Assembly: GCA_014913405.1 (NCBI GenBank) | Contig: GCA_014913405.1_3931.1 | Strand: one strand, 5' to 3' | From: a phage | DNA length: 64,000 nucleotides | In this document: positions 1-64,000 of the stretch, one piece after another | Layout of the letters: every line of letters begins with the position of its first letter | Position numbering within the stretch: the first letter of the stretch is position 1 | Translations under genes and position numbers: made by a program | Notes under the pieces: generated by a model | Database searches by the model: none | What the model was told of the DNA's origin: nothing | Seen by the model: the letters and a program-made list of their open reading frames with translations, nothing else

Positions 1-40
1 AGTCGGTGTTGATGCGCTTGCAGAGTTCATTTTTTATGAA

Positions 41-577
41 ATGCAAAAGAATGACTATATCAGGATGTCAGATGAAGAAAAGGAACTATTGCTGACTAAG
101 GATACTGATTTCCTTATTGACACACTAATCTCATCAACAAGTGCTGTTATGGCAGTTCTTGAGAAGCGCATGGAAGAGAAACTTTCACGATATGAAAAAC
201 TTGATTGGGGCGTAGAAGAGTTAAGCCCACGAATCAAAGAAATTATCCAGCAAACTAAAGAGTCTTTGGAAGAAGCTGTTGAAAATGACTCTGTAGCTGA
301 TATAGAACCTCTTCAGGTGAAAGTTGCACTGATGATTCCAGCTATCTCTACGATGATGAATATCGTTGCACTAATCCAACTTTCACAGATGATGGGTGTA
401 AGTATTGAGTTCATTGAAGAGATGACTGGTGGCGTTAGTATGCAAGCAATCAATGATGTTTTGGTGAACATCGGTGCTTCAATCATTGAAGAGAAACTAC
501 GCATTAACTTCGGTGATGATTTTGTGAAGCAAATCTCAGCTATGGCTGAAAAAGAGTCTGCTGAGCAACTGCACTAA
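41..577 (+). CDS. hypothetical protein; reading frame is open to the window start, so possibly 5'-truncated
   Basis: ORF track; no stop between position 2 and the ATG at 41 in this frame; followed by a hairpin terminator. Confidence 0.4.
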   Translation: MQKNDYIRMSDEEKELLLTKDTDFLIDTLISSTSAVMAVLEKRMEEKLSRYEKLDWGVEELSPRIKEIIQQTKESLEEAVENDSVADIEPLQVKVALMIPAISTMMNIVALIQLSQMMGVSIEFIEEMTGGVSMQAINDVLVNIGASIIEEKLRINFGDDFVKQISAMAEKESAEQLH

Positions 578-594
578 GTCTTTATAAATCTTAC

Positions 595-619
595 AAGCCT
601 CCTTAGTTGGGGGCTTTTT
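595..619 (+). terminator. rho-independent terminator
   Basis: stem AAGCCTCC/GGGGGCTT followed by TTTTT. Confidence 0.5.
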
Positions 620-638
620 AGTAATTAAGGGAGATAAA

Positions 639-1382
639 ATGAGTAATATTATCGCATTTACTGGAAAGGCACGTTCTGGAAAAGACACCTCATGTTCTAT
701 TGTGAAGAACATTTTAGAGGATGAGTATGGCTACAATGTTGAAGTAATGGCCTTTGCAGACAACCTTAAACTATCTGCATCAAAGATATTTGACTTGACT
801 TGGAATGACCTGTACGGTGAAACTAAAGAGACTCCACAGGTTTTTGACTTATCATATCCTGAACTGATGTTTAAAGTTACGGAAGCTATGGAGTTCACCT
901 TCAGAGATGAACGTTACCATATGGACTTCAAGCTTATGTCAGAGTTAACCGGACGATTAATCATGGAGCTTAAGAAGGTTGCTAAACCTACCCTATTAAC
1001 ACGTCTGGGATTTAGTAAAAAGTATAAATTCTCATCAAGACAAATTCAACAGATTTGGGGTACTGAAGTTGTCCGTAAAGTAATGGGCGACAAGTTCTGG
1101 TCTAAAGACCTTGAAAAAAGAATGGTTAGATTCCATGAAATGTGCTCACTTAGAAATCAATATGGTTTTGTCTTAATCAGTGATTTAAGATTTGACTCTG
1201 AAGCTGAATGGCTGAGTAGATTTGCACACCAAACTATTGAAGTAAAAAGAGACAATGTGGACAAAGTTCCATCACATGTTTCAGAAAATGGGATTTCTAC
1301 AAAATATGAGCGTGACATTATTCATAATAATGGTACTCTTGCAGACCTTGAGAACAAGCTAAGAGCCATCATTAAAGTTTAA
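639..1382 (+). CDS. deoxynucleoside monophosphate kinase (T4 gp1-like)
   Basis: N-terminal P-loop FTGKARSGKDT resembles T4 dNMP kinase; RBS AAGGGAG upstream. Confidence 0.6.
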   Translation: MSNIIAFTGKARSGKDTSCSIVKNILEDEYGYNVEVMAFADNLKLSASKIFDLTWNDLYGETKETPQVFDLSYPELMFKVTEAMEFTFRDERYHMDFKLMSELTGRLIMELKKVAKPTLLTRLGFSKKYKFSSRQIQQIWGTEVVRKVMGDKFWSKDLEKRMVRFHEMCSLRNQYGFVLISDLRFDSEAEWLSRFAHQTIEVKRDNVDKVPSHVSENGISTKYERDIIHNNGTLADLENKLRAIIKV

Positions 1383-1390
1383 AAGAGAGA

Positions 1391-1591
1391 ATGAAGATGA
1401 GAGTAAAAGACAATTTTAAAGTTATTGACCACCGTTTAGTGGAACTCTCATCTCTTTCCAATGAGGTAATGATTGAACGTCTTAAGAGAGTTGAATCACG
1501 AAGGAAAGAGATTGCAGATGAAATTCATGAACTGGACAAGATTGAAAATGGATTGAAGGCAGAACTACAACGAAGAGGTGCTAATGTCTAA
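1391..1591 (+). CDS. hypothetical protein
   Basis: ORF track, 66 aa, coiled-coil-like. Confidence 0.3.
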   Translation: MKMRVKDNFKVIDHRLVELSSLSNEVMIERLKRVESRRKEIADEIHELDKIENGLKAELQRRGANV

Positions 1592-3569
1592 AGGTCGTAA
1601 ATTGAAAGAGGCTGGTCAGTTTATTGGTCATTGTGCATGTCCACGTTGTGGTTCATCAGATGCTGGTTCAATCTATCATCATGACGATGATTCTTATTCG
1701 ATGACTTGCTTTAGTTGTAACAAAGGTTTCCCAGAGTGGGATTTTGATAAAGGACAAATCGTGAGCACTTATTCTACTGGTTCAGACAATAAAAACCGTA
1801 CTTTCCGTGGAATGGATTTAGACGATGTAAAAGAAAACCTAGAAGCAATGGACTTGAAAGACAGGAAGATTCCTGCAAAAGTCCTTGAACGCTTAGGTAT
1901 CAAGGTTGACATTGACAGTGACGGTGAAATTGATGCGCACTTCTATCCAACTTACAAACGTAATGTAGATGGTAAGCTAGAACATGTTGGCTACCGTGTT
2001 CGTCACCGTTACCCAGAAGACCACCCAAAAGAACACCTACGTGGTAAGCTAAAAGACTTTTCTGGTGGTGTTGGAGACATTAAAGGTGAACTTGCAATGT
2101 TCGGTTCATGGATTGCTCCAGAAGGTGGTAACCGTCTATTCATCTGGGAAGGTGAGATGGAATGTGCGACAGCAATCTACATGACTTCTTTGGCGATTAA
2201 AGATAAGTCTCGTCGTAAGAATTACTGTCACGTATCTGTTCCGTCAGGTGCAAACATTAAGTCTATCAAAGATAACTATCAGTACATTACATCATTTGAT
2301 GAGATTTACTTGTGCTTTGATAACGATGAAGCAGGTGCTAAAGCCACTAAAGAGGCTGCTGGTATCCTACCTATTGAGAAGGTTCGTTTATTCCAGTATC
2401 CAGAAGGTGTAAAAGACCTTAACGAATGGTGGACAAAGTTCTATAAAGAAAAAGATACAGTTCTGGAAGGATTTAAGCAGCGTATCTACAATGCACCCCG
2501 TTACTGCCCTGCTGGTATCAAGAACTTCGCAGATGGTTTTGAGGTAATGAAGAATCGTGGTCAGATTCCATTGATTCCTTTCCCAGAATCTTTCGGAGAT
2601 TTGAACAGGCTGACTTATGGTGGTTACGGTTTAGGTGAGATTACAACTATTGCAGCACCATCTTCAGTAGGTAAGTCAGCTTACACTCGTGAGATGATTT
2701 ACTCAGCTTGGAAAGAAACTGATTATAATATCGGTGTAATTCCTGTAGAAGATACCTATGAAGAGTTGATGGAGATGCTCTGTGCAATCCACCTGAGCAA
2801 GCAGATTTCTGAGATTCCTTATGATGAACGGGATTGGGATGAATTAAAAGGAGCACACGCAGAACTATCTAAAGGCCGTCGTATCCATATCGTTGACCAT
2901 CAAGGGGCAATTGACCAAGATAACTTGCTGGAATTTGTTGACTATCTTGTTAACAGTTTAGACTGTAAGATTATTATTCTTGACCCTATTACGTTGGCTC
3001 TGTCACGTTCTGATACGGATGAAGAGGAAGTATTGTCTGAACTATTGCGTCGTTGCAAACGCTACCAGTATGCACAGGTAAACGTCTGTCACGTTCGTAA
3101 GAGTGCAGGTGGTCAGAAAGCTAACTCTGAAGGTGGGGATATCTCTGAAGAGGATATTAAAGGTTCTGGTGCGTATTTCCAGATTTCTATGAACAACATT
3201 CTGTTAATGCGTAACAAGGTTGACCCAGACCCTGTTAAGAAAAACTTGACAAAAATCAAGTTAACTAAATGTCGTCGTCACGGTAAGTCAACGGGTATTG
3301 CTGGTCATACTTGGTACAATCCAGATACAGGACGTCTCATCAAAGCATCTGGTTGTGGGGTTGACATTGATGGTGCAGCAGAAAATATTCGCCAACAGTT
3401 TGGTATTGGCGAAGCTGAAGACCATTACGATGACTCTTTGCCACATTATGAGGATGAAGTGTTTGACCGTGAGACTGGTGAAGTCTATACTGAAGAGCAG
3501 CGTCAAAGCTCAACGATTCCACCTGTATTAAGTGAGGATGCAGATGACTACCCATTCGAAACTGAGTGA
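1584..3569 (+). CDS. bifunctional DNA primase/helicase (T7 gp4-like)
   Basis: N-terminal Cys4 zinc ribbon CPRCGSSD...CFSCNKG, TOPRIM-like FDNDEAG, Walker A APSSVGKS; ATG at 1584 after RBS GAGGTG (track start 1578 is GTG). Confidence 0.8.
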   Translation: MSKGRKLKEAGQFIGHCACPRCGSSDAGSIYHHDDDSYSMTCFSCNKGFPEWDFDKGQIVSTYSTGSDNKNRTFRGMDLDDVKENLEAMDLKDRKIPAKVLERLGIKVDIDSDGEIDAHFYPTYKRNVDGKLEHVGYRVRHRYPEDHPKEHLRGKLKDFSGGVGDIKGELAMFGSWIAPEGGNRLFIWEGEMECATAIYMTSLAIKDKSRRKNYCHVSVPSGANIKSIKDNYQYITSFDEIYLCFDNDEAGAKATKEAAGILPIEKVRLFQYPEGVKDLNEWWTKFYKEKDTVLEGFKQRIYNAPRYCPAGIKNFADGFEVMKNRGQIPLIPFPESFGDLNRLTYGGYGLGEITTIAAPSSVGKSAYTREMIYSAWKETDYNIGVIPVEDTYEELMEMLCAIHLSKQISEIPYDERDWDELKGAHAELSKGRRIHIVDHQGAIDQDNLLEFVDYLVNSLDCKIIILDPITLALSRSDTDEEEVLSELLRRCKRYQYAQVNVCHVRKSAGGQKANSEGGDISEEDIKGSGAYFQISMNNILLMRNKVDPDPVKKNLTKIKLTKCRRHGKSTGIAGHTWYNPDTGRLIKASGCGVDIDGAAENIRQQFGIGEAEDHYDDSLPHYEDEVFDRETGEVYTEEQRQSSTIPPVLSEDADDYPFETE

Positions 3570-3639
3570 TAGTTATAAAAGAGAGGGGTTCACACCCTTC
3601 TTTGAAGAAAAAAGTTTAAATAAATTTCAGGAAGAGTGT

Positions 3640-3668
3640 TTGACAAAGGTTGATAGGTTCTATAGAAT
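3640..3668 (+). promoter_or_regulatory. sigma70-like promoter, TTGACA-17-TAGAAT
   Basis: -35 TTGACA at 3640-3645, -10 TAGAAT at 3663-3668. Confidence 0.4.
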
Positions 3669-3821
3669 GCTCTACATGAAATGTGATGGAGGTGTTGAGG
3701 TAGAAGAAAAGTTCCATCACAGTATTATCACAGTCACTATTACTATACCTCAGCATAATATTGGTTGGCTGTTTATAATGAAAGAAAATGTGTTTGAATA
3801 TCAAGTATATCGGAGAATATC

Positions 3822-3971
3822 ATGAAACACTCTAAAGCATTTGAAAAAGTTTTTGGGGATTCCTTAAAAGCCACTGCTGGAAAACCAGCAAAATACTATG
3901 AAGAAAAACGTGTAAGAACTGGAAAAACTGCACGTAAAGCAGCTTCTAAAGATAAGCACAACTTCCAGTAA
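3822..3971 (+). CDS. small lysine-rich hypothetical protein (49 aa)
   Basis: ATG at 3822 preceded by GGAG; below the ORF-track length cutoff. Confidence 0.25.
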   Translation: MKHSKAFEKVFGDSLKATAGKPAKYYEEKRVRTGKTARKAASKDKHNFQ

Positions 3972-3978
3972 TTAGTAT

Positions 3979-4007
3979 TTGACAATAGAGTATCAACAAA
4001 TTAGAAT
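3979..4007 (+). promoter_or_regulatory. sigma70-like promoter, TTGACA-17-TAGAAT
   Basis: -35 TTGACA at 3979-3984, -10 TAGAAT at 4002-4007; upstream of the SSB gene. Confidence 0.5.
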
Positions 4008-4043
4008 TGGTACTCTTCATAAATTGAGATAGAGGTTTAAATA

Positions 4044-4901
4044 ATGTCTAAAGTTGTTAAAATGAAAGCTCCGGTAGAGAAGTACAATGGTACTGAACGC
4101 CAAACTCTGCGTTACCTGCTGAAAGATGTCTGGTTTTATTACCTGAACACTTCACCACGTCCGGGAAAAGGTAAGTCTATTGATAAGAAATTCCCAGGCA
4201 AAGACTGTAACTACAGTGTATCAATTCTTGCAGAAGACGGTAACAAACTGTTTAAAGAGTTTACTAAGTCTAAGAAAAACCCAGAAGGTTGGGATAAAGT
4301 TACTACTGAAGCAGTTGATGCAGACGACTTCGAAGAGAAGTTTGGTTGCAAACCACCATTTGAAGCAGACACTTACTACATCTTGAAAGTGAGTCGTGCA
4401 GCAGCTTATAAAGATGGTGCTGTATGGACAGCTAAACAGTCATTCCCTGTTATGCTTATTGAAGAAGTAAATGGTAAGCGTGTAGCTGTTAAGCAGCCGA
4501 TGAAGAAAATCAAAGCTCAAGCATCTGATAAACATGAAGATGATAAGAACTATGATGTAATTCATCCAGATATTGCAGTTGGTAACGGTTCTTTTGGTAG
4601 TGTGATTCTTTCTACTCACTTCTACACTTTTGAGAACAATGTTCTGACAAAACCTATTCAGGAACAGTTTATCATCGATACCCTTGTACCTTACACTGGT
4701 GGTAACGGTGCTAATGGTGAACCTGAACTGGATGAAGACGAACTGGCTATGCTTGGTCTTGATGGTGTCGAAGATAACGGTGAAATCACTGAAGAAGACG
4801 CAACAGACCATAAATCTTCGAATGAGTCTGATGATGGTGATGATGAAGATTTGCCAGACCCAGATGACGAAGAAGATGAAGACTTCGATACAGAAGACTA
4901 A
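4044..4901 (+). CDS. single-stranded DNA-binding protein (T7 gp2.5-like)
   Basis: strongly acidic C-terminal tail DDGDDEDLPDPDDEEDEDFDTED; sits between primase-helicase and exonuclease. Confidence 0.5.
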   Translation: MSKVVKMKAPVEKYNGTERQTLRYLLKDVWFYYLNTSPRPGKGKSIDKKFPGKDCNYSVSILAEDGNKLFKEFTKSKKNPEGWDKVTTEAVDADDFEEKFGCKPPFEADTYYILKVSRAAAYKDGAVWTAKQSFPVMLIEEVNGKRVAVKQPMKKIKAQASDKHEDDKNYDVIHPDIAVGNGSFGSVILSTHFYTFENNVLTKPIQEQFIIDTLVPYTGGNGANGEPELDEDELAMLGLDGVEDNGEITEEDATDHKSSNESDDGDDEDLPDPDDEEDEDFDTED

Positions 4902-4920
4902 TCTCTAAAAGTTACTTTAA

Positions 4921-4948
4921 AGCCCTGTACTTAGTATGGGGCTTTTTC
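4921..4948 (+). terminator. putative rho-independent terminator
   Basis: stem AGCCC/GGGCT followed by TTTTT. Confidence 0.35.
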
Positions 4949-4963
4949 ATATGGAGAGCCATA

Positions 4964-6004
4964 ATGGAGAAGTACACATTAACAAAGCTTCCCGATTCAG
5001 TTACACATGTCTTTATTGACTCTGATAGTATTGCCTATAAAGGTGCTTGTGTAGTTGAGAAAGCAAAGTATAAATACGTTAATAAACTCACAGCAGAAGA
5101 ATCTGAACCATTTGATAATGCGAAAGATGCTGCAAGATGGTTAGCAGACCAGAGAATCTTTGTGGAAGAGCTTGGCCTGACATTTGAGGAAGATGAATGG
5201 GAAAGACAAACTTGGAAAGAAGCTAAGAGTGAAAAAGAAGCTATCATGGCTACTCAACAGGTGCTTCAGGAATGGCTTAAGATTGTTGGTAAAGAAAGAA
5301 CTTGGGTAGGTTATTTAACAGAGAAGGGTGTGCATAAACATAAAGACATTAAAGGTCTTGAGCACCAATATCAAGGTAATCGTAAAGATGCTGTCACACC
5401 AACACACTTAGTCGCTTGTCGTGAATACCTTTTATCCAGACCAGAGTTCAAGCTCTTAAAGGGGGGCTTCGAAGCCGATTCAATCGTAATTGCTAAAGCT
5501 GAAAAGATGGGTAAGAAGGCTGCTCTTATGAGTATTGACAAAGACCTTCGACAAGCTGAAGGAACTTATTGTATTGATATGACTTATGAAAAATCACCAC
5601 TAATCTTTATTGCTGATAACAATGTTGGTGATATCTGGGATTGTCCTATCAAATCAAAACCAAAAGCTGCAAAAACAGTTGGTGTAGGTTTTAAATTCTT
5701 GTGCTATCAGGCTGTTGCTGGAGATAATGCAGACAACTACTTCGGGCTTAAAGGTGCTGGTAAAGTGGCTGTGATGAATGCTTTAGATGGTAAAGAGACC
5801 TACAAAGAGTGTCTTGATGCTATCTATGAACTCTATGCTAAAAAAGACTCTTACACCTATGTATCATGGGATGGACAGACAGTTACAAAGACACCGTTAG
5901 AGCTAATGGAACAGCATTTCTGGATAGCTTATCAAGAAAGAAATCCAAAAGATAATTTCTCTTTTAAGAAATATAATTGGGAGCCGTGTATGAATGAAGA
6001 TTAA
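4964..6004 (+). CDS. 5'-3' exonuclease / flap endonuclease (T7 gp6-like)
   Basis: FEN-type motifs FIDSDSIAYK, GFEADS and SIDKDLRQ. Confidence 0.55.
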   Translation: MEKYTLTKLPDSVTHVFIDSDSIAYKGACVVEKAKYKYVNKLTAEESEPFDNAKDAARWLADQRIFVEELGLTFEEDEWERQTWKEAKSEKEAIMATQQVLQEWLKIVGKERTWVGYLTEKGVHKHKDIKGLEHQYQGNRKDAVTPTHLVACREYLLSRPEFKLLKGGFEADSIVIAKAEKMGKKAALMSIDKDLRQAEGTYCIDMTYEKSPLIFIADNNVGDIWDCPIKSKPKAAKTVGVGFKFLCYQAVAGDNADNYFGLKGAGKVAVMNALDGKETYKECLDAIYELYAKKDSYTYVSWDGQTVTKTPLELMEQHFWIAYQERNPKDNFSFKKYNWEPCMNED

Positions 6005-6491
6005 AGGATTTGGCAATTGCCCCACCTATGGTCATTGGGTGTCTTTATGTGGGGAAGTTGACCCCACTAAACATTTTGGTTTTGTCTATTTAGTACACTG
6101 TAAGAAAACCGGACAATATTATATCGGAAAGAAACAGCTTAATAGTGTGACTAAAAGAAAAGTTGCTGGCAAGACTCGGAAGAAGGTAGTCACTAAGGAG
6201 AGTGATTGGATGACTTATGAAACTTCTTCTGAGTATATTAAAAAAGATATTGAGAGCTTTGGAAAAGAATTTTTTGACTTTTACATTATTCAGACCTACT
6301 ACACAAAAGGTGGCCTAGTCTATGGTGAAGCAAATCTTCAACATAAATTCGATGTAATGACAAAAAGGATTGACTCTAAGCTCAGACTCTTTTACAATGC
6401 CAATATTGCAGCAATTAAGTTTATTACTAAAGAAACTTATGAAGATGCTGAAAAAAGAATCTATAAGGTAATGAAAGCAAACTGTGCTTGA
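5994..6491 (+). CDS. putative GIY-YIG family endonuclease
   Basis: GFVYLVHCKKTGQYYIGKK fits the GIY-(x10)-YIG pattern. Confidence 0.35.
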   Translation: MKIKGFGNCPTYGHWVSLCGEVDPTKHFGFVYLVHCKKTGQYYIGKKQLNSVTKRKVAGKTRKKVVTKESDWMTYETSSEYIKKDIESFGKEFFDFYIIQTYYTKGGLVYGEANLQHKFDVMTKRIDSKLRLFYNANIAAIKFITKETYEDAEKRIYKVMKANCA

Positions 6492-6512
6492 TAACTATTG
6501 AGAGAGAATAAA

Positions 6513-6761
6513 ATGTTTAATAAAAGCAAAGCTGTGAGTCATGTAGCAAAAGTTGACAGTAAGATTGAAGAACTTGAGCGCATTCTTGCAAATGCTAGAG
6601 AGTCGATAATTAAAGAAGTTGAAGCTGTTGAATCTCAAATGCAGCACCTAATGCTTAAACGCCAAGAGCTACGTGAACATCTGGAATATATTGAAACACG
6701 AGAGCTAAAGGTTAACAGATATTTTAAGGAGTCCGAATGTTTAACTCAAGAGAATCAGTAA
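6513..6761 (+). CDS. hypothetical coiled-coil protein
   Basis: ATG at 6513 (track start 6498 is TTG). Confidence 0.35.
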   Translation: MFNKSKAVSHVAKVDSKIEELERILANARESIIKEVEAVESQMQHLMLKRQELREHLEYIETRELKVNRYFKESECLTQENQ

Positions 6762-7492
6762 AAAACTGGAATCTTCGTTGCGGAAAAACTCAAAAACAAC
6801 CATACAGTAATGAGTATTGGGAGTCTTTGAAATCTCAATCTCTGTGTATGCTTGAAGAAGCAAAAGAGCTTGTAAAAGCAATTGAAGAGAAAGACCCCAT
6901 TGAGACACTGGATGCTCAGGCAGATTTGCAATATGTTCTTGACGGTTTGATTTACCTGTCACAACATGACCATAACGGTGCTATGAAAGCTGTTTGCCAT
7001 AATAATGACCTGAAATACACAGACGATTATGAAGAAGCTTTAAAACGTCTTGCAGATATTGAGAAGCGTACTGGTCAAGATTGTATTGTCAGAATGTCAG
7101 TAGTTGATGGTAAAGAGTGGTACGCAATTGTTCGTGTAGCCGATGGGAAGATTATGAAGCAATCGAATCTCCCAAAAGTACAGCTTGGTGAATACATTGT
7201 AGAACTTGAAAGCCAAGAACTTTTTGTGGTAGTATCTGAGACATGCGTTATCTGCAAAGGTATTGTAGGTAGCTTAAAGGATTTGGGTGTAGATGGTTTT
7301 GTAGAAGTTAATCCAATTACCTCTAAAGCAGATAAAGACTTCTGTAAAGAGAACGGACTATGGATTGCAGATATTGTCTACTATGATGGTGAGCAGTTCC
7401 ATGTAACCTCATACCCGAAACTGAATTATGATGCTAATAACCTGAAGTGCTGGTTAAAAGGGGTTGGTTATAATGGATTCACAGAACATTAA
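6737..7492 (+). CDS. putative MazG-like nucleotide pyrophosphohydrolase
   Basis: EEAKELVKAIEEKD...DAQADLQYVLDGL resembles the MazG/HisE EExxE...D motif pair; RBS AAGGAG. Confidence 0.3.
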   Translation: MFNSRESVKNWNLRCGKTQKQPYSNEYWESLKSQSLCMLEEAKELVKAIEEKDPIETLDAQADLQYVLDGLIYLSQHDHNGAMKAVCHNNDLKYTDDYEEALKRLADIEKRTGQDCIVRMSVVDGKEWYAIVRVADGKIMKQSNLPKVQLGEYIVELESQELFVVVSETCVICKGIVGSLKDLGVDGFVEVNPITSKADKDFCKENGLWIADIVYYDGEQFHVTSYPKLNYDANNLKCWLKGVGYNGFTEH

Positions 7493-7796
7493 TAAAGAAG
7501 GTGTGGCTCAGAAGAGCCACTTCTCAAACTACAATATTTCTATGACGGTGTTTATGAATGACCCGTTACTAGAAAAATATGGTGAGACTCCAGATACACT
7601 TCTGGACAATGAACAAGTTTTAAAAGCAGTCCTGTACAAATATGGGATTGATATTGAGAAAGAATATTCTTTTGAAATCTGCCAACACAGGAATACTTTT
7701 GGTAAAGTTGTAATGGCTCCACTATTCATGGGTGTAGAAAGAACTGACTATGGTTGGTTATATCTAAAAAGAAACTTGGAGAAATACCGTGTCTAA
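7473..7796 (+). CDS. hypothetical protein
   Basis: ORF track; ATG at 7473. Confidence 0.35.
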   Translation: MDSQNINKEGVAQKSHFSNYNISMTVFMNDPLLEKYGETPDTLLDNEQVLKAVLYKYGIDIEKEYSFEICQHRNTFGKVVMAPLFMGVERTDYGWLYLKRNLEKYRV

Positions 7797-8124
7797 AGCA
7801 AAAAAGCTATCTTATGATGACATTATCTCAGGTGCTAAATTAGGTGTTGACAGTATCGGACAAGATGTTAAGCACGGAGACACAGTTATGTACTGTGATG
7901 ACCGAAGAGGCAGAAGTGCAATCTTGTTTGGAAGAATTGTTTGCAAGATGCGAGGTAACTACGTTGTTGCAGACATGGATGAGAACACTACACAAGAGCT
8001 TGAAGCAATTATGAATGGCAACACATCATCGTGGTTCCTGAATTGTATGCACACTTCATCAGTCACAAAGGTAAGCGATAAGTTTTACGATATGTGGCAG
8101 AATGAGCAAATTTTCAAGATTTAA
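7789..8124 (+). CDS. hypothetical protein
   Basis: ORF track; GTG start with RBS GGAGAA. Confidence 0.35.
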   Translation: MSKAKKLSYDDIISGAKLGVDSIGQDVKHGDTVMYCDDRRGRSAILFGRIVCKMRGNYVVADMDENTTQELEAIMNGNTSSWFLNCMHTSSVTKVSDKFYDMWQNEQIFKI

Positions 8125-8128
8125 ACTA

Positions 8129-8153
8129 GGGAGCCTCTTCGGAGGCTCTTTTC
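8129..8153 (+). terminator. rho-independent terminator
   Basis: GAGCCTC-TTCG-GAGGCTC followed by TTTT. Confidence 0.6.
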
Positions 8154-8170
8154 ATCTGTAGGATTTAAAA

Positions 8171-10405
8171 ATGATTAAGACAATTAAAAAATCAAACGGT
8201 ACAGTAGTAAGCTTTGACCCAGAAAGACTGAATAAATGGGCATCATGGGCAGATAAGCGTGGAATTATCTGGTCAGAAGTCACTATGGAAGCTATGAAAC
8301 GTGTCTATGAAGGTTGCACCACAAAAGAGATGCACCAAGCCATGATTGATGTTTGTGTTGATAAACAAACTCAAGAGTACTCAGATATGGCTGGACGGCT
8401 ACTTCTGGGTATTATCTACAAAGAAGCCTTTGGAGGCTTTACTAAGGTTCCTACGCTGGTTACCTTCGTTAAAAATATGGAGAGAGCAGGACTTTGGGAG
8501 AAGATGGATTATTCACAGGAAGAACTTGAATACCTGCAAGGCTACATCGTACACTCAAAAGATATCTCTTACGGCTATGCAGTGTTGAAACAGTTCAGAG
8601 ATAAATATGGTATCCGTGATATTAAAACGGGAAGACTTTTTGAGTCACCACAATTTATGTTTATGGGTATGGCTATGAAAGCCTTTGAGAAGCAACCAAA
8701 GCACCGTAGACTGCAAGATGTTATTAAGCTGTACACTTACCTATCTGACCTGAAGATTAATGCTCCTACACCTTATCTGAATGGTTTACGTGCTACTAAA
8801 TCAGGTTATGCGTCATGCTGTTTGATTAAGGCGAATGATACTGCTGAATCTCTCGGTATTGCTGCAAAGGTTGCTTATGACATGACTACAAAGCAAGCTG
8901 GCATTGGGATGCTGATGGAGACTCGTACTATTGGTGATGGTATCCGTCAAAATACTATTGAGCACATGGGTAAACTACCTTATTACAAGCTTGTACGCTC
9001 ATCTGTAGAGGCAAACAAACAGAAGAGTCGTGGTGGTTCAGCTAATAACTTCTACACTGCTCTAGACCCGCAGATTGAAGATTTACTGCGTTTGAAGCAC
9101 CCTACAACGGTTCCTTCTAAACGTATTAATGAGATGGACTACTCATTCGGCACAAACGATTATTTCTGGCAGTGTGTTCAGTATGATACAGATTGGTTGC
9201 TATTCTCTTACAAAGATGCACCAAAACTCTATGACATGTTCTACACAGCATCTGCTGATGAGTTTGCTATGGCAGTTGGTCATGCAGTACATTCAGGTGT
9301 TAAGCATAGACGAGTCAAGGCTCGTGAAATTGCTAAGCTGTTTATTCAACAGCGTTATGCTACAGGTCGTGTGTATCCATTCTTCACTAACAATGCAAAC
9401 ACACATACACCATTTAAAGAACCATTGAAGATGTCAAATCTTTGTATGGAAATTGTATTGCCAGTGTATGGTTTTGAGAAAGAGACAGACCTTTACAGAG
9501 ACGATGCTGTGAAAGAGGATGGTGAGGTGGCTCTTTGCTTCCTAGCTAGTTTGGTTGCAGGGAGAATTTCAGAAGATGAATACGCTGACGTTGCTTATTA
9601 TGCTCTTGCAATGGTTGACTCCGTTATTGACCTTATGGATTATCCGTATCCGTCGATGCGTAACCATGTTCAGAAGCGTCGTTCTGTTGGGATTGGCCTT
9701 ACAAATGTGGCTCATTACCTTGCGAAGAACTACGTGAACTATTCTTCAAGAGCGGGTAAGACGAAGCTTCATGAGCTTGCTGAAATGCACTCTTACTACT
9801 TACACGAAGCTTCTTTGAGACTTTCTAAAGAACGTGGTGTACCTGAATACATGAAGTTCACTAAGTACCCTGAAGGATGGGTTCCTCCGAAGACAGCTAA
9901 CAGGAAGATTGATGAGAAACATGATGCAAAACTTCGTTATGATTGGGATGACTTAGCACAACGTATTAAAGAAAATGGTGGAATCCGTAACTCTGTATTA
10001 GAAGCTTACATGCCTAATGAGAGTTCTTCACTGGCAACTAATACGACAAATGGCTTGTATCCAATTCGTGACTTTATTTTAACTAAAAAGTCTGCAACTG
10101 GTAACGTACTGTTTATTGTTCCAGATTATGAAGAGTTAAAGTATGTATATGAAATTGCTTGGGGTATTGACACCTTTGACCTGATTGATTGTTATGCAAT
10201 TGTTCAAAAGTTCACTGGGCAAGCTATCTCTTCAGATTTCTATGTTGACTACGCAAAAGCTAAGAAGGTATCATTGGCTCAAGCTTTGAAGTACATGATT
10301 TATGCCAACTCGGTAGGTATGAAAACCATGTACTACCTTAACAGTCGCATTGGTGTAGGTAAATCTGCACTGCAAGATGCTTATTGCGAGGGTTGTGGTG
10401 TTTAG
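8171..10405 (+). CDS. nrdA: ribonucleoside-diphosphate reductase alpha subunit (class I)
   Basis: 744 aa; N-terminal ATP-cone-like region, NLCMEIVLP active-site region, C-terminal CEGC. Confidence 0.9.
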   Translation: MIKTIKKSNGTVVSFDPERLNKWASWADKRGIIWSEVTMEAMKRVYEGCTTKEMHQAMIDVCVDKQTQEYSDMAGRLLLGIIYKEAFGGFTKVPTLVTFVKNMERAGLWEKMDYSQEELEYLQGYIVHSKDISYGYAVLKQFRDKYGIRDIKTGRLFESPQFMFMGMAMKAFEKQPKHRRLQDVIKLYTYLSDLKINAPTPYLNGLRATKSGYASCCLIKANDTAESLGIAAKVAYDMTTKQAGIGMLMETRTIGDGIRQNTIEHMGKLPYYKLVRSSVEANKQKSRGGSANNFYTALDPQIEDLLRLKHPTTVPSKRINEMDYSFGTNDYFWQCVQYDTDWLLFSYKDAPKLYDMFYTASADEFAMAVGHAVHSGVKHRRVKAREIAKLFIQQRYATGRVYPFFTNNANTHTPFKEPLKMSNLCMEIVLPVYGFEKETDLYRDDAVKEDGEVALCFLASLVAGRISEDEYADVAYYALAMVDSVIDLMDYPYPSMRNHVQKRRSVGIGLTNVAHYLAKNYVNYSSRAGKTKLHELAEMHSYYLHEASLRLSKERGVPEYMKFTKYPEGWVPPKTANRKIDEKHDAKLRYDWDDLAQRIKENGGIRNSVLEAYMPNESSSLATNTTNGLYPIRDFILTKKSATGNVLFIVPDYEELKYVYEIAWGIDTFDLIDCYAIVQKFTGQAISSDFYVDYAKAKKVSLAQALKYMIYANSVGMKTMYYLNSRIGVGKSALQDAYCEGCGV

Positions 10406-10460
10406 TTTTAACAACTATGAGGGTCGTAAAAGACCCTCTAAAAATAACTTTGGAGAGACC

Positions 10461-10718
10461 GTGAAAGATTTAATAGAAAAACATGAGCGACCAATATACT
10501 TGCTCTACAAACCCCGCAAAACATTGTACTATGTGAGCAGCACAGGTATCATGATAAAGCAGAATGATGACTTATGGGTCACTGGAGCCTCTTACATCTC
10601 TACAGCAGATGGTAAAATCTACGCAAGACCTTATGAGATGTTTAACAAAGAAAATTGGGAAGTTTTAGACAGAAAACAAGCCTTAGAAATGATAAAGAAA
10701 GGAGAAATCACGCTATGA
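10461..10718 (+). CDS. hypothetical protein between nrdA and nrdB
   Basis: GTG at 10461 preceded by GGAGAG; track ORF 10377..10718 overlaps the nrdA 3' end. Confidence 0.3.
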   Translation: MKDLIEKHERPIYLLYKPRKTLYYVSSTGIMIKQNDDLWVTGASYISTADGKIYARPYEMFNKENWEVLDRKQALEMIKKGEITL

Positions 10719-11788
10719 TTAACCAGCACCCAATCTTTTTAGGTGGTGAGAGAAAAACTTTTGACTCACTTAATAAACACTACCCAAAAATCTTTGAGCT
10801 ATATAAACAACAAAAAGCGCAAGACTGGTCAGAAGATGAGTTCCCTTTTGAACAATCACGTCTTGATTTTGAAAGTGTGCCAGCATCAATGTCAGGTGTA
10901 ATGCTTGAGATTCTTAAGTGGCAGTGGGAAGCAGATACCCAAGTTGCTAAAAGTTTAGCGTTTGCTTTTGCACCATTCATCTCTGATGACATTTATGCAA
11001 CTGCAATTATGAAGCAGTCTGAGATTGAAAACCTACACGCCCTGACTTACTCGGAGATTGTAAGGCAATGTATTAAAAATCCTGAAACAATCTTAGATGA
11101 GATTAACCAGAACATTGCTGTACAAGACCGATTAAAAACTGTGAATCGTGTTCTTGAAGAATTGCTGGATGAAGGTATAAACTATCGACTGAGTTATGTC
11201 CGTGATTCACTTCTGGACAAAGACCCTTTACACTTCCATAAAGTGATTCTGAAAGGTCTATTTGCAGTGACTGCACTGGAAGGTATATCTTTTATGGCAT
11301 CCTTTGCATGTACTTTTGCACTTGATGCTCAAGATAAATTTCAGGGGATTGCTCAAGCTGTTCAGAAAATTATGCTTGATGAAATCCTTCACACTAAAAT
11401 TGATATTGAAGTTTTAAAAGAAACTTTAAGAGATGATGAGTGGCAAAAAGCTTTCCAACAAATTCTTCCAGAGATTAAAGTAATCTTAGATGAAGTAGTT
11501 GAAAGTGAAGAAAAATGGTCGTATTATATCTTCTCCGAAGGACGTGCTGTAGTTGGTTTAAATACAAAGCTTCTTCATGAGTGGGTTTACTATAATGCTG
11601 CCCCACTGTATGATATGTTTGGCATTCCCAGAGATTTTGTAGCTCCTAAAGAACCACCTTTGAAGTATATGATTAAGAAGATGGAAATTGATAAAGAGCA
11701 GAATGCTAATCAGGAGCAACAGAACGGTGCGTACTTATTGAATACTGTTGTAGATGATTTGAATAGTGGATTTTTAGAGGTTCCTTAA
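10715..11788 (+). CDS. nrdB: ribonucleoside-diphosphate reductase beta subunit (class I)
   Basis: ferritin-like di-iron protein directly after nrdA; ATG at 10715 after AAAGGAG (track start 10655). Confidence 0.85.
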   Translation: MINQHPIFLGGERKTFDSLNKHYPKIFELYKQQKAQDWSEDEFPFEQSRLDFESVPASMSGVMLEILKWQWEADTQVAKSLAFAFAPFISDDIYATAIMKQSEIENLHALTYSEIVRQCIKNPETILDEINQNIAVQDRLKTVNRVLEELLDEGINYRLSYVRDSLLDKDPLHFHKVILKGLFAVTALEGISFMASFACTFALDAQDKFQGIAQAVQKIMLDEILHTKIDIEVLKETLRDDEWQKAFQQILPEIKVILDEVVESEEKWSYYIFSEGRAVVGLNTKLLHEWVYYNAAPLYDMFGIPRDFVAPKEPPLKYMIKKMEIDKEQNANQEQQNGAYLLNTVVDDLNSGFLEVP

Positions 11789-12030
11789 TGACTTATGTAA
11801 TTTACTCCAAAACTGGATGCCCTCAGTGTGAGACTGCAAAGAATTTTGCAAAAGCTCGTGGTATTGACCATGTTGTGAGAATGTTAGGGCAGGATTATGA
11901 ACTGTCAGACCTGATGGATATTGCACAGATGCCAGTTCGTCAGATGCCATTCATCATGAAGACTGATGGTCAAAATCTAAAACCTGTTGGGACGCTACAG
12001 AATTTTATGGCAGAGGTGAATAATGCTTAA
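11788..12030 (+). CDS. glutaredoxin/NrdH-like redoxin
   Basis: 80 aa with CPQC active-site motif; adjacent to the RNR genes. Confidence 0.7.
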   Translation: MTYVIYSKTGCPQCETAKNFAKARGIDHVVRMLGQDYELSDLMDIAQMPVRQMPFIMKTDGQNLKPVGTLQNFMAEVNNA

Positions 12031-12229
12031 ACGCCTTTGGGAAGGTTTGGTTGTTGATGCACCAGCCATTGTGATTGGTATGCTTGTTGTTAACCTATTT
12101 ACTGATTTTGAACAAGGTTCATTGTTTGGAGCCATGCTATTATGGGTTATCTTTGAAATATTAGAGATACAGCTAGGCATCACTGAAAAACTAAGAAAAC
12201 TCGTTTCAAAGTTTTCTAAAAAGATTTAA
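12023..12229 (+). CDS. hypothetical small membrane protein
   Basis: hydrophobic 68-aa ORF. Confidence 0.3.
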   Translation: MLKRLWEGLVVDAPAIVIGMLVVNLFTDFEQGSLFGAMLLWVIFEILEIQLGITEKLRKLVSKFSKKI

Positions 12230-12235
12230 AATGAA

Positions 12236-12258
12236 AGGGTCTCTTCGGAGACCTTTTT
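12236..12258 (+). terminator. rho-independent terminator
   Basis: GGTCTC-TTCG-GAGACC followed by TTTTT. Confidence 0.6.
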
Positions 12259-12277
12259 AGCATGTAAAGGGGCAATA

Positions 12278-14422
12278 ATGAACAAAGTACAGATTATTAA
12301 AAAGAATGGCTCACTTGAAGAACCTGATATCAAAAAAGTTTTAGCAGCAGTAACTAAGTCAGCTAATAGGGTTGGGTATAAAGAACTCCCACCAGATGTT
12401 ACCCAAGCTCTTGAGTCAGCATTCATGAGGATTCTGGTGAAGTCCACTAAGCAGAATAATTTGCTCATCTCGGTAAATGATATTCACAGTATTGTTGAAG
12501 GTGCTTTGGCAGAGGTCAATCACGAGATTTATGAGTCTTACTCAACATACAGAAATTACCGTAAAGAGGTTGCTCAAAATTGGGACGAACTCTACCAGAA
12601 GACTAAAGATACACTCTTCTTAGGTGACCGTGAAAATGCTAACTTTGACAGCAGTTTAATTTCTACAAAAGGTTCAATTATTCGTGGTTACCTGACTAAA
12701 GAAATCTTTAAACAGTACCATTTAACACCAGAGGAACTTGAAGCCATTGAAAAAGGGTTTATCTACATCCATGACTTAAGAGACCTAATTTTTGGTGGTA
12801 TTAACTGTTGTCTGTTTGACATTGGTAAAGTACTGAAAGGTGGCTTTGAAATGTCTGGCATCGAATATTGTGAACCGAAGTCTGTGCTGTCGGCCTTACA
12901 AGTTATTGGTGACGTAGTTCTTTCAGCAACTGCACAGCAATTTGGTGGCTTTACTTTAGCAGAGATTGACAAGGTACTTGTACCGTATGCTAAGAAGTCT
13001 CTACGCTATCATGCTGAGAAAGCAACATCTTATGGTATTCCTAAAGAACATTACCATAATTATGTCATGGAGCAGTTACAGATTGAATTAACTCAAGGTT
13101 TCCAATCACTTGAAATGAAGCTAAACACTGTACCTTGCAGCCGTGGTGATTTCGCATTCACAACTTTAACATTTGGTTTACTTGACTCAGATATGTCTAA
13201 TGAAGACAACCGATTACAATACATGATTGCAAGTACTCTCCTAGATGTTCGTATGAATGGACAAGGGAAGAGCAAGAAGCCTGTTGTATTTCCTAAACTG
13301 GTTTATATTTATGACCAGAAGAGGCATGATGAAAATATCTGTCAAGGTCAACTGTACAGTAAAGCCATTGAGTGTTGCTCTAAAGCAATGTATCCAGATT
13401 TCTTAAGTGTATCTGGTCATGGTGCTGTAGCAGAGGCTTTTGAGCGTTCTGGCAAGGTAATTTCACCGATGGGTTGCAGAGCCTTCTTATCTCCATATCT
13501 TAATGAGGATGGAGAAGAGTTCTATGTTGGTCGTGCTAATATTGGTGCTGTATCTTTGAACTTACCAATGATTTATCAGTACGCCAAAGAGAATGGTTTA
13601 GATTTCTGGAAAGAGCTTGATAAGTACCTAGAGATGATTCGCAGCTTCCACAAGAAACGCTACGAAATGATTGCTAATATGCCAGCAAGTTCTAACCCTC
13701 TTGCATTCACACAAGGTGGTCTGTACAAAGGAACTAAGAAACCTACTGACAAGGTTGGTTGGGATATTGTGAAGTCCTTCACAGCTTCTTTTGGTGTTAC
13801 TGCGCTTGATGAGCTATCTGTTCTTGCTGAAGGTAAACGACTTCATGAAGTTGGAAGCTGTAGTTTTGCATACGATGTTCTGGCATACATCAACATGAAA
13901 ACTGAAGAGTTTAAAAATGAAGATGGCTTCTTATATGCCGTCTATGGTACTCCAGCAGAATCACTTTGCGGAACTCAGCTAAAACAGTTCAGAGATATGT
14001 TTGGCGTTATCAAAGGTGTTTCTGATAAGGAATACTTTACAAACAGTTTCCATATGAATGTTGCAGCAGACATCTCACCATTTGAGAAGCAGGACTTAGA
14101 AGAGCCATTCTTCCATATCTGTAGAGGTGGGAGAATCCAGTATGTCAGGGTAGCTAACCCAGAAAACTTAACAGCACTTAAAAGTTGTATTACCAGAGGG
14201 ATGTTGAAAGGTTTTTATCAGGGACTTAACTTTGACTTAGCAATCTGTGAACATTGTGGTAACAGGCCAAAGGCTGATGTTGAAGAATGTGAAGTTTGTC
14301 ACTCACATGATATCTCTGTGATTAACAGGGTGTGTGGGTATCTTGGATGGACTAAGATTAAAGGTGAATCCCGAATGAACGATGCAAAAATCGCTGAGAT
14401 TCGTGACAGAGTTTCTATGTAA
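12278..14422 (+). CDS. nrdD: anaerobic ribonucleoside-triphosphate reductase (class III)
   Basis: 714 aa; C-terminal CEHCGN...CEVC zinc site and glycyl-radical motif RVCGYLG. Confidence 0.9.
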   Translation: MNKVQIIKKNGSLEEPDIKKVLAAVTKSANRVGYKELPPDVTQALESAFMRILVKSTKQNNLLISVNDIHSIVEGALAEVNHEIYESYSTYRNYRKEVAQNWDELYQKTKDTLFLGDRENANFDSSLISTKGSIIRGYLTKEIFKQYHLTPEELEAIEKGFIYIHDLRDLIFGGINCCLFDIGKVLKGGFEMSGIEYCEPKSVLSALQVIGDVVLSATAQQFGGFTLAEIDKVLVPYAKKSLRYHAEKATSYGIPKEHYHNYVMEQLQIELTQGFQSLEMKLNTVPCSRGDFAFTTLTFGLLDSDMSNEDNRLQYMIASTLLDVRMNGQGKSKKPVVFPKLVYIYDQKRHDENICQGQLYSKAIECCSKAMYPDFLSVSGHGAVAEAFERSGKVISPMGCRAFLSPYLNEDGEEFYVGRANIGAVSLNLPMIYQYAKENGLDFWKELDKYLEMIRSFHKKRYEMIANMPASSNPLAFTQGGLYKGTKKPTDKVGWDIVKSFTASFGVTALDELSVLAEGKRLHEVGSCSFAYDVLAYINMKTEEFKNEDGFLYAVYGTPAESLCGTQLKQFRDMFGVIKGVSDKEYFTNSFHMNVAADISPFEKQDLEEPFFHICRGGRIQYVRVANPENLTALKSCITRGMLKGFYQGLNFDLAICEHCGNRPKADVEECEVCHSHDISVINRVCGYLGWTKIKGESRMNDAKIAEIRDRVSM

Positions 14423-14429
14423 AACTTGA

Positions 14430-14470
14430 CATGGTGGTGTGAGTCTTGATAGGCTTACATCACCTTTTTT
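14430..14470 (+). terminator. rho-independent terminator
   Basis: GGTGGTGT...ACATCACC stem followed by TTTTTT. Confidence 0.55.
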
Positions 14471-14576
14471 ATTGGATGTTAGATATGGCAGAGAGTATTA
14501 TTGGGTTGTTCATAGGTTCTGTCTTACTAGGGTTCTTTTTAGGACTCTCTTATTGTGAATTAAGAGGCAAGTTAAA

Positions 14577-14777
14577 ATGTTTAAAATATCAAAAGCGTTG
14601 ATATACATTCTCCACATTCTAATCTTCTTCTTTGGGGTTAGTGTTATGGTATGGGGTTTTTCAGACCCACAATGGAGTTTCGCATATCAGGGTCAGATGG
14701 ATTTATGGTCATGCTTCAAACCATTTTTAGGGTTAGTCATAGCATTCAGTGCATTGCCAACTAAGGTGAAATTATGA
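14577..14777 (+). CDS. hypothetical small membrane protein
   Basis: hydrophobic ORF. Confidence 0.3.
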   Translation: MFKISKALIYILHILIFFFGVSVMVWGFSDPQWSFAYQGQMDLWSCFKPFLGLVIAFSALPTKVKL

Positions 14778-15169
14778 TTAAGTTGAACAAAAAACAGTTA
14801 GAGTGGATTAAAGATTATGCCTCAGAGTGTGGCTCTTGCGAAAAGAATCACGTAAGATATTCAACATTCCATACAGCCTTTACATTATATCTCAGCGAAA
14901 ACGTTCTAGCTGATTCTGTAGAAGATGGTGCGTCATTACCTAATGAGTTACTTGATAAATTAGCTGTAGTTACTGGAACTTGGTCTGAAGAAGATGGTCA
15001 TGAGTTATCTGATGATGTTGTCTTCTACAGTCTTGAAAATATTATGAATCCAGAGTATATTGCACTAATGACCTGTGCACAAGACTGTGTAATCTTGCAG
15101 GATTTCATCAAGAAACACTGCGAAGAATTTATTACTAAACAGGTTCCTTGTCAGGTGGTGTTTGAATGA
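14774..15169 (+). CDS. hypothetical protein
   Basis: ORF track; ATG start. Confidence 0.4.
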   Translation: MIKLNKKQLEWIKDYASECGSCEKNHVRYSTFHTAFTLYLSENVLADSVEDGASLPNELLDKLAVVTGTWSEEDGHELSDDVVFYSLENIMNPEYIALMTCAQDCVILQDFIKKHCEEFITKQVPCQVVFE

Positions 15170-15465
15170 GTAAAACAATTCGAAGAAAAGGTTTAAAGAA
15201 CGTTCATGGACTCTATGAGTGGAGAAATGAGGTACGTAACAGAGAAAATGCTTCAGATGTCTACTTCCATTCTGATATGATGTCCAGAAAAGGTGGCTCT
15301 TACGACTTCACAAGCCAGCCTTGTAGAGAGATTAAGAAGGCCACTAAACGTCTTACAAGAACACAAATAAGGCAGCTTTCTAAGACATCCTTCTTAGATG
15401 AAGATTTTGATATTGATAGCAAGTCTCCAAAGAAAGCCGCTAAGAACACTTATATGTATTGGTGA
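15166..15465 (+). CDS. hypothetical protein
   Basis: ORF track; ATG start. Confidence 0.4.
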   Translation: MSKTIRRKGLKNVHGLYEWRNEVRNRENASDVYFHSDMMSRKGGSYDFTSQPCREIKKATKRLTRTQIRQLSKTSFLDEDFDIDSKSPKKAAKNTYMYW

Positions 15466-15474
15466 GGTAACTAG

Positions 15475-15960
15475 ATGAATTACATGGAGATTCGACCATT
15501 TGACACAGCTAATGGTGAAGGGGTTCGTGTAAGCCTCTTCGTAGCTGGTTGTAAGCATCACTGTGAAGGTTGCTTTAATAAGGAATCTTGGAAGTTTAAT
15601 GCTGGTAAAGAGTTCACTTATGCAAACCTTTATGGCATCATTAAGTTAATGGATGATAATGCCATCAGTGGGCTGTCAATACTTGGTGGAGAACCTCTGG
15701 ATGATAGAAACATTCAAGAGGTTACCAACATATGCAAACGTATTAAAACCGTTTACCCAGAAAAATCTATCTGGCTCTGGACAGGTTTTCAGTTACATGA
15801 AAAAATTCACCTTGATGTGATGAAATATGTTGACGTGGTGATTGATGGTAAGTATGATTCATCTAAACCAACAGTTAAACCATATCGTGGTTCTGATAAC
15901 CAAAACCTCTGGAGAAAAGAGTATGGGTGGCAAGGTGATTGTCAGTGGAGAGCAGAGTGA
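15475..15960 (+). CDS. nrdG: anaerobic RNR-activating protein (radical SAM)
   Basis: CKHHCEGC (CxxxCxxC) cluster motif; downstream of nrdD. Confidence 0.85.
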   Translation: MNYMEIRPFDTANGEGVRVSLFVAGCKHHCEGCFNKESWKFNAGKEFTYANLYGIIKLMDDNAISGLSILGGEPLDDRNIQEVTNICKRIKTVYPEKSIWLWTGFQLHEKIHLDVMKYVDVVIDGKYDSSKPTVKPYRGSDNQNLWRKEYGWQGDCQWRAE

Positions 15961-16062
15961 TTATTCTGGCAAATGGACTAAGGTATAACTCCAATTGGTA
16001 TCACTGAAGAAGAACTTCATAAGTTCTGTATTAAACTTTAATGAGAGAGAGAGAGACTAAAA

Positions 16063-16329
16063 ATGGGAATTTTAGGTAATATGAAAGCTGGATTCTTGAA
16101 GGCACTGGCAAAAGCAGCAGCAATTGTTTCTATGACTGGAAAGCAGGTCGGTGTAGATGCTTCAGCGGTTGCACAGGTTCTTACAAGCCAAATTGAACAG
16201 CAGCCTTACATCTATGTAGGCCGTGGCAAAGGTGGTAAGAAACAAGCCCACCGTCCGTCTGGTGCAGCAGCTATTAAACGAGCAGCTAAGAAAGCTCGTA
16301 ACCGTAAACGTAATAAGAAGGCTAAATAA
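16063..16329 (+). CDS. hypothetical basic protein
   Basis: Lys/Arg-rich C terminus KKARNRKRNKKAK. Confidence 0.4.
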   Translation: MGILGNMKAGFLKALAKAAAIVSMTGKQVGVDASAVAQVLTSQIEQQPYIYVGRGKGGKKQAHRPSGAAAIKRAAKKARNRKRNKKAK

Positions 16330-16331
16330 TC

Positions 16332-16652
16332 ATGAGCAAAGTTTATAACACTCGTAAATTACAGATTTTCTTACTGTGCCAGTTTATGGCTAGAGAGCAT
16401 AACTCCTACTATTGTGGTACAGGATTCATTAGTGATAATGATGGCTCATATCTCCCATTCAAAGAGGCTGTAAAACTCTTCAATGAAGAGAAAAGCTCTG
16501 AGAAAGATATTGAAAAGGTTAAATTAACCTATAGTAAGAAAGATAAGAAGATTATCTGCCTAGATAACTTTGTGAAAGTTACCAAAGAAACTAAAGAGTT
16601 AATGGAAGAAAGTGAAATTCCATTCACAAGAATCTTGAAAGTAGCTCAGTAA
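16332..16652 (+). CDS. hypothetical protein
   Basis: ORF track. Confidence 0.4.
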   Translation: MSKVYNTRKLQIFLLCQFMAREHNSYYCGTGFISDNDGSYLPFKEAVKLFNEEKSSEKDIEKVKLTYSKKDKKIICLDNFVKVTKETKELMEESEIPFTRILKVAQ

Positions 16653-16703
16653 GCAGATACTATAAGGGAACTGTAAAGGTTCCCTTTTTATTTTGGAGAT
16701 AAT

Positions 16704-17219
16704 ATGTATCTGTCAAATCTGAAACGTTCTGCTGCAATGTCAGTGTTAAGACTCAGTTTTGAGGAACGTCAAAAGTTCATTGACTCCCACCAATACGACC
16801 CTTCCAACTCCAATCACATGATTCTCTGGAATCGTGAGAGTACTCGTGAAAGAGCATTATTTCGATATTACCCACACTATACCATAGACAACCTATATGA
16901 ATGCTTTGTTGTGAAGAACACCATTACAGTACTCAATAAACTTTGCAGATACACAGGCAGTCAATCCTTCACATTAGGTCACCACAAACCTGTTACAAAA
17001 GGTGGTGAACATCACTGTGCAAACTGGTTTATTCAGACTAAAGCTGATAACCAGAAGCAAGGAGATAGCCTTTTAAGTACCCCTAAGATGACCTATGAAG
17101 AGCAAGAGAGATATATCAAAAATAATATGCCAGATGTGCTTGACAACAACTATACAGATTTGGCAATATCTCTCCTGTTGAAGTTCGAGATAGTTTATAG
17201 GGCAACTTACAATGGCTAA
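16704..17219 (+). CDS. putative HNH endonuclease
   Basis: GHHKPVTKGGEHHCANWFIQTKADNQKQGD matches the HNH pattern. Confidence 0.5.
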   Translation: MYLSNLKRSAAMSVLRLSFEERQKFIDSHQYDPSNSNHMILWNRESTRERALFRYYPHYTIDNLYECFVVKNTITVLNKLCRYTGSQSFTLGHHKPVTKGGEHHCANWFIQTKADNQKQGDSLLSTPKMTYEEQERYIKNNMPDVLDNNYTDLAISLLLKFEIVYRATYNG

Positions 17220-17490
17220 AGAAAAGTGGGAGATTTTACCATTAGTCAGTGAAGGTGGTAATGGTTGTGAAATGTACATGATACGTGGTCATGTTCCAGA
17301 GCCAATTGCACTTGAGATGGTAAACAACTTTACAGATGGTTCTTACAAAGACTTAGGCGAACCAACTGTCAAGCAACAATGGGTTAAACCTGTACCAGAC
17401 AGCACAGGTAACTGTAGTGTACTTTATCACGTTGTAGACCCTGCAAAATGCAAATCTGCAATGGCAGTAACAAACGTAACTTTTGATTGA
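17212..17490 (+). CDS. hypothetical protein
   Basis: ORF track. Confidence 0.4.
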   Translation: MAKEKWEILPLVSEGGNGCEMYMIRGHVPEPIALEMVNNFTDGSYKDLGEPTVKQQWVKPVPDSTGNCSVLYHVVDPAKCKSAMAVTNVTFD

Positions 17491-17501
17491 GAGAGAAAAC
17501 T

Positions 17502-18383
17502 ATGAAAACATCTATCCGTGTTACAGTTCATTCACCAACTAAAGGAACTCATGAAGAAGAGTTTAACATCATCCAATTTCCTTCTGGTGAGATTGGTGGA
17601 CACTTTTCGCCAGAGTTTGTTGATTTCACTGCTTATGCAGCATCATCCATCAACAATGTGATTATGATTGTAAAAGGTTATGATAAGGATACATTGTTTG
17701 CTGTGGCACTTGCTAAAGAAGCAATTGATGATTTAATTCCTCATGATTATGCTTTAAAGACTGTCATCTTTTACTACTTACCAAATGCACGTTATGACCG
17801 TCACATGTTTAAAGGCGACGCAGCAGCTTTAAAGGTTTTTGCTAAACAGGTAAATGCAATGGGATTTGGTGCAGTCTGTGCAGTTGACCCTCACAGCTAT
17901 GTACCAGATAACCTGTTTAACTGCTTCCAGAGTATTCCTCAAAAGGAAATTGCAGTCCACTATGCAAATGACCCACTGATTGATTACTTAGTAGCCCCAG
18001 ATGCAGGTGCTGCTAAGAAGATTGCAGAGACTGCTAAAGAGGTGGATAAACCATATATCACAATGTCTAAAGTACGCAACCTTAAGACTGGTGAAATTAC
18101 TGGTATGCGAATCCTTGATGATGTTGATTTGACAGATAAAACCGTCATGATTCTAGATGATATCTGTGATGGTGGTCGAACCTTCATAGAAGCAGCTAAA
18201 CATCTTCGTGAAGCAGGTGCAAAACGTGTGGAACTCTATGTAACACACGGTATCTTCTCTAAAGATGTTGAAAACCTTCTTGACAATGGCATTGACCACA
18301 TCTACACTACAAACTCTTTAGGGGAAGCTAAAGACCGTGGCTTAACACATTATGGTCAAGTTACTGTAGCAAACCTTGATTGA
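17502..18383 (+). CDS. prs: ribose-phosphate pyrophosphokinase (PRPP synthetase)
   Basis: VMILDDICDGGRTFIEAAKHLREAGAKRVELYVTHGIFS aligns by eye with the E. coli Prs PRPP-binding region; ATG at 17502 (track start TTG at 17487). Confidence 0.8.
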   Translation: MKTSIRVTVHSPTKGTHEEEFNIIQFPSGEIGGHFSPEFVDFTAYAASSINNVIMIVKGYDKDTLFAVALAKEAIDDLIPHDYALKTVIFYYLPNARYDRHMFKGDAAALKVFAKQVNAMGFGAVCAVDPHSYVPDNLFNCFQSIPQKEIAVHYANDPLIDYLVAPDAGAAKKIAETAKEVDKPYITMSKVRNLKTGEITGMRILDDVDLTDKTVMILDDICDGGRTFIEAAKHLREAGAKRVELYVTHGIFSKDVENLLDNGIDHIYTTNSLGEAKDRGLTHYGQVTVANLD

Positions 18384-18392
18384 AACTTTATA

Positions 18393-18413
18393 GGGGCTTA
18401 AAAGCCCCATTTT
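18393..18413 (+). terminator. putative terminator hairpin
   Basis: GGGGCTT-AAAA-GCCCC followed by ATTTT. Confidence 0.4.
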
Positions 18414-18428
18414 GAGAGAGATTAAAAG

Positions 18429-20210
18429 ATGACTAAATCACTTTATGCAGTACCAGCAGGTTTAAACGCAGATGCTTACAAATCTGGTCATGTTTACCAG
18501 TACCCTAGTGCAACAGAGTACTTGATGTTCAACCTGACACCACGTAGTGACAAATGGTTTAACAGCCCCTTAGCAATTGATGGTGTAGTAGCTTTTGGTA
18601 TTCAACGTTTTGTTAAAGATTACTTGATAGACCACTGGAATGCCACTTTCTTTGAACGTGATAAAAAAGAAGCCATTGATGAAATCTTAGAAGTCATGAA
18701 TGGTGTTCTGGGTAAAGATGCTATCGGTCGAGAGCATTGGGAAGCACTTCACGACTTAGGTTATCTACCAGTTGAAGTATACGCTGTAGAAGAAGGCACA
18801 GTTGTTCCAATGCGTGTACCGATGATTGTCTTTCAGAACACTGTTTCAGGTTTTCATTGGGTAGCAGGTTATCTGGAAGATGCTTTCTCTGCTGAAATTT
18901 GGAAGGCTTGCACCATTGCAACTATTGCATTGCATTACAAACGCATCTGTAAGAAGTGGGCTGACCTTACTTGTGACAATGACTTACATTTACCTTATCA
19001 GTGCCATGATTTTGCTATGCGTGGTATGTCCGGCTTTACTGATGACGCATTTAATGCTGTAGGTCACTTAACCAGCTTTAAAGGGACTGATAGCTTCCCT
19101 GCTGTATACACGGCTAAACGAATCTATGGACAGTCCTACCCAATCTCTGATATTGGTAGTTCTGTACCAGCCACTGAACACTCTGTAATGTGTGCAAACA
19201 TTGCTTGGGAAGGTGGTAATGAATTGATTGAAGATGAAAGACGTTTTAAAGGTGAGTTACAAACCTTCCGTCGTTTCTTAACAGAAACTTACCCAACGGG
19301 TATTGCAAGTATTGTTTCAGATACTTATAACTTCTGGAGAACTGTGTCAGAAATCTTACCAGCACTCCGTAAAGAAATTATGGAACGTGATGGCAAACTG
19401 GTAATTCGTCCTGACTCTGGAGACCCTGTACACATTGTCACAGGTTATAAAGCAATCCACTTAGAGTGCGCTAAAAAGGCTTATTATGAGCACCTTAGTA
19501 AGCTGGAAGCCAGTGACACAATGTTGAATGCTGTTCTGAACATGAAGCTTGAAAACATCAGCTATGGTATTGCTGGATGGCTACTGTCAGAAGGCTACGA
19601 AATGGTTGTTGATAGAGAAGACTTTGAAGTTGCTGACACAGTGATGTTGAAGAACGCTTATATGGTTGGTTCTGCAAACGTTGTAACACGTCCTGTAGCA
19701 GAGATTGATGGAGCTATTAAGACCCTGTATAACATCTTCGGAGGGACTATCAACTCCAAAGGTTTTAAGGTACTGGATGAGCACATTGGCCTTATCTATG
19801 GCGACTCTATCACGTTGGAACGTGCAAACGAAATCCTGAAGCGTCTGTATGAAATGGGGTTTGCAAGCTCTAACGTGGTGTTTGGTGTAGGCTCTTACAC
19901 TTACCAGTACATGACTCGTGACACCTTTGCATTTGCTGTCAAAGCAACTCTTGCAAGCATTGGTGGCAAAGAGATTATGCTTGCAAAAGACCCTAAAACA
20001 GATAGTGGTGTTAAGAAATCTGCCTTTGGTGGTGTAGCACCTATGTGGGATGGTGAGAATTTGAAAGCTGTAGATGGCTATGGATTCCAGAGCTTTGCAG
20101 ATGCACTTGAACATCCAGCTTGTGCTTTACGTTTAGTCTTTAGCGACTCTGAGCAGTACGGTTACACAACTCTTGGTGATATTCGAAATAATATTGACAA
20201 GCAGCTTTAA
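18429..20210 (+). CDS. nicotinamide phosphoribosyltransferase (NAMPT)
   Basis: 593 aa; N-terminal DAYKSGHVYQYP resembles the NAMPT DSYK..H..QYP motif. Confidence 0.75.
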   Translation: MTKSLYAVPAGLNADAYKSGHVYQYPSATEYLMFNLTPRSDKWFNSPLAIDGVVAFGIQRFVKDYLIDHWNATFFERDKKEAIDEILEVMNGVLGKDAIGREHWEALHDLGYLPVEVYAVEEGTVVPMRVPMIVFQNTVSGFHWVAGYLEDAFSAEIWKACTIATIALHYKRICKKWADLTCDNDLHLPYQCHDFAMRGMSGFTDDAFNAVGHLTSFKGTDSFPAVYTAKRIYGQSYPISDIGSSVPATEHSVMCANIAWEGGNELIEDERRFKGELQTFRRFLTETYPTGIASIVSDTYNFWRTVSEILPALRKEIMERDGKLVIRPDSGDPVHIVTGYKAIHLECAKKAYYEHLSKLEASDTMLNAVLNMKLENISYGIAGWLLSEGYEMVVDREDFEVADTVMLKNAYMVGSANVVTRPVAEIDGAIKTLYNIFGGTINSKGFKVLDEHIGLIYGDSITLERANEILKRLYEMGFASSNVVFGVGSYTYQYMTRDTFAFAVKATLASIGGKEIMLAKDPKTDSGVKKSAFGGVAPMWDGENLKAVDGYGFQSFADALEHPACALRLVFSDSEQYGYTTLGDIRNNIDKQL

Positions 20211-20223
20211 AAGTATATGATAA

Positions 20224-20247
20224 GAGGCTCCTACGGGAGCCTTTTTA
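20224..20247 (+). terminator. rho-independent terminator
   Basis: GGCTCC-TACG-GGAGCC followed by TTTTT. Confidence 0.6.
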
Positions 20248-20263
20248 ATTTCTGGAGAATGCT

Positions 20264-20608
20264 ATGGACAACCTTTCCATATGGTTTAACAATAAACCTG
20301 TACAACCGAAATACTTACAAGTTGCCTATACAGACATCCTTAAAGTTCTCGGTAAAGAAAAGTTTGAAAAGTTTTGTGAAGGTATCTACAATCACCACTG
20401 CCAATTTGCTACAAAAGAAGGTATGTTTGTCATAGAACAGTTCTTTGGCAGAGACCCAGATGACTACGAAGAGATTAGCTTTGTAATGAAATACATGATA
20501 GAGTATATTGAAAATCGTGGATTCGAAGTTAATCCTGAATTTTATGAACATGAGGGTGTACCTTTAGCAAAAGGTTTCGATGGCATACTCATTAACTGGA
20601 CTTGGTGA
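20264..20608 (+). CDS. hypothetical protein
   Basis: ORF track. Confidence 0.4.
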   Translation: MDNLSIWFNNKPVQPKYLQVAYTDILKVLGKEKFEKFCEGIYNHHCQFATKEGMFVIEQFFGRDPDDYEEISFVMKYMIEYIENRGFEVNPEFYEHEGVPLAKGFDGILINWTW

Positions 20609-20613
20609 AAACT

Positions 20614-20949
20614 ATGAAAATCAAAGAGATGAACATCAACATTATCTTAGAAGAACGTTGGGAGAACATCAAGAAACCTGAAGATGGTAAAAAGTTCCTT
20701 AACAAAATTTTAGTAGCAGCTAAAGAAGAACTGACTGGCAAGATTGCAGCAGCAATCACAATAAAAGTTTGTGTAAAAGGTCTTCCAGACCATCACCAAT
20801 TTGCACTTGACGAGTTTAAAAAAAGCTTCTACAATCCAAACAAACAGATGCTTGAAAGTAACTTTGCAGTATCTACAAGTATCGTCCATGACAGAAGCTT
20901 TATCCTTTACAAAAACATGAGAGGTGAGTCATGCAAGCATATTGGGTAG
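20614..20949 (+). CDS. hypothetical protein
   Basis: ATG at 20614 (track start TTG at 20602). Confidence 0.4.
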   Translation: MKIKEMNINIILEERWENIKKPEDGKKFLNKILVAAKEELTGKIAAAITIKVCVKGLPDHHQFALDEFKKSFYNPNKQMLESNFAVSTSIVHDRSFILYKNMRGESCKHIG

Positions 20950-21107
20950 AAATTTTACTGTCACTTGGTAGTGTAGCAGTCCTTGTTTATCTTCTTTGTA
21001 AGTACTTTGCAGAACACAAGAAGTGTGACTACTGTAACGGAGAAGGGTATACAAGAGCAGGTTGTTGCCCTATGTGTGGTGGTTCTGGTAAAATGTTTAA
21101 TAAGTAA
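20931..21107 (+). CDS. small membrane protein with C-terminal CxxC-x-CxxC zinc-ribbon motif (58 aa)
   Basis: hydrophobic N terminus then CDYCNGEG...CPMCGGSG; below the ORF-track cutoff. Confidence 0.25.
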   Translation: MQAYWVEILLSLGSVAVLVYLLCKYFAEHKKCDYCNGEGYTRAGCCPMCGGSGKMFNK

Positions 21108-21135
21108 TTTAACAGTAAACTAAGAGGAAAGTATT

Positions 21136-23502
21136 ATGCGCATGGTAAATGACCACGCAGAAGTGATTAAGAGTTCAACTTCTTTAGAGACGTCTCAAGC
21201 ACAGATTACAATGACACCTGAGATGTTCAGCCTTTTGAGTTCTGGTGTATATACCTTTAAAGAAAGGGCAGTGATTCGTGAACTGTCATGTAACGCAGTA
21301 GATGCTCAGAAAGAAGCTGGAAAAGAGAACATTCCGTTCCATGTGCATTTACCTACTCGTTTTGAGCCTTACTTTGAAGTTCGTGATTTTGGAACTGGAT
21401 TGACTCATGATAAAGTTATGAGTTTGTACCTAAACTACGGGGCTTCTACGAAGAATGACTCTAATGACTACATTGGTGCAATGGGTATCGGCTCAAAATC
21501 CCCATTTGCAATTGCTCAGTCATTCACAGTATCTAGCTATGTTGATGGTGTTGTTAATAAGTACTCTGTTTATCTTGAGAATGGTATCCCTCAAGTAACT
21601 AAGCTGACCACTAACCCAACAAAAGAACCTAATGGTTTAGCTGTACGTGTGGCAGTTGCTGACCACCGTATCTCAAAGTTCTTTGAAGAAGCTGGAAATG
21701 TGTACTCATACTTCACTGTAAAACCAGAAAGTAATATTGAGTACGACGATGTATTAGCAGATATGAACGTCATTGCCCGTGAAGAAGGTGTTTATGATGC
21801 CATGATTCATAAGCAAAGCTGGCGTTCTAGTGGTAACAGGACAGAGTTTAATGTGGTGATGGGTAATATTGCCTATCCAGTGAACATGGAAGCATTACTT
21901 GGTGATGATTTCTTCAAAGTCTTGCCAGAGTTTTTCCGTAGGAGCGTAGACCTTGTAAACATCTACATGCCTATTGGTTCAGTTGCTATAGCAGCTTCTC
22001 GTGAAGCATTGCAGATGAATGATACGACAAAAAATGTTATCATCGAGGCTACCAAAAAGATAACTGAAGCAATTACAAAGGATGTTATCAAGAAAGTTAA
22101 TAGCCAACCTACACTCATGGATGCTGCACAGGCTTATGCAGAGCTACGTTTGAACTCACGAGAGATGTTTAATGCTGTGTGTCCAAAGCTAGAGTGGGGA
22201 GGCATTAAGCTTGATTCTCTGGAAGAAGAATTGTTAAACATTCGTCGTGGAATTATCTACGCAGAAGACGGCTCAGTCATTTATGAACGTGACGGTAAAG
22301 GCAATATTAAGGTTGATAGGAACGGGAACAATATCCCTAAAGTAGATTATCTTTATGACCCAGTTGCTTATGTCAAGTTCAACTCTTTAGAGAGTAAGAT
22401 TCGTGCAACAGCACTTTCCTACACTCAAGAGGCAAGCATGTTCAATATCTTTGGTGCAATGCGTAAAAGCCAAATTGAACAGTTTTTGTTCGTGATTAAT
22501 GACCGTCGCAATAAAAACGGTACTGAGAAGACTGTAGGACGCAATCAAATTTTGCGTGGTGCATGTCGAGACTACGCCAGTGAGTCAAATCTGTTTCACA
22601 GATACAATGGTATTGTCTTTGTATTCTCGACTGAAAAAGAGTTAGATGATTTAATCAATCTACACAAACTTGATAAAAGCTTGTTAAAGATTGTGAAGAT
22701 GTCTGATAAGGAACACCACTATCAGCGTAAAGAAGCTGTAAGGGGTGTTGTAAAACTCTGGAAAGCTGTTCCAGCAGAAACTAAAGCTTCATACAAAGAG
22801 GTGTCAGAAGACTTAGACACAATTGAAGAGCCTCAGCTTTATATTAAGGCAGTAGGTGACACAGTTGATGGTAGATGTTTTTGCTCATCTCCAGAGGATG
22901 TAGCTAAGTCAGTTGCTAATGTTACAGGCAAGACAGTCTATGTTTTCCGAAAAGCAAATTGGAAAAAGATACCAGAAGACTGGATTGAAGTAGATGAGAA
23001 GCTCTTGAACGACAGCTTAACTGATGTTCATTGGATTAACCATAACAGGTATATGACACGCATCTACATGGATGGTGTCCTCGACCTTACAAGCAGTTGG
23101 ATTATTGCCAGAAACTTTACGTTCAATAACAGGAAGATTTCTCGCGGGTATTGTTATTCAAGGGATACTATTAAGACAATCTTCTTAGAAGGGAATGAAG
23201 ATGCTGTTGAGGCAATGTTCGGTAAGATTCAGTATGTGGCTGCACCGTTTGCATACACTTACACTATCAGTGTTCTTCAGGATTTGAAGTCATGCCTTGA
23301 TAATGACACAAAACTGTACAAAAAGATTAAAAAAGCAGGTGACCGCATGGTTATCAAGCTGACAAACTATCTTTCAAAAAGAAAACAAGAAAACTTCTTG
23401 CTTTCACACTTAGATTGGAATAAAGTATCACCTATCGAAGTGAGTAAGTTTTTAGGCTTTAATGTGAAATGTGTTCCAGAAGGTACAACAATTTACGATT
23501 AA
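21136..23502 (+). CDS. rIIA: rIIA-like protein (GHKL ATPase-like N terminus)
   Basis: 788 aa; N-terminal IRELSCNAVDA (GHKL-type) motif; immediately upstream of the rIIB homolog. Confidence 0.65.
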   Translation: MRMVNDHAEVIKSSTSLETSQAQITMTPEMFSLLSSGVYTFKERAVIRELSCNAVDAQKEAGKENIPFHVHLPTRFEPYFEVRDFGTGLTHDKVMSLYLNYGASTKNDSNDYIGAMGIGSKSPFAIAQSFTVSSYVDGVVNKYSVYLENGIPQVTKLTTNPTKEPNGLAVRVAVADHRISKFFEEAGNVYSYFTVKPESNIEYDDVLADMNVIAREEGVYDAMIHKQSWRSSGNRTEFNVVMGNIAYPVNMEALLGDDFFKVLPEFFRRSVDLVNIYMPIGSVAIAASREALQMNDTTKNVIIEATKKITEAITKDVIKKVNSQPTLMDAAQAYAELRLNSREMFNAVCPKLEWGGIKLDSLEEELLNIRRGIIYAEDGSVIYERDGKGNIKVDRNGNNIPKVDYLYDPVAYVKFNSLESKIRATALSYTQEASMFNIFGAMRKSQIEQFLFVINDRRNKNGTEKTVGRNQILRGACRDYASESNLFHRYNGIVFVFSTEKELDDLINLHKLDKSLLKIVKMSDKEHHYQRKEAVRGVVKLWKAVPAETKASYKEVSEDLDTIEEPQLYIKAVGDTVDGRCFCSSPEDVAKSVANVTGKTVYVFRKANWKKIPEDWIEVDEKLLNDSLTDVHWINHNRYMTRIYMDGVLDLTSSWIIARNFTFNNRKISRGYCYSRDTIKTIFLEGNEDAVEAMFGKIQYVAAPFAYTYTISVLQDLKSCLDNDTKLYKKIKKAGDRMVIKLTNYLSKRKQENFLLSHLDWNKVSPIEVSKFLGFNVKCVPEGTTIYD

Positions 23503-23507
23503 AGTGT

Positions 23508-23537
23508 TTGACAAGGGGCTTTGAAGCCCCTTAGAAT
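23508..23537 (+). promoter_or_regulatory. sigma70-like promoter with a hairpin in the spacer
   Basis: TTGACA at 23508-23513, spacer AGGGGCTTTGAAGCCCCT, TAGAAT at 23532-23537. Confidence 0.4.
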
Positions 23538-23581
23538 AGCCTCACAAATTGATTGATTAACTAACAAGAGAGAGTAATAAG

Positions 23582-24691
23582 ATGACTACTAAAACTAAAG
23601 CACAGATTGACGCAGAAATTTACAAACTGGTTAAAGAAGGTAAGCTGACTAAAACAGCTATTGCACAGAAGTTCAATACTTCAACCCGTTCAGTTGGTCG
23701 TGCTGTAGAGCGTCATGAAGCAACCTTAAAAGGCAAGAAGAAGGCAACTTCTACACCAGCTACGAAGACTTTGAAACAAGTTGCTAAGACTTTTAAAAAG
23801 AAAGCTGACAAACCAGTTGAAAAGGCCGTTAAAGACGCTGTACAGAAAGCCCCAGTAAATAAACTGCATGAAGCTATGCAGAAAGATGACAAGATTGAGT
23901 ACATGATTACTGGTGACTCTGTAATTATGACTTACGGTTCAGAATCTGAAATTGTTGAGTCTACTCATCCGAACTATCAAGAGATTGTAGTTCATGTTGT
24001 GAAAGGTGAGTTCAAGAAAGCATTTGAACTGATGAACATTCGTAAGTCTATCGAAAACTTCACTCAGGGTGCTATCACAATCAAAGGTGACAAGCTCTTC
24101 TACGGTGCTGTTGAGATGCGTTCTACTCTGGTTGACCGTATTCTTCACATGATGAAAACTGGTGATAAAGGTTTTGAACGACTTGTAATGTTCTTCGAAA
24201 AACTGATGGAAAACCCATCTAAAGATTCTGTAGAACAACTTTGGGGATTTGTATCTCACCTTGATGTTGAAATTGATGAAGAAGGTTACATCATTGGTTG
24301 GAAGAAAGTCTCTACTCGTGAAGGCAAGCTGGTTGACTCTCACACCTACAAAGTGCCTAATGATTTGGGTAACATTGTAGAGATGCCACGTTGGATGGTT
24401 GATAACAACCGTAACGTAACTTGCTCTCAAGGTCTTCATGTTGGCGCTTGGGATTATGTTCGTTGCTTCTCAGGTGATACCATCCTGAAGGTACGTGTCC
24501 ATCCACGAGATGTTGTATCCGTACCAACTGATTACAACGATATGAAGATGCGTTCCTCTCGTTATGAAGTTGCAGCAATCGTTGATAATCAACGTAAAGT
24601 GCTGAAAGCATGGGATGGTAAGACTGAAGCTTTGCATGTCATCGTTGGCACTGCTGGTGAACTTATCTCTCAACGTAAACGTGAAATCTAA
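23582..24691 (+). CDS. rIIB: rIIB-like protein
   Basis: C-terminal VRVHPRDVVSVPTDYNDMKMRSSRYEV closely matches the T4 rIIB C terminus as recalled; N-terminal HTH-like region. Confidence 0.7.
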   Translation: MTTKTKAQIDAEIYKLVKEGKLTKTAIAQKFNTSTRSVGRAVERHEATLKGKKKATSTPATKTLKQVAKTFKKKADKPVEKAVKDAVQKAPVNKLHEAMQKDDKIEYMITGDSVIMTYGSESEIVESTHPNYQEIVVHVVKGEFKKAFELMNIRKSIENFTQGAITIKGDKLFYGAVEMRSTLVDRILHMMKTGDKGFERLVMFFEKLMENPSKDSVEQLWGFVSHLDVEIDEEGYIIGWKKVSTREGKLVDSHTYKVPNDLGNIVEMPRWMVDNNRNVTCSQGLHVGAWDYVRCFSGDTILKVRVHPRDVVSVPTDYNDMKMRSSRYEVAAIVDNQRKVLKAWDGKTEALHVIVGTAGELISQRKREI

Positions 24692-24707
24692 TAAGTAATT
24701 TCTTAAA

Positions 24708-24730
24708 AGGCTGCTTCGGCGGCCTTTTTT
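24708..24730 (+). terminator. rho-independent terminator
   Basis: AGGCTGC-TTCG-GCGGCCT followed by TTTTTT. Confidence 0.6.
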
Positions 24731-24732
24731 AT

Positions 24733-24760
24733 TTGTATTTTGTGCAGAGTGCTGTATAAT
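24733..24760 (+). promoter_or_regulatory. sigma70-like promoter, TTGTAT-16-TATAAT
   Basis: -35 TTGTAT at 24733-24738, -10 TATAAT at 24755-24760. Confidence 0.45.
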
Positions 24761-24791
24761 TGTTGTCACGATAAACTAAACAGGAGAACCA

Positions 24792-25340
24792 ATGAAGAAA
24801 TTGATTCTAGGCTTGTGCTTAATGTTTACAGCACACTTATCTTATGCAGTTGACTGCCCAGAGCTATCAATTAGCCAAAAAGTTAACATGTTAAAAGCTT
24901 ACCAGTATGGTGAGAATAATATGGGGAAAGGCTGGGGTATTACTCTAGCAGCTATAGCCTTACAAGAGTCAGAGTTAGGTCTGAAGGTAGAGAATAAAAA
25001 GACCCACGACTATGGTATTTTCCAGAATCACTTGAAGACTGTTGTAAAGCGTAACAAAATTAGTCCTAATGTGGCTAAAAAGAAACTCTTAAAAGATTTT
25101 GACTATGCAGCAAAAGAGACACATAAAGAGCTTGAGTTTTGGACTAAGGTACATGGTCACCCGAAGTCAAAGAAGACTTTACAAAAAGTTTTAGCATCAT
25201 ATAATGCTGGGTATTCGTACAAAATCCCTAAAGCTAAGAAATACTCTCAAGATGTCTATAACAATATGAAAGTTATCGCTCAATGTGAATTTGCAACAAA
25301 CATTTCTAAGGTAAATCATGAAAAAATTAAGAAAGTCTGA
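24792..25340 (+). CDS. secreted lytic transglycosylase-like protein (signal peptide)
   Basis: N-terminal MKKLILGLCLMFTAHLSYA signal peptide; LQESELG...DYGIFQ resembles the SLT/lysozyme-like catalytic region. Confidence 0.4.
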   Translation: MKKLILGLCLMFTAHLSYAVDCPELSISQKVNMLKAYQYGENNMGKGWGITLAAIALQESELGLKVENKKTHDYGIFQNHLKTVVKRNKISPNVAKKKLLKDFDYAAKETHKELEFWTKVHGHPKSKKTLQKVLASYNAGYSYKIPKAKKYSQDVYNNMKVIAQCEFATNISKVNHEKIKKV

Positions 25341-26013
25341 TGAAGTCCTGTGCCATGCTTATGACTTGCATCCTCATGAGTTAGGTCTTGATTCCTGTGT
25401 ATGGACTCCAGAACAGTGCAGGGATTTTGAAGACACTGCAAGAGAAGTTGTATGTTCACTTGAAGATTTTCACACATCAGAACCAATTGTGAACGTTGTG
25501 GACAAAGAGACTGGACAAGCTATAGGTGTAAGGCGTGATAGTTTAGTCATAGTCAATAAAGACCTTGTAGAAAAAGGTAACCTCATCTTAGCAGATATTG
25601 ATGGTGTTCTTACAAATTTTAATCACGAAGATTGCTCAACGGAATTGACTGATGGGTCATTCTCACAGTACACTAATCTTCTTGACTCTGTAAGAGCAAA
25701 ACCAACGTATGTTTTTAGTATTATTGATGCAATTGCTAATCATGCTGCCATTGGACTCTTGACAGCGAGAGGTGAATCTCAGAGAATACCTACTGAGATG
25801 TTTTTAAGGCATAACATAGAGCATGATTACATGCTTTTTATGCGTGGTTTTGGAACTAACTCTATAAGTGCAGAAAGTTTAAAAGTGAGGATGATTCAGT
25901 CTTGCATTCTTCCTTATTTTAATATAGTATGCTTTATAGAAGATACAGAGAAGAATGTTCAGAAGGTAAACAGAATCCTTCCACACATTAAAACCATGTT
26001 AGTTAAACATTGA
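25318..26013 (+). CDS. hypothetical protein, possibly HAD-like phosphatase
   Basis: LADIDGVLTNF resembles HAD motif I (DxDG). Confidence 0.3.
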   Translation: MKKLRKSDEVLCHAYDLHPHELGLDSCVWTPEQCRDFEDTAREVVCSLEDFHTSEPIVNVVDKETGQAIGVRRDSLVIVNKDLVEKGNLILADIDGVLTNFNHEDCSTELTDGSFSQYTNLLDSVRAKPTYVFSIIDAIANHAAIGLLTARGESQRIPTEMFLRHNIEHDYMLFMRGFGTNSISAESLKVRMIQSCILPYFNIVCFIEDTEKNVQKVNRILPHIKTMLVKH

Positions 26014-26024
26014 GAGAAAAACTT

Positions 26025-26489
26025 ATGAACAATATCATTACGGTAGCACTGGACGATACGGCAAACAAATCTGAAGTAGTTCGTAAAATGATTCAAGGTA
26101 ACTTTGAAGGTAAAATTTTCCGTGCTGTTAATGTAAAAGCTGATGGCAGTATTCGTGAATACCGTGCATTGTTGAATGTTAAAAAGCACGTAAAAGGTGC
26201 TGGTTCAACGACTGCACACAAAGAAAACCTGATGACTATCTATGATATGGGTAAGGCTTCAGAGTTAGGTGCTGAAGGTATCGTTAAAGAAGGTGCTCCG
26301 TATCGCTCTTTCAATCTGGAAACTACTCTTATGCTTTCCTTTACGAGTGGTTCTAAAACAATCACTTATCTCTTTACTGATGCTGCAACGGTATCTGCTA
26401 TTAAGGATAGCACTGTCAAAGCTGGCGTAGTTGCTGCTGCAAAAGCTTCTTCGATGGCTGCAAATATCCTTGCTAAAGTCCTCGGTTAA
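26025..26489 (+). CDS. hypothetical protein
   Basis: ATG at 26025 after GAGAGAAAA (track start TTG at 26010). Confidence 0.4.
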   Translation: MNNIITVALDDTANKSEVVRKMIQGNFEGKIFRAVNVKADGSIREYRALLNVKKHVKGAGSTTAHKENLMTIYDMGKASELGAEGIVKEGAPYRSFNLETTLMLSFTSGSKTITYLFTDAATVSAIKDSTVKAGVVAAAKASSMAANILAKVLG

Positions 26490-26499
26490 GGTTAAGATA

Positions 26500-26523
26500 C
26501 AGGCTCCTTCGGGAGCCTTTTTC
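26500..26523 (+). terminator. rho-independent terminator
   Basis: GGCTCC-TTCG-GGAGCC followed by TTTTT. Confidence 0.6.
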
Positions 26524-26541
26524 ATTTCAGGAGATTGTTAA

Positions 26542-26889
26542 ATGACATTTAAAGAGTTCTGTCAAGCTACTTTCATAATTGTTTTCTTAGTTGGGGCAGG
26601 TGTCTGGGGAGGATACTCTTACAGAGACTACCAAGTTGCTGAAGCTGAGTTAAGCAATGAGAAACTAATAAGTGTTGCTAAAGATGCTTATCAGGAAGGT
26701 TTAGCCACACTGAGCACCAATTACAAAAATGATTTGAAAGATGTGCTTGCTAAGAATAAGCATACAAAAGAGGTACTAACATATGAAAAAACTAAGCCAG
26801 AGTTTTATAATGTTTGTGTTACTGATAATTATGTCAGGGTGTTCAACGAACAAAGTGAACAGTACATTCAAAAACTCCCAAGTAAGTGA
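26542..26889 (+). CDS. putative i-spanin-like protein (N-terminal transmembrane segment)
   Basis: N-terminal hydrophobic helix FIIVFLVGAGVWGG then a charged, helical region; 3' end overlaps a lipoprotein ORF in another frame. Confidence 0.35.
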   Translation: MTFKEFCQATFIIVFLVGAGVWGGYSYRDYQVAEAELSNEKLISVAKDAYQEGLATLSTNYKNDLKDVLAKNKHTKEVLTYEKTKPEFYNVCVTDNYVRVFNEQSEQYIQKLPSK

Positions 26890-27052
26890 GAGTGACAAGT
26901 ACACTCAAGAAGAGTCAAGATTCACTGTCAAAGGTAATACTGGTAGTGATGTGGCAGCAGCCCTTGAGTTTTATCGTGATGGTTTTTACCAGTGCACAAT
27001 CAAAGCTAATAACCTTATTGATATGATTTTATTAGGAAATAAACAGCAATGA
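26783..27052 (+). CDS. putative o-spanin-like lipoprotein
   Basis: signal peptide with lipobox IIMSGC; starts inside the 3' end of the preceding ORF. Confidence 0.35.
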   Translation: MKKLSQSFIMFVLLIIMSGCSTNKVNSTFKNSQVSESDKYTQEESRFTVKGNTGSDVAAALEFYRDGFYQCTIKANNLIDMILLGNKQQ

Positions 27053-27318
27053 CAGAGAATGAAGATACTTTTTACGTAGAGGGTTACTTACTGTTACCAC
27101 GACCAAAAGAAACTTATATGCGAATTGACTTCTTACCAACCATTATGGATAATGTGATGTGTCATATCTTTATGCAAGGTGTCACAGCACAGCTTAAGCA
27201 CGTTGGTAAAGAGTGCAAAATAAAGGTTGACACTCATCCAGAAATCAAAGAGAATCACTACACATGGTTCTTACCAGACTCTAAAGAAATCTTAGCAGTT
27301 CTCAAAACGAGGAAATGA
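27049..27318 (+). CDS. hypothetical protein
   Basis: ORF track. Confidence 0.4.
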   Translation: MTENEDTFYVEGYLLLPRPKETYMRIDFLPTIMDNVMCHIFMQGVTAQLKHVGKECKIKVDTHPEIKENHYTWFLPDSKEILAVLKTRK

Positions 27319-27629
27319 TTATGCAATTCCAGCCAACAAATCGTGGATTTTCTTATGCAGAATTTAAAGATGCTAAAGGGGAAATTTGTACTTTACAAGA
27401 GAGTTCATCATATGAACCATGTATTTGGTTAGGTGCTAAAGAGGTCTCTGTTCAGTACCTAGATGGTGGCTGGAAAACACTTGATATCCCAGCATTAGTA
27501 GGCAAAGATTTTGTAGGTAACCAAAGAATGAAACTCAACCAAGAACAGGTGAAAGAGTTATTGCCATACCTTCAGTACTTTGCTGAAAATGGTGAATTAC
27601 CAACAGAGGAACTTACAAATGCAGATTAA
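27315..27629 (+). CDS. hypothetical protein
   Basis: ORF track. Confidence 0.4.
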   Translation: MIMQFQPTNRGFSYAEFKDAKGEICTLQESSSYEPCIWLGAKEVSVQYLDGGWKTLDIPALVGKDFVGNQRMKLNQEQVKELLPYLQYFAENGELPTEELTNAD

Positions 27630-27945
27630 TGGAAGAGACTTTGTAGCCGTTTACTACGAGAAAGATAAAGAAGTTGGCGTAGCACAAGTATCTTATGGTA
27701 ATGGTAAGTGGTTGTATGGGACAATCGCAGTAGTCGGAACAAGAAGTGATACAAAAACTTTTAAAGATTGTGTTGACCTTCTTGAAGAATCCATCCACAA
27801 TCATTGGTGTCTGATATGGATGACTGACAACGAAGTGATAGAACGCTTCAAAAAGATTGGTATCAACATTGATAGTATTGAGCATGTTGATTTATATGAG
27901 CTAACTGAGAAGGTAAACTATGAAAGTAATACTAGCCAGAGATAA
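27619..27945 (+). CDS. hypothetical protein
   Basis: ATG at 27619 after CAGAGGA (track start 27580). Confidence 0.4.
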   Translation: MQINGRDFVAVYYEKDKEVGVAQVSYGNGKWLYGTIAVVGTRSDTKTFKDCVDLLEESIHNHWCLIWMTDNEVIERFKKIGINIDSIEHVDLYELTEKVNYESNTSQR

Positions 27946-28153
27946 AAAGACACGTAAGATTGTAAGTTCAGCAGTATTCAAAGGGAGACATGAAGTCGTC
28001 CCGTTTACAGGAGAAGGTGTGTTAACTTACAAGAAGGTGATGAAACGTGAGTGCAGTAACCATTTCCGTGACTTCTTCTCTGAACCATTAGGAGACTTTA
28101 AAAGTCGCTGTGGTAAAGGCATCATCACTCAAGAGGTAATTATTCATGGCTGA
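27920..28153 (+). CDS. hypothetical protein
   Basis: ORF track; RBS GAGAAGG. Confidence 0.4.
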   Translation: MKVILARDKKTRKIVSSAVFKGRHEVVPFTGEGVLTYKKVMKRECSNHFRDFFSEPLGDFKSRCGKGIITQEVIIHG

Positions 28154-28346
28154 CTTCTGCAAAGACTGTGCTATCGAAATGTTCGGACGTGATACAGGTG
28201 ACTTAAAAGGTCTTATCACTGAAGATGACTTTAAAGCTGGCTATGCAATGCCAGTAATCTGTGAAGGTTGTGGATGTATCTGGGTAGACCATGAGGGGCA
28301 ACGTGTAAAACCTTCAGAAGATAAAGAATCTTGGGAGAGATGTTAA
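28146..28346 (+). CDS. small zinc-binding protein (CxxC...CxGC)
   Basis: CKDC near the N terminus and CEGCGC near the C terminus. Confidence 0.4.
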   Translation: MADFCKDCAIEMFGRDTGDLKGLITEDDFKAGYAMPVICEGCGCIWVDHEGQRVKPSEDKESWERC

Positions 28347-29126
28347 ATGGGTATTGTAAAAGTTGTGAAAGGTAACTTACTAGCTGCCTTCAAAAACACA
28401 GACATTGAGTTAATTGCTCATGGTTGCAACTGCCGTAACCTCATGGGTGCTGGAATCGCTCAAAAAATTGCTAAGATTTTCCCAAAAGCTGAAGAAGCTG
28501 ACCGGAAATTCCATAAAAAGTTTGGCTACAGCGCTCATGATATCGGATACCAGATGATTGGTGAGGTGTCACATGCTCGAACGGAGTATGGTTACATTTT
28601 TAACCTATATACACAGTTGGATGTTGGGAAGTGTGCATCATACCGATACTTAGTGGAGTCACTAGAAAAACTCCGTAAATTTTGCTGGATGCACAACATT
28701 CGTAAGATTGGTTTACCCATGATTGGTGCAGGTATCGGTGGTTTAGACGCACAAGCTGTGAAAAGCCTCATTAATAGCGTTATGTACAACGTTGATGTGT
28801 ACCTATACGTCTATGATGAAGCAATGGCAACTGTAGTTACCCCTAAGTATGCCACCTCAGCACCACAATTCTATGATGGTGTCGTGCTAAGTGACGGTAA
28901 GTCTAACCATGTTACCCTCTATCAGCTTGTTGATGGTAAGGTCGAGGCTAGTTACCCTCTGGTTAGTGAGATGGGTATGTGTAATAGTGAAATGTTCTCA
29001 ATTGACCCGTTTGGTAGATACGAAGGGGTGTTCTTTGATAGCTACCCAGCAGCATACATCTACACAACAAATCAGGATGAAGTTCACTACTTGCTGTATT
29101 CTAAAAAGTTCAAATTCATAAACTAA
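28347..29126 (+). CDS. putative macro-domain (ADP-ribose-binding/processing) protein
   Basis: N-terminal IELIAHGCNCRNLMGAGIAQKI resembles the macro-domain H-x-x-N-x-x-x-M-G-x-G-I-A signature (from memory). Confidence 0.4.
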   Translation: MGIVKVVKGNLLAAFKNTDIELIAHGCNCRNLMGAGIAQKIAKIFPKAEEADRKFHKKFGYSAHDIGYQMIGEVSHARTEYGYIFNLYTQLDVGKCASYRYLVESLEKLRKFCWMHNIRKIGLPMIGAGIGGLDAQAVKSLINSVMYNVDVYLYVYDEAMATVVTPKYATSAPQFYDGVVLSDGKSNHVTLYQLVDGKVEASYPLVSEMGMCNSEMFSIDPFGRYEGVFFDSYPAAYIYTTNQDEVHYLLYSKKFKFIN

Positions 29127-37607: not shown

Positions 37608-38010
37608 CTTCTGAAACTAAAAATGTAATCCCACATAAGTGTCTGTAACGACTATCATACTCGAATATCTTAAACAGATATTTACCATCATGATAAACCT
37701 GTTGCACTTCACCTTCTGCAACAATCTCGCCTGTAATAAAATTTTTTAGTTTATACACATTACCAACTTTAGGTACTGTTTTCATCTCAGGCTCTTTTAG
37801 TGCTACACCTATTTTTGCATCACCGAGTAAATGAGAACTCTCAAAAGCTACGTGTTTCATATAAGCTTCTGAGCATTCCCAAATAAAACAATGTACAAGA
37901 ACCTTAGCAGCATGTCTTGAGCAGTTCAACTTATCACAAATTTCTGTGTACATCTCATCTTTAGTAGAATTGTCAAGCATTGCTCTTTGCACTACTTCTT
38001 TAATTTTCAT
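37546..38010 (-). CDS. hypothetical protein
   Basis: ORF track. Confidence 0.4.
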   Translation of the reverse strand: MKIKEVVQRAMLDNSTKDEMYTEICDKLNCSRHAAKVLVHCFIWECSEAYMKHVAFESSHLLGDAKIGVALKEPEMKTVPKVGNVYKLKNFITGEIVAEGEVQQVYHDGKYLFKIFEYDSRYRHLCGITFLVSEDDLIKNNSNKFAVPEYQVLR

Positions 38011-38413
38011 AAGCTCTCCGAATAACCCTATTAAGCATCTCTAAAGTCAGCTTTCCAGACTCTAAATGTGGCATAACAAGCTTTAAAGCTTTTTCAACAT
38101 CATGCACAACATCTATTATACCTTCTTCATAGGCTTCTACAAGGATATCTTTTACTTTTTGTGGTATTGCTAGACGCATATCAAACTCATTTGCTTGAGG
38201 GTGGTCACTACCATGCCAGTAACCATCTTTGTTAAAGCTGATGTAGTCACCGTGGTAAAAGTGTACACCATTAGCTTTAAACTTCTCCAGCACAAGGCAT
38301 TGAATTGGGTATTCAGTATTCCACTCCCTGACTCCTATAACCTTCACTGTTGCGATGTACTCCTGTGTTTTTGCATCTACGATGTCAAGTTCTTGACCAG
38401 CTATGATTTGCAT
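38000..38413 (-). CDS. hypothetical protein
   Basis: ORF track. Confidence 0.4.
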   Translation of the reverse strand: MQIIAGQELDIVDAKTQEYIATVKVIGVREWNTEYPIQCLVLEKFKANGVHFYHGDYISFNKDGYWHGSDHPQANEFDMRLAIPQKVKDILVEAYEEGIIDVVHDVEKALKLVMPHLESGKLTLEMLNRVIRRAYEN

Positions 38414-38466
38414 ATTCGCTACCTTCTAAGTTCTACAAAGGGGCTATCAAGTAACCCCTCAAGCTA

Positions 38467-38691
38467 CTACTCAGACTTTTCAGTCTTCTTATCGGATTTC
38501 TTACTAGTCTTCTTCTCAGCTTTCTGTTTAGGTTCCTTCTCAGAAGTTGCCTTGATAACCATATCAAGAAGCTCTGATAAGTCACTCTTCAGCAAAGTAA
38601 CAGGTTGCTCATTGTAGAAGTTTTTGTCAAGATAGACTTTGAACTCTTCAATAGATGGAAATCCAAAAATTGGTACAGGTGTCTTAATCAT
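38467..38691 (-). CDS. hypothetical protein with a lysine-rich C-terminal tail
   Basis: ORF track. Confidence 0.4.
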   Translation of the reverse strand: MIKTPVPIFGFPSIEEFKVYLDKNFYNEQPVTLLKSDLSELLDMVIKATSEKEPKQKAEKKTSKKSDKKTEKSE

Positions 38692-38767
38692 TACTTAGTT
38701 TCTCCATAAGCATCTTTCAAGATTGCCTTGTTAATCATTTCAGCGATTGCAAAACGAACACATACAG

Positions 38768-39271
38768 CTATAATTGTAGGTTGCATTCTTTACTTACCTC
38801 TTCAAGTTTAACCTCAGAGTCCTTAAGTCGTTTCTTATGAACTCTGAATCTTATTAGTGAGATGATGATACCAGCTAAAGGAACAGCATACAAGTACCAG
38901 ATATCATGTAGCTTTGCAGTAATCTGTGTAATTGTCAAATCTTGAGCTATGTAGCTGATTGCTGATACTGCTAGTAATGTTGCTAAGAAAAACACTAGTA
39001 TCATTGCAATATTCATACAACCTCTTGCATGGTACTCATGCTTAATACACTTATTCTTTTCGTCAACAACCCTGTTGTAGTCGTTTGTAAAGTCTCTGTA
39101 GAAAGCTTTCAAGTATTCTTTATTGTAGCCTTCAAAGCAACCTGTACCGTACCAATAATCACCACCAAAATGTGCTATGATACCAGTATCTCCGTTTGGT
39201 TTGGTTACTCTTAGAGAGACATGATGACCAGTCTTCTGGTAATCTATCTTATATCTTTCTTCGTAAATCAT
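38768..39271 (-). CDS. hypothetical membrane protein (two C-terminal transmembrane helices)
   Basis: hydrophobic segments MILVFFLATLLAVSAI and AVPLAGIIISLI. Confidence 0.4.
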   Translation of the reverse strand: MIYEERYKIDYQKTGHHVSLRVTKPNGDTGIIAHFGGDYWYGTGCFEGYNKEYLKAFYRDFTNDYNRVVDEKNKCIKHEYHARGCMNIAMILVFFLATLLAVSAISYIAQDLTITQITAKLHDIWYLYAVPLAGIIISLIRFRVHKKRLKDSEVKLEEVSKECNLQL

Positions 39272-39486
39272 TTTTCAACCCCTCTCAATCTCTTGTTCCA
39301 TTCAAGGTCAACAAATCTTTGCAGAACTTTTCCTCTAGGTGTTACACCTTTTAAATCTGCATCGTAACAATGGTAAAAGTCACCTTCAGCGTGTTTACCA
39401 TAGCATTTTCTGATATTCTGGCTTCTGCGATACTGTTCTAACAAGGACAGTTTGTAGTAATCTTCAACTGTAGTTAGTTTTTTCAT
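39268..39486 (-). CDS. hypothetical protein
   Basis: ORF track. Confidence 0.4.
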   Translation of the reverse strand: MKKLTTVEDYYKLSLLEQYRRSQNIRKCYGKHAEGDFYHCYDADLKGVTPRGKVLQRFVDLEWNKRLRGVEK

Positions 39487-39570
39487 TCTTTCACCACGTA
39501 TCTTCTCAAGAAACTAAAAAAGGGAACTACCTCTCGATAGCCCCCATCATAGTTAATGTTGTGTATTCGG

Positions 39571-40152
39571 TCAAGAGTATTTTTTAGGCAGTAATGCACT
39601 GCGCTTATTGCTCTCTTCACTCAATAGTGCGATAAATTCATCACCTTTACCCTTCCACGGGCTGAATGTCGGAATGTGCTCTCTGATAGCATCAATCACT
39701 GTTTTAAGGGCGTTGTTCTTTAACCACCAATCAGATACCGCTGAAGCTACAATGTAGTAAGCACCGTCATCTGTGAAGATTGGCTCAGAGATACATGGCG
39801 AAATCATAGTGGTAATGATAGAACCATTATTCATGTAGTATGTTCTTTTTTCAACCTTATCAAGAAGCTTATGAAGGTCTGCAAAGAGACTCACCACCTC
39901 TTTATGGTCAATATCTTTTTCAAGATTTGCTCTATATTTCAATAGTGCAGCATCGACCTCTTTGTCATTGAATTTGAAGTATTGAACTTCTTCATTCACA
40001 CATACACTGATGTTGTTGGTGTTTATCGTCAATTTGCACAGTTTGACTGGAGAGTTAATGTTGGTCTGAAAAAGTGCTACACAGCCTTCTACATTCCCGA
40101 AATGTTTGACTAATGTAACTTCTGGTTGGATGTGCTCATGTTCTTCTGACAT
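39571..40152 (-). CDS. hypothetical protein
   Basis: ORF track. Confidence 0.4.
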   Translation of the reverse strand: MSEEHEHIQPEVTLVKHFGNVEGCVALFQTNINSPVKLCKLTINTNNISVCVNEEVQYFKFNDKEVDAALLKYRANLEKDIDHKEVVSLFADLHKLLDKVEKRTYYMNNGSIITTMISPCISEPIFTDDGAYYIVASAVSDWWLKNNALKTVIDAIREHIPTFSPWKGKGDEFIALLSEESNKRSALLPKKYS

Positions 40153-40496
40153 TATAGTTTCCTCATTAAATACTTTTTAAGTTGTGTGTTAGGTTTCTCA
40201 AAAACTTCTATAGAAGATATCTTGACAGACTCACCACGCATACCTGTATGTTTAAATATGTAATACTCTAACATCCCTATGTACTTTGCTGGTAAGTCAT
40301 GTTTGACATACACTGTTACAGAATCTTCAAATTCAACAACCTTTGTACCATCCTTGTAGTTAAACTCTCTAGGGTGGTTGTAGTTATCAATGTCATACAT
40401 TAAAAAGAGTCTTTTCCGTTGCATGTCAAGCTTATTGGTTAAAGACTCTTTAATATCTGAGAAGTTTTTGTACACTGTGACATGGAGCTTACTCAT
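40152..40496 (-). CDS. hypothetical protein
   Basis: ORF track. Confidence 0.4.
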   Translation of the reverse strand: MSKLHVTVYKNFSDIKESLTNKLDMQRKRLFLMYDIDNYNHPREFNYKDGTKVVEFEDSVTVYVKHDLPAKYIGMLEYYIFKHTGMRGESVKISSIEVFEKPNTQLKKYLMRKL

Positions 40497-40782
40497 CGTT
40501 AAACTCTCTGACGAAGAAATAGTTGACTTTATTATTACCTACCATAAGGTCAAAGCAGGTATTCTCAAAAGGTTTGTTGTAGGCATCGTATGAAGTGTAC
40601 GTATCAGCTACTTGTTTAGTATTGAGCTTTTTACTTGATGGGTTTAAGAGGCCACCATACAGTTTCTTGATAGCCTCTTCTACAACAGACCAGATGATTT
40701 CGTCAGTAATTTCTTCGTACAGGTCAAGTTCACGCTCTAGTGAGAAGTCACAAATAGGGAAGATAACCTGTACTTTGCTCAT
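40489..40782 (-). CDS. hypothetical protein
   Basis: ORF track. Confidence 0.4.
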   Translation of the reverse strand: MSKVQVIFPICDFSLERELDLYEEITDEIIWSVVEEAIKKLYGGLLNPSSKKLNTKQVADTYTSYDAYNKPFENTCFDLMVGNNKVNYFFVREFNDE

Positions 40783-41177
40783 TAACGAATAACCTGTGAA
40801 ACTTGAATTGCTTCAGTTACAGACAAATCACCAACTTTCTCTTCTTTGATGAAAGTAAAGGTGAGTTCAACAGGTTCTTGCTCTTCTTGCTCAACTGGAA
40901 TACCGTTAAGCTCATCAAAGATTGATTGGGTAGTCCAGTCTTCTCCACCATCTGGATAGTGGATGGCATAAAGAGGAAACTCTAAATTATACCAAGCAAA
41001 AACAGGACAACCGTCTGCATCATCTCGGCATCTGTGGAGGTACGTATTTGTACCTTCAAAATGCAAATGAAGATTGCCATTCTTCTCAAAGAGAAGAGCA
41101 TCTCGCAGGTCTAGTTCCTCATTTTCGCTGTAACGACTGACATCAACTTTAACGTGGATATGACTGTTATTATTCAT
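40782..41177 (-). CDS. hypothetical protein
   Basis: ORF track. Confidence 0.4.
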   Translation of the reverse strand: MNNNSHIHVKVDVSRYSENEELDLRDALLFEKNGNLHLHFEGTNTYLHRCRDDADGCPVFAWYNLEFPLYAIHYPDGGEDWTTQSIFDELNGIPVEQEEQEPVELTFTFIKEEKVGDLSVTEAIQVSQVIR

Positions 41178-41568
41178 AAAAACCTCTCTCTGCTTGTTCG
41201 ATTTTTGCTCTTAAAGTTTCGCAATGCTGTAAATGGTAGTTAGCTTCTTGTTCATGTGTTGCTAACTGCCTTTCAAGAACAGTTTTATAGTAACCTGCAA
41301 GTTGCTCTTTTGTCAATGGGTGCTCTGAAATAATATCAAGTCCACTTTCACCAAGAGGATTGAATTGTCCATGCTCATTGACATTGTAAGTCTCAAACTT
41401 GAACATACCATTGTTCACAGACTCAATAGGTGACAGTTCAACAAGCTCTACAGTAAACCGCGTATACACCTTGTCGCCTCTTGAAACTACATTGTTTCCA
41501 ATGATGCGTACAAGCGAACCATTACGAGTGTATTTAAAAGTCCCAAAATCACTAGCCCAAAGCTTCAT
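41170..41568 (-). CDS. hypothetical protein
   Basis: ORF track. Confidence 0.4.
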   Translation of the reverse strand: MKLWASDFGTFKYTRNGSLVRIIGNNVVSRGDKVYTRFTVELVELSPIESVNNGMFKFETYNVNEHGQFNPLGESGLDIISEHPLTKEQLAGYYKTVLERQLATHEQEANYHLQHCETLRAKIEQAERGFYE

Positions 41569-41582
41569 AGTTTTCTCCTTAG

Positions 41583-41610
41583 AAAATAAAAAAGGCTCCC
41601 GAAGGAGCCT
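41583..41610 (-). terminator. rho-independent terminator downstream of the endolysin gene
   Basis: on the - strand: AGGCTCC-TTCG-GGAGCCT followed by TTTTTTATTTT. Confidence 0.55.
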
Positions 41611-41619
41611 ATGAAGATA

Positions 41620-42084
41620 TTACTTTGGATATACACTGTCAAGATAGATGTCAGCTTCCATTCTACGTCTGTTTTTCAGACCGTTTGAAGTGACCTTCTT
41701 ACCTTTGACTGTAACCTTGTTCCACCACTGCATAGCTTCTGCACAACCTACCTTATTACCAGCATTGTGGCGCTTGATAAATGTGGAATCCTGCATAGCT
41801 GTGATACCGATGTTGTATGTTTCACTTACAAGTGCATCGAACTCATTCTGAGTAGTTGGAACCTTGATAGCTTTGTTCACTGCTGCAACAAACTTCTCAA
41901 CATCCGCGAGAAGATACTGTTCAGCTTGTTCAGCGGTGATTTTCATTCCCATCTTAACAGGTTTTCCGTCAATACGGATTGTACCATACCCGATTGTTGG
42001 GATTCCGGCAGAGTCTTCGTAAGCCTCTAACTCCAGACCTTCGAAGAACTTAATAGCTTCTAAACCTTTTCTTGAGAGTTGCAT
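41620..42084 (-). CDS. endolysin (T4-lysozyme-like muramidase, GH24-like)
   Basis: GLELEAYEDSAGIPTIGYGT matches the phage lysozyme E...D...T(I)G(Y)G catalytic region; RBS GGAGG. Confidence 0.8.
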   Translation of the reverse strand: MQLSRKGLEAIKFFEGLELEAYEDSAGIPTIGYGTIRIDGKPVKMGMKITAEQAEQYLLADVEKFVAAVNKAIKVPTTQNEFDALVSETYNIGITAMQDSTFIKRHNAGNKVGCAEAMQWWNKVTVKGKKVTSNGLKNRRRMEADIYLDSVYPK

Positions 42085-42965
42085 TATGCCTCCCCTGCTG
42101 GGTTAACAGTAACTGTTGCAGCATTAGACGTTACAGAACCACCTGCACCAGTAACTACACAGGTGTAGCTTCCTGCATCAGCAGCGGTTGCACCTTCTTT
42201 GGTGTAAGTTGCAGTAGTTGCATCGAGGATGTCTTCCTCACCTTTCTTCCATTGGTAACCTGTCGCACCTGTTGCCACAACATTCAGCGTTAAGGTCTCA
42301 CCTTCAGTGATTTCTTGATTGGTTGGCTGTTGAGTGATAACTGGTAAAGCTTTCACAGTAACGGTTGCAGGGTTAGAAGTGACAGAACCACCTGCACCTG
42401 TTACAACGCAAGTGTATGAACCAGCATCAGAAGGTTCTACAGACTGTTTTGTGTAGGTTGCAGATGTGGCGCTAGTGATATCCTCACCATCCTTTTTCCA
42501 TTGATATCCAGTGGCATTAGTTGCAATAACACTTAGGGTAAGTGTACCACCTTCATTTACTGTTTGATTGGTTGGTTGCTGAGTGATTGATGGTGGCTTG
42601 ATAGCGTCCTTCAACTTAGCATTCAACATTGAGAATGGTTTAACTCTTGCCAGCCATTCACAATAAACTGTATCAACGTCTTTACCATTGATAATTGCAT
42701 ATTGTAAGTCCATGAAGAAGTCAGAAGTTCTCATTTGAGCACCAACACTGTAAAGCAACTCATCACTAAATGGAACTTTGTAGTCTGGTTTATAGTCAAA
42801 CTTCTCAACTTCTGCAATATCAGCTTCAGGCCAATACGAGCTATAGGTAAGTGGTAAAATAGCCTCTTGATATGTTCTAAAATCATATCTCTTACCAGCC
42901 TTTACGTTTGCAATGAAGCCCTTCACAAACTCTTTGAAGTCTGGGTAAGTCTTTGCTTTAATCAT
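42084..42965 (-). CDS. protein with two tandem Ig-like domains
   Basis: two near-identical ~80-aa repeats (ITQQPTNQ...GYQWKK...DAGSYTCVVTGAGGSVTSN.ATVTV); N-terminal domain is paralogous to the upstream ORF. Confidence 0.5.
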   Translation of the reverse strand: MIKAKTYPDFKEFVKGFIANVKAGKRYDFRTYQEAILPLTYSSYWPEADIAEVEKFDYKPDYKVPFSDELLYSVGAQMRTSDFFMDLQYAIINGKDVDTVYCEWLARVKPFSMLNAKLKDAIKPPSITQQPTNQTVNEGGTLTLSVIATNATGYQWKKDGEDITSATSATYTKQSVEPSDAGSYTCVVTGAGGSVTSNPATVTVKALPVITQQPTNQEITEGETLTLNVVATGATGYQWKKGEEDILDATTATYTKEGATAADAGSYTCVVTGAGGSVTSNAATVTVNPAGEA

Positions 42966-43333
42966 TTCTTTTCAGCCTCTAAATGTGCGTTTAGTCTAAA
43001 ATAACCTTTGTGATTCGGAGATACATCACCAACGACAATACCTTTAACCTTATATCCTTTACCAATTACATACTGGATATCCATAAGGAATCTTCCAAGA
43101 CCAACAATATGGAACATTGGGTATAATAGACTCTCAGAGTCTGGAATATTGATTTCAGGTTTGTAGGTACGCTGTTCGCTTGTTGGTGTAATATCTTCTT
43201 CAGGCCATTTACTGAGTCTCCATGTCAAAGGTGTTGGGATAACATCATTAAGGTTGTACCTTTCACCATTTTGCACGGAATTGATATAGGATTGTAGGAA
43301 GCAATAAAAGTCTTTTGCACTCTTAGCTTTCAT
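42962..43333 (-). CDS. hypothetical protein, paralog of the N-terminal domain of the Ig-like protein
   Basis: KAKSAKDFYCFLQSYINSVQNGERYNL parallels KAKTYPDFKEFVKGFIANVKAGKRYDF. Confidence 0.45.
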   Translation of the reverse strand: MKAKSAKDFYCFLQSYINSVQNGERYNLNDVIPTPLTWRLSKWPEEDITPTSEQRTYKPEINIPDSESLLYPMFHIVGLGRFLMDIQYVIGKGYKVKGIVVGDVSPNHKGYFRLNAHLEAEKK

Positions 43334-43380
43334 TAAATATCCTTATAAATAGTTAAAGGGGCATAAGCCCCTATTCACAC

Positions 43381-43971
43381 TTAAGCTTTGGTCTTAAGTA
43401 GGTTCTTAAGTTTTTTAAGATTCATACTCTCATCAAACTTAAAACCAAATCCATTGACATAATCAATGAACTCGGATTTCTTACTGAGTGACAATGCGTA
43501 ACTCATATCAAAGTTCTTACTTGTTTCTGCATCTGGACTAGAGTTCACATCAAATGAAATTTCCGTAGGCTCTTGCTTACTTTTTCTCATATTATCAACC
43601 AACAAACATGTATAGTTTGCTGGATAGAAATTTACACTACCATCAACGTAGCTGTACTTATTATTATGGACAAGGTTGGAAAATACCTTAAGGAATGTTT
43701 CTGAGTCGTGGCAAACAAGTTTGAATTGGCTGCTCTCTCCAAGCGCAACTAATGAATACGGACTTTCACTATCGAAGTGATAATTTGGATTCGATGCCGT
43801 TACTGTTACACGCATCAAGTTATTAGCAATAGTCTTCTGTTTAAAAGAATTTTGAACATAGTGAAGACCTCTATCACACTGATTGACTAGCTCTTTAAGT
43901 AGGTCATTTGCATAAGGTGAATTAATTGATACAGAGCCATCACTATTGTAATTAAAACTTACTGTTAACAT
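43381..43971 (-). CDS. hypothetical protein
   Basis: ORF track. Confidence 0.4.
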   Translation of the reverse strand: MLTVSFNYNSDGSVSINSPYANDLLKELVNQCDRGLHYVQNSFKQKTIANNLMRVTVTASNPNYHFDSESPYSLVALGESSQFKLVCHDSETFLKVFSNLVHNNKYSYVDGSVNFYPANYTCLLVDNMRKSKQEPTEISFDVNSSPDAETSKNFDMSYALSLSKKSEFIDYVNGFGFKFDESMNLKKLKNLLKTKA

Positions 43972-44198
43972 TTTTCAGTTCTCCTGCGATTTATAATTTT
44001 GCTGCAATAGAGAAACGAAGTAAACTCACTGGAAGAAACCATTAAGTGTTGTTCACTAGATTGAGCCATTGCCCTGAAATACATTCCAGTCAAAGCATCA
44101 TAGTGACTATTCTTTCCAATTGAGGTTATATAGCCATGACTCTTTGCAGTTTGATATAAATCTATAATATCTGCGATTTCTAATTGGGAACTACACAT
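43965..44198 (-). CDS. hypothetical protein
   Basis: ORF track; short. Confidence 0.3.
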   Translation of the reverse strand: MCSSQLEIADIIDLYQTAKSHGYITSIGKNSHYDALTGMYFRAMAQSSEQHLMVSSSEFTSFLYCSKIINRRRTEKC

Positions 44199-44362
44199 AG
44201 ATAATCCTCTTGTCTTCTGTAATTTTGAAAGAACAGGTACAGACCAATTTCAGAGGATGAATAGTAGATTAACTCTACCCTTTTTGATTCCTTACAGTGA
44301 TTGGTATTCTTACCTTTCTTCGGTTTATTTGATTTTCTCATTAAGTCTCCTTTGTAGAACAA
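44180..44362 (-). CDS. hypothetical basic protein
   Basis: ORF track; short. Confidence 0.25.
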   Translation of the reverse strand: MFYKGDLMRKSNKPKKGKNTNHCKESKRVELIYYSSSEIGLYLFFQNYRRQEDYLCVVPN

Positions 44363-44590
44363 GGCAGACCTACAGCTTTAACTAAGATGGTACAGTAATC
44401 CATACAACAAGTCAAGAACTATTGCAAGTTAAAAAAGTTGTTGACAAAGTACTTGACAAGGTGTAGGCTTATAAATACTTAGAAGATAACTTAAAAGGTT
44501 CCTCTAAAAAGGCTATTTAAACAGATATCTTTCTGGATATCTATCTTTTATCTTAAAAGCCTTTTAAGAGGTCTTATAAGAGGCATACCA

Positions 44591-44962
44591 ATGAAAAACA
44601 GAACAAACAAAGGCCAGTTTAAAAAAGGCCAGTCTGGAAACCCATCTGGAAGACCAAAAGGCTCTCGTAACAAAAGCTCACTTGTAAAAGCTCAACTGAC
44701 CATTGATAATTCTGCTGAGTTTGCTGCAAAGTTGTTTGAAGCAATTGTTACAAGGGATGCTGCTAAGCTTGCAGAGTTCGGGTTAAACACAGACGACGTA
44801 ACCATCAAGAGCATGATTGAGGTCGGTAAAACTATCATGACTCACTCAGCAGGTGAGATGAAAGCCATTGCAGCAGACACTAAGAAGACTCCTGATAATG
44901 GTGGTCAGTCTCAGACAGATAACAAACCAACGTTCTCTGCTGTAGCGACTCTTAAAAAATAA
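44591..44962 (+). CDS. hypothetical protein with N-terminal GNPSGRPKG motif
   Basis: ORF track; Gly/Pro/Lys-rich N terminus. Confidence 0.45.
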   Translation: MKNRTNKGQFKKGQSGNPSGRPKGSRNKSSLVKAQLTIDNSAEFAAKLFEAIVTRDAAKLAEFGLNTDDVTIKSMIEVGKTIMTHSAGEMKAIAADTKKTPDNGGQSQTDNKPTFSAVATLKK

Positions 44963-45043
44963 TTTTAAAAGATGTTGACAGACTCTACAAAGTTGCTCTA
45001 AAGTCTGTCACATCAAACAACAAATGAGAGAAGAGAGTAAAAT

Positions 45044-46459
45044 ATGAGCGAATTATTTAAACATGCGCACCTTCATGCAGGTCGAACTGAAAATGGTGCT
45101 GTAAACCATACTTCATCAATGTCTGCTCTTGTAGACTTTTACAAAGCTGCTGGTTCAAGCCGTAGCAACGTAGAAATCTTACCAGACCTGTTCTACAAAG
45201 CTTTGCGTGAGGATGTTGATGTTGCAGTTCGTATTTTGCTTCATATGCGAGATGTACGAGAAGGTATGGGTGAGCGTAAAGCCTTCAGAACTGTTTTGCT
45301 TCAAGCAATTGAAGATAAAGTTTTAGAGCCTACACAGGTTCTTCGCATTATGGATAAGATTGCAGAACTTGGTCGTTTTGATGACTTCAAAATCTTCGTG
45401 GGTACTTGTTTCGAGACAGATGCCTTCAAACATTTAGAAGCAGCATTACTAGACCCTGCAACAGCAGGTTTGGCGGCTAAGTGGTTACCACGAGTAAAAC
45501 CACGTCATAAGCAGTTTGTAAAACGTTTCTGCAAGTTTGCCAACTTGAGTGAGAAAGAGTACCGCACACTGTTGTCTGCACTATCTGATACAGTTGAGCA
45601 AAAAATCTCTGCTAATGAGTTTGGTAAGATTGACTACAGTAAGATTCCTTCACTTGCTGCTGCACGTTACCAAAAACTGTTTAACCGTAAAGATGGAGAG
45701 CGTTACAAAGCTTACATCGAGTCCTTATCAAAAGGTGAGACTAAGATTAGCGCTGGTGCTGTTTACCCATACGATGTGATTAAATCTGTCAAGCATGGTA
45801 ATGCAGATGTTGCTAATGAGCAGTGGAAAGCACTACCAAACTGGATGGCAGAAGGTGAAAACATCTTGTGTATGTCTGATGTATCAAGTTCAATGTCTTG
45901 GGTGAATTTTGGCTCCATTACTGCTCTGGATATTGGTGTATCACTTGCCTTGTATGTAGCAGAACGCAATACAGGTTGCTTTAAGAATGAGTTGATGGTT
46001 TATTCAACAAACCCTCACTTCATCGAACTGAGTGGTGATTTACGAAACCGTCATCGTCAGGTGATGCGACACGTTGAATATGGCTCAACTAACTTACAAG
46101 CAGCTTTTGACCGCATTCTTGAGACAGGCAAAAGAAACAACTTGACTCAGAAAGATATGCCAAGTAAGCTTATCATCTTCTCCGATATGGAGTTTAATCA
46201 GGTTGATGGGGCTAACGGTCGTACAAACTTTGAAGCAATTCAGAGTAAGTACAAAAAAGCTGGATATGAGATGCCACAACTGGTATTCTGGTACTTAGCA
46301 AACCGTAATGGTACTTGCGAAGTATCTGTTAAGGATAACGGTGTAGCAATGGTATCAGGGTTCTCTCCAGCCACTTTAAAAGCTCTGCTTGGTGGTGAGA
46401 AGTTTGACCCAATCAGTGTAATGCTCAAAGCAGTAATGATTGACCGTTATATCTGGTAA
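45044..46459 (+). CDS. vWA-like protein with MIDAS motif (DxSxS)
   Basis: ILCMSDVSSSMSW matches the MIDAS DxSxS signature; 471 aa. Confidence 0.4.
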   Translation: MSELFKHAHLHAGRTENGAVNHTSSMSALVDFYKAAGSSRSNVEILPDLFYKALREDVDVAVRILLHMRDVREGMGERKAFRTVLLQAIEDKVLEPTQVLRIMDKIAELGRFDDFKIFVGTCFETDAFKHLEAALLDPATAGLAAKWLPRVKPRHKQFVKRFCKFANLSEKEYRTLLSALSDTVEQKISANEFGKIDYSKIPSLAAARYQKLFNRKDGERYKAYIESLSKGETKISAGAVYPYDVIKSVKHGNADVANEQWKALPNWMAEGENILCMSDVSSSMSWVNFGSITALDIGVSLALYVAERNTGCFKNELMVYSTNPHFIELSGDLRNRHRQVMRHVEYGSTNLQAAFDRILETGKRNNLTQKDMPSKLIIFSDMEFNQVDGANGRTNFEAIQSKYKKAGYEMPQLVFWYLANRNGTCEVSVKDNGVAMVSGFSPATLKALLGGEKFDPISVMLKAVMIDRYIW

Positions 46460-46477
46460 AAAGTTTTAAAAAGGGTA

Positions 46478-46506
46478 TTGACAATGTGTTTAATACCCTT
46501 TAATAT
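46478..46506 (+). promoter_or_regulatory. sigma70-like promoter, TTGACA-17-TAATAT, upstream of the tRNA cluster
   Basis: -35 TTGACA at 46478-46483, -10 TAATAT at 46501-46506; sits inside hairpin AAGGGTATT...AATACCCTT. Confidence 0.45.
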
Positions 46507-46623
46507 GTTCTACATAGAAACGAAATGAGAGCTTTTCTAAGATACTGAAAAATATTTTAAAAAGTTCTTGACAACCACTAAAAAATAATGTTAAAGTGGT
46601 TACATAGAGTTTGAAAAGTTTAT

Positions 46624-46700
46624 CTCTGTTTAGCTCAGCTTGGTAGAGCGTTCCGTTTGGGGCGGTAAGGCCGGAGGTTCAAGTCCTCCAACAGAGACCA
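46624..46700 (+). tRNA. tRNA-Pro (anticodon TGG)
   Basis: hand-folded cloverleaf: 7-bp acceptor stem, T-loop GGTTCAAGTCC, anticodon loop TTTGGGG, CCA encoded. Confidence 0.65.
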
Positions 46701-46707
46701 AATTAAT

Positions 46708-46785
46708 GTTCCAGTGGACAAAATGGTAAAGTCACCACTCTTTCAAAGTGGATATTTGAGGGTTCAAATCCCTTCTGGAACGCCA
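46708..46785 (+). tRNA. tRNA-Glu (anticodon TTC)
   Basis: acceptor GTTCCAG/CTGGAAC, anticodon arm CCACT-CTTTCAA-AGTGG, T-loop TTCAAAT. Confidence 0.65.
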
Positions 46786-46877
46786 GTTTTGACAGAAGAC
46801 CAATTACAGCAAACTTAATCTTATTCATCTGAAGGTAAATCGGACAAAGAAGAGATTTGGTCTGGTCATTAAGAATT

Positions 46878-46953
46878 GCGGGTATAGAGAAAGGGCGTCT
46901 CACATGTCTCATTAGCATGGTATCGGCAGGTTCGACTCCTGCACCCGCCTCCA
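46878..46953 (+). tRNA. tRNA-Met (anticodon CAT)
   Basis: T-loop GGTTCGACTCC, anticodon loop CTCATTA. Confidence 0.55.
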
Positions 46954-47036
46954 AATTTACAGAAGACCGTTTACAGCAATATTTATTAAATTTTTAGCGG
47001 AAAAATTGAAAGATACGGTCTGGTAATACTAAACAT

Positions 47037-47113
47037 GGTTAGGAAGCACATAAGGTATGTGCGGTCGCCTGTTAAGCGAATGGCACAGGGTTCGAATCCC
47101 TGACTAACCGCCA
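47037..47113 (+). tRNA. tRNA-Asn (anticodon GTT)
   Basis: T-loop GGTTCGAATCC, anticodon loop CTGTTAA. Confidence 0.6.
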
Positions 47114-47182
47114 AATTTAGGAGAGAAGCGATTGCTCACCGATTTGTAAGGTGCAAGTCCTTAGCCTGAATAGAAATCAAAT

Positions 47183-64000: not shown

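Follow-up and report, generated by a model that had tools for sequence, protein, structure and literature searches.

The Prs-like and Nampt-like gene pair of a Felix-O1-like coliphage very probably encodes NAD+ reconstitution pathway 1

When a phage encodes a homologue of PRPP synthetase (Prs) directly upstream of a homologue of Nampt, does the pair make NMN, or does it rebuild NAD+ by another route? We followed up such a pair in a 64,000-nucleotide stretch of phage DNA (the window), the source of which is a Felixounavirus, that is, a Felix-O1-like coliphage. The first-pass annotation had read the two genes as a single NAD+-restoring module that counters NAD+-depleting host defences and that converts nicotinamide and ribose-5-phosphate into NMN. 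Both the module and its purpose are borne out by orthology to genes 79-80 of phage Bas63, the founding example of NAD+ reconstitution pathway 1 (NARP1). The proposed chemistry fails: Osterman et al. (bioRxiv 10.1101/2024.02.11.579819) had first predicted the same ribose-5-phosphate/PRPP/NMN route for the Bas63 pair by annotation, and then refuted it.

We are highly confident that the two genes constitute NARP1. What we computed for this identification is orthology to tested genes, conservation of the residues for catalysis and specificity, the arrangement of the operon and the absence of an NMNAT; both enzyme activities and the counter-defence phenotype are taken from the literature on orthologues and homologues. 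The pair is thus already published and is ordinary for a Felixounavirus, and the 2.9-kb region around it has matches in 258 phage records (best, 97.9%). As gene names, adps (for ADPR-PP synthetase) should replace prs, and namat (for nicotinamide ADPR-transferase) should replace nadV (Table 1).

Table 1. Features in and around the gene pair, in window coordinates
Feature	Position	Strand	Description
adps ribosome-binding site	17489..17496	+	GAGAGAGA; purine-rich, 5 nt before ATG 17502; read from sequence
adps	17502..18383	+	293 aa; predicted Prs-like ADP-ribose pyrophosphokinase (ADPR-PP synthetase), from homology and residues
Divergent allele patch	17502..18000	+	Adps N-terminal domain; from nucleotide identity to Bas63
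Intergenic hairpin	18393..18413	+	GGGGCT-TAAA-AGCCCC then ATTTT; 6-bp stem
namat ribosome-binding site	18414..18421	+	GAGAGAGA; read from sequence
namat	18429..20210	+	593 aa; predicted Nampt-like nicotinamide ADPR-transferase, from homology and residues
Promoter-like site for next unit	20194-20221	+	TTGACA-16-TATGAT; directly upstream of terminator
Intrinsic terminator closing the unit	20222..20245	+	10-bp stem then T-run; pattern scan
Macro-domain protein gene	28347-29126		259 aa; PF01661; 8.1 kb downstream of NARP1, >10 genes away

Homology and specificity residues of the two enzymes

Both adjacent ORFs named in the first-pass annotation are present, with homology far above chance. The likeness to Prs that it saw in the PRPP-binding loop of the upstream product also stands, as a PRPP-loop-like motif (VMILDDICDGGRTF). 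This protein matches the Pfam families Pribosyltran and Pribosyl_synth, and in a copy of the PDB that lacks the ICP1 Adps entries its matches are all cellular Prs (best, 4twb, E 4e-18). A canonical Prs identity was nevertheless rejected: only the broad model TIGR01251 (ribP_PPkin) was passed, with 121 bits (E 4e-35; cut-off 113), whereas all Prs equivalog cut-offs were missed by far (NF002320, 90 bits versus 297; NF002095, 103 versus 296; NF003428, 55 versus 536). Compared with E. coli Prs, the alignment is short by ~13 residues at the C terminus, where a canonical Prs has its regulatory module, and by about 10 at the N terminus. By contrast with its 29% identity to E. coli Prs, the protein is 37% identical to the biochemically validated Adps of ICP1 and 38% identical to the Adps of Vibrio phage Gary, which is part of a functionally tested operon (NARP1-AP; bioRxiv 10.64898/2026.01.28.702374). 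It is 79% identical to bas63_0079, gap-free and of equal length, and matches phrog_619 (E 9e-97), a family common to the ICP1 and Dax Adps proteins. Judged on identity and PHROG, we place the predicted Adps in the phage Adps clade rather than with cellular Prs.

Structures of ICP1 Adps have mapped the catalytic and ADPR-binding residues, and its K185A mutant is dead (PMC13586617). On alignment to the ICP1 sequence from GenBank, residues F18, R87, H121, D161, K185, D212, D213, I214, C215, D216 and F221 correspond to F26, R97, H131, D167, K190, D219, D220, I221, C222, D223 and F228 of the window protein. The ADPR adenine contact F92 of ICP1 corresponds to M102, with a Phe adjacent at 103, and the PP loop reads CDGGRT versus CDGAAS in ICP1; M102/F103, CDGGRT and the mapped catalytic residues are all identical in Bas63. 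The start of adps at ATG 17502 is supported by the placement of its ribosome-binding site and by the annotation of the Bas63 gene from ATG, and the in-frame TTG at 17487, which the ribosome-binding site overlaps, was discarded as a start.

The downstream product matches the Pfam family NAPRTase (E 5e-35) as well as NAMPT_N, scores 469 bits against NF006629 (cut-off 405) and matches phrog_448 with E 2e-202. It is 98% identical to bas63_0080, again gap-free and of equal length, and among solved structures those of SPbetaL1 Namat, 9w5w and 9w5x, come closest (E 5e-128). The catalytic core is present as D15, Y17, F195, R198, D221, H251, R327 and D329 (D13', Y15', F189, R192, D215, H245, R306 and D308 in SPbetaL1 numbering). 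Catalytic residues are therefore kept in both proteins, and the 593-aa protein appears to be a different transferase, a Namat, from the NAMPT for which it had been taken.

Two elements of this protein bear on its choice of substrate. The published Namat-versus-Nampt discriminator is the SCH motif GSxΦxΦxΦTRD, in which x is aromatic and Φ is small or polar (structural paper); a regular-expression search finds it in the window protein as GSYTYQYMTRD at residues 488-498, and it is absent from Xanthomonas Nampt (GGALLQKVDRD) and from chain 9ke8 (GAQTYQRNTRD). For the selectivity-clamp loop (SCL) we looked for Arg, Lys or Tyr at the third loop position plus a stacking residue, and found both in the loop R39-S-D-K42-W43, which is identical in Bas63. 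A Lys-Trp pair has been described for the SCL of Bas63, with stacking assigned to the fourth residue (structural paper). The putative adenine selectivity clamp that SCH and SCL compose sets the window Namat apart from true Nampt.

Among known systems, Bas63 (Escherichia phage JohannRWettstein; reference genome MZ501086) is the closest: it belongs to the same genus and shares with the window the gene order, the lengths of 293 and 593 aa, the 45-nt spacer, the catalytic and specificity residues, an identical terminator and the stem of the intergenic hairpin, with one loop change. The NARP1 pairs of SPbetaL1 (Bacillus) and ICP1 (Vibrio; NrsA/NrsB) follow the same two-enzyme logic and have in common with the window the Namat core and SCH motif, the catalytic lysine and acidic triad of Adps and its PP-loop DDICD sequence; the ICP1 Namat is 43% identical to that of the window. 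The SCL of these two uses Arg, unlike the Lys-Trp of the window Namat. Felixounavirus Namat is ~100 aa longer than the SPbetaL1 and ICP1 homologues, with inserts at ~268-277, at 341-421 (~80 aa) and near the C terminus. E. coli Prs and the human and Xanthomonas Nampts have the same folds as the window proteins and share with them the catalytic-loop K/R, the DD..D ribose-phosphate loop and His251, Arg327 and Asp221, but the SCH-equivalent of cellular Nampt has no aromatic residues. A Namat homologue lies near 97% of Adps-clade genes; in the window, the two genes share a strand and namat begins 45 nt after adps ends.

The proposed route to NAD+ and a distant Macro-domain protein

NARP1 starts from the ADP-ribose and nicotinamide into which NAD+ is cleaved by host defences such as SIR2-HerA/Nezha, type I Thoeris, DSR1, DSR2 and SEFIR. 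Adps, with its Prs fold, would pyrophosphorylate ADP-ribose at the 1'' hydroxyl of its distal ribose, using the beta,gamma-pyrophosphate of ATP and releasing AMP along with ADPR-PP, and Namat, with its Nampt fold, would swap the pyrophosphate of ADPR-PP for nicotinamide to yield NAD+ directly, its adenine-stacking clamp favouring ADPR-PP over PRPP. NAD+ would thus be rebuilt without an NMN intermediate, an NMN adenylyltransferase or a host salvage enzyme.

The evidence for this route comes from in vivo metabolomics for Bas63 and from in vitro activities of the SPbetaL1 and ICP1 homologues (~37% identical), which were used for enzymology because Bas63 Adps purified poorly. Formation of ADPR-PP (m/z 720.010) required both wild-type phage and the defence system, and deletion of Bas63 genes 79-80 revealed the counter-defence phenotype, which was independent of host NadR and PncC (bioRxiv 10.1101/2024.02.11.579819). 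NARP1, established in 2024 with the pair of this sister phage, represents a general viral strategy that mends the damage done by immunity rather than inhibiting an immune protein. For phage therapy and for predicting host range, a phage that carries NARP1 is expected to withstand NAD+ depletion by SIR2-, TIR- and SEFIR-type defences; that expectation does not extend to depletion of the RES type (aRES), for which a phosphatase would be needed as well.

Such a phosphatase is found in the NARP1-AP operon of Gary, in which the Macro phosphatase Adpp is encoded between Adps and Namat (37% identical to the window Namat). A linked three-gene NARP1-AP was rejected for the window: neither the operon nor its four neighbouring ORFs (16704, 17212, 20264 and 20602; two on each side, none with a Pfam domain) includes a Macro gene in Pfam and PHROGs searches. 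The window does encode an unlinked Macro-domain protein in the same PHROG as Adpp. It scores 29.6 bits against PF01661 (cut-off 22) and belongs to PHROG 335 ('phosphatase'), along with the validated Gary Adpp and its Dax orthologue; it shares 28% identity with Gary Adpp (E 8e-14), resembles yeast Poa1p, an ADPR-1''-P phosphatase (E 1e-4), and has an additional C-terminal region of ~100 aa. The Macro alleles are highly divergent (41% identity).

This protein might extend NARP1 in trans, turning ADPR-1''-phosphate, the product of NAD+ phosphorolysis by aRES/RES, or another ADPR derivative into a feed for Adps, an arrangement that would add to NARP1 rather than replace it and that we regard as unlikely. 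Its domain, its PHROG and its likeness to Adpp and Poa1p fit such a role, and the number of records with a full-length homologue, ~257, is close to the number with the NARP1 region; the published survey scanned only two genes on either side of NARP1 and so would have missed the gene. However, the family is represented in 2826 phage records (a background of about 5.6%), many of them T4-like and annotated as Tk.4 or phosphatase, and both the distance from the pair and the extra C-terminal region argue against such a role. Because a polynucleotide kinase gene lies nearby, the protein could just as well act in RNA repair or de-ADP-ribosylation. The phages tested against aRES in the aRES paper include no Felixounavirus, and a literature search for the function of phage or Felixounavirus macrodomains found only work on eukaryotic-virus macrodomains. 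If a supply in trans did occur, Felixounaviruses would also escape RES-type NAD+ phosphorolysis.

NMN synthesis as the alternative chemistry

Under the alternative closest to the first-pass annotation, a true Prs and a true Nampt would make NMN out of ribose-5-phosphate, ATP and nicotinamide, and host NadR/PncC or an unrecognized phage NMNAT would complete NAD+, much as in NARP2. Although the Pfam and NCBIfam names agree with this, and the TIGR01251 and NF006629 scores lie above their cut-offs, the wide margins by which the Prs equivalog models are missed and a clamp for ADPR-PP that true Nampts lack both speak against it, and we consider it very improbable. The biochemistry of the homologues points the same way: purified SPbetaL1 Adps formed a product from ADPR and ATP but no measurable product in an assay of Prs activity, and the second enzyme, offered ADPR-PP and PRPP together, yielded NAD+ only (bioRxiv 10.1101/2024.02.11.579819). 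In that study, Namat homologues retained a residual activity in vitro, making NMN from PRPP when ADPR-PP was left out; by analogy, the window Namat may also synthesize some NMN.

Phage enzymes of the Nampt clade occur together with Nmnat, whereas the window pair does not. The NARP2 of Vibrio phage KVP40 (the Nampt NadV plus a bifunctional Nmnat) resembles the window pair in using a Nampt fold to restore NAD+ against depletion defences, but it consumes PRPP, passes through NMN and needs its Nmnat; the window has an adjacent Prs-like Adps and the ADPR-PP clamp instead. Pfam scans of 37 ORFs in the window, covering the unannotated ones down to a length of 115 aa, found no CTP_transf_like, Nudix or RyR domain, in agreement with the first-pass annotation, which had recognized no NMN adenylyltransferase in the window and had proposed a search of the rest of the genome for an NMNAT or Nudix gene. 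That search was carried out in the close relative Bas63, in which scans of ten unannotated ORFs outside the extent of the window found no NMNAT, Nudix or RyR match. NARP2 and NARP1 plus RyDEP, the form with an RyR-domain cADPR glycosidase in its locus, were accordingly set aside, with no Nmnat and no RyR domain in the scanned ORFs. For NARP1 the apparently missing NMNAT is no puzzle, as its route bypasses NMN, and what had looked like a gap in the module is not one.

Allelic variation and regulatory elements

Nucleotide identity to Bas63 falls to 61-79% over the first ~500 nt of adps, compared with 90-99% in both flanks, and at the protein level the identity is 67% for Adps residues 1-165 and 94% for residues 166-293. 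We refer to this sharp segment over the N-terminal domain as a recombination patch. The identity of adps is two-peaked across 254 phage records, 153 of which are at least 90% identical (window type) and 98 of which are 60-80% identical (Bas63 type), such that the genetically tested N-terminal allele of Bas63 differs from that of the window, and the window type is the more frequent of the two in the genus. Host factors aimed at these counter-defence enzymes may have selected for the two Adps alleles and the divergent Macro alleles. That adps and namat are decayed or non-functional remnants, for which the divergent patch is the sole point, is scarcely credible, given two intact ORFs with ribosome-binding sites and every mapped catalytic residue, a pair kept in ~250 Felixounavirus genomes and an adps allele carried by the majority.

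The TTGAGAGAGA motif of the adps ribosome-binding site also precedes namat. The 45-nt spacer between the genes folds at -12.6 kcal/mol, and its hairpin is a possible attenuator or RNA-stability element, a function that we infer. The strong terminator that closes the unit folds at -16.6 kcal/mol.

Identity of the gene pair

Both genes are real and intact. The reading frames lie where the first-pass annotation had placed them, and its recognition of their homology was correct, as Pfam, NCBIfam and PHROG matches bear out: the product of adps matches Pfam Pribosyltran and Pribosyl_synth, TIGR01251 (121 bits, NCBIfam) and phrog_619 (E 9e-97), and that of namat matches Pfam NAPRTase and NAMPT_N, NF006629 (469 bits, NCBIfam) and phrog_448 (E 2e-202). 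The genes are separated by 45 nt, and the purine-rich ribosome-binding site GAGAGAGA precedes the ATG of each. An in-frame TTG at 17487 was rejected as the adps start because it overlaps this site.

Features in and around the NARP1 locus and elsewhere in the window
Feature	Coordinates	Strand	Details
deoxynucleotide monophosphate kinase	639-1382	+	PF21448, E 3e-20
MazG-like nucleotide pyrophosphohydrolase	6737-7492	+	PF01503, 26 bits; phrog_2144, E 4e-101
sigma-70-like match, upstream junction	16635-16686	+	TTGAAA-17-TACTAT (9/12), terminator hairpin directly after
nearest predicted upstream terminator	16664-16686	+	
small conserved ORF	16704-17219	+	phrog_3500, weak HNH-endonuclease match
small conserved ORF	17212-17490	+	phrog_4726
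adps	17502-18383	+	293 aa from ATG
intergenic hairpin	18393-18413	+	GGGGCT-TAAA-AGCCCC then ATTTT; 6-bp GC-rich stem, kept in Bas63
namat	18429-20210	+	593 aa
sigma-70-like match, downstream junction	20194-20245	+	TTGACA-16-TATGAT (11/12), terminator hairpin directly after
strong predicted terminator after namat	20222-20245	+	same sequence in Bas63
Macro-domain protein	28347-29126	+	259 aa; PF01661, 29.6 bits, N-terminal
193-aa ORF	39571-40152	-	

The system is already known and was described in the same genus, Felixounavirus: the founding example of NAD+ reconstitution pathway 1 (NARP1) is this gene pair, genes 79-80 of Bas63 (Osterman et al., bioRxiv 10.1101/2024.02.11.579819). Bas63 (Escherichia phage JohannRWettstein, MZ501086) is colinear with the window from about its position 34,350, across the record ends, to about 11,950. 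Its genes bas63_0079 and bas63_0080 match adps and namat in length (293 and 593 aa) and are likewise 45 nt apart. Direct comparison gave gap-free identities of 79% for Adps and 98% for Namat. Matches to the 2.9-kb region come from 258 phage records, nearly all Felixounavirus (Escherichia, Salmonella, Shigella and Citrobacter hosts), the closest being E. coli typing phage 1 at 97.9% identity.

The first-pass annotation had read the pair as a PRPP synthetase and a NAMPT that together make NMN. Osterman et al. likewise began with Prs and Nampt Pfam annotations and an expectation of NMN, which they then disproved, overturning the Prs–Nampt route for the Bas63 orthologues (bioRxiv 10.1101/2024.02.11.579819). 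Bas63 without genes 79-80 became sensitive to SIR2-HerA, and untargeted metabolomics detected ADPR-pyrophosphate (ADPR-PP) only where wild-type phage was combined with the defence system. Given ADPR and ATP, the purified first enzyme of SPbetaL1 formed product, but it formed none in a Prs assay; the second enzyme of the pathway made NAD+ from nicotinamide and ADPR-PP, and NAD+ was its sole product when PRPP and ADPR-PP were both supplied (all bioRxiv 10.1101/2024.02.11.579819).

That no NMN adenylyltransferase is recognisable in the window, as initially noted, held up in Pfam scans of unannotated window ORFs of at least 115 aa, and this absence is expected for NARP1 rather than a gap. The same scans found no Nudix or RyR domain, and none of the three was found by Pfam scan and annotation in the portion of Bas63 outside the window. 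NARP2 (Nampt plus Nmnat, via NMN) and NARP1 with RyDEP, an RyR-domain cADPR glycosidase, are ruled out by the lack of an NMN adenylyltransferase or RyR domain in the scanned ORFs.

Specificity residues of Adps and Namat

The structure of ICP1 Adps has been solved by Liu et al. (PMC13586617), and we mapped residues by alignment of the window, Bas63, Dax and ICP1 sequences with E. coli Prs. ICP1 F18', R87, H121, D161, D212/D213, I214-C215-D216 and F221 correspond to F26, R97, H131, D167, D219/D220, I221-C222-D223 and F228 of the window Adps, and the catalytic K185, whose change to alanine leaves ICP1 Adps dead (PMC13586617), corresponds to K190. ICP1 F92 is replaced by M102, with F103 adjoining, in the window as in Bas63, and the PP loop reads CDGGRT in both, whereas ICP1 has CDGAAS. 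The window Adps is 37-38% identical to the ICP1 and Gary proteins and 29% identical to E. coli Prs; it misses all Prs equivalog cut-offs widely (NCBIfam) and lacks the C-terminal tail of E. coli Prs, which extends about 13 residues past its end.

For Namat, structures of the SPbetaL1 enzyme with NAM and with NAD+ (Lan et al., PMC12774641) supply two marks that set it apart from Nampt: a selectivity-clamp helix GSxΦxΦxΦTRD, in which x is aromatic and Φ small or polar, and a variable loop with Arg, Lys or Tyr at residue 3 (PMC12774641). In the window protein, as in Bas63, the helix reads GSYTYQYMTRD (488-498) and the loop R39-S-D-K42-W43; the helix columns are GGALLQKVDRD in Xanthomonas Nampt and GAQTYQRNTRD in chain 9ke8. 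The core is complete (D15, Y17, F195, R198, D221, H251, R327, D329, G458 and D459), and among solved structures the Namat entries 9w5w and 9w5x come closest (E 5e-128), compared with E 1e-40 for human NAMPT. Compared with the SPbetaL1 and ICP1 enzymes, Felixounavirus Namat has about 100 extra aa, mainly because residues 341-421 (window 19449-19691) form an insertion of about 80 aa; a further 10 aa are inserted at residues 268-277. Both insertions distinguish it from the SPbetaL1 and ICP1 Namats and from Nampt. The larger one is common to Bas63 and partly to Thalassavirus Namat, and searching the text of the structural paper (PMC12774641) for insertion-related words turned up no mention of it.

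Alleles and transcription of the locus

Nucleotide identity to Bas63 is 90-99% in the flanks; at the ATG of adps it falls to 61-79%, returning to the flanking level at about 18000, so the N-terminal domain of Adps is a separate allele. The interval 17502-18000 (+) forms a sharp recombination patch with its onset at the start codon. Between the two Adps proteins, amino acid identity is 67% over residues 1-165 and 94% over residues 166-293. Identity across 254 records is two-peaked, with 153 at 90% or more (window type), 98 at 60-80% (Bas63 type) and 3 between. Two discrete classes of the N-terminal domain thus circulate in the genus, and Bas63, the phage used in the experiments, has the less common one. 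All mapped functional residues of Adps are alike in both alleles.

Judging from its sequence, the hairpin in the adps–namat spacer might stabilize the upstream mRNA or attenuate read-through. At both the upstream and downstream junctions a promoter match abuts a terminator, so the predicted transcription start falls inside the hairpin, and these compact terminator/promoter junctions are predicted to bracket a unit that contains NARP1. Because the nearest upstream terminator precedes them, the two small ORFs, in which no Pfam domain was found, may be co-transcribed with NARP1.

A Macro-domain protein and other genes

NARP1-AP adds the Macro phosphatase Adpp to NARP1 (bioRxiv 10.64898/2026.01.28.702374), and it is conceivable that it acts ‘in trans’ here through the unlinked Macro-domain protein. 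This protein, which sits where Bas63 has bas63_0095 (a gene annotated as ‘putative phosphatase’), belongs to PHROG 335, as does Adpp of Vibrio phage Gary, a validated ADPR-1''-P phosphatase to which it is 28% identical (E 8e-14). Its matches among solved structures (PDB) include TARG1/OARD1 and yeast Poa1p, and it has an additional C-terminal region of about 100 aa. About 257 records contain a full-length homologue, comparable to the number with this NARP1 region, and the published survey of NARP1-linked Macro genes reached no further than two genes from the operon. However, the Macro family spans 2826 phage records, many T4-like phages among them, and a polynucleotide kinase gene lies near the Macro gene, which makes other roles as likely. 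The protein may be an unlinked NARP1 accessory, or may serve in RNA repair or de-ADP-ribosylation. Linked NARP1-AP, ordered Adps-Macro-Namat in Vibrio phages Gary and Dax, was rejected given the 45-nt adps–namat spacer and the lack of a Macro match in the four adjoining ORFs.

The window Macro allele is 41% identical to bas63_0095 and reaches at least 90% identity in only 13 phage records; as 27300-29600 aligns to Bas63 only in blastn pieces of 76-87% at most, with gaps between, this is a hypervariable locus.

These and the other side observations are modest leads. The 193-aa ORF has a weak sub-threshold DUF5092 match and one to an AID/APOBEC-like deaminase family, SNAD1 (18 bits, cut-off 25), both probably due to chance. 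The MazG-like gene is another nucleotide-metabolism gene. A phage deoxynucleotide monophosphate kinase triggers Kongming (KomABC), an NAD+-depleting defence that NARP1 neutralizes (PMC12774641); as the window encodes such a kinase, the phage may hold both trigger and antidote.

Follow-up and report, generated by a model that had tools for sequence, protein, structure and literature searches.

Two short genes that overlap in different reading frames, the first specifying a protein with an N-terminal transmembrane helix and the second a putative lipoprotein, raise the question of whether they encode a two-component spanin, although they lie among genes of early/middle type and on the strand opposite to a distant endolysin gene. 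The pair is found in a 64,000 nucleotide stretch of phage DNA (contig GCA_014913405.1_3931.1), referred to here as the window, that belongs to a Felixounavirus genome and shares 99.8% identity with Escherichia phage KEP1. The region is matched by 258 phage records, nearly all of which are Felixounavirus or related Ounavirinae; the hosts of the matching Ounavirinae records are Escherichia, Salmonella, Shigella and Citrobacter. The answer reached here is that both ORFs very probably are the subunits of the Felix O1-type ("JH2") two-component spanin, a putative function that is assigned from architecture, homology and gene neighborhood, and they are accordingly called i-spanin and o-spanin below. 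The spanin pair is already known and curated, and in this sense is an ordinary finding. Felix O1-type phages are in wide use for Salmonella and E. coli biocontrol, and an accurate inventory of their lysis genes therefore has some practical value; in several related GenBank records the o-spanin gene is mis-annotated. Beyond correct annotation the spanin pair matters little, and the outcome of a complementation experiment is expected to be unsurprising.

Architecture of the overlapped gene pair

The initial annotation had described an ORF with an N-terminal transmembrane helix that is overlapped by about 100 nt, in another frame, by a long (89 aa) and not proline-rich ORF bearing a lipoprotein signal with a lipobox cysteine (IIMSGC). 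The ORFs, their coordinates and their strand are accurate in every detail checked (Table 1), and each of these structural features is recovered, the overlap measuring 107 nt. The membrane signals of both proteins were assessed by hydropathy and pattern scripts only. The Kyte-Doolittle profile of the i-spanin peaks at residues 6-24 with a 19-residue mean of 1.75, and the scan of all 115 residues found no second hydrophobic segment. The resulting layout is a short N-terminus, a single transmembrane helix and a periplasmic domain of ~88 aa.

The o-spanin N-terminus reads MKKLSQSFIMFVLLIIMSG followed by CST, and is predicted from its sequence to consist of a 19-aa signal peptide with lipobox IMSG-C (the hyphen marking the cleavage site), leaving a 70-aa mature lipoprotein. 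A PROSITE PS51257-like pattern (MFVLLIIMSGC) and a simple four-residue pattern written for this analysis (MSGC) both match the lipobox and point to Cys20. The +2 residue is Ser rather than Asp, and Ser or Thr occupies this position in all nine homologs; sorting by the Lol pathway to the inner leaflet of the outer membrane is therefore proposed. There is no hydrophobic segment in the mature protein, where the maximum 17-residue Kyte-Doolittle mean is 0.82, which does not fit a unimolecular spanin of the T1 gp11 type. The protein contains no proline at all. An 89-aa proline-free o-spanin is nevertheless not anomalous, since the o-spanins in the survey of Kongari et al. 2018 (PMC6139136) include some of 89-117 aa as well as a T4 family that has no proline-rich region.

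Within the 107-nt overlap, the o-spanin frame specifies the signal peptide, the lipobox and the start of the linker, and the i-spanin frame specifies its most conserved motif (residues 82-102). The o-spanin gene then runs 163 nt past the i-spanin stop in its different frame, which places the pair in the overlapped class. Judged by the criteria for two-component spanins of Summer 2007, as these are restated in citing papers, and of Kongari 2018, the pair has a single N-terminal TMD, a lipobox without Asp at +2, and adjacent genes on the same strand with the i-spanin first. Location in a lysis cassette, which is usual but not obligatory for spanins, is not seen for the window pair. The o-spanin ORF is the sole credible lipoprotein ORF in the 64-kb window. 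A second lipobox ORF (42072..42293, with a TTG start) was rejected, being antisense to the endolysin and Ig-domain genes, Cys-rich, and lacking a real hydrophobic core.

Table 1. Positions within the 64-kb window of the putative spanin genes, their signals, neighboring genes and other predicted lysis genes
Feature	Coordinates	Strand	Description and evidence
rIIA	21136..23502		Co-oriented with the spanin pair
rIIB	23582..24691		Co-oriented with the spanin pair
Polynucleotide kinase	25318..26013		Co-oriented with the spanin pair
Terminator-like hairpin	26501..26528	+	7-bp stem, UUCG loop and T-run; just 5' of the i-spanin ribosome binding site
Shine-Dalgarno AGGAG	26529..26533	+	8 nt 5' of the i-spanin ATG
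i-spanin gene	26542..26889	+	115 aa, ATG start; ORF, hydropathy, phrog_1152, identity to Felix O1 p014
i-spanin transmembrane helix codons	26557..26613	+	Residues ~6-24, FCQATFIIVFLVGAGVWGG; Kyte-Doolittle maximum
Shine-Dalgarno GAGG	26770..26773	+	9 nt 5' of the o-spanin ATG, within the i-spanin gene
o-spanin gene	26783..27052	+	89 aa, ATG start; ORF, lipobox patterns, phrog_4180, identity to Felix O1 p015
Dual-coding overlap	26783..26889	+	107 nt; i-spanin residues 81-115, o-spanin residues 1-35
i-spanin Cys92 codon	26815..26817	+	Its only periplasmic cysteine; invariant alignment column
o-spanin Cys20 codon	26840..26842	+	Predicted lipidated first mature residue; invariant in nine homologs
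o-spanin Cys71 codon	26993..26995	+	Invariant; only cysteine of the mature protein besides Cys20
Endolysin	41620..42084	-	Soluble lysozyme, 154 aa; Phage_lysozyme PF00959 (E 4.5e-41), phrog_7 endolysin (E 4.1e-58)
Putative holin	49917..50474	+	185 aa, one N-terminal hydrophobic helix; 96% identity to the Mushroom "holin" CDS

Relationship to the curated Felix O1 spanins

The spanin-pair reading of the initial annotation agrees with published curation. Table S1 of Kongari et al. 2018 (PMC6139136) lists Felix O1 p014 and p015 as an overlapped i-spanin and o-spanin of family "JH2", a family whose two subunits are both found in phages JH2, EC6, FO1a, WV8, Moogle, Mushroom and UAB_phi87, and whose i-spanin family extends to the phiEco32-like phages. 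The same source gives the Felix O1 i-spanin as a 348-nt gene for a 115-aa protein, with a 27-residue N-terminal region containing the TMD, an 88-aa periplasmic domain, one periplasmic cysteine and another in the TMD, and no predicted coiled coil. The Felix O1 o-spanin is given as 89 aa, comprising a 19-aa signal with lipobox TMSG-C and a 70-aa mature protein. The p014/p015 overlap is 107 nt, as it is in Moogle, and AGGAG precedes the i-spanin gene in Felix O1, Moogle and Mushroom, with GAGGT preceding p015 (PMC6139136).

The window i-spanin shares 97% identity with p014 and 77% with its Moogle counterpart; for the o-spanin the values are 96% with p015 and 83% with the Moogle protein. Felix O1 and the window share the protein lengths, the 348-nt i-spanin gene, the extent of the overlap, the ribosome binding site motifs, the 19-aa signal, the CST start of the mature lipoprotein, and the periplasmic cysteine in each subunit. 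There are four substitutions in each protein, and the lipobox is TMSG-C in Felix O1 versus IMSG-C in the window, but the architecture is identical. The pair is annotated as i-spanin and o-spanin in the CPT-annotated Mushroom and Moogle genomes and in many other GenBank records. Spanins located elsewhere in the genome had been named in the initial annotation as evidence that would count against the pair; no second spanin annotation was found in the complete Mushroom genome, and the 64-kb window yielded no further spanin-like candidate, whether two-component or unimolecular.

Profile searches assign the i-spanin to phrog_1152 "Rz-like spanin" (E 8.9e-42). For the o-spanin there is a match to phrog_4180 (E 5.4e-51), which is labeled "unknown function", and a weak one to phrog_456 "Rz-like spanin" (E 7.9e-5). 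Pfam yielded sub-threshold noise only for both proteins, with no spanin-family match, and NCBIfam likewise gave only sub-threshold matches. Of the six NCBIfam matches to the o-spanin, five cover the first third to half of the protein, and most of the six are to lipoprotein families; these fit a lipoprotein signal and name no family. A PDB sequence search found no significant match to solved structures for either protein. Single-sequence AlphaFold2 models of the single chains were of low confidence (mean pLDDT 48 and 53) and are given no weight.

Conservation of the pair and dual-frame constraint

The comparison drew on the homologous loci of eight other phages, namely Citrobacter Moogle, Escherichia SUSP1, Hafnia Zyzzx, Erwinia phiEa104, Pectobacterium Arno18, Yersinia P778, the podovirus phiEco32, and Klebsiella e270.1. 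All eight carry a gene for a protein whose N-terminus is a hydrophobic helix, and across the 3' end of this gene runs a lipobox ORF in another frame of the same strand; this ORF begins with one or more basic residues (MK(K/R)L), continues through a hydrophobic core and reaches an (S/A)(G/A/S)C lipobox. The arrangement is maintained at i-spanin identities to the window pair as low as 22-36% and o-spanin identities as low as 26-46%. An N-terminal hydrophobic segment is found in all nine aligned i-spanin homologs, whose invariant residues include E82, K83, F88, C92, Y97 and N102; the invariant o-spanin residues are C20, G54, C71, N76 and L78. Each subunit thus has one invariant periplasmic cysteine, i-spanin C92 and o-spanin C71, which fits the homotypic disulfide links of two-component spanins, the disulfides here being predicted. 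At least one periplasmic cysteine is present in 507 of 528 spanin systems (Kongari 2018, PMC6139136).

Two of the relatives carry the pair beside recognizable lysis genes. Klebsiella e270.1 has the gene order holin, endolysin, small membrane protein and homologous i-/o-spanin pair, the holin being identified by phrog_24402 (E 2.7e-56) and the endolysin by its Glyco_hydro_108 and PG_binding_3 domains. The spanin homologs of e270.1 thus close a canonical lysis cassette, and the homologous pair of Yersinia P778 has a PF00959 endolysin directly upstream.

Nucleotide variation among eight Felix O1-like, Moogle and SUSP1 sequences, a small sample, is lower in the overlap (16% of sites variable) than in the i-spanin-only (30%) or o-spanin-only (35%) portions. 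Outside the overlap the variable third codon positions number 43 of 80 (i-only) and 38 of 55 (o-only); within it the third-position excess is lost in both frames, and 4 of 36 third positions vary. Both frames of the overlap are under selection in this small sample, the pattern expected if both encode proteins. Across 300-400 phage records both reading frames are strongly conserved. The overlap may have been sustained because the o-spanin signal peptide and linker, which lie opposite the conserved i-spanin motif, tolerate change.

Gene neighborhood and dispersed lysis genes

The neighbors of the spanin pair are genes of early/middle type in the same orientation, namely rIIA, rIIB, a RegB-like gene and polynucleotide kinase. 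Between this group and the i-spanin gene is a terminator-like hairpin. With a consensus scan yielding 5 such sites against an expectation of 2.8, and a modest fold z-score of -1.3, the hairpin is treated as a putative terminator.

The window carries a full lysis set in a dispersed T4-like layout: an endolysin, a putative holin and the i-/o-spanin pair. The endolysin is 97% identical to that of Mushroom and lies 14.6 kb downstream of the pair on the opposite strand, close to the ~15 kb given by the initial annotation, and the putative holin gene is 22.9 kb away. [quoted passage not shown]

No holin had been confidently identified at the outset. This holds insofar as the holin assignment is only a prediction, but a homolog of the Mushroom "holin" is present after all, lying amid 26 clustered tRNA genes. 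The profile libraries match it only to DUF7338 and to phrog_2143 "unknown function", and the holin call is therefore one of annotation. A 167-aa membrane protein (38768..39271) was also considered as a holin and dropped, its only match being to phrog_4343 "unknown function".

Alternative explanations for the pair

The gene neighborhood invites the interpretation that the pair is a non-lytic membrane protein and lipoprotein with an early role, such as superinfection exclusion or receptor masking, that resembles a spanin in topology only. Non-lytic phage lipoproteins have precedents in T5 Llp and the Cor-type proteins. The pair is co-oriented with rIIA, rIIB and polynucleotide kinase rather than with the far removed endolysin, the o-spanin phrog bears no functional label, and a literature search found neither a functional test of the pair nor other experimental work on "JH2" spanins (complementation, deletion or localization). 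Such a role is nonetheless very unlikely, given that homologs close the holin-endolysin cassette of e270.1 and directly follow the endolysin of P778, that the genes stay paired and overlapped across myoviruses and the podovirus phiEco32, and that each subunit has an invariant periplasmic cysteine, as spanins would have. PADLOC gave no match to defense-system models, which weakens an exclusion or defense function, and the proven spanin genes of T4 are likewise located apart from e and t.

Retention of the start, hydrophobic core and lipobox in nine of nine relatives, to 26% identity and despite DNA divergence, argues for translation of the full 89-aa ORF, as do the GAGG 9 nt before its ATG and the dual-frame constraint in the overlap. 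There is no purine-rich motif before the internal ATG at 26831, and a start there would give an MSGC N-terminus without a signal peptide. The chance is thus practically negligible that the ORF is not translated from 26783 and is either a chance ORF or a non-lipoprotein initiated at 26831, even though lipobox-signal ORFs are expected by chance at 0.83 +/- 0.82 per 64 kb in Markov-1 random sequences, and even though the Pr103Blw and EcoM2 records carry the short form and the gene is absent from the vB_EcoM_D4 annotation. A lipobox ORF at the 3' end of a same-strand gene for a membrane-anchored protein, when it is also deeply conserved, is therefore not due to chance, and annotation errors are common among o-spanins, 196 having been missed and 64 given a wrong start in 528 systems (PMC6139136). 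Those same three genomes bear on another proposal, that the pair is a true spanin homolog but dispensable or redundant, with an unrecognized factor such as a disruptin-like peptide disrupting the outer membrane. One felixounavirus paper describes a phage with an i-spanin alone annotated, and ~24 kb of genome outside the window, together with many small ORFs without assigned function, offers room for such a factor. However, the "missing" o-spanin is most simply an annotation miss like those in Pr103Blw, EcoM2 and vB_EcoM_D4, both frames of the pair are strongly conserved in the records noted above, and an alternative candidate was not found within the 64-kb window, making redundancy extremely unlikely.

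Proposed mechanism of the spanin pair

For the preferred identification as a two-component spanin, a mechanism may be proposed by analogy with lambda Rz/Rz1 and T4 PseT.3/PseT.2, as summarized in PMC6139136. The N-terminal helix of the i-spanin would insert into the inner membrane, with its mostly helical domain reaching into the periplasm, and the o-spanin would be exported, lipidated on Cys20, and freed of its signal peptide by signal peptidase II. Disulfide bonds, through Cys92 in the i-spanin and Cys71 in the o-spanin, probably link each subunit into a homodimer. Binding of the C-terminal parts of the two subunits would then create a bridge that spans the periplasm and is threaded through the peptidoglycan meshwork. 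Once the candidate holin permeabilizes the inner membrane and the endolysin degrades the wall, the spanin complexes would be free to collapse, and the collapsing complexes would fuse the inner and outer membranes, eliminating the last barrier to phage release.

Comparison with the T4, lambda and P2 spanins

Like the window pair, T4 PseT.3/PseT.2 is a two-component spanin with an o-spanin that is longer than lambda Rz1 and lacks a proline-rich region, and its genes are found at a distance from those for endolysin and holin and close to a polynucleotide kinase gene. The two systems differ in that the T4 genes are of separated rather than overlapped architecture, and in that the T4 i-spanin has no periplasmic cysteine and the o-spanin two, whereas each window subunit has one.

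Lambda Rz/Rz1 shares with the window pair the topology of a type II inner-membrane protein and an outer-membrane lipoprotein, the use of different frames of shared DNA, and a presumably similar mechanism; intermolecular disulfides are a feature of the lambda proteins (PMC6139136). However, the 60-aa Rz1 is encoded wholly within Rz and requires a penta-proline stretch, whereas the window o-spanin is partly overlapped, proline-free, and ends in a conserved LEFYRDxFxxC...NxLID segment. The lambda genes are part of the S-R-Rz lysis cassette, unlike the window pair, which is outside of any such cassette. Membership of the lambda Rz/Rz1 sequence family was considered and rejected on the basis of the overlapped gene, the absence of proline and the absence of a Pfam spanin match, and the window pair is therefore a functional analog of Rz/Rz1 rather than a member of its family.

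It is a doubtful though conceivable extension of these differences that the Felix O1/"JH2" proteins form a mechanistically distinct spanin class, characterized by a proline-free o-spanin, C-terminal pairing and expression by terminator read-through. The conserved C-terminal segment of the o-spanin, LE(F/Y)(Y/W)RDx(F/Y)xxC....NxL(I/L)(D/E), could pair with the conserved i-spanin motif EK.(K/Q/N)(P/T).F...C....Y...(F/Y)N, which is encoded in the overlap opposite the o-spanin signal peptide. As members of such a class the two genes would be expressed by read-through of the terminator ending an early/middle operon, and not from a late lysis cassette.

The overlapped arrangement itself has a counterpart in P2 LysB/LysC, where the o-spanin gene also extends past the end of the i-spanin gene; the P2 genes represent a different sequence family in the survey and, unlike the window pair, are situated within a lysis cassette.

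The o-spanin gene in related phages

The o-spanin, the lipoprotein member of the spanin pair, is mis-annotated in the GenBank records of the relatives Pr103Blw, EcoM2 and vB_EcoM_D4. In the first two the gene is started at an internal ATG, and the annotated product thus begins MSGC... and lacks the signal peptide. The vB_EcoM_D4 record is without an o-spanin, a short ORF in the third frame being called in its stead (see table).

The phiEco32 record gives a 57-aa "hypothetical protein" (phi32_38) at the site of a longer lipobox ORF, whose product is homologous to the o-spanin of the window (27% identity, pairwise E 3e-10). In a published survey of spanins, the family of Felix O1 ("JH2") includes the i-spanin of phiEco32 and lacks its o-spanin (PMC6139136). 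Comparison of the protein sequences suggests that the phiEco32 and Felix O1-type o-spanins are related, like their i-spanins.

Features of the window and of related phage records. Coordinates with an L number are local to a locus taken from the named phage.
Feature	Coordinates	Strand	Remarks
rIIA	21136..23502		just upstream of spanin pair
rIIB	23582..24691		just upstream of spanin pair
RegB-like endoribonuclease gene	24792..25340		just upstream of spanin pair
Polynucleotide kinase gene	25318..26013		phrog_3970
Conserved neighbour	26010..26489		159 aa, TTG start; phrog_2267, unknown function; directly 5' of spanin pair
Terminator-like hairpin and T-run	26501..26528		AGGCUCC-UUCG-GGAGCCU then UUUUUCAUUU
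Macro-domain protein gene	28347..29126		1.3 kb downstream of spanin pair
Possible membrane protein	38768..39271	-	167 aa; phrog_4343, unknown function
tRNA gene cluster	46624..51835	+	26 genes, all plus strand
Putative holin	49917..50474	+	185 aa, DUF7338; flanked by tRNA-Arg(acg) and tRNA-Gln(ttg)
Pr103Blw o-spanin as annotated	L001 3832..4053		start at internal ATG
EcoM2 o-spanin as annotated	L003 2331..2552		start at internal ATG
vB_EcoM_D4 third-frame ORF	L004 20893..21027		44 aa
phiEco32 lipobox ORF	L012 979..1239		86 aa; NC_010324 region 35273..35533
phiEco32 Macro-domain protein gene	L012 1239..1679		directly after o-spanin
phiEa104 "phosphatase"	L009 1084..1866		260 aa; same position and similar length to Macro-domain protein

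Genomic context of the spanin genes

The T4 spanin genes pseT.3 and pseT.2 take their names from the adjacent polynucleotide kinase gene pseT, and the spanin pair of the window resembles them in lying near a polynucleotide kinase gene. The gene directly 5' of the pair, whose product shows a weak WYL_2/SH3-like match, holds its place in Moogle and SUSP1; in Yersinia phage P778 the endolysin occupies this position. Arno18 and Zyzzx have ORFs of comparable size there.

The gap from the stop of this upstream gene (26489) to the i-spanin ribosome-binding site is filled by the terminator-like hairpin, which leaves no space for a promoter, so that the spanin genes would need read-through transcription. 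The predicted fold of the hairpin is statistically unexceptional (z -1.3). In Felix O1, Moogle and Mushroom, too, the i-spanin gene is listed with a T-run and AGGAG on its 5' side (PMC6139136).

Downstream, the Macro-domain proteins of the window and of phiEco32 match Pfam Macro at E 7e-7 and 8e-11, respectively, and a Macro-domain gene following the spanin pair may represent synteny conserved between Ounavirinae and Kuravirus. The phiEa104 "phosphatase" gave no match in the Pfam search.

Genes distant from the spanin pair

The location of the putative holin gene among tRNA genes is odd for a lysis gene. Within a minus-strand gene block, 2.3 kb from the endolysin gene, lies the gene for the possible membrane protein, whose hydrophobic segments fall within its C-terminal half.

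Follow-up and report, generated by a model that had tools for sequence, protein, structure and literature searches.

A Hex-Dec-type capsid decoration gene and its Ig-less paralogue upstream of the endolysin in a Felixounavirus

Directly upstream of its endolysin gene, the phage genome analysed here (a stretch of 64,000 nucleotides from contig GCA_014913405.1_3931.1, hereafter called the window) carries a 293-aa gene that very probably encodes the Hex-Dec protein of the Ounavirinae, a Hoc-like capsid decoration protein. A protein of this type, the position of its gene outside the structural module and the variation between one and four Ig domains are already known, the latter two having been published in 2025; that work also supplies the comparison of Ig repeat copy number across related phages which the original prediction had proposed as a check. 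The only under-described part of the locus lies just upstream of the Hex-Dec gene, where the capsid-binding domain (CapBD) is encoded once more in a small version lacking Ig domains. As judged from its sequence conservation, this 123-aa ORF is a real, selected gene that copies the capsid-binding domain alone.

A three-gene unit with the endolysin at its end

The window belongs to a Felixounavirus, i.e. a Felix O1-like myophage, with DNA identities of 94-97% to Felixounaviruses and of ~97% to Escherichia typing phage 1. Three ORFs are arranged head to tail on its minus strand, in the order 123-aa ORF, 293-aa ORF and 154-aa endolysin. The features considered here are the following.

43358..43371, minus strand: GC-rich, terminator-like hairpin (GGGGCttatGCCCC) with a T-rich tract after it, separating the ORF38 homologue from the 123-aa ORF
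42962..43333, minus strand: 123-aa Ig-less CapBD paralogue, with an AAGGA ribosome-binding site upstream and a TGA stop overlapping the Hex-Dec ATG
42084-42965, minus strand: Hex-Dec, 293-aa ORF (phrog_3995)
42597..42965, minus strand: Hex-Dec CapBD, residues 1-123, nearly identical to residues 1-125 of 9ncf_S and 9c2d_S, with Arg79 and Arg107 present
42348..42596, minus strand: Hex-Dec Ig-like domain 1, residues 124-206 (repeat detection, Pfam, AlphaFold2, Foldseek, blastn)
42099..42347, minus strand: Hex-Dec Ig-like domain 2, residues 207-289 (repeat detection, Pfam, AlphaFold2, Foldseek, blastn)
42084..42098, minus strand: Hex-Dec C-terminus AGEA and TAA stop, carrying the endolysin ribosome-binding site GGGGAGG and the one-base TAATG overlap
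41620..42084, minus strand: endolysin, 154 aa, T4-lysozyme type (PF00959, phrog_7), last gene of the unit, orthologue of Bas63 g123
41593..41610, minus strand: intrinsic terminator, AGGCTCCttcgGGAGCCT followed by TTTTTTATTTT, directly after the endolysin stop and annotated at the same place in wV8
57977..59083, plus strand: major capsid protein, 368 aa, probable binding partner of Hex-Dec, nearly identical to 9ncf_A of Bas63 (E = 1.2e-245), with Asp221 conserved

The stop of the 123-aa ORF and the start of the 293-aa ORF overlap as ATGA, while the 293-aa stop and the endolysin start share a single base (TAATG), which confirms the stop/start overlap noticed in the original prediction. The hairpin at 43358..43371 is regarded as a terminator-like upstream boundary of the unit; the wV8 annotation gives the same element as a rho-independent terminator, it is also among the listed Felix O1 terminators, and a simple terminator scan of the sequence missed it. 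CapBD-only paralogue, Hex-Dec and endolysin form a compact unit between terminator hairpins, with coupling by the ATGA and TAATG overlaps. A search for a late promoter with CTATTTATAAGG, located just upstream of the 123-aa ORF, yielded ten matches compared to 8.2 expected by chance, i.e. no enrichment, and a scan for sigma-70 promoters remained at chance level. A programmed frameshift fusing the paralogue to Hex-Dec was considered and rejected, as a slippery heptamer is absent at the ATGA junction; such a fusion is also disfavoured by the overlap of 8 nt in SUSP1 compared to 4 nt in the window, which means that the relation between the two frames is not conserved.

The window's Hex-Dec gene thus lies outside the morphogenesis module and directly upstream of the endolysin, a location that had at first been called unexpected for a virion protein. 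It turned out to be the rule: the order Hex-Dec then endolysin is shared by six lineages (Felixounavirus, Mooglevirus, Suspvirus, Kolesnikvirus, a Hafnia phage and an uncultured lineage) and, in the subfamily Ounavirinae, is both fixed and ancestral. A non-essential addition to an already finished capsid would need only late production and hence no place in the morphogenesis module. In Kolesnikvirus phiEa21-4 (gp38) and Hafnia phage SarahDanielle (gp85), proteins with a homologous CapBD (30-36% identity) are likewise encoded immediately upstream of the endolysin. Unlike in the window, their display module has been swapped (for a single Big_2 domain in phiEa21-4) and no CapBD-only paralogue is present; phiEa21-4 additionally has a terminator between the gp38 gene and the endolysin.

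The 293-aa protein as a capsid decoration protein

The 293-aa protein is the orthologue of Bas63 Hex-Dec (bas63_0124, 9NCF chain S), Sf14 gp20 (9C2D/9C3A chain S) and Felix O1 gp36, and none of the results speaks against this assignment. Residues 1-292 match phrog_3995 (E = 5e-169), and phmmer retrieves 9ncf_S of Bas63 (E = 2.7e-244) and 9c2d_S of Sf14 (E = 3.4e-190), with near-identity over residues ~1-125. Cryo-EM of Bas63 and Sf14 has located a Hex-Dec/gp20 monomer at the centre of each hexamer next to a pentamer, at the facet edges of a T=9 capsid. The structure papers describe an N-terminal CapBD followed by one to four Ig domains and place the gene over 10 kb away from the structural module. 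Sf14 gp20 is anchored by salt bridges that its Arg79 and Arg107 make with Asp221 of the major capsid protein; both arginines are present in the window's Hex-Dec, and the partner aspartate is present in the window's major capsid protein. Mass spectrometry of CsCl-purified Felix O1 virions identified gp36 (31.6 kDa) from 14 peptides (44% coverage), and transcription of Felix O1 ORF36 and ORF37 is maximal late, at 60 min. The initial remark that Ig-like domains of phages usually decorate the virion surface was right and applies to this protein, whose orthologues were resolved on the capsid (9NCF_S, 9C2D_S) or found in virions (gp36). Capsid binding by the protein of this phage is probable by analogy with these orthologue structures and the Felix O1 virion data. 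AlphaFold2 modelled the CapBD part of Hex-Dec poorly (pLDDT 30-50) and lends only weak support; the same failure on this capsid-binding domain was noted by the Sf14 authors.

In the orthologues, one Hex-Dec monomer has been shown to dock at the centre of each pentamer-adjacent hexamer (60 sites) after assembly of the T=9 head, using its N-terminal CapBD of ~120 aa. Docking involves the salt bridges from Arg79 and Arg107 to capsid Asp221, and the Ig-like domains extend away from the shell as a flexible fibre. If T4 Hoc is a guide, this fibre may aid adhesion to surfaces, mucus or cells, or may affect aggregation. The sole hint on the role of the Ig fibre in Ounavirinae is a score for Bas63 g124 that indicates greater essentiality on E. 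coli S17-1.

In most database records, relatives of this protein are listed as tail proteins, be it a major tail subunit or a tail fibre (GenBank labels 'tail protein', 'HK97 major tail subunit' and 'putative tail protein'), and the 293-aa protein itself matches phrog_158, phrog_853 and phrog_3575, all of which are labelled 'major tail protein'. These matches are, however, confined to the Ig region (residues 96-207) and reveal no tail-tube domain. The label arose because Ig domains also occur at the C-termini of siphophage tail-tube proteins. As two independent cryo-EM structures (9NCF, 9C2D) resolve the N-terminal domain at the centres of capsid hexamers, a function in the tail is already refuted and we give it practically no credence. 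Correcting the annotation from tail protein to capsid decoration protein is the main practical value of the analysis, and the gene in the window can now be named with confidence.

The C-terminal part of the protein consists of two Ig-like domains, as had been proposed from the sequence. Pfam assigns Ig_3 (2.3e-23) and I-set (1.8e-17), each to two stretches. The structure prediction suggested as a check was run and gave an Ig fold over residues 125-290 with pLDDT >90, for which the top Foldseek matches are the tandem Ig structures of Robo2 Ig2-3, titin and MuSK (E ~ 1e-15). The predicted direct DNA repeat of ~250 bp is likewise real and comprises positions 42103-42345 and 42352-42594 (243 nt, spacing 249 nt, identity 71%); aligned by blastn, the two copies match far beyond chance (E = 3e-33). 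Tandem Repeats Finder did not report the pair because the copies are only ~71% identical, while a separate repeat search did detect it. At the protein level, the two repeats are not nearly identical as first stated, since they share 60 of 83 residues (72%). Third codon positions hold 43 of the 76 nucleotide differences, which marks the duplication as old and both copies as selected. The number of Ig domains is two in the window and Felix O1, three in Sf14 and wV8 and four in Bas63. The first Ig domain of the window protein is the orthologue of Ig1 in Bas63, wV8 and Felix O1 (89-90% identity), and the second that of the relatives' last Ig domain (98% to Bas63 Ig4, 99% to wV8 Ig3), so that gain and loss concern the internal domains. 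Apart from this number, the window protein resembles Bas63 Hex-Dec, Sf14 gp20 and Felix O1 gp36 throughout, with a near-identical CapBD, Arg79/Arg107, I-set Ig repeats of an 83-aa period and a gene located between the 123-aa paralogue and the endolysin. For phage engineering, Hex-Dec represents a non-essential scaffold for capsid display with a naturally variable number of Ig modules, in which the first and last domains are conserved and the internal ones come and go.

T4 Hoc works in a similar way: it, too, is a dispensable monomer that sits in the centre of hexamers by means of a small capsid-binding domain and carries an outward string of Ig-like domains. The domain order is reversed, as the CapBD is C-terminal in Hoc and N-terminal in Hex-Dec. 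According to the structure authors, the Hex-Dec CapBD is larger, topologically distinct, pseudo-C2 symmetric and of minimal sequence similarity to that of Hoc; unlike Hoc, Hex-Dec binds only a subset of hexamers. Among the PDB sequence matches listed for the 293-aa protein, none is a Hoc chain, and its matches to 'Hoc-like' PHROGs (phrog_2973, phrog_4069) cover residues 121-291, i.e. the Ig region only. The window protein hence works like Hoc but is not a member of the Hoc family. A further similarity concerns T5 pb10 (5LXK, 8ZVI), whose Ig domain matches window residues 215-289 (E ~ 1e-10). pb10 differs from Hex-Dec in having one Ig domain and an unrelated capsid-binding domain and in occupying all 120 hexamers of a T=13 capsid.

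The Ig-less paralogue of the capsid-binding domain

The 123-aa ORF corresponds to Felix O1 ORF37, Bas63 bas63_0125 (g125), Sf14 gp21 and SUSP1 agp126. It matches phrog_4463 over its full length (1-123/123, E = 4.8e-79), a family of 51 cluster representatives, nearly all of 118-124 aa, with a few shorter fragments. BLASTP aligns it to the Hex-Dec N-terminus with 37% identity over 101 aa (E = 6e-16), hhalign to the Hex-Dec CapBD with a probability of 98.7% (E = 2.8e-16, 117 columns) and phmmer to 9ncf_S (1.4e-11). The original claim of paralogy therefore stands, while the proposed extent of ~190 aa does not: the homologous region spans ~120 aa, the non-Ig part of the 293-aa protein being only ~124 aa long. 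The AlphaFold2 model of the paralogue is poor (pLDDT 56), and 9c2d_S and 9ncf_S are its only credible Foldseek matches in the PDB (TM 0.51-0.54).

The gene is conserved in Felixounavirus, Mooglevirus and Suspvirus, and an uncultured lineage contains the same triad with overlapping stops at a paralogue identity of only 48%. Its dN/dS is 0.13-0.18, and 61 of 123 positions are invariant across 22 diverse paralogues. Non-synonymous change is nevertheless 5-10 times faster than in the CapBD; relative to Bas63, dN amounts to 0.089 for the paralogue versus 0.007 for the CapBD. The position of Arg79 is occupied by Gly in every paralogue aligned, so that the anchoring arginine is missing there. In the paralogues of cultured lineages, position 107 holds Gln or Asn, with His as the next residue; in the divergent metagenomic paralogue P0175 it is Arg, as read by eye. 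A scan of viral contigs with the two most divergent stand-alone family members returned no matches, and another look-up placed one of them on its contig.

The paralogue is a pseudogene in a minority of relatives; in phages mio and Z31, one and the same deletion of 229 nt has disrupted it. Of 253 records, 19 show a best paralogue match below 60% identity, and the five listed among these 19 match only the Hex-Dec domain. In a knock-down screen of SUSP1, the paralogue scored 'Not Fit'; preprints on HIDEN-SEQ and transposon mutagenesis contain no Felixounavirus data. The protein is absent from the virion protein list of Felix O1, for which mass spectrometry detected proteins down to 9.7 kDa, as well as from the structural gene products of Sf14. 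The term 'gp21' is not mentioned in the Sf14 paper, and neither structure paper (Bas63, Sf14) discusses the paralogue. Bas63 'g123', the reported trigger of the Ec67 retron, was considered as a candidate for the paralogue and rejected, since g123 is the endolysin and g125 the paralogue in the Bas63 annotation.

Possible roles of the paralogue

Why should a phage keep a capsid-binding domain that has nothing to display? We suggest, with low confidence, that the paralogue is a duplicated CapBD without display module, which is made late together with Hex-Dec and kept by selection. Most likely, though again at low confidence, its partners would still be capsid hexamers or Hex-Dec, but the loss of both anchoring arginines means that the mode of interaction would differ. 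If it binds capsids or regulates Hex-Dec, this would help to explain how a monomer discriminates between the two hexamer types of a T=9 capsid, a modest and specialist question.

An intracellular function outside the virion is a possibility we hold tentatively, with the odds somewhat against it. As a chaperone or timer, the paralogue could prevent Hex-Dec from docking onto procapsids before they expand, or it could have gained an unrelated function after duplication. Its absence from the published virion lists, the faster yet constrained non-synonymous evolution and the loss of the anchor arginines are all consistent with such a role, and the ATGA coupling suggests near-stoichiometric co-production with Hex-Dec. 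Against an obligatory role, mio keeps a full-length Hex-Dec frame despite its pseudogenised paralogue, and Kolesnikvirus and the Hafnia phage have Hex-Dec orthologues without any paralogue; the paralogue can therefore not be an obligatory chaperone.

Rather doubtful is the proposal that the paralogue is a functional partner of Hex-Dec which escaped notice in two cryo-EM studies, be it a plug present in few copies on the 20 three-fold hexamers or a co-translated regulator of where and when Hex-Dec docks. If true, hexamer-type-specific decoration of T=9 capsids would be a two-paralogue system. We consider it unlikely that the paralogue is specifically a second capsid protein, i.e. an Ig-less plug on the 20 true 3-fold hexamers or a competitor of Hex-Dec that sets the density of fibres. 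In favour of this, it shares its domain with the CapBD, is transcribed late together with Hex-Dec and coupled to it in translation, is under purifying selection and has been retained over deep divergence, and exactly the two residues that bind Asp221 are changed. According to the Sf14 paper, the 3-fold hexamers stay free of Hex-Dec owing to a different Asp221 geometry. Icosahedral averaging would blur twenty monomers placed on a 3-fold axis, and mass spectrometry at a 25% coverage cut-off might easily miss them. Against a capsid plug, neither cryo-EM study reports density on the 3-fold hexamers left over by Hex-Dec, the published virion lists lack the protein, and it is dispensable in nature (mio, Z31) and in the SUSP1 knock-down screen.

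That the 123-aa ORF is a decaying duplicate without function appears very improbable: loss by deletion in a subclade, the 'Not Fit' score in SUSP1 and the lack of a database function would fit, but the low dN/dS and the invariant half of its positions speak against decay, as do a frame, ribosome-binding site and stop/start overlap that are intact in three genera and in the 48%-identical lineage.

A capsid decoration gene next to the endolysin

The minus strand of the window carries three genes arranged head to tail, in the order 123-aa ORF, 293-aa ORF, lysozyme:

42962-43333, minus strand: 123-aa paralogue (ORF call)
42084-42965, minus strand: Hex-Dec, 293 aa (ORF call)
41620-42084, minus strand: lysozyme (endolysin), 154 aa (PF00959, E = 4.5e-41; phrog_7)

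The stop of the 123-aa ORF overlaps the start of the 293-aa ORF in an ATGA, and the anticipated overlap between the Hex-Dec stop and the endolysin start was found as a TAATG junction. Directly upstream of the 123-aa ORF is a GC-rich hairpin ending in a T-rich stretch, a canonical intrinsic terminator (41610-41593) follows the lysozyme gene, and the annotation of phage wV8 places terminators at both corresponding sites. The overlaps and flanking terminators mark the three genes as a single compact unit with translational coupling.

The window belongs to a Felixounavirus. Alignment of the 2-kb region gave 94-97% identity with Escherichia typing phage 1, Felix O1 and wV8, and with about 220 further records. 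Over its full length, the 293-aa protein matches 9ncf_S of Bas63 ('Immunoglobulin-like domain protein', 460 aa; E = 2.7e-244) as well as 9c2d_S and 9c3a of Sf14 ('tail protein', 372 aa; E = 3.4e-190). Previous studies described this Hoc-like decoration protein as Hex-Dec in Bas63 (PMC12609058, Sci Adv 2025) and gp20 in Sf14 (PMC11821841, Commun Biol 2025); it is bound only to facet-edge hexamers next to pentamers and projects one to four Ig-like domains outwards, which are too mobile for resolution (PMC12609058, PMC11821841). The domain at the N terminus that binds the capsid (CapBD) is anchored in Sf14 by Arg79 and Arg107 to Asp221 of three capsid-protein subunits (PMC11821841). We found both R79 and R107 in the window's 293-aa protein and D221 in its major capsid protein (57977-59083), which is almost identical to 9ncf_A of Bas63 (E = 1.2e-245). 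In Felix O1, whose record lists ORF35 as lysin, ORF36 as Ig protein and ORF37 as the 123-aa paralogue, gp36 ('tail protein', 31.6 kDa, the same size as the window protein) was identified from 14 peptides (44% coverage) in CsCl-purified virions, and transcription of ORF36 and ORF37 peaks late, at 60 min, with tail-fibre and baseplate genes. On this evidence, the 293-aa gene encodes the Hoc-like protein that decorates hexamers in Ounavirinae and whose structure has been solved. The original observation holds with two quantitative corrections, and the interpretation given in the original prediction was largely right but is not new, with both the location outside the head module and the variation in Ig copy number already published.

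Most records carry the label 'tail protein', an annotation artefact: matches to tail-protein PHROGs are confined to the Ig region. Among the hosts in the PhageMaP analysis of Bas63, g124 (Hex-Dec) scored as more essential on E. coli S17-1 than elsewhere; its authors speculate on adherence.

Why should a decoration gene reside beside a lysis gene? The site had been called unexpected, but the arrangement turned out to be ancestral and fixed rather than a quirk of the window genome: Hex-Dec lies directly upstream of the endolysin in Felix O1, wV8, Bas63, Sf14 (Mooglevirus), SUSP1 (Suspvirus), phiEa21-4 (Kolesnikvirus), a Hafnia phage and, in a divergent relative, on a metagenomic scaffold of 87 kb. 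We infer that for a dispensable protein docking on finished capsids, late expression would be enough and co-assembly would not be needed; nothing would then bind its gene to the head-gene cluster. The soc gene of phage T4 likewise lies apart from the T4 head genes.

Ig-like repeats and their number in relatives

The Ig region starts at about residue 124 of Hex-Dec and gives matches to Ig_3 (2.3e-23), Ig_2 (3.7e-19) and I-set (1.8e-17) in Pfam, each over two stretches. An AlphaFold2 model reached a pLDDT of at least 90 over residues 125-290 with all-beta secondary structure, and in the PDB it most resembles tandemly arranged Ig modules, those from Robo2, MALT1, titin and MuSK (E as low as 2e-15; TM 0.66 against Robo2 Ig2-3). 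All three lines of evidence bear out the proposed Ig-like nature, and a non-Ig fold was not seen. The expected direct DNA repeat was recovered by repeat search as two 243-nt copies (42103-42345 and 42352-42594) at a spacing of 249 nt (83 codons) and with 71% identity (blastn of copy against copy, E = 3e-33). At protein level, the two domains had been described as nearly identical, whereas Ig1 and Ig2 share only 60 of 83 residues (72%). Their nucleotide sequences differ at 76 positions, 43 of them third codon positions, and dN/dS is 0.17; these comparisons indicate a real and old repeat with purifying selection on both copies.

The Hex-Dec gene spans four discrete lengths in relatives, about 633, 882-885, 1134 and 1385 nt, corresponding to one, two, three and four Ig domains. 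Ig1 shares 89-90% identity with the first Ig domain in Bas63, wV8 and Felix O1, and Ig2 shares 98-99% with the last one (Ig4 in Bas63, Ig3 in wV8). The variation hence arises as internal domains are gained or lost, presumably when the 249-nt repeats recombine unequally. Since the range of one to four Ig domains is already in print (PMC12609058), this comparison is a confirmation with a small refinement. The outgroup phage phiEa21-4 carries the same CapBD but a single Big_2 domain in place of Ig, showing that the display module is swappable.

The 123-aa paralogue

The proposed paralogy between the N-terminal region of Hex-Dec and the 123-aa ORF proved real, but extends over about 120 aa instead of about 190 aa. 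The similarity was detected by BLASTP (37% identity over 101 residues, E = 6e-16) and by profile-profile comparison (probability 98.7%, E = 2.8e-16, 117 columns, residues 2-120 of the 293-aa protein). At DNA level, the duplication has left its longest trace in a 21-nt stretch (42813-42833 in CapBD, 43187-43207 in the paralogue; 86% identical) encoding the shared WPE(A/E)DI motif.

Along its full length, the paralogue fits phrog_4463 (E = 4.8e-79). This type comprises 51 cluster representatives, nearly all of 118-124 aa with a few shorter fragments, and adjoins Hex-Dec in Felixounavirus, Mooglevirus and Suspvirus; dN/dS is 0.13 against Bas63 and 0.18 against Sf14. The triad is also kept in an uncultured divergent Ounavirinae-like phage (locus L009, 4001-5726; ENA ERZ28599557, scaffold_93, 87 kb), with a paralogue of 122 aa (about 48% identical to cultured paralogues), a two-Ig Hex-Dec of 298 aa and a lysozyme of 154 aa, again with overlapping stops and starts. 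The 123-aa paralogue is thus a real gene. When 1.84 billion representatives were searched exhaustively with an HMM, only 12 clusters with a CapBD-type domain emerged, all Ounavirinae-type in appearance, most with a C-terminal display module and a few stand-alone. Kolesnikvirus and the Hafnia phage have a single domain copy, and the duplication is hence younger than the subfamily. One distant stand-alone family member, protein P0179 (153 aa), bears a Lys/Ser-rich low-complexity tail in place of the Ig domain, which may serve for display or anchoring in another way.

The paralogue is not discussed as a duplicate in either structure paper (PMC12609058 for Bas63, PMC11821841 for Sf14), and the latter does not mention gp21; it is the only part of the locus that the literature searched leaves uncovered and a small, genuine loose end. 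What might it do? We put first a role inside the cell, or a transient one, that is linked to Hex-Dec or to the capsid hexamers; a low-copy capsid plug ranks second and a decaying duplicate third.

A simple second decoration protein is disfavoured on several grounds. All paralogues have Gly at position 79, and those of the cultured lineages have Gln or Asn at 107, although we read an Arg at 107 in the divergent metagenomic paralogue P0175; lacking Arg at both positions, cultured paralogues cannot form the Arg-Asp221 salt bridges. The paralogue is missing from the 17 Felix O1 virion proteins, though a 9.7-kDa protein was detected there, and from the Sf14 structural gene products listed (PMC11821841), and the 3-fold hexamers were reported empty in both the Bas63 and Sf14 reconstructions (PMC12609058, PMC11821841). 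Its knock-down was 'Not Fit' in the SUSP1 CRISPRi-ART screen, as were those of Hex-Dec and the endolysin, the last of which suggests that the screen has false negatives. It is a pseudogene in phages mio (Denmark; locus L004, 2296-2510) and Z31 (China; locus L002, 2796-3005), where an identical 229-nt internal deletion, corresponding to window 43262 to 43033, accompanies loss of the start codon, with the 3' end and its Hex-Dec ribosome-binding site kept. Finally, the best paralogue match falls below 60% identity in 19 of 253 records, among which the five listed match only the Hex-Dec domain. The Ig region of Z31 is broken as well and annotated as two CDS.

Further genes of the window

No holin gene adjoins the endolysin (41620-42084), a remark also made for Felix O1. 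In Bas63, this endolysin has as its orthologue g123, which according to the Bas63 record is the endolysin and not the paralogue; the PhageMaP preprint reports g123 as toxic only with the Ec67 retron in cells and as a candidate defence trigger. Downstream of the endolysin, a 167-aa ORF (38768-39271, minus strand) with a hydrophobic C-terminal half is, by size and position, the likely orthologue of bas63_0116 and may be part of the lysis machinery; the PhageMaP authors connect Bas63 gp116 with lysis and disruption of the membrane, and scored it as conditionally essential on S17-1. A 471-aa ORF (45044-46459, plus strand), annotated as vWFA/DUF2828 'RNA-binding' and Ro-like, is the orthologue of SUSP1 agp131 and of Bas63 gp130, which was reported to counter the ppl defence system. 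It lies directly upstream of a tRNA array (46624-51835, plus strand) with 26 tRNA genes (ARAGORN), typical of Felixounaviruses. A 308-aa ORF antisense within the major capsid protein gene (58085-59011, minus strand) is almost certainly a mechanical artefact of ORF listing.

What the first reader, a model, noticed from the sequence alone, without database searches (positions are those of the whole stretch)
44591..46459. vWA/MIDAS protein and GNPSGRPKG-motif protein directly upstream of the tRNA cluster
The 471-aa protein has a clear MIDAS motif (DVSSSM) typical of vWA domains. Ro60/Rsr-type RNA-binding proteins combine a TROVE domain with a C-terminal vWA domain and are often encoded next to tRNA-like Y RNAs. 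Here the MIDAS lies at about residue 285, leaving only around 180 residues after it, which argues against a C-terminal vWA in the Ro60 arrangement. The adjacency to the structured-RNA-rich tRNA cluster keeps the idea open, but it is only a hypothesis; an alternative is a vWA protein involved in virion assembly or host interaction.
Basis: inference. Interest (0 to 1): 0.45.

Follow-up and report, generated by a model that had tools for sequence, protein, structure and literature searches.

The report
Phage Ro60-like protein with partner RNAs
The 471-residue protein is a phage version of the ring-shaped RNA-binding protein Ro60 (already shown by others to defeat a bacterial defence), and just downstream, hidden among the tRNA genes, lie four small hairpin RNAs that look like its so far unidentified RNA partners and that closely resemble an enigmatic RNA class of social amoebae.

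Summary

New here: the likely partner RNAs are not the tRNAs. They are four same-strand hairpins in the tRNA spacers (46790-47637). Each has a covarying closing stem followed by unpaired UUACAGCAA. The longest holds a circularly permuted tRNA-like domain (T arm, stem-loop, D arm), as in bacterial YrlA Y RNAs. The same hairpin type flanks the homologous gene in all 13 phage lineages examined and in 49 of 75 metagenomic viral loci (108 gene-strand hits against 27 opposite). It is absent from the tRNA cluster of T5, which lacks the gene.

Its design matches dictyostelid Class I RNAs. Protein-RNA binding is inferred, not shown.

The 123-aa GNPSGRPKG protein (DUF5681) is probably the small terminase subunit and is not part of this system.

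The parts
44591..44962 (+). DUF5681 protein, 123 aa, GNPSGRPKG at residues 16-24. Probably the small terminase subunit, not part of the Ro-like system.
   Evidence: Pfam DUF5681 E 2e-14. Homologues occur only in Felix-like phages and are always annotated hypothetical. Two distant DUF5681 homologues, on three metagenomic contigs, lie directly upstream of and overlap a large terminase gene. terL of this phage lies beyond the tRNA cluster.
44975..45004 (+). sigma-70-like promoter in front of the Ro-like gene
   Evidence: TTGACA-18-TAAAGT, 10 of 12 matches. Consensus match only.
45044..46459 (+). Ro60-like protein (DUF2828 helical ring plus DUF7788 vWA), 471 aa. Orthologue of wV8 gp47 and Bas63 gp130.
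   Evidence: 98% identical to Bas63 gp130, which counters the ppl defence (PMC11482910).
45878..45892 (+). MIDAS motif D279-x-S281-x-S283; completed by T349 and D381
   Evidence: All five residues invariant in 48 homologues. 11 of 48 members hit Pfam vWA_Ro60.
46470..46501 (+). 12-bp hairpin right after the stop codon, overlapping a promoter-like site (46478-46506). A second promoter-like site lies at 46568-46597 in front of the tRNA cluster.
   Evidence: Consensus scans only.
46790..46868 (+). hairpin RNA c1 (between tRNA-Glu and tRNA-Met): outer stem UGAC/GUCA, AGA/G internal loop, stem AGACCAA/UUGGUCU, unpaired UUACAGCAA
   Evidence: Fold. CM R1 44.2 bits, E 6e-8, but it is a training member. 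Rfam Dicty_Class_I_RNA 19.7 bits.
46957..47026 (+). hairpin RNA c2 (between tRNA-Met and tRNA-Asn): UUAC/GUAA, AGACCGU/ACGGUCU, UUACAGCAA
   Evidence: CM R1 50.7 bits, training member. Rfam Dicty_Class_I_RNA 20.1 bits. In SUSP2 the outer stem is UUGC/GCAA, a compensatory change.
47413..47492 (+). hairpin RNA c3: GAGC/GCUC, AGACCAA/UUGGUCU, AUACAGCAA
   Evidence: z -2.5. CM R1 43.3 bits, training member.
47500..47637 (+). long hairpin RNA c4. It has the same closing stem and UUACAGCAA. Its interior holds a V-like hairpin, a T arm (47559-47575, GAGGG UUCGAUU CCUUC), a 7-bp stem-loop (47576-47593) and a D arm (47595-47611, GUGU AAUGGUA GCAC). This is a circularly permuted tRNA-like domain in the YrlA order.
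   Evidence: Folds. The middle stem-loop has three different, fully paired sequences in window, SUSP2 and Mordin. Weak Rfam tRNA hit at 47526-47576, 18.8 bits. Rfam YrlA does not hit.
46624..51835 (+). cluster of 26 tRNA genes in which the hairpins are embedded. The spacers between a hairpin and the neighbouring tRNAs are 4-10 nt, so tRNA processing would release the hairpins.

Best explanation
ORF 45044-46459 encodes a phage paralogue of the Ro60/Rsr ring protein: a HEAT-like helical ring closed by a C-terminal vWA domain with a MIDAS site. The four hairpins c1-c4 in the adjacent tRNA operon are its Y-RNA-like partners. They are transcribed with the tRNAs and set free by tRNA 5' and 3' processing. 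Each offers the same module, a closing stem with a small internal loop followed by single-stranded UUACAGCAA, which I infer to be the docking site for the protein. This corresponds to the GGUCCGA/GNCGAA bulged helix of Y RNAs. The variable loops, and in c4 a tRNA-shaped domain, would then tether or gate the ring towards other factors such as tRNA enzymes, exoribonucleases or RNA-repair enzymes. The RNP belongs to the phage's tRNA/RNA-maintenance and counter-defence toolkit. The protein itself is known experimentally to neutralise the ppl defence system. SHOWN by computation: the fold; the family; the RNA structures with covariation; the genomic linkage of the hairpin family to this gene family across phages. 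SHOWN by others' experiments: the anti-ppl activity of the 98%-identical Bas63 gp130. INFERRED: expression and processing of the hairpins; binding to the protein; what the complex does.

For: RNA: all four elements fold alike, and the outer and inner stems covary between copies. Yersinia phage P778, whose protein is 53% identical, keeps three elements with compensatory stems (GGACUGU/ACAGUCC and others).

Linkage: the motif lies next to the homologous gene, on its strand, in 13 of 13 lineages: Ounavirinae, Yersinia, Aeromonas (8 copies), Mycobacterium, Listeria, Campylobacter, Staphylococcus, Enterococcus, Bacillus, Sinorhizobium, Synechococcus, Ralstonia, and Vibrio where it sits in the 5' UTR. 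In those loci there are 48 gene-strand hits, 8 opposite-strand hits and about 7.8 expected from shuffles. In 75 unselected IMG/VR loci there are 108 against 27 hits, 57 of them within 500 nt of the gene.

CM R1 finds held-out elements in Listeria, Ralstonia, Enterococcus and Vibrio at 27-42 bits (E 1e-3 to 4e-7). It finds nothing else in the 64-kb window below E 0.5, and nothing in the T5 tRNA region. All 7 stem pairs change on both sides.

Long variants with a T arm, stem-loop and D arm occur in Felix-like phages and in Mycobacterium, Enterococcus, Bacillus and Ralstonia phages. The mycobacteriophage one gives a partial Rfam YrlA hit (38.3 bits, E 5e-5).

Context recalls bacterial rsr-yrlA-rtcBA operons: RtcB and RNA ligases lie next to the gene in Listeria and Aeromonas phages. 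Canonical phage Ro60 binds adjacent Y-like RNAs (PMC12135203; PMC4201824). Function: Bas63 gp130 counters ppl (PMC11482910).
Against: No binding or expression data exist for the hairpins. gp130 alone, from a plasmid or from the T7 genome and so without these RNAs, rescues T7 on a ppl host. The one known activity therefore does not need them, or uses host RNAs instead. Pfam TROVE does not match any of 48 family members. Rfam Y_RNA and YrlA do not match c1-c4 even in an 881-nt search. The canonical GNCGAA Ro-binding motif is absent. 22 of 75 metagenomic loci show no motif under my strict definition. The covariation count is partly circular, because elements were picked for complementary stems. 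Tight linkage to the gene would also fit cis-regulatory sites.
Confidence: 0.6

Rival explanations
1. The protein works alone as a protein-level inhibitor of the ppl defence, through its ring or its MIDAS site. The hairpins are unrelated punctuation of the tRNA operon: processing sites, stabilisers or spacers.
For: gp130 without any Felix RNA restores T7 growth on ppl hosts. In the window the hairpins sit 4-10 nt from the flanking tRNAs. vWA MIDAS sites usually bind proteins.
Against: The hairpins follow the gene, not the tRNAs. In Staphylococcus phage 6ec and Mycobacterium phage Krypton555 three hairpins abut the gene with no tRNA beside them. The 24-tRNA cluster of T5, which lacks the gene, has none on the tRNA strand. 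57 of 108 metagenomic hits lie within 500 nt of the gene. A conserved single-stranded 7-9-mer points to a specific reader.
Confidence: 0.2
2. The hairpins are bound by the protein but act in cis, as operators through which it autoregulates its own mRNA and the tRNA operon. They are not free Y-like RNAs.
For: In Vibrio phage VH7D the only copy lies in the 5' UTR and start of the gene's own mRNA. In many phages the copies lie directly upstream of the gene, ending 13-108 nt before the start codon.
Against: Phages carry 3-8 tandem copies with unrelated loops, often downstream of the gene. There are variants with a full tRNA-like domain. In the window the elements lie between tRNAs, where processing would excise them.
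Confidence: 0.12
3. One reading: a vWA protein used in virion assembly or host adhesion.
For: Some phage vWA proteins act with MoxR chaperones in assembly (PMC7824862). The gene lies between a terS-position gene and terL.
Against: The full-length fold is Ro60, not an isolated vWA domain. No MoxR partner is present. The neighbours are tRNAs and RNA-repair genes. The protein has a demonstrated intracellular counter-defence role and works when expressed from a plasmid.
Confidence: 0.03

Closest known systems
Ro60/Rsr with Y RNAs, especially bacterial YrlA (Rfam RF02553) and the rsr-yrlBA-rtcBA operon
   Same: A helical ring plus a C-terminal vWA/MIDAS. Several small RNAs encoded next to the gene on the same strand. 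One RNA carries a circularly permuted tRNA-like domain (V, T, stem-loop, D) closed by a long stem. RtcB or RNA ligases are neighbours in some phages.
   Different: No sequence-level TROVE match. The N-terminal domain is about 90 residues shorter. The conserved RNA module is stem plus UUACAGCAA instead of the GNCGAA/GGUCCGA bulged helix. Rfam YrlA does not detect c4. Most copies are short hairpins with no tRNA-like part.
Bas63 gp130 (Escherichia phage JohannRWettstein, MZ501086), counter of the ppl defence (PhageMaP preprint, PMC11482910)
   Same: The same gene: 98% identity and the same synteny. Ro60 likeness and possible Y RNAs were already proposed there.
   Different: That work suspected that some annotated tRNAs are the Y RNAs and named none. 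Here the candidates are the unannotated spacers, partly hidden under spurious minus-strand ORFs (bas63_0137/0138, wV8 gp48).
Dictyostelid Class I RNAs (Rfam RF01414; Kjellin et al. 2021, PMC7919456)
   Same: About 50-70 nt long. A 6-8 bp stem joins the ends, with the structure conserved but not the sequence. The motif (CC)UUACAGCAA follows the 5' strand directly. The RNA starts AAG and ends CUGU, with the G paired to the C. Genes are many, with unrelated loops. The Rfam model hits only these phage elements (6 hits, 20-30 bits).
   Different: Eukaryotic, dispersed genes with a DUSE promoter. All phage scores are below the gathering score (41.5). The known direct binder is the RRM protein Rnp1A. 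The class is reported as unique to Dictyostelia. No tRNA-like variants are known.
Thermus phage phiLo Ro60 with Yrl1/Yrl2 (PDB 9KOP, 9L5Y; PMC12135203)
   Different: phiLo Ro60 is a canonical TROVE protein and its RNAs carry the CGAA motif.
Stable RNAs of unknown function in the T5 and T4 tRNA regions
   Same: Small non-tRNA RNAs, some tRNA-like, co-encoded with phage tRNAs.
   Different: T5 has no DUF2828 gene and no motif in its tRNA cluster.

Membership tests
Pfam DUF2828 + DUF7788 (PHROG 850 'RNA-binding protein') | Match to both profile HMMs above the curated cut-off | tested here: met
   DUF2828 106.4 bits (cut-off 29), DUF7788 148.8 bits (cut-off 27.1). PHROG 850 E 1.8e-182 over the full length.
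Ro60 / TROVE proteins | N-terminal HEAT-like helical ring (TROVE fold) | tested here: met
Ro60 / TROVE proteins | Sequence match to Pfam TROVE (PF05731), or to a solved Ro60 by sequence | tested here: not met
   No TROVE hit for the protein or for any of 48 relatives at E up to 10. No PDB hit by phmmer or by profile.
Ro60 / TROVE proteins | C-terminal vWA domain with a MIDAS (DxSxS, T, D) | tested here: met
   D279, S281, S283, T349 and D381 invariant. Pfam vWA_Ro60 hit in 11 of 48 relatives, best E 4.7e-4.
Ro60 / TROVE proteins | Binds Y RNA on the outer ring surface and misfolded RNA in the cavity | not testable with these tools
   Needs RIP, EMSA or a structure.
YrlA Y RNA (Rfam RF02553) | Covariance-model score at or above gathering (69 bits) | tested here: not met
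   No hit to c4 at E up to 10 in 881 nt. The mycobacteriophage counterpart scores 38.3 bits over the tRNA-like part only.
YrlA Y RNA (Rfam RF02553) | Permuted tRNA-like domain: T arm, then acceptor-like stem-loop, then D arm, closed by a long stem | tested here: met
   c4 has GAGGG UUCGAUU CCUUC, then ACUCGGC AGAU GUCGAGU, then U G GUGU AAUGGUA GCAC. The same order occurs in five other lineages.
YrlA Y RNA (Rfam RF02553) | GNCGAAN0-1G Ro-binding motif near the 5' end | tested here: not met
   Absent from c1-c4 by reading the sequence. UUACAGCAA stands in its place.
Dictyostelid Class I RNA (Rfam RF01414) | Short stem joining the ends, plus an 11-nt motif with U3, C6, C9, A10, A11 next to the 5' strand | tested here: met
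   c1 AAUUACAGCAA and c2/c4 GUUUACAGCAA fit all five positions. c3 AAAUACAGCAA misses U3. Motif definition from PMC7919456.
Dictyostelid Class I RNA (Rfam RF01414) | Covariance-model score at or above gathering (41.5 bits) | tested here: not met
   Window c1 19.7 and c2 20.1 bits. Aeromonas phage 28-30 bits. Cyanophage 23.6 bits.
Dictyostelid Class I RNA (Rfam RF01414) | Conserved ends AAG...CUGU, with the G paired to the C | tested here: inconclusive
   Exact in the Aeromonas, Listeria and Ralstonia phage copies. In the window it is AGAAG...CUGG(U). The RNA ends have not been mapped.
Small terminase subunit (for the 123-aa DUF5681 protein) | Gene directly upstream of terL; oligomeric DNA-binding protein | tested here: inconclusive
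   Distant DUF5681 genes overlap the start of terL in three contigs. In this phage, about 7 kb holding the Ro-like gene and the tRNA cluster separate it from terL. No similarity to Staphylococcus phage 6ec TerS and no PDB hit.

The most novel reading that the evidence does not exclude
The phage hairpins and the dictyostelid Class I RNAs are one RNA family, defined by a closing stem, (U)UACAGCAA and AAG...CUGU ends. Its ancestral partner would be the DUF2828 Ro60-like protein, a family also present in giant viruses and eukaryotes. Class I RNAs would then be Y-RNA analogues of viral or ancient origin rather than a dictyostelid invention. The uncharacterised Class I pull-down protein DDB_G0281243 might be the DUF2828 orthologue.
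Probability: 0.3. Interest if true: 0.92.

Novelty: new variant of a known kind. Interest (0 to 1): 0.8.

Why it matters
The Ro60-like protein of Felix-like phages is one of the few phage counter-defence factors with a known target (ppl) but no known mechanism. Naming its probable RNA partners, with exact coordinates and a motif that can be mutated, makes that mechanism directly testable.

The hairpin family is linked to the DUF2828 gene in phages of Proteobacteria, Firmicutes, Actinobacteria, Campylobacterota and Cyanobacteria. This points to a second, previously unrecognised branch of Ro-Y-type ribonucleoproteins, in which the tRNA-mimic module of YrlA is joined to a different protein-docking module.

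The near-identity of that module with dictyostelid Class I RNAs offers a lead into a 20-year-old puzzle. These are abundant RNAs needed for normal development, with no known mechanism, and thought to be unique to social amoebae.

In practice, annotation pipelines currently call spurious ORFs across these elements.

Tried and rejected
1. Sequence searches of the protein and of a 48-sequence profile against PDB chains gave nothing relevant. NCBIfam gave nothing. Only fold comparison revealed Ro60.

2. Rfam at gathering thresholds found only tRNAs. At permissive E-values there was no Y_RNA or YrlA hit in the window.

3. The idea that annotated tRNAs are the Y RNAs, as in the PhageMaP suggestion: no sign of it. 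ARAGORN calls all 26 as tRNAs with anticodons, and Rfam's tRNA model scores 24 of them above its threshold; the other two, tRNA-Met 46877-46953 and tRNA-Tyr 47183-47270, get only weak tRNA-Sec hits. None carries the hairpin motif.

4. Weak tmRNA-like hits at 47959-48263 probably reflect T-arm and tRNA fragments. Not pursued.

5. DUF5681 as part of the Ro system: rejected. It is confined to Felix-like phages, while the Ro-like gene and the hairpins are widespread. DUF5681 compared with Staphylococcus phage 6ec TerS gave no similarity.

6. Whether Dictyostelium DDB_G0281243 is a DUF2828 protein could not be settled. The afdb50 fold library was unavailable. Avesson 2011 is not held. The supplements do not describe the protein.

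7. Outgroup Class I candidates listed by Kjellin et al. are mostly at noise level, 25-27 bits, so they do not support a wide eukaryotic distribution.

8. Literature searches for DUF2828, YrlA, Ro-like plus Felixounavirus, and the motif string found no description of these RNAs.
Full report
**What the window is.** The region is 98.5% identical to Escherichia phage wV8 and is present in 253 Felix O1-like phage records. The finding covers wV8 genes 46 and 47. They lie between a leftward block of lysis and tail genes and a rightward cluster of 26 tRNA genes, followed by terL and the portal gene.

**Check of the observation.** Both ORFs are as described. The 123-aa product carries GNPSGRPKG at residues 16-24 and matches Pfam DUF5681. 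The 471-aa product carries DVSSSM at 279-284 and matches DUF2828 (N-terminal part) and DUF7788 (residues 274-455). It also matches PHROG 850, labelled 'RNA-binding protein', end to end. In an alignment of 48 homologues down to 42% identity, the whole MIDAS set (D279, S281, S283, T349, D381) is invariant. So are several arginine- and glycine-rich motifs of the helical part, for example R69-D70-x-R72-x-G74-x-G76-E77-R78.

**The protein is a Ro60 paralogue.**
- Sequence methods do not reach Ro60. There is no PDB hit by phmmer or by profile, and no Pfam TROVE hit in any of 48 members.
- The AlphaFold2 model is confident (mean pLDDT 89.7, pTM 0.89).
- Two independent fold comparisons give only Ro60 proteins as full-length matches. 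In Foldseek the 11 best hits are Xenopus, human, Deinococcus and Thermus-phage Ro60.
- Eleven relatives also touch Pfam's Ro60-specific vWA model.
In this protein, as in Ro60, the vWA domain is the C-terminal domain. The ring-forming part is simply shorter (about 270 against about 360 residues; the Ro60 figure is from general knowledge).

**Prior art.**
- RefSeq already names the product 'RNA-binding protein'. Mycobacteriophage homologues (about 33% identity over the full length) are annotated 'Ro-like RNA binding protein'.
- The PhageMaP preprint (PMC11482910) studied Bas63, a Felixounavirus whose gp130 is 98% identical to this protein with identical synteny.
- Deleting g130 cripples plaque formation on a host carrying the ppl defence (ATPase plus PHP domain), and complementation restores it.
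- gp130 from a plasmid or inserted into T7 rescues T7 on that host.
The partner RNAs were not identified.

**The RNA elements in the window.**
- Reading the spacers of the tRNA cluster showed a unit repeated four times, all on the + strand: c1 46790-46868, c2 46957-47026, c3 47413-47492, c4 47500-47637.
- All fold the same way. Each has a 4-bp outer stem that differs between copies but stays paired (UGAC/GUCA, UUAC/GUAA, GAGC/GCUC). Then come a 3x1 internal loop (AGA/G) and a 7-8 bp stem (AGACCAA/UUGGUCU or AGACCGU/ACGGUCU). Directly after its 5' strand is an unpaired (U/A)UACAGCAA.
- c1-c3 have AU-rich loops of 35-50 nt.
- c4 encloses four helices: a V-like hairpin, a T arm with a canonical GGUUCGAUUCC loop, a 7-bp stem-loop, and a D arm preceded by U-G and carrying A14, A15, G18, G19 and A21.
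- That order (V, T, acceptor-like stem-loop, D, closed by a long stem) is the circularly permuted tRNA-like domain that defines bacterial YrlA Y RNAs (PMC4201824).
- It is not an artefact of two adjacent tRNAs. The middle stem-loop is a self-contained perfect hairpin with three different sequences in window, SUSP2 and Mordin, each fully paired.
- The hairpins stand 4-10 nt from the flanking tRNAs, so RNase P and tRNA 3' processing would excise them (inference).
- c3 and c4 are covered by an annotated minus-strand ORF (wV8 gp48; bas63_0137/0138), which is probably spurious.

**Linkage to the gene family across phages.**
- The protein family occurs in 710 phage records from very different hosts.
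- I fetched the locus from 13 lineages and scanned for a stem of at least 6-7 bp, then 2-4 nt, then CAGCAA.
- Every lineage has the element on the gene's strand, usually within a few hundred nucleotides:
  - Yersinia P778: 3 copies, with compensatory stems relative to Felix.
  - Aeromonas 4_4572: 8 copies with 8 different stems, the last ending 13 nt before the start codon.
  - Mycobacterium Krypton555: 3 copies directly downstream.
  - Listeria LMSP-25: 3 copies directly upstream.
  - Campylobacter PC14: 2 copies. Staphylococcus 6ec: 3. Enterococcus VRE9_2: 4. Bacillus MrDarsey: 5. Sinorhizobium phiM19: 2. Synechococcus BUCT-ZZ01: 2. Ralstonia RSP15: 5.
  - Vibrio VH7D: one copy, in the 5' UTR of the gene.
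- Over these loci (167 kb) there are 48 gene-strand hits, against 8 on the opposite strand and about 7.8 expected from shuffles.
- In an unselected sample of 75 further viral metagenome loci encoding 38-47% identical relatives, there are 108 gene-strand hits against 27 opposite. Of these, 57 lie within 500 nt of the gene, and 49 loci have at least one within 1.5 kb.
- A covariance model built from 26 short elements recovers elements of lineages that were not used to build it. Scores are Listeria 41.6 and 36.3 bits; Ralstonia 39.4, 39.3 and 27.7; Enterococcus 39.2, 35.9 and 31.7; Vibrio 27.1.
- The model finds nothing else in the 64-kb window below E 0.5. It also finds nothing in the tRNA region of T5, which has many tRNAs but no DUF2828 gene.
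- All seven stem pairs show changes on both sides, with 98.6% of cells paired. That count is partly circular, because complementarity was a selection criterion. The strand and position statistics are not circular.
- Long variants with the tRNA-like T/stem-loop/D domain inside the same closing module occur in Felix-like phages and in Mycobacterium, Enterococcus, Bacillus and Ralstonia phages. Variants with only a T arm occur in Yersinia and Bacillus phages.
- The mycobacteriophage element gives a partial, sub-threshold hit to Rfam YrlA.

**Resemblance to dictyostelid Class I RNAs.**
- The only Rfam family that touches the short hairpins is Dicty_Class_I_RNA. There are six sub-threshold hits of 20-30 bits, all exactly on my elements and none elsewhere.
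- Kjellin et al. (PMC7919456) define Class I RNAs as follows:
  - about 60 nt long;
  - a 6-bp stem joining the ends, whose structure but not sequence is conserved;
  - an 11-nt motif CCUUACAGCAA directly after the 5' strand, with U3, C6, C9, A10 and A11 invariant;
  - conserved ends AAG...CUGU, with the G paired to the C.
- The phage elements share each of these. Examples are Aeromonas uAAGAAUCAU-UACAGCAA...AUGAUUCUGU and Listeria AGGAAUC-UAACAGCAA...GAUUCCUGU.
- The paper reports the class as unique to Dictyostelia.
- DUF2828 proteins also occur in giant viruses of protists and in plants (papers found).
- A pull-down with a Class I RNA recovered, besides the RRM protein Rnp1A, an uncharacterised protein, DDB_G0281243. 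I could not determine its family.
- Common descent, or a shared protein-recognition logic, is therefore a lead and not a result.

**Most likely mechanism.**
- The protein is a Ro60-type ring.
- The hairpins are its Y-like RNAs, docking through the stem plus UUACAGCAA module.
- Loop diversity, and the tRNA mimic in c4, provide adaptor functions as in Ro60-Y RNA-PNPase complexes (PMC4201824, PMC12135203).
- The RNP sits in a phage module devoted to tRNA supply, RNA repair and counter-defence.
- RtcB and RNA ligases are neighbours in Listeria and Aeromonas phages.
- Against a strict requirement for the RNAs: gp130 alone suffices against ppl in T7.
- The main rivals are a protein-only inhibitor with unrelated spacer hairpins, and cis-acting autoregulatory sites.

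**The second protein.** DUF5681 homologues are confined to Felix-like phages and are never named. Two distant DUF5681 genes in metagenomic phage contigs sit directly upstream of, and overlap, a large terminase gene. In Staphylococcus phage 6ec the gene before the Ro-like gene is the annotated small terminase. The 123-aa protein is therefore most likely TerS, with the Ro-like and tRNA module inserted between terS and terL. This is positional inference only.

**Verdict.** The protein part is already known. The partner-RNA family, its breadth and its Class I likeness appear to be new: nothing in the literature held here describes them. RNA binding remains to be shown.

Noticed in passing
window 47474-47731 (-): An 85-aa ORF, annotated as wV8 gp48 and as bas63_0137/0138 in Bas63, lies antisense to hairpins c3 and c4. 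It is probably a spurious gene call over structured RNA.
   Followed up: partly
window 48485-48559 (+): A tRNA-like element not called by ARAGORN (Rfam tRNA-Sec model 23 bits; T-loop GGTTCAACTCC at 48542), directly 5' of tRNA-Ser 48579. Yersinia phage P778 has a counterpart (L002, about 11430-11500).
   Followed up: no
window 47959-48263 (+): Weak tmRNA_permuted (29.2 bits, E 0.006) and tmRNA hits between tRNA-Ile and tRNA-Arg. The best promoter-like site of the region (48033-48061, 11 of 12) lies inside.
   Followed up: no
L011 (Listeria phage LMSP-25) 1941-2039, 4428-4979, 8808-12521: The tRNA cluster next to the Ro-like gene also holds a drum RNA (50.2 bits, above gathering) and a ROOL-like RNA (88.5 bits, just below gathering). 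RtcB and a second RNA ligase follow the gene.
   Followed up: no
L017 (Synechococcus phage BUCT-ZZ01) 695-1095: A phage-encoded tmRNA (94.5 bits, above gathering) lies 4 kb upstream of the Ro-like gene.
   Followed up: no
L024 (phage T5) 11585-11661 (-): A well-formed 9-bp stem plus UACAGCAA hairpin in a phage without a DUF2828 gene, outside the main tRNA cluster. The T5 record also lists eight 'stable RNAs with unknown functions' among its tRNAs.
   Followed up: partly
L009 (Vibrio phage VH7D) 5960-6010: The only motif copy starts right after a promoter-like site and forms the 5' UTR of the Ro-like mRNA (CM 27.1 bits). This could mean autoregulation.
   Followed up: partly
L020 4001-5546; L022 4001-5540; L023 269-1808: Distant DUF5681 genes overlap the start of a large terminase gene in metagenomic phage contigs. 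This suggests that the whole DUF5681 family is a small terminase subunit.
   Followed up: partly
window 46470-46501 (+): A 12-bp hairpin immediately after the Ro-like stop codon contains a TTGACA promoter-like hexamer. It may be a combined terminator and promoter at the gene/tRNA-operon boundary.
   Followed up: no
L003 (Citrobacter phage Mordin) 5751-5821: The covariance model found a c1-equivalent copy (36.8 bits) that my strict pattern scan had missed, so the pattern-based counts are lower bounds.
   Followed up: yes
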